From: Gemmatimonadota bacterium
Lineage (GTDB): Bacteria > Gemmatimonadota > Gemmatimonadetes > Gemmatimonadales > Gemmatimonadaceae
NCBI GenBank assembly: GCA_031372565.1
Contig: JANMLN010000150.1
Location: forward strand, 1 to 32,172
Direction of reading: 5' to 3'
Length of the DNA: 32,172 nucleotides
How positions within the stretch are numbered: the first letter of the stretch is position 1; each line of letters opens with the position of its first letter. Made by a program: the position numbers and the translations under genes. Shown in pieces: positions 1 to 32,172 of the stretch. The notes below the pieces were generated by a model. It did no database searches. It saw only the letters and a program-made list of their open reading frames with translations, and was not told where the DNA came from.

Positions 1-1
1 C

Positions 2-517
2 CAGCGGCTCGTCTTCGACACCCTCCGCGCCGCCGGGATCGCGGCGGCTGATCTCTCGACCACGGACTACAGCGTGCAGCCAGAGCAGCGCTGGAACCAG
101 CAGAAGCAGCAGGCGGAGCTGATTGGCTACATCGTGCGAAACACGATTCGGGTGCGCATCCTGAACATCGAGCAAACCGGCAAGGTGATCGACGCGGCGC
201 TCTCCAAGGGCTCCAACCTGGTCAGTTCGCTCGAGTTGTACGCCTCCAACGTGGAAGCCGCGCGCCGCCAGGCGCTGGCGCAGGCGGTGGAACAGGCGCG
301 TGCCGACGCGGAGGTCATGGCCAAGGCGGCAGGAGGAACGATCGCCGGATTGATCGAGCTGAGCACCGCAGAGTCGGATCCGTCGCCGATGCCCCAAATG
401 CAGGTGATGTCGATGCGCGGCAAGGAGGCCGACTCCCCCGCCACGCCGATCGCTGGCGGGACCCAATCCCTCGTGACGCGGGTCCACACGCGCTGGCGGT
501 TCTCGCCGTCCAAGTGA
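2..517 (+). CDS. SIMPL/DUF541 (YggE/BP26-like) protein, 5'-truncated by window edge
   Basis: Frame is open from base 2 (QRLVFDTLRAAGIAAADLSTTDYSVQPEQRW). It carries SIMPL-type motifs GYIVRNTIRVRI, VIDAALSKGSN and ARRQALAQAVEQARADAEVMAKAAG. Confidence 0.85.
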   Translation, partial: QRLVFDTLRAAGIAAADLSTTDYSVQPEQRWNQQKQQAELIGYIVRNTIRVRILNIEQTGKVIDAALSKGSNLVSSLELYASNVEAARRQALAQAVEQARADAEVMAKAAGGTIAGLIELSTAESDPSPMPQMQVMSMRGKEADSPATPIAGGTQSLVTRVHTRWRFSPSK

Positions 518-551
518 GTTTTCCCCTTTTTCACATGTGGAATGGCGGGAG

Positions 552-567
552 TGTTTCACGTGAAACA
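552..567. promoter_or_regulatory. parS centromere site (TGTTTCACGTGAAACA)
   Basis: Perfect 16-bp palindrome matching the chromosomal parS consensus, 90 bp upstream of parA. It sits inside a longer imperfect inverted repeat (545-574). Confidence 0.95.
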
Positions 568-656
568 TCCCCGCGAGCATTCCAGGCGGCAACGCGTATA
601 TTCTCCCCCTCTCCCGCCGCGCTCCGCTGCGTGAGATCGCCCTTGCTCCGGCAGCA

Positions 657-1466
657 GTGACTCGGATCCTCGCGATCGCGAACCAGAAGGGTGGCGTCGG
701 CAAAACGACGACCGCCGTCAACCTCGCCGCCTCACTGGCGGTCGCCGAGCAGCGTGTGCTCCTTGTGGATGCCGATCCACAAGGAAATGCCACCAGCGGC
801 ATCGGCCTCCCGCGTGATCGCGTTGAGCTCACGACCTACGACGTGCTCATCGGCGAATGCTCGGCTGCCGATGCGATCGTCCGCGCGGTGCAGTTCCCCT
901 GCCTCGATGTCCTGCCCGCGACCCCGGACCTGGCCGGCGCTGAGATCGAGCTGGTTGGCGCCGCCGGACGTGAACACAAAATGCGCGACGCTTTAGCGAC
1001 ACTAAGGGGACAATATAACTACATCTTGATCGATTGCCCGCCTTCGCTTGGCCTTATCACCATCAACATGCTCTCGGCGGCGGACAATCTCCTTATCCCG
1101 CTGCAATGCGAGTATTACGCGCTCGAGGGGATCTCGCAGCTCCTCAACACGGTGCACGTGGTGCAGCAGTCCCTCAACGAACGGCTCGGCATTGAGGGGG
1201 TCCTCCTCACGATGTACGATGCGCGACTCAATCTCTCGCGCCAGGTCGCAGGCGACGCGCGCGAGTACTTCGGCAATCAGGTCTTCAAGGCCAGCATTCC
1301 GCGCAACGTTCGCTTGGCCGAAGCGCCGAGCTTCGGCAAGCCGATCATTCTGTACGATCTGCAGTCACCGGGGGCACAGGCGTACATGGATGTCGCGCGC
1401 GAACTGCTCGCCCGTGACGCCGCACGCGGTGACGCCGCCGCGCCTGCGGCTGGAGCGCCCGCATGA
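657..1466 (+). CDS. parA: Chromosome partitioning ATPase ParA/Soj
   Basis: Deviant Walker [12 protein letters not shown], plus [28 protein letters not shown] and [14 protein letters not shown]. Confidence 0.97.
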
Positions 1467-2449
1467 GCGCCGAAAAGCCTCGTCGGTTGGGACGCGGTCT
1501 CGAGGCCCTGTTGGGGGGCGCTTCAACGCCGGCGCGCGAAGGGAGTCGAGAAGGGAGCCGCGATGCATCGGCCGCAGCGGCAGCGCCGGCGGCTCCGCTG
1601 GAGTCACGCGGCACGCCGCTCAGTCTCCCGGTTGCCTCGATCCGGCCCAATCCGTTTCAACCGCGCCGAGAGTTCAAGCCGGAAGAACTCGCCGAGCTTG
1701 AGGCAAGTCTCAAGGCCAACGGCCTCTTGCAGCCGGTCACCGTGCGCGCCGTCGCGAACGAGCCGGGCCGCTATGAGTTGGTTGCGGGCGAACGTCGTCT
1801 TCGCGCCGCATCGCGTCTGGGGTGGACCGAGATCCCCGCGCTCCTGCGCGACTTCGACGACCGCGCGATGCTCACGCTCGCGTTGGTCGAGAACCTGCAG
1901 CGCGCGGACCTCAATCCCATCGATGAAGCGGTGGGGGTGCGCCGCCTCATCGAGGAGTTCGGGCTGACGCAGCAACAGGCGGCCGAGGTCCTGGGGAAGG
2001 ATCGCTCGACGATCGCGAACCTGATTCGCGTCCTCGCGCTTCCGGCTGGGGTGCAGTCGCTCATTGGAGGCGGCCAGCTCTCGCTCGGGCACGCGCGGGC
2101 GCTGCTGACCGTTGCAGACACGCGGCTGTTGCTGCAGCTCGCGAAGCAGGCGGTGGACGAGGCGTGGAGCGTGCGCGAAGTCGAGCGTCGCGCGCGCGAG
2201 GCGACCACGCGTGAGCCAAGCAAGGGCGGCCGACCGTCGCGCGACGCGACCCCGGCCGCCGGTCGCGAACCTTCAGCGGGGGCAGCCGTTCGTGAAGCGA
2301 GCGATGCGCTCCGGAAGTACTTGCAGACCCCAGCCGCCATCCAGCTCGACGCCAACGGCCGCGGCAATATCACGCTCAGCTTTTACTCGCAGGACGACCT
2401 CCAACGACTGCTCGAGCTGATCCTGCGCACCCGCTGGAGCACCGAATAG
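1463..2449 (+). CDS. parB: Chromosome partitioning protein ParB/Spo0J
   Basis: [21 protein letters not shown] (CTP-binding patch), [14 protein letters not shown] and an HTH (GKDRSTIAN). ATGA overlap with parA. Confidence 0.97.
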
Positions 2450-2495
2450 CGCTCGCTCGTGGTCGGAACGCATGTTTACACAAAGCGGGTAACTG

Positions 2496-2526
2496 TTGAC
2501 AGTCAAACCGCCTACCTCACTATCGT
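2496..2526 (+). promoter_or_regulatory. Putative sigma70 promoter of the ABC operon
   Basis: TTGACA at 2496-2501 and TATCGT at 2521-2526 (19-bp spacer, longer than ideal). The -35 element is part of the palindrome TTGAC-A-GTCAA. Confidence 0.45.
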
Positions 2527-2542
2527 AGCCAGAGTTCTGCAC

Positions 2543-3550
2543 ATGTGCATTCGACGTCTCGTTGCGCTCGCCGCTGTGGTGCTGACCGCCTGCGGCGGCC
2601 AGGAAAAGGCTGGTGACACCAAGGGCACCCCCGCGTCTGGGCTGCGCGTCGCGCTCCTCACGCCAGGTCCGATCTCGGATCAGGCCTGGAACGGCGGAGC
2701 GTATGCCGGGCTCATGCGCATCAAGGATTCGCTCGGGGCGCAGGTGAGCCATGTGCAGACCAAGGGACCACAGGACTTCGACGAAAACTTCCGCCAGTAC
2801 GGCGCGCAGGGATTCGACCTGGTCTTCGGCCATGGCTTTGAATTTCAGGAGGCGGCCACGCGCGTCGCAAAACAGTTCCCCAAGACTGTCTACATCACGA
2901 CGAGCGGACATACGCTCGGGGCGAATCTCGCCGGCATGGATTTCGCCTTTGAAGAAGGGGCCTATCTCGCCGGCATGGCCGCGGCCGCGGCCTCGAAGAC
3001 GGGCATTCTGGGCTGCATCGGCGGCGCCGAACTCCCCCCCGTGCGCGTGAGCTTCAAGGCATTCGAGCTCGGTGCCAAGTCGATCAACCCCAAGGTGCAG
3101 ATCCTCGTCGGGTACATCGGCAACTGGGACGACGTGTCGGCCGGCAAGGAGCAGGCGCTCGCCTTCATCGCGCGCGGCGCGGACGTCCTCTTCCAGAACG
3201 CGGACGCGGCCGGGCTTGGCATCATTCAAGCCGCGCGCGAACGCAAGGTGTACGCGATCGGCGCCAACTCGAACCAGAACGGCATCGCACCGGAAACGGT
3301 CCTTGGCTCTGTGGTCATCGACCTGCCCCATGCATTGCTCACCGTCGCGCGCGAAGTCCAGGAGAAGCGCTTCACCGCGCGCGTCATTGCACTCGGCATG
3401 AAGGACGACGTGGTCGCGTGGACGCCGAACCCGAAGCTGGTGTCGGTGGTGCCGCCGACCATCACCAAAGCCGTGGATTCCGTCGCGGCTGGCTTGCGCG
3501 CCCGCACGATCCGCCTTCCGGTCTCCGCATCGAGCGACTCGGGCAAGTAA
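2543..3550 (+). CDS. BMP-family ABC substrate-binding lipoprotein (nucleoside/purine type)
   Basis: Likely start is ATG 2543 (MCIRRLVALAAVVLTAC, lipobox LTAC). BMP motifs: GPISDQAWNGGAYAGL, FAFEEGAYLAGMAAA, YIGNWDD, GADVLFQNAD. Confidence 0.9.
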   Translation: MCIRRLVALAAVVLTACGGQEKAGDTKGTPASGLRVALLTPGPISDQAWNGGAYAGLMRIKDSLGAQVSHVQTKGPQDFDENFRQYGAQGFDLVFGHGFEFQEAATRVAKQFPKTVYITTSGHTLGANLAGMDFAFEEGAYLAGMAAAAASKTGILGCIGGAELPPVRVSFKAFELGAKSINPKVQILVGYIGNWDDVSAGKEQALAFIARGADVLFQNADAAGLGIIQAARERKVYAIGANSNQNGIAPETVLGSVVIDLPHALLTVAREVQEKRFTARVIALGMKDDVVAWTPNPKLVSVVPPTITKAVDSVAAGLRARTIRLPVSASSDSGK

Positions 3551-3556
3551 CCACGC

Positions 3557-4339
3557 ATGGCTGACGCGCTCTCCCTCGACCGTATCGCGCGGCACCTCGA
3601 CGAGGTGTTGCGCACGCGCGAGATCCCGGACTACCCGGGTGCGCTCAACGGTGTACAGCTGGACACCGATCGGCCGATCAGCCGGGTGGCGGTGGGGGTC
3701 GATGCGTCGCAGGCAGTGATTGCCGGGGCGATTGCCGCGGGGGCCGAGCTCCTCGTCGTGCACCACGGTCTCTTCTGGGGGGGCGCGCAGCGGATCGTGG
3801 GACCGATGCGCGCTCGGCTCAAGCCCGCGTTTGATGCCGGGCTCGCCATCTACGGAGCGCACCTCCCCCTCGACGCGCATCCCGAACTGGGCAACAACGT
3901 GCTCCTCGCCCGCGCGCTCGGGCTCGAGCCAACGGCCGGGTTCGGCCGCTACCAGACGATCTCCGTCGGCGTGAGCGGTACGAGCGACCTCGACACCAGC
4001 GCGTTGGTGGAACGCACGCGCGCGTACTCGCAGCAGGAGGGCGGTCAGCTGGTGGTCGCCGGCCCTGTGGCCGGCAAACGGACACGACGCTGGGCGCTGA
4101 TCACGGGCGCTGGTGCGTCCAGCGATTCGTTGCGCGAAGCGGCCGCACTCGGCGTCGATACGTTCATCACTGGCGAAGGCCCGCATCACACCGCGATCGA
4201 GGGACCGGAGCTTGGGATCACCATGCTCTATGCCGGCCACTACGCGACCGAGACGATCGGCGTGAAGGCGGTTGGTGCGCATCTCGAGCGCACCTTCGGG
4301 TTGCCGTGGAGCTTCATTCCGGCCCCGACCGGGCTGTGA
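3557..4339 (+). CDS. Nif3/YbgI-like dinuclear metal-centre protein
   Basis: DYPGALNGVQL, VHHGLFWG, HLPLDAHPELGNN, FITGE and AGHYATE motifs. Confidence 0.93.
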   Translation: MADALSLDRIARHLDEVLRTREIPDYPGALNGVQLDTDRPISRVAVGVDASQAVIAGAIAAGAELLVVHHGLFWGGAQRIVGPMRARLKPAFDAGLAIYGAHLPLDAHPELGNNVLLARALGLEPTAGFGRYQTISVGVSGTSDLDTSALVERTRAYSQQEGGQLVVAGPVAGKRTRRWALITGAGASSDSLREAAALGVDTFITGEGPHHTAIEGPELGITMLYAGHYATETIGVKAVGAHLERTFGLPWSFIPAPTGL

Positions 4340-5772
4340 CCGTTGCGGCCCTCGCGTTGGAGGGCATCACCAAACGATTCGGCGCGGTAACCGCGCTCGA
4401 CGATGCCTCCCTCACGGTGCGCGCCGGCACCGTGCACGCGCTGCTCGGTGAGAACGGGGCGGGGAAGAGCACCTTGATGCGCGTGGCCTTCGGCATGCTG
4501 GCTCCGGACCGCGGCACCGTGCGCGTTGCCGGCACCGCGCACACGTTCGCCACCGCGCGCGGCGCCATCGACACCGGACTCGGCATGGTGCACCAGCATT
4601 TCTCGCTGGTCCCCGCACTGACGGTCGCGGAGAATGTGGCGCTCGGTGGGCGGGGGCGGTTCGATCGCGCCGCGGTGGCGGCGTCGGTACGCGACATCGG
4701 CGCCGAGACCGGGCTGCTGTTGGATCCGGATGCGCGCGTCGCCACGCTGCCGGTGAGTGCGCAACAGCGGCTCGAGATCGTCAAGGCACTCTCGCGAAAG
4801 GCGCGCGTGCTGATCCTGGATGAGCCGACCGCCGTGCTGGCGCCGGACGAGGCGCGCGAGCTGCTCGCCTGGGTGAAGCGCTGGGCTGTGGGTGAGCGCG
4901 CGGCCGTGTTGATCACGCACCATCTCGCCGATGCCTTTGCGGTGGCCGACGACGTGACGGTGTTGCGTCGCGGTCGCACCGTGCTCGCGCGGGGCGTGGA
5001 CGGACTCACCGAGTCGGCGCTGGTGCAGGCGATGCTCGGGGAAGCGCTCACGGTGGCAAGCGGCGCACCGTCCGCTCACGATCGGACCGGCGCGCCCGTC
5101 CTTGCATTGGACCGCGCCACGGTCGTGGATGAGCGCGGCATCGAGCGACTGGCGCCGACCACGTGCGAGATCACTGCCGGCGAGATTGTCGGCGTGGCCG
5201 CGGTGGAAGGCGCCGGCCAGGCCGAGCTGCTTCGACTGCTGGCGGGACGGCTGCGTCCATCCTCGGGGCGTGCGACGGTGCCGCTGTCGGTGGGGTTCGT
5301 GCCTGCAGACCGGCATCGTGACGCCGTCGTCCTCGACATGCCGCTTGTGGAGAATCTGGCGCTCAAGGATGCCGCGCAGGCGCGGAGCTGGATGCCGTGG
5401 CCCGCGTTGCGGAGCGAGACCGACGCCCTGATGTCGCGCTTCGATGTGCGCGCGAACGGTCCCACGACGCCGATGCGCGCGTTGTCGGGCGGCAACCAGC
5501 AGAAGTTCGTACTCGGGCGCGAGCTCGCTGAGGGGCCGGTCGCGCTCGTGGTCGAGAATCCCACACGTGGGCTCGACATTCGGGCCACGGAGGAGGTGCG
5601 CTCGCGACTCCGCGCCGCGCGTGATGCCGGACTCGCCGTCGTGCTCTACTCGGAAGATCTTGACGAAGTGCTCGCGCTCGCGGATCGCGTGTTGGTCGTG
5701 CATGCAGGCCAGGTGCAGGCGATGCCGCCCGACCGCACGCGCGTGGGGCGCGCGATGCTGGGGGCCTCGTGA
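4336..5772 (+). CDS. ABC transporter ATP-binding protein (two NBDs, CUT2/nucleoside type)
   Basis: GTG 4336 overlaps the upstream stop. Walker A GENGAGKST, GMVHQHF, ILDEPTAVL, and a second domain with LSGGNQQK and NPTRGLD. Confidence 0.92.
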   Translation: MTVAALALEGITKRFGAVTALDDASLTVRAGTVHALLGENGAGKSTLMRVAFGMLAPDRGTVRVAGTAHTFATARGAIDTGLGMVHQHFSLVPALTVAENVALGGRGRFDRAAVAASVRDIGAETGLLLDPDARVATLPVSAQQRLEIVKALSRKARVLILDEPTAVLAPDEARELLAWVKRWAVGERAAVLITHHLADAFAVADDVTVLRRGRTVLARGVDGLTESALVQAMLGEALTVASGAPSAHDRTGAPVLALDRATVVDERGIERLAPTTCEITAGEIVGVAAVEGAGQAELLRLLAGRLRPSSGRATVPLSVGFVPADRHRDAVVLDMPLVENLALKDAAQARSWMPWPALRSETDALMSRFDVRANGPTTPMRALSGGNQQKFVLGRELAEGPVALVVENPTRGLDIRATEEVRSRLRAARDAGLAVVLYSEDLDEVLALADRVLVVHAGQVQAMPPDRTRVGRAMLGAS

Positions 5773-6809
5773 CATCGACCGCGATGCGCAGTGTGGCGCT
5801 CGTGCTCGCGCTCACCGCCATCGCGGTGGCGCTGCTCGCACTCATTCTCGGCGCCAGCGGAATGGACGTCGGGCGCGCCTTGCTGGCGCTCTCGCGCGGT
5901 GCGGCGGGTTCGTGGGATGCGGTGCTCTCGGGCACGCTCGTGCGCGCCACGCCGCTGCTCATCACCGGTCTCGCCATCACACTCGCCTTTCGCGCCGGGG
6001 TGCTCAACATCGGCGCCGAGGGCCAGTTGCTGATGGGGGCGGCGGCGGCGGCGGCCGTCGGACTCGCGTGGCCGGGGCTTGGGCTGCTTGCCGTACCGAC
6101 GCTGCTCGTGATCGGCGCGATCGCAGGCGGGGCCTGGGCCGCGATCGCCGCCGTGCTTCGCCTCCGCTTTGGCGTGCTGGAGGTGATCAGCACGCTCATG
6201 CTCAACTTCGTCGCACAGTACCTGTTGAGTTGGCTGGTGCGCGGTCCGCTGCAAGAGCCCCAGCACATCTATCCGCAGTCGGCGTCGTTGGCGGAGAGCG
6301 CGCGCCTGGCGACGCTGGTGCCCGGAACACGGTTGCACGCGGGGTTTTTGCTCGGCGTGCTGTTGGCGGGGATGCTGGCCATCGTCTTCGCGCGCACGGC
6401 GGCCGGCTTTCGCGTGCGGCTGGTCGGTGCGAATCCCGCGGCCGCGATCAGCGCCGGCCGCATCGATGCCGCGCGCGTCGCGTTCGGGGCGTTCGTGCTC
6501 AGCGGCGCATTGGCGGGACTGGCGGGAGCGGTCGAAGTCAGCGGCGTCACCTTTGCCCTCTACGAGAACCTGTCGCCCGGGTACGGGTTCAGCGCGATCG
6601 CGGTGGCGCTGCTCGCCCGATTGCATCCAGCTGGCGTGGTCGGAACGGCGACGCTCTTCGGTGCGCTCGAGGCTGGCGCTGTCGCCATGCAGCGTGACGC
6701 GGGGGTGCCGAGCGTGGTGGTGAGCGTCGTCGAGGCGGTGCTGATCCTGCTCGTCGTGGCGGCGGAACAGTGGCGGACGCGACGCGTGGCCGCGCAGGTC
6801 GGCGCCTGA
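5769..6809 (+). CDS. ABC transporter permease (nucleoside/sugar type)
   Basis: Multi-TM protein with FRAGVLNIGAEGQ, EVISTLMLNF and GYGFSAIAVALL. Confidence 0.92.
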   Translation: MTSTAMRSVALVLALTAIAVALLALILGASGMDVGRALLALSRGAAGSWDAVLSGTLVRATPLLITGLAITLAFRAGVLNIGAEGQLLMGAAAAAAVGLAWPGLGLLAVPTLLVIGAIAGGAWAAIAAVLRLRFGVLEVISTLMLNFVAQYLLSWLVRGPLQEPQHIYPQSASLAESARLATLVPGTRLHAGFLLGVLLAGMLAIVFARTAAGFRVRLVGANPAAAISAGRIDAARVAFGAFVLSGALAGLAGAVEVSGVTFALYENLSPGYGFSAIAVALLARLHPAGVVGTATLFGALEAGAVAMQRDAGVPSVVVSVVEAVLILLVVAAEQWRTRRVAAQVGA

Positions 6810-7723
6810 TGGCCGACGCGGTCGCAGCCTTCCTCGAAGGCACGGTCCGCACCGCGACGCCGCTCGCTCTTGCGGCGCTGGGCGAGGCAATCGTTGAACG
6901 TTCGGGGGTGATCAACATCGGCCTCGAGGGATCGATCATCGCGGGCGCGCTCGGCGCCGTGGTTGCCGCCAATGCGGCCGGAACGGGCGCAGGGCTGGCT
7001 GCCGCGTTGGTGGCCGGTGCAGCCGTGGCGGCCGTGTTCGCGCTGTTCGCCGTGCGCCTCAAGGCCGACCAGATCATCACCGGCACGGCGGTCACGCTGC
7101 TTGCACTTGGTCTGACCGGCACCCTGTATCGCACCGTGTTCGGGGCCGGAGGCGCTGCGCTGGGCACGCCGACGATTGGTCCGCTGGCGATTCCCGGACT
7201 GGCCGCGCTGCCGGTTGTGGGGGTCGCCCTGTTCGCGCAGCCCCTGACGACCTATCTCGCGATCGCCCTCGTGCCGGCCACCTGGTGGTGGCTCGAGCGC
7301 ACGCACGCGGGCCTCGCGCTCCGAGCCTGCGGCGAAAACCCGGCGGCCGCGCTCGCCGCAGGGATTGGCGTGGCGCGTGTGCAGGCCGCGGCTATCCTGT
7401 TCGGCGGTGCGCTCGGCGGAATCGCGGGTGGGACGCTCGTGCTGGCGCAGGCGGGCACGTTCGTCGAAGGGATGTCGGCCGGTCGAGGGTTCATCGCGAT
7501 CGCGATCGTTGTGCTGGGTCGGTGGCAACCCATTGGCGTGGGGGTGGCGGCGCTGCTCTTTGGCGCGGCCAGCGCGCTGCAGTTCGCCTTTCAGGGCATG
7601 GGGTGGCAACTGCCGTACCAGCTCTTTCTCGCGACGCCGTACGTGCTCACGTTGGTCGCGCTGGCCGCGGCGCGCTCGCGCTTTGCGGCGCCGGCCGCCT
7701 TGGGCAAGCCGGTCGAGTCGTAG
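6809..7723 (+). CDS. ABC transporter permease (second subunit)
   Basis: ATG 6809 overlaps the upstream TGA. Motifs ERSGVINIGLEG, GLALRACGENP, MSAGRGFIAIAIVVLGRW and PYVLTL. Confidence 0.92.
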   Translation: MADAVAAFLEGTVRTATPLALAALGEAIVERSGVINIGLEGSIIAGALGAVVAANAAGTGAGLAAALVAGAAVAAVFALFAVRLKADQIITGTAVTLLALGLTGTLYRTVFGAGGAALGTPTIGPLAIPGLAALPVVGVALFAQPLTTYLAIALVPATWWWLERTHAGLALRACGENPAAALAAGIGVARVQAAAILFGGALGGIAGGTLVLAQAGTFVEGMSAGRGFIAIAIVVLGRWQPIGVGVAALLFGAASALQFAFQGMGWQLPYQLFLATPYVLTLVALAAARSRFAAPAALGKPVES

Positions 7724-7732
7724 CGGTCGTCG

Positions 7733-8668
7733 CTACCGAGCCCGCCCGTCGCACGCGGGCGGCGGACTGCTGCGCCACCGGGAGCGCCAGGCACCGACGG
7801 AGTCGCGCGCGACGAACTCCACCCAGCCACCGGCTGGCGCGTCGTGTCCCGTGACCAGCGTCGGCCAGGGATCGGCGCCCAACCATGCGACGGCGAGCGC
7901 CTCGATCGCTTCGACCGTTTCTTCCGTTCCCTGCGCGCGCGCCCACCAGGTCACGCGCCAGCGCGATGGCGGAGCCGAGTCGCGCTCGGCCACGATCAGG
8001 ACGCGCTCCTCGAACGGATTCGCTTCCTGTGCGACGCGCCGATGCACTTCCGCCACGACGCCACGCCCGCCCGGCGCAGGCGCGAAGGTCCAGGCGCCGC
8101 GCACCGAGAAGGGCAGTCCGCGATAGCGCGGCACGGTGTCGTCGGGCAGGGCGGAGAGGAGTCGGGCGAGATCGGCGACAAGCGCCGAGGAGTCCGCGCG
8201 TGGGATACGCTCGAGTGAATCGAGCGACACCGTGCGCGCGACCCCAGGCGCGAAAGCGACCGACCAGCGCGTCGAATCGGCAGGACCATCGCGGAGCGCG
8301 AGCCGCACGCGTGGCCAGCCGCAGCTCGCAGGGCGCACGGGGGTGAGCGTCGCGGTGCCCACGCGGCCACCGCGGCCGAAGAGCTCGACGCGCAGCGCAC
8401 TGCCTTGCGGAATCCCGGAGGCAATCGGCGCCAACGTGTCGGGCGGCACCTCGGTGCCCTCGGTGCTCTCGTCGCCGGCAAGCAGCACGAATGCGCCATC
8501 GGTGGCGCGCCACGAGATCGTCACGGCTGCCGCGGCCGAGTCGACCCGTGGCGAGACCACCGACTCGACGGTAACGTTGGCCCGCGGGGCGGGTTTCCGC
8601 TCGCACGCGGCCGCCGGCACCAGCGCCCCGAGCGCGCCGAACATGATCACCCGCCGACGTAATGCCAT
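7733..8668 (-). CDS. Hypothetical exported protein, probable lipoprotein
   Basis: ATG 8668 gives MALRRRVIMFGALGALVPAAAC (basic N-region, hydrophobic core, Cys). It fills the gap between the convergent ABC operon and the divergent MFS gene. No family recognised. Confidence 0.65.
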   Translation of the reverse strand: MALRRRVIMFGALGALVPAAACERKPAPRANVTVESVVSPRVDSAAAAVTISWRATDGAFVLLAGDESTEGTEVPPDTLAPIASGIPQGSALRVELFGRGGRVGTATLTPVRPASCGWPRVRLALRDGPADSTRWSVAFAPGVARTVSLDSLERIPRADSSALVADLARLLSALPDDTVPRYRGLPFSVRGAWTFAPAPGGRGVVAEVHRRVAQEANPFEERVLIVAERDSAPPSRWRVTWWARAQGTEETVEAIEALAVAWLGADPWPTLVTGHDAPAGGWVEFVARDSVGAWRSRWRSSPPPACDGRAR

Positions 8669-8721
8669 GGTGCGAAATCTCGCGCCCGCACCGCGGCGGT
8701 CAACGAGGGCAGTCGGTGACC

Positions 8722-10086
8722 ATGGCAGTAGCGGACAAGACGGCTCCGGCCGCATGGCTTGCGCGCATCGGGTTGGGGACGCGTGAACGACAGGGCTGGG
8801 CATTGTTCGACTGGGCCGTGTCGTCGATGCAGACCACCGTCATGGTGGCGGTCTTCCCGATCTATTTCGTCAAGGTGGCGAGTGCCAACCGCGACGCGTC
8901 ACAGGCAACAGCGGCGCTTGCCAATGTGAACGCGATCGCGCTCGTGATCATGACACTGCTGTCGCCACCGCTCGGCGCCGTCGCCGATTACTTCGCCATC
9001 AAGAAGCGGCTGCTGTTCGTGTTCATGGTGATCGGGGTGCTCGCCTGCGGCGGCATGTTCTTCATCGAACGCGGCGACGCCACGCTGGCGTGGTGGCTCT
9101 TCCTGTTCGCGCTCGTTGGCGGCACCGGTTGCATGGTGCCGTACGAAGGACTCCTGCCGCATATCGCGCCCCCCGAGGACGTGGACCGGGTGTCGACGGC
9201 GGGATACGCGCTGGGCTACGTGGGCGGTGGTGTGCTGCTGGCGATCAACCTCGCGTGGATCCAGAAGCCGGAGTGGTTCGGGTTGCCGCACGGTGATGGC
9301 CTCACCGCTTCGCAGGCCACGTTGCCCGCTCGGCTCGCCTTCCTGTCGGTCGCCACCTGGTGGGCGCTGTTCACCATTCCGGTGTTGCGCTGGGTACGGG
9401 AGCCCAAGCGCTCGCGCGAGGCCGACGAAGGGGTGGCCTGGTCCTGGAGCGAGCCGTTTCGCCGGATGCGCGAGACCTTTCGCGAGCTGCGGAGCTACCG
9501 CAACCTGTTCCTGATGCTGCTGGCCTTCATGCTGTACAACGACGGCATCCAGACCATCATCAAGATGGCCACCGCGTACGGCACCGAGATCGGGATTCCC
9601 TCGGGGGCGCTGATCGGTGCGATTCTCGTGGTCCAGTTCGTCGGGATCCCCTGCACCTTCATGTGGGGAGCGATCGCCAACCGGATCGGCGCCAAGCGGG
9701 CGGTCTTCATCGGCCTCGTGGTATACACGGTCATCGCCATCATCGGCTACTTCATGACCACCGCCACGCACTTTCTCATCCTGTCTGGCCTGGTCGGGCT
9801 CGTGCAGGGCGGCACGCAGGCGCTCTCGCGTTCGCTGTATTCGAGCATGGTGCCGCCCCACAAGTCGGGCGAGTTCTTCGGCTTCTTTTCCGTGTTCGAG
9901 AAGTTTGCGGGCATCTTCGGCCCGGCGCTCTTCTCGCTCGTGATCGCATTCACGGGCACGAGCCGCGGTGCGATCATCTCGGTGATCGTGTTTTTCATTG
10001 CCGGGGCGCTCGTGCTGGCGCGCGTCAACGTCGCCGACGGGCAGGCAGCCGCGCGTGCGGCAGAGACGGGGGTCCGCGCCGTCTAG
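8722..10086 (+). CDS. MFS transporter (UMF1/YxiO/Atg22-like)
   Basis: WALFDWA, SPPLGAVADY, DRVSTAGYALGYVGG, YNDGIQT, GGTQALSRS and GEFFGFF motifs, with about 12 TM segments. Likely start ATG 8722. Confidence 0.9.
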   Translation: MAVADKTAPAAWLARIGLGTRERQGWALFDWAVSSMQTTVMVAVFPIYFVKVASANRDASQATAALANVNAIALVIMTLLSPPLGAVADYFAIKKRLLFVFMVIGVLACGGMFFIERGDATLAWWLFLFALVGGTGCMVPYEGLLPHIAPPEDVDRVSTAGYALGYVGGGVLLAINLAWIQKPEWFGLPHGDGLTASQATLPARLAFLSVATWWALFTIPVLRWVREPKRSREADEGVAWSWSEPFRRMRETFRELRSYRNLFLMLLAFMLYNDGIQTIIKMATAYGTEIGIPSGALIGAILVVQFVGIPCTFMWGAIANRIGAKRAVFIGLVVYTVIAIIGYFMTTATHFLILSGLVGLVQGGTQALSRSLYSSMVPPHKSGEFFGFFSVFEKFAGIFGPALFSLVIAFTGTSRGAIISVIVFFIAGALVLARVNVADGQAAARAAETGVRAV

Positions 10087-10442
10087 TCCGACGCGCGGTC
10101 GGCAGCGCTGAGCGGCATCACGTCGGCGCGCGGCGGAAGAAAGTCGCCCACGAGATCCCAGTGCCAGGCCTCGCGTCGCTCCCCCGTGCGCGGGTCCTTG
10201 AGCGGCTTGTGCTGCAGACGGCGCGCCGGCAGCCCCGCCTGTCGCCCCCACGCGAGCAGACGCTCCCGATCGGTGCTCACCAGGTGCGCCATCGGGTGTC
10301 CGCGCCAGATGTGGCGGTGCAACCAGAGTCCGCCGTCCATTGCGTGGATCATCCCCTCACGTCGTCGCACGAACTCGCGCCACGGGGGTGGTCCGTCGCC
10401 GAGCGACTCGGCGCGCGCGCGGGGGGGCGCCTCGCGACTCAA
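10083..10442 (-). CDS. DUF4031-like small protein
   Basis: AHLVSTDRERLLAWGRQAGL...WHWDL resembles the DUF4031 pattern (HLxSD...H[YW]DL). Start uncertain (TTG 10442). Confidence 0.65.
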   Translation of the reverse strand: MSREAPPRARAESLGDGPPPWREFVRRREGMIHAMDGGLWLHRHIWRGHPMAHLVSTDRERLLAWGRQAGLPARRLQHKPLKDPRTGERREAWHWDLVGDFLPPRADVMPLSAADRASD

Positions 10443-10452
10443 CCGGCGTGCA

Positions 10453-10866
10453 CTACTGGCAGAAGACCTGACCCTCGCTGGTCGCAGGCGACACGGGGCT
10501 GACGGGCCCCCAGAAGACCGCGCACGTGATCGGATACGCCAGCGGGTGCGTCCCGGTGGCGGACCATCCCAGCGTGGAGGACTCGTTGATCGTGATCGAG
10601 ACGCCCGGCGAGTGCAGGTAGTTCAGCAGCGCAGGATCGCTCGCATACACGTTGCGCTCGAGGAAGTAATCCTCCTGCGCCACGGACAGCGTGCGCAGAT
10701 CCGAGCGGATGGCGGCCGAGTAGGTCATCGAGCGCGAGCGACCGAACTTCGGAATGGCGAACGCCGCCAGCACGCCGATGATCACGACGACCATCAGGAT
10801 CTCGATCAGCGTGAAGCCGAAGCGAGGGTCAGGGGCGGTGCGCTTGCTTGCCGAGATGAGCGTCAT
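10453..10866 (-). CDS. Type IV pilin / pseudopilin-like protein
   Basis: Prepilin cleavage motif G|FTLIEILMVVVIIGVLAAFAIPKF and a C-terminal Cys pair. Confidence 0.9.
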   Translation of the reverse strand: MTLISASKRTAPDPRFGFTLIEILMVVVIIGVLAAFAIPKFGRSRSMTYSAAIRSDLRTLSVAQEDYFLERNVYASDPALLNYLHSPGVSITINESSTLGWSATGTHPLAYPITCAVFWGPVSPVSPATSEGQVFCQ

Positions 10867-10880
10867 GTATCGGACAAGAG

Positions 10881-10897
10881 TGCAACCCCGGGGCCAA
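10881..10897 (-). promoter_or_regulatory. Sigma54 (-24/-12) promoter of the pilin gene
   Basis: The minus strand reads TTGGCCCCGGGGTTGCA: GG-N10-GC in a TGGC...TTGCA context, ending 14 nt before the pilin ATG. Confidence 0.7.
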
Positions 10898-11057
10898 CCG
10901 GCTGCGAGTAAACACTTGCACAGTTAAGTGACGACAGAGCAACGGAGTACGCAACCCCTGTGGCGCCGGCCTGATGTACACGCGCCACGGCGGATCGGCC
11001 GCAGTGCAGCGAAACGCCACGGTGTCACCTGTGATGGCGCGCACACGAAGTATCGGC

Positions 11058-13886
11058 TCAATGCTTGGCGTCCACCCAGTTGTCGCCCACGCCCAGGTCG
11101 ACGACCAGCGGGATGGCCAGCGCCGCCGCTCCCTCCATCGCCTCGCGAACCAACGTGCTGAGCAGTTCGATTTCCTGCGGCGGGGCCTCGAACACCAGTT
11201 CGTCGTGCACTTGCAGCAGCATCTTGGCCTGGAGTCCGTGCTGTCGCAGCGCATCGTCCACGCGCAGCATGGCCCGCTTGATCAGATCCGCCGCCGAACC
11301 CTGGATGGGCGCGTTCGTGGCGACCCGTTCGCCGAATGCGCGCATGTTGAAGTTCTTTTCCTTGAGCTCCGGGATGTAGCGGCGCCGCCCGAAGATCGTC
11401 TCGACGTAGCCCTGCGCCCGTGCGGTCTCCACCGCGCCATCGAGCCAGGCCCGCACACCGGCAAAGCGCGTGAAGTAGGTCTCGATGAACGCCTTGGCGT
11501 CGGCATGATCGATCTTGAGTTGCCGCGACAGCGCGTGTGCGCCCTGACCGTAGATCGTCGCGAAGTTGATCGTCTTGGCGCGGGCGCGCATCTCCGGCGT
11601 GACGTGCGCAACCTCGACGCCGAAGATGACCGAGGCCGTCTGCCGATGGATGTCGCCACCGGCGCGGAAGGCGGCCACAAAGGCGGGGTCGCCCGAGAGA
11701 TGCGCCAGCAACCGCAGCTCGATCTGCGAGTAGTCGGCGACCAGGAAGCGCCACCCGGCACGCGGCACGAACCCGCGGCGAATGTCTTTCCCGAGCTCGG
11801 TGCGCACGGGGATGTTCTGCAGATTCGGATCACTCGACGACAGGCGCCCGGTGGCCGCCACCGTCTGGCTGAAGCTGGTGTGCAACCGCCCCGTGGTCGG
11901 GTGCACCAACAACGGCAGCGTGTCGAGATAGGTGCTCTCGAGCTTGGCCAACTCGCGATAGTCCATCAGCAGCTGCGGCAACACATGCCCCTGCTCGGCG
12001 AGTTCCTGCAGCACGGTCGCATCGGTGCTGGCGCCGGTCGCGGTCTTCTTGAGCACGGGGAGCCCGAGCTTCTCGAAGAGGATGACGCGCAGCTGCGGAT
12101 TCGAATTGACGTTGAACACTTCGCCCGCTGCGGCGTGAATCGCGCGCTCGGCCGCCTCGCGCTCACCCTGAAAGCGCGTCTTGAGCGAGCGGAACCAGTC
12201 GAGGTTGATGCCGATCCCTTCCCATTCCATGTCGGCGAGCACGCCGAGGAGCGGAATCTCGAGGCCGTGGTAGAGGGCATCGTGCGGGACGACCTGCGGC
12301 GCGAAGAGATCGCGGAGGCGCAGCGCCATGTCCGCGTCTTCGGCCGAGTACCCGCACGCGATGTCGAGCGGCACTTCGGCGAACGAGAGCTGCTTCTTGC
12401 CTTTGCCCGTGACCTCCGCGTAGGCGATCATGCGATGTCCGAGGAAGGTGAGCGCCAGCATGTCGAGTCCGTGCGAGCGGCGGCTCGGATCGAGCAGATA
12501 GCTGGCCAGCATCGTGTCGAAGTCGATGCCGCGCAGCCTCACGCCGGCGCGGCGCAACACGAGCAAGTCGAACTTGAGGTTCTGGCCGATCTTGGGGAGC
12601 GACGCGTCCTCGAGCAGCGCGCGCAGTCCGGCGCAGGCGGCGCTCTGGAGCGGTGGCAGGTTCTGCACCGCGGCACCGGCCGAGGGATCGGGCAGCAGCT
12701 CACCCTGGGTCGGCAGCGGGCCGCGATGCGCGAACGGCAGGTAGTACGCGTCGCCCGGCGCCAACGCCACGGCGATGCCGACGAGGTTGGCGCGCATCGG
12801 ATCGACGGCGATCGGTGCACCGGGATCGCTCTCGGTCTCGGTGTCGACCGACATGAATCCGGTCGAGCGCACGCGCGCGACGAGCGCGTCAAGCGCGGCG
12901 ACCGTGTTCACCAGCGTGTAGTGCGTGGCGATGGTGGGGGCGACGGGCAGTGCATCGACGGTGGTCACGGCGTCCGGCGGCGACTCGCCTCCACCGACCG
13001 CCTTGGCCATCGAGTGGAACTCGAGCTCGACGTAGAGATTGCGCAGGCGCGGCGCGTCTGGCGCGCGGACGGCCAGCGTTGCCAGGTCGAGCGTGATCGG
13101 GACGTCGTCCTTGATGGTGACCAGTTCCTTCGACAGACGCGCGAGGTCGGCGTGCGCGAGCAAGGCTTCGCGCGGTCGCTTCTGCTTCACGTCGGCCGCG
13201 CCGGCCAGGATGGCCTCGAGCGTGTCGAACTGCGCGATCAGCGCCTGCGCCGTCTTCTCTCCGATGCCGTGCACCCCCGGCACGTTGTCCGAGCTGTCGC
13301 CCAGCAACGCGAGGAAATCGGTGACGCGTTCGGGCGGCACCCCCAGTCGCTCGCCGCCATTCTCGACGCCCACCCATTGCTCTTCGACGGAGGCTGGCCC
13401 GCCGCGCCCGGGATTGAGCAGCCAGACATGCTCGCGCACCAACTGCTGGAAATCCTTGTCTCCCGACACGATCACGACCTCCATCCCCTGCGCGACCCCC
13501 TGCTTGGCAAGGGTGCCGATCACGTCGTCCGCCTCATAGCCCTCGACCGACAGCACGGGGATGTGGAACGCCGACAGGAGCATGGTGATGCGCTCGAGCC
13601 CACGATCGAAGTCCGCCTGCAGTTCGTCGGTGAGCTTCTCGCGCGTGGCCTTATACGCGGGATACACCTCGTGGCGGAACGACAGGCCCGCATCGTGCAC
13701 CCAGCCCACGTACTCGGGCTGATGCTTCGCGAGGAGTCGCTGCAGGAAGTTCGCGATCCCCCAGACGGCCGAGGTGTTCTCGCCGCGGCTCGTGGTGAGC
13801 GGGCGCGTGAGGAGGGCAAAGAACGCGCGATAGATCAGCGCGTACCCATCCACGAGGAAGAGGCGGGGGCCGGTGGGATGCTCCAT
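11058..13886 (-). CDS. polA: DNA polymerase I
   Basis: 5'-3' exonuclease (LVDGYALIYRAFF, YEADDVIG), 3'-5' exonuclease motifs (DTET, QNLKFD, YSAED) and polymerase motifs A/B/C (DYSQIELR, RAKTINFATIYG, QVHDEL). Confidence 0.99.
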   Translation of the reverse strand: MEHPTGPRLFLVDGYALIYRAFFALLTRPLTTSRGENTSAVWGIANFLQRLLAKHQPEYVGWVHDAGLSFRHEVYPAYKATREKLTDELQADFDRGLERITMLLSAFHIPVLSVEGYEADDVIGTLAKQGVAQGMEVVIVSGDKDFQQLVREHVWLLNPGRGGPASVEEQWVGVENGGERLGVPPERVTDFLALLGDSSDNVPGVHGIGEKTAQALIAQFDTLEAILAGAADVKQKRPREALLAHADLARLSKELVTIKDDVPITLDLATLAVRAPDAPRLRNLYVELEFHSMAKAVGGGESPPDAVTTVDALPVAPTIATHYTLVNTVAALDALVARVRSTGFMSVDTETESDPGAPIAVDPMRANLVGIAVALAPGDAYYLPFAHRGPLPTQGELLPDPSAGAAVQNLPPLQSAACAGLRALLEDASLPKIGQNLKFDLLVLRRAGVRLRGIDFDTMLASYLLDPSRRSHGLDMLALTFLGHRMIAYAEVTGKGKKQLSFAEVPLDIACGYSAEDADMALRLRDLFAPQVVPHDALYHGLEIPLLGVLADMEWEGIGINLDWFRSLKTRFQGEREAAERAIHAAAGEVFNVNSNPQLRVILFEKLGLPVLKKTATGASTDATVLQELAEQGHVLPQLLMDYRELAKLESTYLDTLPLLVHPTTGRLHTSFSQTVAATGRLSSSDPNLQNIPVRTELGKDIRRGFVPRAGWRFLVADYSQIELRLLAHLSGDPAFVAAFRAGGDIHRQTASVIFGVEVAHVTPEMRARAKTINFATIYGQGAHALSRQLKIDHADAKAFIETYFTRFAGVRAWLDGAVETARAQGYVETIFGRRRYIPELKEKNFNMRAFGERVATNAPIQGSAADLIKRAMLRVDDALRQHGLQAKMLLQVHDELVFEAPPQEIELLSTLVREAMEGAAALAIPLVVDLGVGDNWVDAKH

Positions 13887-13949
13887 GGTGCGCGCACGTT
13901 ATCCGCGCGCTCCGCAGAAAACGAGGCCGAGCGCAGATCACATGCGACA

Positions 13950-13979
13950 ACGGGCGCCCACCGCGTCGTGGGCGCCCGT
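13950..13979 (-). terminator. Hairpin, probable terminator of the cold-shock gene
   Basis: Perfect 12-bp stem ACGGGCGCCCAC/GTGGGCGCCCGT with a 6-nt loop, just downstream of the csp stop. The U-tract is weak. Confidence 0.6.
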
Positions 13980-14005
13980 CTCCAGCGCGTTCGGGGTGGG
14001 GCGGC

Positions 14006-14206
14006 TCAGACCTTCGTGACCGACGACGCCGCGAGCCCCTTCTCGCCCTGACGCACTTCAAACTCGACCAGCTGGCCCGGCTGCAAGCTCTTGAAGCCGT
14101 CCATCTGAATGGTCGAGAAGTGCACGAACACGTCCTCTGCCCCCGGCTGCTCGATGAAGCCGAAGCCCTTCGCATCGTTGAACCACTTCACATTCCCGCG
14201 CGGCAT
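14006..14206 (-). CDS. Cold-shock domain protein (CspA family), 66 aa
   Basis: [18 protein letters not shown]...DVFVHFS (RNP1/RNP2). GGAGGG RBS before ATG 14206. Confidence 0.96.
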
Positions 14207-14286
14207 GTCCCGTCCCTCCAACTCCCATGGTTTGTCATCGGCACCGGAAGCCGCAGGCGCCGTGCGGCCGAAACGGTCCGCACTCC

Positions 14287-14316
14287 ACGCTAGCATAGAA
14301 ACGTATCTTTTGTCAA
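14287..14316 (-). promoter_or_regulatory. Sigma70 promoter of the csp gene
   Basis: Minus strand TTGACA-18 bp-TAGCGT with a TGn extension and an AT-rich upstream tract. Confidence 0.65.
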
Positions 14317-14389
14317 TTACGTCTGTTTTATCTATACATTGTCGCAGGCCAGGAGCCGAGGGCGAGCGGGGGTGCGTCACGCGGGGCGG

Positions 14390-15808
14390 CTAGCGGCGCC
14401 CGGTCTGCTCCTGCAGCAGGCGCGCGACCTGCTGGAAATCATTCGCCGAGGCGGGGGTGAGGCGCCACCGGCCGGAGCCCGACTGGTCCACGAAAACCAG
14501 CGTCAGGCGGCGACTCAGGAACTCCCACACGAGCACGCGCCCCCGGTTGGTCATGTCCATCGGGGTCGGCTCGCGCATCTGGTCCGGATCACCGAGCGTC
14601 ACGAAGACCATCCCGCGATCCGTCTGCCACCCCGGAATCCCCTCGTCGCGGTACTTCGCATTCGCGATCTCGATCCGACCGAAATAGGCGCGCAGCACAT
14701 CGCCCTTGGAGCCCGTGCCGTTGATGTCCTGCACAAAGGCACCCCACGCCGCCGCCCGTTCGGCGGCGGGCGTCTCACGCAGTCGCGCGAGCCGTCCGGG
14801 GGACGCGAAGTAGCGCAGATAGTTCACCATCTGATCGAACGTCGCCACCGGCAGATCATCGCCGAACGAGACGAACACCGGCGTCGACGACGTATCGCCG
14901 CTGTCGAGCCGTCGCACGCGCACGCGCGCCACGCCAATCCCCAAGGCCGCGGAGGGCACGCGCACGACGCCCGCCACGAGCCGGCCGCGCCGCAGCAGCG
15001 TGCTGGTATCTGTCCACAGGACCGCGTCACCCTCGCCGAGCGCTTCGGTCCGCACCGCAATCCGGTCGCCATCACCGTACGCCTCGACATACAGCGGGAC
15101 CACCGAGTCGCGTCCGAAGACGATCGTCGAGCGCGGGCTCGCCAGGAGGCGCGGCAGCGAGTCGATCGCGCTCCGTGTCGTCGCCTCGTAGAACGGCACC
15201 GGACTCGACAGGGTCCGTGCAACGAGCTTGGGTACCACGAGCGGTCGCGCCGACGACGACGCCTTGCCGGTTGTCTCGTCGCGGACCGTCACCACGAGGT
15301 CACTCGTCCCGGGTGGCACGCTCAGGACCTGCTGGAAGATGACGCTCTCATCCGAGCGCGCGGTCTCCTTGAAGGCAACCACGCGCACCTGGTCGCTTCC
15401 CTCCGCCTTCGCGACGACCTCCCCGGCCTTCCGCACCTCGACCGCGGTTGCGTAGGTCGCCTGATACCGATCGCCTTCGCGCGTGAAGGTGAGCGACCGA
15501 TTCGGAATCGACAGCGTCACGAGCATCAGCGTGCTGTCCGCGTTGGCGCTGCCCAGGAACGCCACCGACCCCACGAACGGCACCGGCGGGCCATCCGCCA
15601 GCAACCCCATGGACTGGTACAGGCGGACCGCATCGATCGCGCCCAGCGCGGACCCCGACAGGGTCGGCACGTTCACGCGCGAGCGCACCGGCGTCACGGG
15701 GCGTGATGAGCCATTGTCCGCTGCCGGACCCGACGAGCCGCCGCCACACGCACCGAGCGTGAGGACGGACAGGGTGATCACGAAGCGAGCGACGACACGG
15801 CGGGGCAT
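14390..15808 (-). CDS. GWxTD domain-containing lipoprotein
   Basis: Lipobox LGAC. C-terminal YFGRIEIANAKY...GWQTDRGMVFVTLGDPD is the GWxTD signature. Confidence 0.88.
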   Translation of the reverse strand: MPRRVVARFVITLSVLTLGACGGGSSGPAADNGSSRPVTPVRSRVNVPTLSGSALGAIDAVRLYQSMGLLADGPPVPFVGSVAFLGSANADSTLMLVTLSIPNRSLTFTREGDRYQATYATAVEVRKAGEVVAKAEGSDQVRVVAFKETARSDESVIFQQVLSVPPGTSDLVVTVRDETTGKASSSARPLVVPKLVARTLSSPVPFYEATTRSAIDSLPRLLASPRSTIVFGRDSVVPLYVEAYGDGDRIAVRTEALGEGDAVLWTDTSTLLRRGRLVAGVVRVPSAALGIGVARVRVRRLDSGDTSSTPVFVSFGDDLPVATFDQMVNYLRYFASPGRLARLRETPAAERAAAWGAFVQDINGTGSKGDVLRAYFGRIEIANAKYRDEGIPGWQTDRGMVFVTLGDPDQMREPTPMDMTNRGRVLVWEFLSRRLTLVFVDQSGSGRWRLTPASANDFQQVARLLQEQTGRR

Positions 15809-15887
15809 GCGGGTCTCCGGCGGGACGAACAGCTGGGGCGGGGGGTCCGCCCGCTGTTACCCCGGAAGTCGGTGGAAGATACCTCGC

Positions 15888-15917
15888 TTGCCGCACCCCT
15901 GTCAGTCGGGTTAGCAT
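15888..15917 (+). promoter_or_regulatory. Putative promoter for a leaderless kinase transcript
   Basis: TTGCCG-18 bp-TAGCAT, then 6 nt to GTG 15924. No SD sequence. Confidence 0.5.
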
Positions 15918-15923
15918 TGCCCC

Positions 15924-16823
15924 GTGCAGAAAGACGCGCTCGTGGGGTCGACCATTGCCGGCTATGTGCTCCAGGAAATGATTGGGGAGGGGGGAACCTC
16001 CACCGTCTATCGTGGAGAGCACCCCACCCACGGCGCCGTCGCGGTCAAGGTGCTGCGCGAAAAGCTGCGGCAAGACCGGACCGCGGTGGCGCGCTTCGTG
16101 CGCGAGGCGCAGTTCGGCGCGCGCGTCGTGCACCCCAACGTCGTCAAGACGATCGAGATCGGCGAAGCCGAGGGACTGCACTTTCTGGTCATCGAGTGGG
16201 CCAAGGGCGAGCTGCTCGAGAAGTACGTCAAGCGCATGGCCCCGCTGCCCAAGGACGAAACCGCCGCGATCATCACGCAGATTGGCGACGCGGTGCAGGC
16301 CGCGCACGCGGAAGGGATCATCCACCGCGATCTCAAGCCCGACAACGTGATGTACGACGCCGAGGCGCGGCACGTGAAGCTCCTCGATTTCGGCATCGCC
16401 ATCACCACCGACACGACGGCCGACGAGCGGCTCACGCGCGCCGGCTTCTTCGTCGGCACGCTCATGTACGTGGCCCCCGAGGCGCTCTCGGGCGAGTTGG
16501 TCGGGCCCGCCGCGGACCAGTACTCGCTCGCGACCATCGCCTATCAGCTGCTCACCGGCGTCCTGCCGTACGGGGCCAAGAACCAGCGCGAGATGTTCGC
16601 CCTGCTCCTCAAGGAACCGCCCACGCCGCTCAACAAGGCGAAGGCGGGACTCTCCTTTCCGGCCAACATCGAGGCCGTGGTCATGAAGGGGCTCGCGAAG
16701 AACCCGAAGGATCGCTACCCGAACGTGCTCGCCTTCGCCAAGGAACTCGCCGACGCGATCGCCGTGCCCGAGCCCGCGCCGTCGGCCGGACTCTTCGGCA
16801 AGGTGCGCAAGCTCTTCGGCTAG
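15924..16823 (+). CDS. Hanks-type Ser/Thr protein kinase (catalytic domain only)
   Basis: GEGGTSTVY, VAVK, HRDLKPDN, DFG, YVAPE and DQYSLA motifs. No TM or PASTA region. Confidence 0.95.
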   Translation: MQKDALVGSTIAGYVLQEMIGEGGTSTVYRGEHPTHGAVAVKVLREKLRQDRTAVARFVREAQFGARVVHPNVVKTIEIGEAEGLHFLVIEWAKGELLEKYVKRMAPLPKDETAAIITQIGDAVQAAHAEGIIHRDLKPDNVMYDAEARHVKLLDFGIAITTDTTADERLTRAGFFVGTLMYVAPEALSGELVGPAADQYSLATIAYQLLTGVLPYGAKNQREMFALLLKEPPTPLNKAKAGLSFPANIEAVVMKGLAKNPKDRYPNVLAFAKELADAIAVPEPAPSAGLFGKVRKLFG

Positions 16824-17827
16824 AGCGGCACCGGCGCCGGCACCACCGGCAGCCACAACGAAAAGATCGATCCTTTGCCTTCGGCGCTCTCCAGCGTGAG
16901 GTCGCCGCCCAAGTGGCGGGCGAGCCGCCGCGAAATGGGAAGCCCGAGGCCAACCCCGCGTGATTCGGACCCGCCGCGCGCGCCGGCCCGTACCTGCTCG
17001 AACTCGTCGAAGACGCGCGCCTGATCGATCGGCGCGATCCCGATCCCGGTATCGGCCACCTGCAACACGACCCATGCACCAGGCCCCGGGGCGCTCGAGA
17101 GCTCCGGATCCGCACTGGGCGCCGCGAGCCGAGCGCGCAGGCTGATGCTCCCCTGCGGCGTGAACTTGATGGCGTTGGCCACGAGGTTCACGATCACCTG
17201 GCGCAACTGCGTGGGGTCGGTCTCGATCCGCGGCAGGCCCGGCCCGACGTTGAGCGACAGGCTCAGGCCGCGCTCACCCGCCAGCGGCTCCATCTCGGTG
17301 GCCACGCTCAGCAAGAAGCCGCGCAGCTCGACCGGTTCGCGGTGCAACTCCATCCGGCCGGCCGCCAAGCGCGCGAGGTCGAGCACCTGATCAACGAGTC
17401 GGCGCAGATGCGTCGCCGAGTCTTCGACTTTGGACACGACCGAGAGTTGACGCGGCGTCAACGCGCCATAGGTGCCGTCGCGCAGCAGCTCCGTGAACCC
17501 GACGATCGCGTGCAGCGGCGTACGCAGCTCATGCGACGCGGCCGCCAGAAACTCGCTCTTGCTCCGATTGGCCCGCAGCAGTTCAGCCGACAGCTGTTCG
17601 AGCTCGGCGGAGCGCGCCCGCGCGCGCCGCGACTGTGCCCGCTCGAGCACGAAGGCGAGGAGCGCCGCCACGGCCGCGCCGCCACCGAGCATGCCGAGCG
17701 CGAGCCGCCCGCTCCCTCCTGCAGGGAGGGCCCGCGCCGCTTCCACGAACCCGGCCACCATGCCACAGACGGCAACGGCCAGCAGCACGGCAGAGGTTCG
17801 GCGTGGCGTCGCAGGAAAGTCGGGCAT
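16820..17827 (-). CDS. Membrane sensor histidine kinase (HisKA + HATPase_c)
   Basis: Two N-terminal hydrophobic helices, H-box SHELRTPL, N-box NLVANAIKFT, G1 DTGIGI and G2 GVGLGL. Confidence 0.93.
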   Translation of the reverse strand: MPDFPATPRRTSAVLLAVAVCGMVAGFVEAARALPAGGSGRLALGMLGGGAAVAALLAFVLERAQSRRARARSAELEQLSAELLRANRSKSEFLAAASHELRTPLHAIVGFTELLRDGTYGALTPRQLSVVSKVEDSATHLRRLVDQVLDLARLAAGRMELHREPVELRGFLLSVATEMEPLAGERGLSLSLNVGPGLPRIETDPTQLRQVIVNLVANAIKFTPQGSISLRARLAAPSADPELSSAPGPGAWVVLQVADTGIGIAPIDQARVFDEFEQVRAGARGGSESRGVGLGLPISRRLARHLGGDLTLESAEGKGSIFSLWLPVVPAPVPL

Positions 17828-17894
17828 CGCGTCCAGGGCAGGGGTGCGGCATCATCTCCGCGCGCAGCCGTGACGCGCAAGGGTGGCCGTGCGA

Positions 17895-18815
17895 TCACAT
17901 CGGCGCTCGTCCCCCGGGGAGCACGACCCGCGCGCGCCCCTCATGCGCTCCGGTCGGTGAGAGCCGACTCAACGCATCCCGATGCGGCCGCACGAGTCGG
18001 TCGATGAAGTGCGCGAGCATCCCGTCGCCGTCGTAGCGGTCGCGGAACCCGGCCGCCGACACGCCGAGCATGCGCCGGGTGTGGCGCCCAAAGCTTTGCG
18101 GGGAGGAGTAGCGCATGAGGTGGGTGACCTCGGTGATCGTGGCACCGGGTCGCTCGAACCGGTCCGCGGCCAACACCAGCCGCGCGGTGGCGAGGTAGAT
18201 CTTGGCGCTGGGCAACCGAAGCCGGAAGAAACGGCTCATGAGCGAGCTGGGGTTGATGTGCAGCCGCTGCGCGAGCTCCCGCGTGCTGGTCATCGTGAGG
18301 CCGTCGAGGAAGATCCGCTCGAAGAGCTGGAGCGCGTCCGGCTGCAGCGCCGGCAGCTCCCGCCAGAGGGCCTCAAGCGAACGGCGGCGGATGTCACCGG
18401 CGTTCTGCGCACCGAGCGCCTGCCGCAGCTCGGCCCAGCCGTGGGCCTGGGAGGCCTCCAGGACCGCGCGAACCCCACACTGACCGAGCTGGAGGGCGGC
18501 CTGAGGCGCGCGGGCGTCTGGACGGGCAAGGAACGCAAAGGCGGGCACGTTGGGAAACTCCCGAACCAGGCGGGTGAGCGCCGGGCGCGCGGTCGGGTGC
18601 CACGCGCCCAGCGAAACCATCACGGCCGCGGCGCGCCGCTCCCGGAGGTCGGCCAGCACCTCGGGAAGCGAACTGCGATGCACGGCGCGGAAAAGGCCCG
18701 CACCAGCCGCGTCGACATGCGGACGCTCGACGAGTGGTACGAGAGTGGTGACGACCGGCGGCTCCGCGCGAGTGGGGGTGGCCTTGGGACGCGGAACAAG
18801 AGACGAGAGGCGCAT
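17895..18815 (-). CDS. AraC-type HTH regulator with an atypical, receiver-like N-terminal domain
   Basis: GGAG RBS before ATG 18815. C-terminal double HTH: TRELAQRLHINPSSLMSRF...TITEVTHLMRYSSPQSFGRHTRRMLGVS. Confidence 0.8.
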   Translation of the reverse strand: MRLSSLVPRPKATPTRAEPPVVTTLVPLVERPHVDAAGAGLFRAVHRSSLPEVLADLRERRAAAVMVSLGAWHPTARPALTRLVREFPNVPAFAFLARPDARAPQAALQLGQCGVRAVLEASQAHGWAELRQALGAQNAGDIRRRSLEALWRELPALQPDALQLFERIFLDGLTMTSTRELAQRLHINPSSLMSRFFRLRLPSAKIYLATARLVLAADRFERPGATITEVTHLMRYSSPQSFGRHTRRMLGVSAAGFRDRYDGDGMLAHFIDRLVRPHRDALSRLSPTGAHEGRARVVLPGGRAPM

Positions 18816-19055
18816 GATGTGGACTCCGGGGGGTCGGCGTGAACAGCGACACGCAACGAGCACGGCGCCGCGGTCGATCGGCGTGACGCAAGGGTGCATC
18901 CCCCCAGTCAGTCCCCCGTCACCTCAGCCGTTTCGCCGAGTCACGGTCGTGAGCGTGACCCGTCAACGTCTGCTGGTTTCCACCGTTCGAATCGCGCAGG
19001 TCGCAACCCGGTATTGCGCCAGCCCGGTATCACCCTTAGCCATTCAGGCGTATTC

Positions 19056-19434
19056 CGTGGCGAGCTGGATGATCGCGGCCGTGGATCGTGCACGGTTCGA
19101 GGAAAGTCCGGGCTCCATTTGGGCACGCTGCCAGGTAACGCCTGGGCGTTCGGGTCACTCCGGGCGACGGACAGGGCAACAGAAAACAGACCGCCCACCA
19201 ATCCATCGGTGGGTAAGGGTGAAACGGTGGGGTAAGAGCCCACCGCGCGGGCGGTAACGCACCGTGGCACGGCAACCCCCAGCGGGAGCAAGGCCAAGTA
19301 AGCGGCGAGAGGCGCCCACCTCGACCAAGACGCCGCGGGTCGGCTGCTACAGGAGACGGGTGACCGGCTCCGCAGAGGAATGATCATCCGGGGCTTCACC
19401 GCCCCGACAGAACCCGGCTTACAGGCTCGTCACG
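19056..19434 (+). ncRNA. rnpB: RNase P RNA, bacterial type A
   Basis: Universal motifs GAGGAAAGTCCGGGCTCC, GCAACAGAAAACAGACCGCC, GGTGAAACGGTGGGGTAAGAGCCCACCG and ACAGAACCCGGCTTA. P1 pairing CGTGGCGAGC/GCTCGTCACG defines the ends. Confidence 0.97.
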
Positions 19435-19440
19435 ACAACA

Positions 19441-19477
19441 TGCGGGGTGCGCTCCTTTCACAGGAACGCACCCCGCA
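19441..19477. terminator. Strong hairpin between convergent rnpB and dnaN
   Basis: TGCGGGGTGCG...CGCACCCCGCA, an 11-bp perfect stem extended by TCCT/AGGA. Confidence 0.7.
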
Positions 19478-19518
19478 CCACATCCCACCCTGTTCCGCCC
19501 GGCGGCCGCGACGCGCCG

Positions 19519-20625
19519 CTAGTCGACCAGCCGCAGCGGCATCACGAGGCAGAGATACTTGCCCGGGTCGCTCCACCCCTCGGGCTCGAGCGTGGCCGCC
19601 CGCTCCGGTGCCTTGAAGGTGAGCTTCACCTCCTCGGTCGGGATGTAGCGCAAGATCTCGAGCAGGTAGTTGGCGTTGAAGCCGATCTCGAGCGGATCGC
19701 CGTTGTAGCGAATCGGGATCTCGTCCTGCGCCTCGCCCACATCCGCGGTCTGCACGCTGAACTTGAGCATCGCGGTGTTGAAGGCCAGGCGAATGCGATG
19801 CGTCTGGTCCGACGCGACAATGGCCGTGCGCCGGAGCGCCGCCGTCAGCGCCGCACGATCGGCAATCGCGAACCGGTCGTTGTCCTTCGGAATGACCTGG
19901 TCGTAGTTCGGGTACGGGCCCTCGATGAGCCGCGTGTACACCGACACGAACGGCGACCGGAAGCCGAGGTGATTGGCCCCCTGCGCAATCTCCAGGTCTT
20001 CGTCCGCGGGGAAGAGGCGCCGCACTTGCTCGAGCGCCTTTGGTGGCACGATGAAATCCGCCGTCGTCTCGCTGACCCACGGCGTCTCCATCTTGGCCAG
20101 CCGGTGCCCATTGGTTGCCACCATGCGCATCAGGTCCTTGCGCAGCTCCCACAGCACGCCGTTCAGGATCGGCCGACTCTCCTCGGTCGACACGGCAAAG
20201 GCCGTGTGCGCGATGAGCTTCTGCACCTCCGACGACCGGATCTTCCAGGGATTCGTGAACTTGATCGACGGGAAGGCCGGAAACTCGTCCTTGGGCAGCC
20301 CGAGCAGCTTGAACTTGGAACGCCCGCTTTCGAGCGTGATCCGCTGCTCGCCGGCGGTCGCCAACTTGATCGGCGCCGGCGGCAACTCGCGCACGATCTC
20401 CATCAGCCGCTTGGCGGGAATGGTGATCGCACCTGGTGCATCGACCTCGGCCGCGATCTCGATGCTGACCGCGATGTCGAGATCCGTGCCAGAGAGGCGG
20501 ATCCCGCGCTCTGTCGTCTCGACGAGGAGGTTCGACAGGACCGGCAGCGTGGTCTTGGTCGGAATCGTTGCCGCGACGGCCGTCAGTCCTTCGAGCAACT
20601 TCTCGCGCGAGCTGGTGACCTTCAT
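19519..20625 (-). CDS. dnaN: DNA polymerase III beta clamp
   Basis: LPVLSNLL, GTDLD, SRPILNGV, VATNGHRLA, LIEGPYPNY, IGFNANYLLE and LVMPLRL. Lies downstream of dnaA. Confidence 0.99.
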   Translation of the reverse strand: MKVTSSREKLLEGLTAVAATIPTKTTLPVLSNLLVETTERGIRLSGTDLDIAVSIEIAAEVDAPGAITIPAKRLMEIVRELPPAPIKLATAGEQRITLESGRSKFKLLGLPKDEFPAFPSIKFTNPWKIRSSEVQKLIAHTAFAVSTEESRPILNGVLWELRKDLMRMVATNGHRLAKMETPWVSETTADFIVPPKALEQVRRLFPADEDLEIAQGANHLGFRSPFVSVYTRLIEGPYPNYDQVIPKDNDRFAIADRAALTAALRRTAIVASDQTHRIRLAFNTAMLKFSVQTADVGEAQDEIPIRYNGDPLEIGFNANYLLEILRYIPTEEVKLTFKAPERAATLEPEGWSDPGKYLCLVMPLRLVD

Positions 20626-20877
20626 GCAGGCTCCTTGGGTACCGATTGGGCGAACATGGGTTGCGTGCCCAGTATCACGAAAGGAGAGAGAAAGACAGGA
20701 GAAGTAGTAGCAGGCACTGTGAATTGTCGACTGTCGTCGTAAGCCGCAAGGTTACAACGCTTTAGCTCTGTACACAATATCCACACTCACGTGGAGACTT
20801 TCGGGAGTTGTCCACGTCGGGGGTTTTCCGCCCACTCGGCCGTGGATAGTTACTGTTGTAACAACCGGTTCTCCACA
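20626..20877. other. Chromosomal replication origin oriC (dnaA-dnaN intergenic part)
   Basis: DnaA-box-like 9-mers at 20718-26, 20768-76, 20777-85 (ATATCCACA), 20808-16, 20841-49 and 20869-77. On the minus strand a box is followed by GTGC and CTG CTA CTA CTT CTC (DnaA-trio-like), in a locally AT-richer tract. Confidence 0.85.
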
Positions 20878-22280
20878 CGCTGCACCCTGCCCGCAAACTC
20901 TGGATCTGTACGGAGCTGCACCTCGACGCGCTCGAGGCTGTGGATGACTGTGGAATGATCCCGCCCCCCAAATGCCTCACCGATCTGGATGAGCGGCGTG
21001 CCCATCAATGTACGCACCAGGTACATCGCGATCTGACGCGGAACCGTGTACGCCTTGAGGCGGCTTTTCGACATCAGCGCCTCCGGCGTGACCTGCCATT
21101 CCTGCGCAACCACCTTCTGGACGACCGGGATCGACAGCACGCCACCGCCGCCGCCGCCGCCGCCATCCGTGCTCAATCGGTCACGCAGTGCGTCGAGCGC
21201 CAGTTCGACCGACACATCCTTGTGCTTCAACGAGGCAAAGGCAAGGAGCTTGATAATGCACCCTTCCAGCTCGCGCACATTCGATTGCACCCGTTCGGCG
21301 ATCAACTCCAGCACATCCGACGGGAACGACTCCTCCAGATGGTCGCGCTTGAGCTTCTGATGGAGAATGGCCAACCGGTGCTCGTAGTCCGGCTGGCCGA
21401 CGTCGGCCACCATGCCGCTCTGGAACCGGCTCACAAGGCGCGCCTCGAGGCGCGGAATCTCGACCGGTGGCCGGTCCGAGGTGAGGACGATCTGCCGCCC
21501 GGCCTCGTAGAGCGTGTTGAACGTATGAAAGAACTCTTCCTGCGTGCTCTCCTTCCCCTTCAGGAACTGCACGTCGTCGACCAGGAGCACGTCGAGCTCC
21601 CGGTAGCGCCGCTTGAACGACGACATCGCCTTGCCCTGCACCGCCTGGATGAACTCGTTGGTGAACTGCTCGATGCCCACGTACGCGACCCGCGCGTCCG
21701 GGTTGCGCTCGAGCACCCCGTGTCCGATCGCCTGCATCAGGTGCGTCTTGCCCAGTCCCGTGTCGCCGTAGAGGAAGAGCGGGTTGTAGGACCGCCCCGG
21801 CGCCCCCGACACGGCCAGCGCCGCCGCGGCCGCCAGTTCGTTGGAGCGGCCCACCACGAACTCATTGAGCGTGTAGCGGGGTGAGAGCGGGGCAAACCCG
21901 AACGAGTCGTTCTGGGGCCGCGTGCTGACCCGGCCCGGGGCGACCGGAGCGGGCGGTGTGCCGATCGCTGAACCGGGGGGCCGAGGGGCCGGCGCGACGA
22001 ACAGGTCCATCTGCGCGCGGGAGATCCGCTCCGGGTCGGCCTGAAAGGTGACGCGGACCGGATGGCCAAGCGCCACGGGCCCATACGACTCGAGCAGGTC
22101 CTGATAGTTGCGCTCGTTCCACTCGGCGGCAAACTGGTCCGGAACACCGATCGCGAGGGCGTTGTCGGTGAGTCCCAAGGGCTGGGCCGGGGCGAGCCAG
22201 CTTTCGAAGGCCTCGGGGGTCAGGTCCAGACGCGCGCGCTCCAGCAGGCGCGACCAGACATCCGAGGCGGAGAGGGACAT
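20850..22280 (-). CDS. dnaA: Chromosomal replication initiator DnaA
   Basis: FVVGRSN, YNPLFLYGDTGLGKTHL, DDVQFL, TQEEFFHTFN, NVRELEG and FGGRDHSTV. Confidence 0.99.
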   Translation of the reverse strand: MSLSASDVWSRLLERARLDLTPEAFESWLAPAQPLGLTDNALAIGVPDQFAAEWNERNYQDLLESYGPVALGHPVRVTFQADPERISRAQMDLFVAPAPRPPGSAIGTPPAPVAPGRVSTRPQNDSFGFAPLSPRYTLNEFVVGRSNELAAAAALAVSGAPGRSYNPLFLYGDTGLGKTHLMQAIGHGVLERNPDARVAYVGIEQFTNEFIQAVQGKAMSSFKRRYRELDVLLVDDVQFLKGKESTQEEFFHTFNTLYEAGRQIVLTSDRPPVEIPRLEARLVSRFQSGMVADVGQPDYEHRLAILHQKLKRDHLEESFPSDVLELIAERVQSNVRELEGCIIKLLAFASLKHKDVSVELALDALRDRLSTDGGGGGGGGVLSIPVVQKVVAQEWQVTPEALMSKSRLKAYTVPRQIAMYLVRTLMGTPLIQIGEAFGGRDHSTVIHSLERVEVQLRTDPEFAGRVQRVENRLLQQ

Positions 22281-22306
22281 GCGTGCGCGGCGACCGAACG
22301 AGGCTA

Positions 22307-22352
22307 TGTGGATAACGAAAGGGGGGTGAAGGTAGAGGTCCCCTGTGGAAAA
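22307..22352. promoter_or_regulatory. Two consensus DnaA boxes upstream of dnaA
   Basis: TGTGGATAA (22307-15) and TGTGGAAAA (22344-52), both matching TT(A/T)TNCACA on the minus strand. Confidence 0.85.
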
Positions 22353-22487
22353 GTCAACGCGAGGTTACTGTCGCGGTGCTGCTAAGTGACGTTGCCGGAG
22401 AGACTTGCCGTATGTCATTTGACGCACTAGACTTAGGGTTCTCTTGGAATTGTACGACATCACTTTCCGTCTTGAAGGGTTAGGGCA

Positions 22488-22652
22488 ATGGGCAAGCCGA
22501 CGTATCGTCCGCGGAACAAGCGCCGAGTTGCGACGCATGGATTCCGCACGCGCATGTCAGACAAGTGGGGGCAGCAGGTGTTGGCGCGGCGCCGCAAGAA
22601 GGGGCGCAAGCGCCTGACTGTGCAGCTCCCGAGCAAGTACGCCGGCGTCTGA
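22488..22652 (+). CDS. rpmH: 50S ribosomal protein L34 (54 aa; missing from the ORF track)
   Basis: Hand translation [54 protein letters not shown]. Divergent from dnaA. Confidence 0.97.
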
Positions 22653-22692
22653 GCGGTTCTCCTTCGCGCGTCGGCAACGGCTGACGCGATCG

Positions 22693-23010
22693 ATGGAGAT
22701 GCAGCGCGTCCATGCGGAAGGGAAGCGAATCCGAACGACGCATTTTGACGTTCGGGTCCTCGCTTCCCTTCGCGCGTACGCGCGCGTGGGCGTTGTGGTC
22801 CCCAAGTACGGGCACACGGCCGTGGAGCGCAACCTCGTGAAACGGCGAATGCGCGAAGCGGTGCGGCTGCGGTTGCTCAAGGCGCTCCCTGGCGTGGATC
22901 TGGTCGTCCGTGCCACCCCGGCCGCGTACCGGGCAACGGCGCTCGCATTGGCCGACGAGATCGCGACACTCCCGGCGCGCATCGCGCGTACGGAGGCACG
23001 TCCAGCGTGA
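22693..23010 (+). CDS. rnpA: RNase P protein component (true start probably upstream of 22693)
   Basis: [25 protein letters not shown] (RNR-type motif), located between rpmH and yidD. In-frame upstream sequence encodes FSFARRQRLTRS. Confidence 0.9.
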
Positions 23011-23216
23011 GAACCGCGTTGATCTTGGGGGTCCGTGCCTACCAGCTCTGGATCAGTCCGTTCTTGCCGTCGGCCTGTCGGTATCACCCGACCTGTTCGG
23101 CGTACGCGATCGAAGCATTGCAGAAACACGGTGCGTGGCGCGGCAGTTGGTTGGCCGCCAAGCGCATCGGCCGGTGTCACCCTTTCCGGGCCGGTGGTTT
23201 CGACCCGGTTCCCTGA
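23007..23216 (+). CDS. yidD: Membrane protein insertion efficiency factor YidD
   Basis: [17 protein letters not shown] and [17 protein letters not shown]. Confidence 0.97.
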
Positions 23217-23236
23217 CTGACGAGTAGCGTTCCGTT

Positions 23237-24922
23237 ATGGATCGTCGGATGCTGTTGGCGATTGTGTTGACCATCGGGGTCATCTTCGCCACGAACCTCA
23301 TCTTCCCGCCTGCGAAGGTCGCGCCCAAGGTGGCCGCCGACTCGCTGGCGGTCGCGTCGCCCGCAGCCGCGGTTCCCGCACCCGCCACGGCGGGCGCGTT
23401 GCCGCAAGCCAGCGTGGGTGCCGCACCGAGCGTGGCCGCCCCCGTGGGCGCAGCGCCCACCACGCTCAAGCTCGACACGGCCCGTGTGCAGACGGCGCGC
23501 GCCAGCGTGGCCTTCAGCTCGCTGGGCGCCGCGCCGCTCTCGGTCACGATGCGCGACTTCAAGGCGCTGCCCGTCAAGGCGGTCGAGGCGGCGATCGTGT
23601 CGCCGTTGGGCGCGCTGCTCCGGTATGCGGTGATCACCGCAGGCGACACGGTGCGCTTCGATCGCGTGGCGTTCGCGGCCACGACCACGACCACCAACGG
23701 CCAGACGGTGCTCGAGTACCGCGGCACCGAGCGCGGCATCACGCTCACGGCGCGCTACCAGCTCGACACCACCGACGTGAACGCGTACCTCACGCGCGCA
23801 AAGCTCACGGTCGAAGGCGCACCGACGCCGGCCTTCCTGCGCATCGGGTTGCCGGCCGGGTTCGTCTCGCAGGAGACCAAGCCCGACGAAGACGCCACCC
23901 ACATGGCGTACGCCTTCAAGCCCGAAAAGCGCTCGGCGGACCTGATCGCCTTCAGCAAGCTCGACCCGGGCGAGCGGCGCCTCGAGCGCGGGCCCTTCAC
24001 CTGGCTCGTGGCCAAGACCAAGTACTTCATGGTCGGCCTGCTCGTCGATTCCGTGCGTTCACCGATCGTCGAGTTGCAGGTGACGGGTCAGCCCAAGACG
24101 GGGAGCTATGTGTCCACCGGCGATGCCCAGGCCATCGTGGAGCTCACCAACGGCCCCGTGTCGTTCGAGCTCTATCAGGGCCCGCAGGAGTACATCCGGC
24201 TGCACAAGCTCGGCCGCGATTTCGAGAATTCGAATCCGTACGGCGGCTGGTTGCAGGGGGCGGTGCAGCCGTTCGCCACGATCGTGATGCGGCTCCTGCT
24301 CTGGGCGAAGTCGAAGACGGCGCTCTCGTACGGGTGGCTGCTCGTGCTGTTCGCGGTGGCGGTGCGCCTGTTGCTCTGGCCGCTCAACCAGACCGCCATG
24401 CGCTCGAGCATCAAGATGCAGCGCATCCAGCCCGAGCTCGCGCAGGTGCAGGAGAAGTTCAAGGGCGATCCGCAGAAGCTGCAGGCCGAAATGATGAAGG
24501 TGTACGCGGCCCATGGCATGAGCCCGTTCAGCGCCTTCAGCGGCTGCTTGCCGATGCTGATTCCGCTGCCGATCCTGTTCGCGCTCTTCTTCGTCTTCCA
24601 GAACACGATCGAGTTCCGCGGCGTGAGCTTCCTGTGGCTCCCCGACATCTCGCTCGGCGATCCGTTCTACGTCATGCCGCTGGCGATGGGAGCGAGCATG
24701 TTCCTGCTCTCCTGGATCGGGATGAAGAACTCGCCGCCAAACCCGCAGGCCAAGATGATGGCGTGGATGCTGCCGGGGATGATGACCTTCATGTTCATCA
24801 ACTTCGCGTCGGGGCTCACGCTGTACTACTTCGTGCAGAACCTGGCCGCGCTGCCGCAGCAGTGGCTCGTGGCCAACGAGCGCGCCAAGCGCTCCACGGA
24901 GACGGCGGTCGTCAAGTCGTAG
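23237..24922 (+). CDS. yidC: Membrane protein insertase YidC
   Basis: N-terminal anchor, periplasmic domain, VRLLLWPL, KMQRIQPEL, GCLPMLI, FLWLPDIS and SGLTLYY. Confidence 0.98.
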   Translation: MDRRMLLAIVLTIGVIFATNLIFPPAKVAPKVAADSLAVASPAAAVPAPATAGALPQASVGAAPSVAAPVGAAPTTLKLDTARVQTARASVAFSSLGAAPLSVTMRDFKALPVKAVEAAIVSPLGALLRYAVITAGDTVRFDRVAFAATTTTTNGQTVLEYRGTERGITLTARYQLDTTDVNAYLTRAKLTVEGAPTPAFLRIGLPAGFVSQETKPDEDATHMAYAFKPEKRSADLIAFSKLDPGERRLERGPFTWLVAKTKYFMVGLLVDSVRSPIVELQVTGQPKTGSYVSTGDAQAIVELTNGPVSFELYQGPQEYIRLHKLGRDFENSNPYGGWLQGAVQPFATIVMRLLLWAKSKTALSYGWLLVLFAVAVRLLLWPLNQTAMRSSIKMQRIQPELAQVQEKFKGDPQKLQAEMMKVYAAHGMSPFSAFSGCLPMLIPLPILFALFFVFQNTIEFRGVSFLWLPDISLGDPFYVMPLAMGASMFLLSWIGMKNSPPNPQAKMMAWMLPGMMTFMFINFASGLTLYYFVQNLAALPQQWLVANERAKRSTETAVVKS

Positions 24923-24941
24923 CGCCGCGCGCACGGCACAC

Positions 24942-24987
24942 AACGAATACGGGCGGTGTCCCCCGGAGGACACCGCCCGCATTCGTT
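24942..24987. terminator. Bidirectional intrinsic terminator
   Basis: AACGAAT-a-CGGGCGGTGTCC...GGACACCGCCCG-c-ATTCGTT between convergent genes. Confidence 0.8.
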
Positions 24988-25013
24988 TCGGGCCCGACCT
25001 TCAATGGCGCGTG

Positions 25014-25217
25014 CTACGGACCCTTGCTGGTGGCCGCCCGCCAGACTTCATCGGCGAGCCACTCCAGCCGTTCTTCGGCCTGTTCCAGTTCACCGGCGCT
25101 CATGCCGCCGGCGTTGTGCGCCAAGTCGCGCACATGATCAAGCAGATCGTCGAGCGATTCGCGGAGCGACGCGTTGCGGCGGCGTTCGTCGTTCGAGCCT
25201 TCTGCGGTGTCGCTCAT
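25014..25217 (-). CDS. Small helical hypothetical protein (67 aa)
   Basis: ATG 25217 overlaps the upstream stop (ATGA). Sequence MSDTAEGSNDERRRNASLRESLDDLLDHVRDLA...LEWLADEVWRAA looks coiled-coil-like. Confidence 0.7.
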   Translation of the reverse strand: MSDTAEGSNDERRRNASLRESLDDLLDHVRDLAHNAGGMSAGELEQAEERLEWLADEVWRAATSKGP

Positions 25218-26152
25218 GCGGACGCCATCGACTGACGACCGATGGCCATCAGCTCCTCGGCGCTGGCCCGAAGCGCCCACGCGTACCCGCGCGCGGTGAT
25301 CGCGGCATCGACCATGCGCGCGCCCAGGAAGTAGCCGGCGCGTTCGGGGAGCACGTAGCGATCGACGGTGCGCGCTTCGTCGCTCATGCCGCCCGAGAGG
25401 TAGCGGAGCCGGAGCCCGAGCGCGCTCGCGTCCAGATCCTCGGCGACGGCGCGGCTGAGCACCTGCTCGAGCTCGCGCACACGCGCATACTGGCGGCGAC
25501 CGTACCCGAAGTACTCCCACGCGGCGTGCCCGGGCGAGATGGCGCGCGAGACCTGCACGGCGAGCCCCTCGTTGATGATCAGCTCGCGCAGCGTGGCGCG
25601 ACGGCCGGTTTCCCAGTACGAGTAATAGCCCCCCGCTTCGTCGACCAAGGCGCGCATCTCACTGCGCGAGGTGGGCGAGGTGTAGCGCACGGCGTGGGCG
25701 ATTTCGTGCGCGAGCCAGAGCGGAATCAGCTCCGGATCGAGTCCCAGCCCCTGCGTGTCGGGGTTGGCAACGGAGGTGAAGTGCTCGAGGCACACGAAGG
25801 CGATGCCGCGGCCGTTGACGACGAGTTCACCGGCATTCGCGGCGCCGACGCCCACCATGAGCACCACGTCGACGCCGGTGTCGATGTCGAGGAGGTGCTG
25901 GCACTGCTCTTCGGTGTTGCGGGCGAGCGAGACCACGTCGGTGCGCTCGAGCATCGTGCGCAGATCGGTCCGGTCGGCCATGGCCGTGGCGCGGGCGACG
26001 TCGGCGAAGTGCGGCCCCTCGGGATCGAGGACGTAGTTCTGCCAGTACGCCTCGAGGATCTTCTTGTGCGTCTCGTAGTACCTGCCATACGCCGCAACGC
26101 GATCGTTGCTGTTGAGGACGGCGAAGAAGTCCGGCAGGAGATTGATCAGCAT
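25214..26152 (-). CDS. Putative Zn-dependent protease (DUF2268-like)
   Basis: HExxH (LAHEIAH), a downstream NEGLA third ligand and AGYFLGARMV. Confidence 0.75.
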   Translation of the reverse strand: MLINLLPDFFAVLNSNDRVAAYGRYYETHKKILEAYWQNYVLDPEGPHFADVARATAMADRTDLRTMLERTDVVSLARNTEEQCQHLLDIDTGVDVVLMVGVGAANAGELVVNGRGIAFVCLEHFTSVANPDTQGLGLDPELIPLWLAHEIAHAVRYTSPTSRSEMRALVDEAGGYYSYWETGRRATLRELIINEGLAVQVSRAISPGHAAWEYFGYGRRQYARVRELEQVLSRAVAEDLDASALGLRLRYLSGGMSDEARTVDRYVLPERAGYFLGARMVDAAITARGYAWALRASAEELMAIGRQSMASA

Positions 26153-26353
26153 CTATGATCCGATGGCGATAGCGGGGCGCGTGACCGGGAGAGTTTTCCA
26201 CACCACCCGTGCGCGCGGCTAATGTAGAGTGGCTTGTGAAAGCGAGCAAGAGCCGCCGTATCGGAAACGACGCAATTGGTCTAATGTCACAGACTTACGT
26301 GGTTTGCCGACCGAGCCAGCTGCCCAACTGGCGCGAATTGTGGATTTCTATCG

Positions 26354-27001
26354 CTACCGGGTGCCGAAGAGGCGGTCGCCGGCGTCGCCCAGTCCTGGCA
26401 GGATGTAGCCCTGCGCATTGAGCTCGCGATCGAGCGAGGCGGCGAAGACCATCACGTCGGGATGGGCGTTGGCGAGCTTGGCGACGCCTTCGGGGGCGGC
26501 GACGAGGCAGAGGAAGCGGATGCGCGTGGCACCGGCCTTCTTGAGCGACGTGACCGCAGAGACCGCCGACCCACCGGTGGCGAGCATCGGGTCGAGCAGG
26601 AAGAAGTCGCGTTCGGCGGCGTCGCCCGGGACCTTGAAGTAGTAGTCGACCGGTTCGAGGGTGTCGTGATCGCGGTAGAGGCCGATGTGGCCGACGCGCG
26701 CCGAGGGGACGAGGCGCAGGATGCCTTCGACCATGCCGAGCCCGGCGCGGAGGATCGGGACCAGGGTGAGCTTCTTGCCGGCGACGCGCTTGGCCATGGT
26801 GTGCTCGAGCGGCGTTTCGACCGGGGCATCTTCGAGCACCAGCCCTGCGGTGGCTTCGTAGGCCATGAGCATCGCGATCTCGTCCACCAACTCCTTGAAG
26901 ATCTTGGTGGGGGTTTCGCGGTCGCGCAGGAGGCGCAGCTTGTGCTGCACCAGCGGGTGCTGCACGACGGTGAGCGTGGGGAAGGTCGGGGTGGTGCGCA
27001 T
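26354..27001 (-). CDS. upp: Uracil phosphoribosyltransferase
   Basis: [35 protein letters not shown] and [17 protein letters not shown]. Start ATG 27001. Confidence 0.98.
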
Positions 27002-27028
27002 GGGCGCGAAGCTACTACTATTTCGGCC

Positions 27029-27199
27029 ATGAAAGAATACCAAGCCGTGGTGCTCCGGCAGACGAAGCACGCGCAGGATGATGAGGAAGGGCTGACGGAT
27101 CTGCTGAACGAGCGGAGTCGAGGCGGGTGGGCTCCCGTGACCATGACGCAGGGAGACGGACGGCTGACGGTCGTGTTCTCGCGCGAGGCGGAGGGGTAG
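27029..27199 (+). CDS. Small protein, DUF4177-like (56 aa)
   Basis: MKEYQAVVL...[16 protein letters not shown]...VVFSRE fits the EY...LN...GW...F.R pattern. Confidence 0.7.
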
Positions 27200-27359
27200 C
27201 GGGGCCTAGCGTGGCGGCAGGCGCTGAAGCCGGGAGGGCGGGAGAGCGGTGGGCGGAACGCCGCTCTGCTTCGCTCCGGGCAATACGGCTTGGCGTCCGC
27301 TCGTGAGGCAGTCAGAAACCGCCACACCGAAGTGGAGCATGCGGCTCCGCTATCTCGAT

Positions 27360-27484
27360 GGGAAGCAGGGAGACCCGTAGTGACGCACTTTCACTCCGGA
27401 ATCCGAGAGAGAGGCGAGCAGCCCACAGGCAGATGGACCGACGAGGCACCACCCGTGTTCGTTCGCTGCAAGGCCTTTGACTGA
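27360..27484 (+). pseudogene. Orphan C-terminal tail of a putative polymorphic toxin (tail A1); 5' limit approximate
   Basis: Frame ends ...GEQPTGRWTDEAPPVFVRCKAFD*, homologous to the tail ending at 28532. Both precede paralogous secreted genes. Confidence 0.55.
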
Positions 27485-27493
27485 GGGCACGTG

Positions 27494-28012
27494 ATGAGCA
27501 TCCGAGCAACCTGGATTGCTGCGGCCGCTACCGCCTTCTTATGCGCCCACGCTTTGGGAGTTCTGGAGATGTCGGCGCAGTCAGTCGACAGTTCGCGAGC
27601 TGCCTCTGCGCACGCTGAAGGGGGCCGAAGCTACCGGCTCGTAAGCTGGGGAGGGCTTCCTCTCCCAGCAGTCGACTACGCCGACTCCGCCATGCGCGGG
27701 GATTCCCGTGTTGCGTGCAAGAGGGTTCGACACGATGCCGCGGCCCGTGTTGCAGCGTCGTCGTGGTACTATCGAGATAGCACCACCATCGAGTGCAACG
27801 ACGGAAGTCGGACCAACGCGTCGCGGAGTTCGCGAGGGTCTATTCGGCGTCGAGGCGGCGCAGTGTACTGGTGGAGCAATAGACGCCCAGACCCAGGGCA
27901 AGTGTTTCAAGCGTGGACATTTGGCGATACCCTGTACCTCAACACTATTCCCGATGCGCGAGGCGGCTGGGAGCTCTTGCGAGTGCGAGCTCCTATCCCG
28001 ACCCATCCCTGA
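27494..28012 (+). CDS. Secreted beta-rich protein, candidate immunity protein (family A, copy 1)
   Basis: Signal-peptide-like N-terminus. About 65% identical to 28542-29060 over a gap-free 121-aa stretch (hand count), with two conserved Cys. Confidence 0.75.
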   Translation: MSIRATWIAAAATAFLCAHALGVLEMSAQSVDSSRAASAHAEGGRSYRLVSWGGLPLPAVDYADSAMRGDSRVACKRVRHDAAARVAASSWYYRDSTTIECNDGSRTNASRSSRGSIRRRGGAVYWWSNRRPDPGQVFQAWTFGDTLYLNTIPDARGGWELLRVRAPIPTHP

Positions 28013-28231
28013 ACGTTCAATTCGAACTTCCCCACGTTCATCCGATCGTGACGTGACCTCGAGACCGGGGAGGTACACCGCTTTCGGCCGCCCCGCAACG
28101 AACGTGCGCCCTTGCATCAGTCCACATAGGGCAGCGGCGATCATTCGCAAGGCCTCCCGCCCGTTGCGATCGCTGCCACGCGGCACGAACTATGCCCTCC
28201 GTAGCAGATCGAGTTCAGCGGCGCCGCGCGC

Positions 28232-28532
28232 GAGGATCCGATCGGGCTGGCGGGGGGGATCAATCCATCTGCGTTTGTCGAGAATGATCCGGTCAGCCTC
28301 ACGGATCCGAGCGGACTGAAGGCTGGCGCCAAGTGCCCCTTCGGCATGAAGCTCGTCGTCTACCCGGACGGAACCTCAGGTTGTGAGCGAGGCGAGGGAT
28401 TCCCGCTACCGACGAGCTACACATTCGGATCGTATGACTGGGGGCGGAGCCACGGAGAGCGAACGATCACCAACCGGCAGGTGGACGGGAGGTCCGAATC
28501 CCGTATTTCTACGCTGCAACGCTATCAAGTGA
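28232..28532 (+). pseudogene. Orphan Rhs junction plus internally deleted toxin tip
   Basis: EDPIGLAGGINPSAFVENDPVSLTDPSGL (end of the Rhs core) then KAGAKCPFG...HGERTI. In another frame it ends SPTGRWTGGPNPVFLRCNAIK*. Confidence 0.85.
28277..28468 (+). repeat. 192-bp direct repeat, copy 1 (Rhs junction + pre-toxin segment)
   Basis: Gap-free match to 29413-29604 with 11 substitutions by hand count. Confidence 0.92.
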
Positions 28533-28541
28533 GGTCGGAAA

Positions 28542-29060
28542 ATGCGCTCGAGGATATGGGTCGCTGCTATCGGTGCAACGGCAATCACCTTCATCATGAC
28601 GCACGGAATCCTCGCATCGCCAGCCCCCGTGGCTCGAGGCCAAGCCACGTCCGACATGCGCACACAGTCGGCCCGTGAGTACCGCCTCGTTAGCTGGGGT
28701 GGGCAGAAGCTCCCGGCAGAGGACTATGCGGACTCAGTCACCCGCGGGAGAGCCCGCGTCGCTTGCAGGCTGATGATGCACGACGCCGTTGCGCGAGTCC
28801 GTGATTCGAGCTGGTTCTTTCACGATAGCACTACTATCGAGTGCTTGGATGGCTCAAAGACGAACACGTCGCAGCGTTCGCGCGGGTTCATCAAGCGACG
28901 AGGTAGCGCCGTCTACTGGTGGATTGACAAGCCGGGGACCTCGGGCGAAGCGTTTCAGGCGTGGACATTTGGTGATACTCTGTACCTCAACGTCATGCCG
29001 GCGCCGCGAGACGGCTGGGCGCTTGTGCGTGTGCGGGATCGTTCTCCGAGCCATCACTAA
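28542..29060 (+). CDS. Secreted beta-rich protein, candidate immunity protein (family A, copy 2)
   Basis: GAGG RBS, signal-peptide-like N-terminus, and YRLVSWGG.LPA.DYADS...DSTTIEC...FQAWTFGDTLYLN shared with 27494-28012. Confidence 0.78.
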   Translation: MRSRIWVAAIGATAITFIMTHGILASPAPVARGQATSDMRTQSAREYRLVSWGGQKLPAEDYADSVTRGRARVACRLMMHDAVARVRDSSWFFHDSTTIECLDGSKTNTSQRSRGFIKRRGSAVYWWIDKPGTSGEAFQAWTFGDTLYLNVMPAPRDGWALVRVRDRSPSHH

Positions 29061-29107
29061 TTGACCCTCTGAGATTGACCCAGAAAACGACGGCGGCGGA
29101 GAACCCT

Positions 29108-29392
29108 ATGCTGACGGTCGTCGATCAGTGGAGTCGCTGGAGTCCGATCGTGGACCCCGAGTTCTCCCTGCGCGGCCGCGACGTGGCAGCGGCCGTGGAC
29201 GCCGCGATCGCGGTCCACGCGAAGCCCGTGTCGGTGACCGTCGATCACGGCACGGAGTTCCCGTCCCGTCCCCTCGAGGACTGGGCGTACAGCCGCGGCG
29301 TAGCGCTCGATTTCACGCGGCCAGGAACGGGCACATCGAATCGTTCAACGGGCGCGTGCGCGACGAGTGTCTCAACGTGCATCAATTCACAG
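29108..29392 (+). mobile_element. IS3-family transposase (rve/DDE core) fragment, frameshifted
   Basis: LTVVDQWSR...TVDHGTEF...DFTRPG, then a shift to NGHIESFNGRVRDECLNVHQF. The usual KP.. residues are missing at the shift. Confidence 0.88.
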
Positions 29393-29412
29393 ATCGCGCC
29401 CATGACCGCGAC

Positions 29413-29604
29413 GTCGAGAATGATCCGGTCAACTTCACGGATCCGAGCGGACTGAAGGCTGGCGCCAAGTGCCCCTTCGGCATGAAGCTCGTCGTCTACC
29501 CGGACGGAACCTCAGGTTGTGAGCGAGGCGAGGGATTCCCGCTACCGACGATCTGGAAATTCGGATCATATTACTGGGGGCGGAGCCACGGTGAACGAAC
29601 CATC
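29413..29604 (+). repeat. 192-bp direct repeat, copy 2
   Basis: Matches 28277-28468 at an offset of 1136 bp. Confidence 0.92.
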
Positions 29605-30060
29605 GGCGCGATCGATCCCATCGTCGACCGAAGCATCGCGCGGTTACGCGACCCTAGCGATGGCGTCGACGTTGAAGCAATGAAGCGCGTGATGGCTTGC
29701 TCCGGGAAAATTCTCGACGCAGGACTTGCCGTTGCTCAAGACGGATTCTTCCTGTTCGGCGCAGCGCCGGCCGCGTGGGCAATGAAAGTCCGCCGTGGCC
29801 TGAACGGCGGAGCGAAACTAGATCGGGTGATGGACGTCTGGAAGGCGTCGTATGTGTCCGCGCAGCTGTTCCCAGGGAGGGCTGGGTTGGCAGGCGCGCG
29901 ATCGCTTGCCGGTTCGTTCTCGCTGAAGGCTGCGTCATCGGCGCTTCAGGGGGCGCTTCCAGAAATTCGGGATCTGATCTTCTCAACGATTCCCGTCGCG
30001 AACTCCTTCTCGGCGATATACGGGGCTGGAAAATGCATTCTCGAGAATGGTGGGATGTAG
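29413..30060 (+). pseudogene. Orphan Rhs C-terminal toxin cassette with an intact ~200-aa tip of unknown family
   Basis: VENDPVNFTDPSGL cleavage motif, then an open Ala/Gly-rich, partly hydrophobic domain ending AGKCILENGGM*. No Rhs body upstream. Confidence 0.85.
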
Positions 30061-30476
30061 ACTGGTCGGTCCGCGTCAGGAGGGGCGTTCATTACGGCGC
30101 AGTATGCGGGGCAAGCTTTGGTCTGGTCATCTGGCTCCTGACCACGCTGCAGGGCGAAAGTAGCGTGATCATCCACGGGATCCGCACGAGCGCGAACACG
30201 CTCGCACTGTCATATCTGACGGCGTGCCCGTTGGCCGGACTCGGAATCGGTCTCGCATGGCCCTTAATGCGCCATAAGTTCGTTGCCGCGTCGGTAGGCA
30301 TCGGTTGCATACTTCCACTGGCGATCGGAGTTGTGTGGTCACTGAAGGGCGGCGGAGAATGGGGCGCACTCGAGTCACGCACGGTTGCCATTGGCTCGGC
30401 CTTCCTCGGCCCAGCGCTCGGATTGGGTGTGAGAAATGCCGCGATGTGGAGCGTTGACGAGCCGCCGGAGGAGTGA
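30033..30476 (+). CDS. ~4-TM membrane protein, candidate immunity protein (family B, copy 1)
   Basis: Overlaps the toxin tip stop and has hydrophobic helices. LSYLTACPLAGLGIGLAWP is similar to 31130-31618. Start uncertain. Confidence 0.7.
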   Translation: MHSREWWDVDWSVRVRRGVHYGAVCGASFGLVIWLLTTLQGESSVIIHGIRTSANTLALSYLTACPLAGLGIGLAWPLMRHKFVAASVGIGCILPLAIGVVWSLKGGGEWGALESRTVAIGSAFLGPALGLGVRNAAMWSVDEPPEE

Positions 30477-30482
30477 GACTGA

Positions 30483-30620
30483 CCACAGTACAACCGGGCA
30501 GGCTCGTGGGCTCGCTCGCCCCCATACAGGCACCTGGGCTTGTTCGAATTAGGGAAAGGAATCGGATTTGGTTTCACCGCCGCGTTCGCTTGTGCAAAAG
30601 GACGCCTTTCCGGACAATGA
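30483..30620 (+). pseudogene. Start-less hydrophobic tail, putative toxin-tip remnant
   Basis: Frame reads ...LGLFELGKGIGFGFTAAFACAKGRLSGQ* and stops 10 nt before a small membrane gene. Confidence 0.45.
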
Positions 30621-30630
30621 GGTGTTACCG

Positions 30631-30846
30631 ATGCCAATTCGTGTGCTCGTTGCTCTGACTTGGCTCGTCGCGATCGTGCTGCTTGTGGCGGCGGGGATTG
30701 CCTTCGACGCCATGCATCTCTCTCGATGGGTCTGGCAACCAGCGATAGTCGTGCTAGGTGTCATGCTGTTCGGGCTTCGAAAACTTGCCGAACTGAATCT
30801 GACCGCCCGGCGTTCTGCCTTTCCTCCCGAAAACAGGCCATCGTAA
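30631..30846 (+). CDS. Small 2-TM membrane protein (71 aa), candidate immunity protein
   Basis: GAGGT RBS. Sequence MPIRVLVALTWLVAIVLLVAAGIAF...WVWQPAIVVLGVMLFGLRK. Confidence 0.65.
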   Translation: MPIRVLVALTWLVAIVLLVAAGIAFDAMHLSRWVWQPAIVVLGVMLFGLRKLAELNLTARRSAFPPENRPS

Positions 30847-30878
30847 CGTCGGAGGGTCCCACCCATGCACTGCCCTGA

Positions 30879-31070
30879 GGACCCAATGCAGACGAAACGA
30901 TATCGGCGTACGAATACGACCCCTGGGGCAACTCGCTGGGGGCGATCGAATATTGGGAGCAGCCGTTCCAGTATGCGGGGCGGGAGAACGACCGTGCGAC
31001 GGGGTTGTACTACTATCGGGCGCGGTACGATGACCCGACGATCAGGCGGTTTGCGAGCGAGGATCCGATC
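30879..31070 (+). pseudogene. Rhs repeat-associated core fragment (not in ORF track)
   Basis: Hand translation ISAYEYDPWGNSLGAIEYWEQPFQYAGRENDRATGLYYYRARYDDPTIRRFASEDPI, truncated at EDPI. Confidence 0.93.
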
Positions 31071-31129
31071 AGCGAGCAGTGCTGTGCATTGCTCGGGCGA
31101 GCAGACCGGGATAGCATAGGAGCCTTCGA

Positions 31130-31618
31130 ATGGAGAACAAGCTGACAGCACAAGTTGGCGAGGGTGGGTTGGCGAGAAGATGGTATGAACCTGCCGTGTT
31201 CGGCGCCGTGATGGGCGTATTGTTCTGTGCACTCGTCGGGTTGCAGTTCGCAATTCTTGGACGCGAAGCCACGGCCAAGCAAATGACCGAGCGCGGGCTT
31301 TCGGTCATCGGCCTTCTACTGTCGTACCTGATTGCCGGGCCCTCAGCCGGGGCCGTGCTCGGCTTGCTTCTTCCTCGTAAGCCAACAAGGACTTCGTGCT
31401 ACTTGGTAACGTCGCTCGCACTCAGCATTGGGTTGTTAGCACCAGCTACTCAGGTGTTCGGCAGCATTTGGAAGTGGAGCACCTTCGAGTTCGTGAGTGT
31501 AGTGATTCTTGCGCTCATTTTTGCGATAGTCGTGACGGAGAATGCTGTTCTGCCGTGGGTACGACATGGCGGCGTGCTCGGTGTAGATGGCAGAGACGAC
31601 AGCAACATCTCACCATGA
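31130..31618 (+). CDS. ~4-TM membrane protein, candidate immunity protein (family B, copy 2)
   Basis: AGGAG RBS. FGAVMGVLF...LSYLIAGPSAGAVLGLLLP...KWSTFE parallels YGAVCGASF...LSYLTACPLAGLGIGLAWP...EWGALE. Confidence 0.75.
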   Translation: MENKLTAQVGEGGLARRWYEPAVFGAVMGVLFCALVGLQFAILGREATAKQMTERGLSVIGLLLSYLIAGPSAGAVLGLLLPRKPTRTSCYLVTSLALSIGLLAPATQVFGSIWKWSTFEFVSVVILALIFAIVVTENAVLPWVRHGGVLGVDGRDDSNISP

Positions 31619-31888
31619 AGTGTTGACCTCCCCCCCGAGGCAACGGTTTCCCCATCCCAGGAACGTCGGGAACTGGGCCCCCGTGGTTCATCGTGGCGCT
31701 TGCGCAATACACGAAACGCGCTACCCGCACGGCTGCCGGCTCCGATTCAACAGCACTGCCTCACGGTCGCCTCGAAGCTCGGCAACACAACGACCGTTCG
31801 TGATCGCACCGGAGCCGACATGCCACCGGCCAGCAAGCGACAGCTCCCCCCGCCCGTTGCCGTAGCCGCCCCGCCGCACGAACTTGAG

Positions 31889-32033
31889 ATGACAGGTCCT
31901 CCCAAGACAGCGATTCTCGAAACGTTACTCACGATAGGAGAGAGCGCCATGGCTGGCCTCGTCCTCTTCGGGATCAACGCGGTCGGTCTTAGTGTCATCG
32001 CTAGGTCTAAGGCTATTCTGCAAGACCCACCTC
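31889..32033 (+). pseudogene. Possible small hydrophobic ORF interrupted by the IS3 element
   Basis: MTGPPKTAILETLLTIGESAMAGLVLFGINAVGLSVIARSK... runs into the putative IS left end. Confidence 0.35.
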
Positions 32034-32172
32034 TGAAGTGGCTCCGGTCTTCTGAACAGCCGGCTATGTAGACAGCAGGGCTCCCCGGGCGTTACATCGC
32101 CCTATCCCCAAGGAGCACCCCATGTCCCGTCGTCCCCGTCGCAATCACGCCCCCGCCTTCAAGGCCAAGGTC
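32034..32172 (+). mobile_element. Left end of an IS3-family element (OrfA starts at 32122 and runs off the window)
   Basis: TG-initial IR-like sequence TGAAGTGGCTCCGGTCTTCTGAACAG, AAGGAG RBS, and MSRRPRRNHAPAFKAKV typical of IS3 OrfA. Confidence 0.85.

Follow-up and report, generated by a model that had tools for sequence, protein, structure and literature searches.

Positions 27200-32172 (+ strand) of the DNA analysed here, a stretch of 32,172 nucleotides referred to as the window, carry a degenerate array of orphan Rhs C-terminal tips and immunity genes, of which the window holds six modules or more and contig C114 a further one. We consider it likely that the array is decaying, that it was inserted between an ORF on the upp side and a gene of the beta-CASP metallo-beta-lactamase fold (MBL), and that its candidate immunity genes have been kept. 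Originally, each module would have had three components: the terminal part of an Rhs gene, with its core end (...DPxGL), then a polymorphic toxin domain, then the immunity gene. An array of this kind had been proposed from a first reading of the sequence (the original prediction), and it is borne out by the Rhs core pieces, the toxin tails and the homology of one tip and its neighbouring gene to a pair in a congener, G058. The locus type is well known and the accepted picture of Rhs loci is unchanged; the tip and immunity families are tiny and undescribed. Indeed, searches with Pfam, NCBIfam and PADLOC returned no fitting family for any tip or immunity candidate, as had been expected, and very large databases contain hardly any relatives of these proteins.

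Three Rhs core pieces had been proposed, and all were recovered. When the array was compared to TIGR03696 (Rhs-associated core, 76 positions, cut-off 32.5 bits), model positions 1-54 matched at 30915-31079 with 52.8-53.5 bits (E 2.6e-14), above the cut-off, and positions 48-76 matched at 28232-28318 with 28.9-29.1 bits (E 1.3e-6), slightly under it. The first match lies in core piece E (30879-31145), which is 69% identical to the Rhs core of G058, is cut after 'DPI' and is joined to a 22-codon tail. The second, core end B (28232-28318), reads ...DPIGLAGG...DPSGL and is followed by tip stub B (28319-28468), the first 50 codons of a tip of the tip C type. The third piece, core end stub C (29413-29454), consists of 14 codons ('VENDPVNFTDPSGL'); it is contained, together with the beginning of tip C, in a 192-nt repeat that shares 94% identity with 28277-28468, the copy that includes stub B. 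Core ends with DPSGL are found in modules B and C, and no core piece remains in modules A, D and F. The modules lack the YD-repeat body, and profile search of the array gave no RHS_repeat match; the tips carry no start codon, and the window holds no full-length Rhs gene, in agreement with the original prediction.

The toxin parts had been described as eroded. This holds for four modules, whose toxin part either has shrunk by deletion to ~20 codons or is fused in a different frame, but one toxin part of the five to six, tip C, is complete; of the window's six downstream genes, five have stayed intact. Tail 1 (27200-27484), a start-less open frame, is what remains of the imm1-cognate toxin, and tail 2 (28469-28532), joined to stub B out of frame, corresponds to the last ~20 codons of the imm2-cognate toxin; homology between the two is limited to these last ~20 codons, starting at ~27422 in tail 1 (QPTGRWTDEAPPVFVRCKAFD versus SPTGRWTGGPNPVFLRCNAIK). 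Each tail precedes a small gene, as proposed: imm1 (27491-28012, 173 aa), a candidate periplasmic immunity protein with an N-terminal hydrophobic, signal-like segment, and its paralogue imm2 (28542-29060, 172 aa), with which it shares 54% amino acid identity. Only two distant homologues were found for the pair, both on contigs of at most 1.7 kb. The AF2 model of imm1 is all-beta (pLDDT 60.5), and its fold matches were not above background (Foldseek best E 0.02; VIA best Z 8.4, with background at 7-8); the comparison of imm1/imm2 with a lipocalin/calycin-like eight-stranded barrel employed this same model.

The dN/dS value for imm1 and imm2 is 0.28-0.34 at a dS of ~1.0-1.3, and judging from this ratio the two genes evolve under purifying selection. 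The value argues against the entire island, small genes included, being functionless decaying junk, a reading that we regard as unlikely. That reading would account for the IS debris, the frameshifted chimera, the IS-cut gene and the decayed flank copy described below, and a promoter scan of the array identified 0 sites where 0.9 were expected in shuffled sequences; the scan employed only a sigma-70-type consensus, and promoters of this phylum may not follow it. Against it, five small genes keep open frames and ribosome-binding-like sequences, as noted in the original prediction, while the adjoining toxin parts are destroyed; the ribosome-binding-like sequences are purine-rich stretches 5-9 nt before the start, and all five genes also encode hydrophobic segments. 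The term 'immunity gene reservoir' fits these intact candidate genes beside eroded toxins, as well as the dN/dS of ~0.3. We infer that the cell would retain them for protection from the Rhs toxins of neighbours in the same population.

Tip C (29455-30060) is a complete 201-aa Rhs C-terminal domain that is devoid only of the Rhs body and of a start codon of its own. Its end is overlapped by 28 nt by immC (30033-30476), a candidate cognate immunity gene of 147 aa with three to four hydrophobic segments. Residues 6-197 of the 201 in tip C align colinearly with the C-terminal end of a full-length Rhs of 1511 aa in G058 (42% identity, E 3e-46), and immC matches an ORF that overlaps this Rhs gene at its end (39% identity, E 1e-24), which is the sole immC homologue found in 5.8 billion clusters. 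In the G058 locus (L026/L034, from a Gemmatimonadetes MAG record), the toxin stop and the immunity gene start overlap in the same way; the locus differs in its full 1511-aa body, its signal-peptide-like N-terminus and its chromosomal site. With a tip homologous to that of a full-length Rhs and a following gene that is homologous as well, tip C/immC is, by sequence comparison, the one externally validated module, and tip C belongs to an undescribed Rhs C-terminal domain family. Homology to a full-length Rhs was found for this module only, the toxins of the other modules being deleted.

Some ionophoric bacteriocins and contact-dependent toxins, such as pore-forming colicins and the CdiA-CT/CdiI pair of E. 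coli EC93, have integral-membrane immunity proteins. The tip C/immC module resembles these systems in its integral-membrane immunity candidate and in the C-terminal half of the tip, which is predicted with low confidence to be helical and is Ala/Gly-rich; no sequence or fold similarity to them was found, and the likeness is by analogy alone. The tip C model (pLDDT 42.6) is too poor for a fold search, comparison with pore-forming or ionophoric toxin domains (colicin-type, Tox-WTIP) gave no Pfam or PDB-sequence match, and the best Atlas score (0.85) is a lead only. By this analogy, tip C and immC would most likely be a membrane-acting (ionophore-like) toxin and its integral-membrane immunity protein. 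More generally, all candidate immunity proteins carry signal-like or membrane-spanning segments; therefore the cognate toxins probably act on the envelope, a view that rests on the hydropathy of the downstream genes and on analogy.

Upstream of tip C, an open frame with a GTG start runs uninterrupted for 310 codons (29128-30060), from integrase debris into the tip. It could be expressed together with immC as an internal addiction or regulatory pair, a possibility with precedent in orphan Rhs toxin-antitoxin modules as outlined in PMC7043789. We consider this highly improbable, as neither a ribosome-binding site nor a promoter is evident at 29128, and an envelope-acting toxin made without an export signal may miss its target. 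The debris itself (29108-29406) stems from an IS3/IS481-type transposase that is frameshifted across two frames, in line with the IS3 remnants initially reported between the modules. It matches the integrase-core profiles rve (37.1 bits, cut-off 32.6, E 3.8e-9) and rve_3 (32.9 bits, cut-off 26.5, E 5.4e-8); against full-length NCBIfam transposase models it reaches no more than 21-28 bits, where cut-offs of 160-224 apply, indicating that it is a fragment. Positions 29326-29416 are 83.5% identical to C22:6295-6205.

Beyond immC, the evidence for further modules is uneven. The spacer at 30477-30630 includes 30483-30620, which had been proposed as a fourth toxin tail; no homologue or motif was identified for it in any search (Pfam, NCBIfam and others), and it may be a mere spacer. 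The following gene, immD (30631-30846), is a 71-aa hydrophobic ORF with GAGGTG 8 nt before its ATG; it is a candidate orphan immunity gene with no homologue within its own genome, and is the weakest member of the set. The missing homology support for immD and the preceding spacer counts against the preferred reading. The fifth tail is present, but ends at 31145 rather than at 31119 if the frame of the core piece is followed, and overlaps by 16 nt the start of immE (31130-31618; 162 aa, four to five hydrophobic segments, AGGAG 8 nt before the ATG). A search of 400 other genomes recovered distant homologues of immE in 5. The expectation that homologues of the downstream genes would be associated with Rhs is supported by immC, whose sole homologue directly follows a full-length Rhs with a homologous tip, and is weakened by immE: three of the five genomes with immE-like genes have no TIGR03696 match, an observation that also counts against the preferred reading.

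Five modules had been predicted, and a sixth gene was found in addition. This gene, orfF, encodes a membrane protein, starts near 31949 and is cut by an IS: its N-terminal part (31949-32031) adjoins the IS left end (32032-32172; TGAAGTGG..., including 17 codons from the start of its first ORF), with which the contig ends. Four flanking sequences on each side of the IS occur in the genome, and a 3-bp duplication, CTC, matches the flank on this contig with that on C114, where orfF resumes directly past the IS end in an open frame to 439. On the basis of the split gene and the target duplication, the array is continuous across the IS onto C114, as read from the sequence. An intact orfF paralogue ends at 1261 on C114; past the IS, further orphans are followed by the MBL gene.

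On the other side, the array is preceded by upp and a conserved 55-aa ORF. In all three congeners with usable flank, the genes on either side of the array are direct neighbours, separated by 12-55 nt, and DNA homology to the congeners ends at window position ~27201. The array is thus, by genome comparison, a strain-specific insertion between the 55-aa ORF next to upp and the MBL gene. Its GC content (~0.59-0.63) compares to ~0.65-0.72 in most of the window. Two additional samples from the same study yielded contigs on which array pieces recur without differences. The source is a sediment bacterium, and the array adjoins housekeeping genes; the host genome is IS-rich. There is no full-length Rhs upstream of the array, unlike in classical orphan modules, which counts against the preferred reading.

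A record of how the array was assembled may lie at 28046-28235, where a copy of the MBL 5' flank is 91% identical to C114:1322-1508, i.e. to the 150 nt before the MBL gene and its first 11 codons. The copy has lost the start codon and is joined to Rhs core end B at a GAGG microhomology. This internal copy suggests that the array could have grown stepwise, by recombination anchored on the 5' region of the MBL gene. In such a capture event, the start of the recipient MBL gene would have been fused through the 4-nt microhomology to the core end of a donor Rhs, by one-sided homologous plus illegitimate recombination, instead of the module being displaced from a full-length gene already resident.

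Elsewhere in the genome, where a parent Rhs was to be sought, full or partial Rhs genes were found on six other contigs, and other Rhs loci of the genome likewise show orphan pieces and IS debris. A rival possibility is that the orphan tips are kept in order to recombine onto a full-length Rhs and change the deployed toxin. The core-end stubs before tips B and C and the completeness of tip C favour such switching, for which PMC3967940 reports a precedent in Salmonella. We nonetheless judge it improbable, if marginally less so than inert debris. Most toxin parts are incomplete; the stubs measure only 42-87 nt, with low protein identity to the other Rhs cores of the genome (42-59% over 30-47 residues) and no DNA match to them by blastn; and the tip of the one full-length Rhs that is assembled in full (C113) is itself interrupted by an IS.

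Searches for the T6SS sheath TssC (PF05943) and for PAAR (PF05488) gave no match in the genome, which is 95.85% complete; PF05943 is present in one of four congeners. The lack of a match counts against the preferred reading. As searched with these two profiles, the Rhs proteins of the array genome would not count among T6SS-delivered effectors. In a more far-reaching reading, which we consider less likely than not, tip C and immC would be the first recognised members of a new family of membrane-acting toxins borne by Rhs proteins, delivered by signal-peptide Rhs proteins in T6SS-less Gemmatimonadota, and the MBL/core junction would record module capture.

The locus adds a validated Rhs tip/immunity pair outside described families, and several candidate envelope-located immunity genes, from Gemmatimonadota, a phylum in which interbacterial antagonism has hardly been studied by experiment. 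The array offers a clean case of candidate immunity genes outlasting their toxins, and its internal flank copy and IS-split gene provide a datable, testable assembly history for such an array.

Orphan rhs-CT/immunity modules are an established kind of locus, as outlined in PMC3150448 (Poole et al. 2011) and PMC3967940 (Koskiniemi et al. 2014), and the latter describes toxin switching in Salmonella through recombination with them. With the rhs-CT/rhsI orphans of Enterobacteria, the array shares start-less fragments that begin in the core region (...DPxGL), a polymorphic C-terminal domain followed by a small cognate gene, and a tandem arrangement on one strand with IS remnants in between. It differs in that no full-length rhs precedes it, most of its toxin parts are cut to ~20 codons, and its host is a member of the Gemmatimonadota in which no T6SS sheath or PAAR was found and whose tips and immunity proteins belong to undescribed families. 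Runs of orphan immunity genes that defend the cell from incoming toxins have been described as acquired interbacterial defence (AID) clusters (Ross et al., bioRxiv 10.1101/471110) and as orphan Rhs immunity genes in Serratia (PMC10539506). Compared to these islands, the array still shows toxin remnants and Rhs core pieces, its immunity genes are candidates, and no recombinase or mobile-element frame other than IS elements was found in the array. Shared with them is the presence of immunity-type genes without working cognate toxins, an arrangement that fits protection against toxins delivered by neighbours.

The orphan Rhs array is shown here to be an insertion at the upp-side site formed by a 55-aa ORF and a gene of the beta-CASP metallo-beta-lactamase fold (MBL gene). 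The window corresponds to contig C156 in a draft genome (201 contigs, 4.44 Mb, 95.85% complete) whose first 27 kb carry ordinary chromosomal genes (parA, parB, dnaA, dnaN, rnpA, yidC, polA, an ABC transporter and upp). From ~27200 onwards the GC content falls from ~0.65-0.72 to ~0.59-0.63, and no open frame past this point has a third-position GC as high as that of the housekeeping genes. When the upp side was compared to four congeneric genomes, DNA homology ended at ~27183-27201. In all three congeners whose contig continues (G058, G158 and G117), the 55-aa ORF beside upp is followed by 12-55 nt and then by the MBL gene; the contig of the fourth stops at this point. The MBL gene beside the 55-aa ORF of G117 (contig C59, locus L031, 546-949) is internally deleted, with fragments corresponding to residues 1-87 and 412-460, indicating that more than one lineage shows instability at this site. 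We note that window positions 1-27200 hold the chromosomal origin region, and that dnaA lies only ~5 kb from the foreign array.

The alternative that the junction is an assembly chimera was ruled out. Three samples of a single study, one of which may be the source of the window DNA, yielded contigs that reproduce pieces of the stretch 27200-32172 with no differences; parts that lacked cover in some runs are given no weight. A second-sample contig covers 26800-28174, and thus crosses the 27200 boundary without a single difference, and further sample contigs cover 29522-30510 and 30509-31524. The branch points of the sample contigs (28235, 29154 and 32034) coincide exactly with the expected repeat positions, and a split gene and target duplication, described below, join C156 to contig C114.

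The original prediction of an orphan Rhs array with five modules, each consisting of an eroded toxin tail and an intact small gene, was borne out in that core pieces, integrase debris and one tip/immunity pair matched to a full-length Rhs were found; all features lie on the plus strand. Module A consists of a start-less open frame ending at 27484 (tail 1), followed by imm1 (27491-28012, 173 aa). In module B, a core end at 28232-28318 matches positions 48-76 of the Rhs-associated core model TIGR03696 (28.9 bits), and the 50 codons after it are 94% identical at the DNA level to the start of the module C tip (repeat 28277-28468 versus 29413-29604). The last ~20 toxin codons, in a different frame, end at 28532 (tail 2) and share homology with the terminal codons of tail 1; imm2 (28542-29060) follows. 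Integrase debris at ~29108-29406, in two frames with rve and rve_3 matches, precedes module C, where a 14-codon core end (29413-29454) leads into a complete 201-aa toxin domain, tip C, which ends at 30060 and is overlapped by immC (30033-30476). The toxin parts are eroded as proposed in tails 1 and 2 and in the module E remnants, but not in tip C. A frame of 310 codons that begins with GTG and stays open throughout (29128-30060) runs from the integrase debris through the core stub and the complete tip C, so that a fusion product is conceivable.

The tail proposed ahead of immD (30631-30846, 71 aa) found no support, as nothing in the preceding 154-nt spacer marked it as a toxin tail. The fifth tail is present, joined to a core piece, although its end lies at 31145 and not where it had been placed: the module E core piece (TIGR03696 positions 1-54, 53.5 bits) breaks off after 'DPI' and is fused to 22 codons, which end at 31145 and extend into immE (31130-31618). 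In module F, a membrane-protein gene (orfF) starts near 31949 and is interrupted at 32032 by an IS, and the contig stops in the left end of this IS. A promoter scan with a sigma-70-type consensus, which may not suit this phylum, gave no promoter-like sites in the array, and a terminator scan gave 7 sites versus 3.6 expected, most of them within genes.

Between imm1 and module B, positions 28046-28235 are a 91% copy of C114:1322-1508 of the same genome, which comprises the 150 nt upstream of an MBL gene and the first 11 MBL codons; the window copy lacks the MBL start codon. After '...FSGAARE' the copy passes directly into the Rhs core end 'DPIGLAGG...DPSGL', the two having the letters GAGG in common. 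This flank copy could be the mark of a capture event with two crossovers, of which one would have been homologous, within the MBL gene, and the other illegitimate, between recipient MBL codon 11 and the donor Rhs core. A 39-nt stretch just upstream of the IS-cut gene (31846-31884) is 82% identical to part of the flank copy (28153-28191); the MBL 5' flank may be represented here a third time, by an older copy.

The array extends onto C114 past the IS. Four contig ends in the genome meet the left end of this element and four leave its right end; in the orientation in which the IS reads TGAAGTGG...CCACTTCT, perfect 3-bp flanks are shared within three of four contig pairs, and C156 (CTC) pairs with C114 (CTC). 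The reading frame of the IS-cut gene resumes in C114 directly past the IS end, and an intact paralogue located 700 nt farther into C114 can be aligned with each of the two halves. C114 continues with an Rhs YD-repeat fragment, this intact orfF paralogue and the MBL gene. Through 3-bp target duplications, C160 is also paired with C113 (GAC) and C16 with C125 (CAT) across copies of this IS. The IS interior is absent from the assembly, and a related copy on C21 is only fragmentary; the element may be IS3-like, TG ends and 3-bp duplications being features of such elements. Comparison of contig ends also revealed long arrays of ~255-261-nt tandem repeats (70-87% identity) at the ends of C16 and C110.

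Rhs genes elsewhere in the genome, among which a parent of the array had been sought, do exist: TIGR03696 has matches on six further contigs, in four cases at the contig end. Just one full-length Rhs is fully assembled, a protein of 1593 aa with a signal-peptide-like start encoded on C113 (L013, 94-4872, minus strand), and its tip is cut 38 codons past DPFGL by a different IS (end TGGACTTACCCC...), copies of which are seen at four other contig ends. A second Rhs locus (C94, L015) has a core and a glycine-rich tip where the contig ends and, further inside, an orphan core and tip (3391-3960), together with integrase debris (5717-6241). On C26 (L018, 140-1282), the C-terminus of an Rhs contains an HNH nuclease domain of the AHH type (PF14412, E 4.6e-12), and the Rhs tips of this genome thus include at least one known family. 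TssC and PAAR had no match in the genome; TssC is present in one of the four congeners. Gemmatimonadetes are listed among the phyla with RHS-linked polymorphic toxin domains by Zhang et al. 2012 (PMC3482391).

When 400 other genomes of the phylum were searched in six frames, one strong match to tip C emerged (E 9.5e-36), in G058, within a 1511-aa open frame that is a full-length Rhs with a signal-peptide-like N-terminus. Its core is 69% identical to the module E core piece and its tip 42% identical to tip C over residues 6-197; immC is 39% identical (E 1e-24) to an ORF that overlaps the stop codon of this Rhs. The expected arrangement of homologues as a full-length Rhs plus downstream gene is thus found for this pair, and these alignments validate tip C and immC as a true pair of Rhs toxin tip and candidate immunity protein. 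Profile searching of 5.8 billion protein clusters revealed no members of the immC family other than those of the window and G058, and a scan of the genome collection with the tip alignment gave the G058 locus again and nothing else. A search of tip C against longer proteins found none, but it also missed the real 1511-aa relative, and its null result is therefore weak evidence. An Atlas search with tip C (best score 0.85) gave a lead only, its single-sequence fold had a pLDDT of 42.6, and querying PDB sequences with the tip alignment gave one chance-level match (E 0.28).

The products of imm1 and imm2 are 54% identical, with a dN/dS of 0.28-0.34, indicating purifying selection on both since their divergence. 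HMMER, run in full against 1.84 billion representatives, found two distant relatives (P0002 and P0003; E 2.5e-5 and 2.3e-4), both with hydrophobic N-termini and on contigs of at most 1.7 kb; three scans of genome collections gave nothing usable on the genes around them. A word-indexed search of 5.8 billion clusters with imm2 gave only the self-match, and imm1 had no credible match when 200 genomes from its own bacterial family were searched, the single one (E 3.8e-4) being interrupted by a stop codon. The imm1 protein was modelled, with low confidence, as an all-beta domain; its matches in fold searches, to small barrel lipoproteins, inhibitors and one T6SS immunity protein, did not rise above background, and its best Atlas score (0.87) is a lead only.

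Weak relatives of immE occur in 5 of the 400 other genomes, frequently as tandem copies, and only two of these five have any Rhs core match; distant immE-like tandem pairs lie near contig starts at L038 (G163:C18) and L040 (G503:C10). Searches revealed no relatives of immD or of the orfF family beyond this genome, the latter having no match among 400 other genomes of the phylum. As predicted, the toxin and immunity families are unrecognised, with no meaningful Pfam, NCBIfam or PADLOC match for any candidate (PADLOC, 0/7 proteins).

The array shows eroded toxins next to intact, selected small genes. We infer that these genes are retained as protection against the Rhs toxins of neighbours. Their cognate toxins would act on the envelope, since every candidate is predicted, from hydropathy, to be secreted or membrane-embedded. 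Loci of this kind are already known (PMC3150448, PMC3967940, bioRxiv 10.1101/471110), and the window array is thus a further member of that kind.
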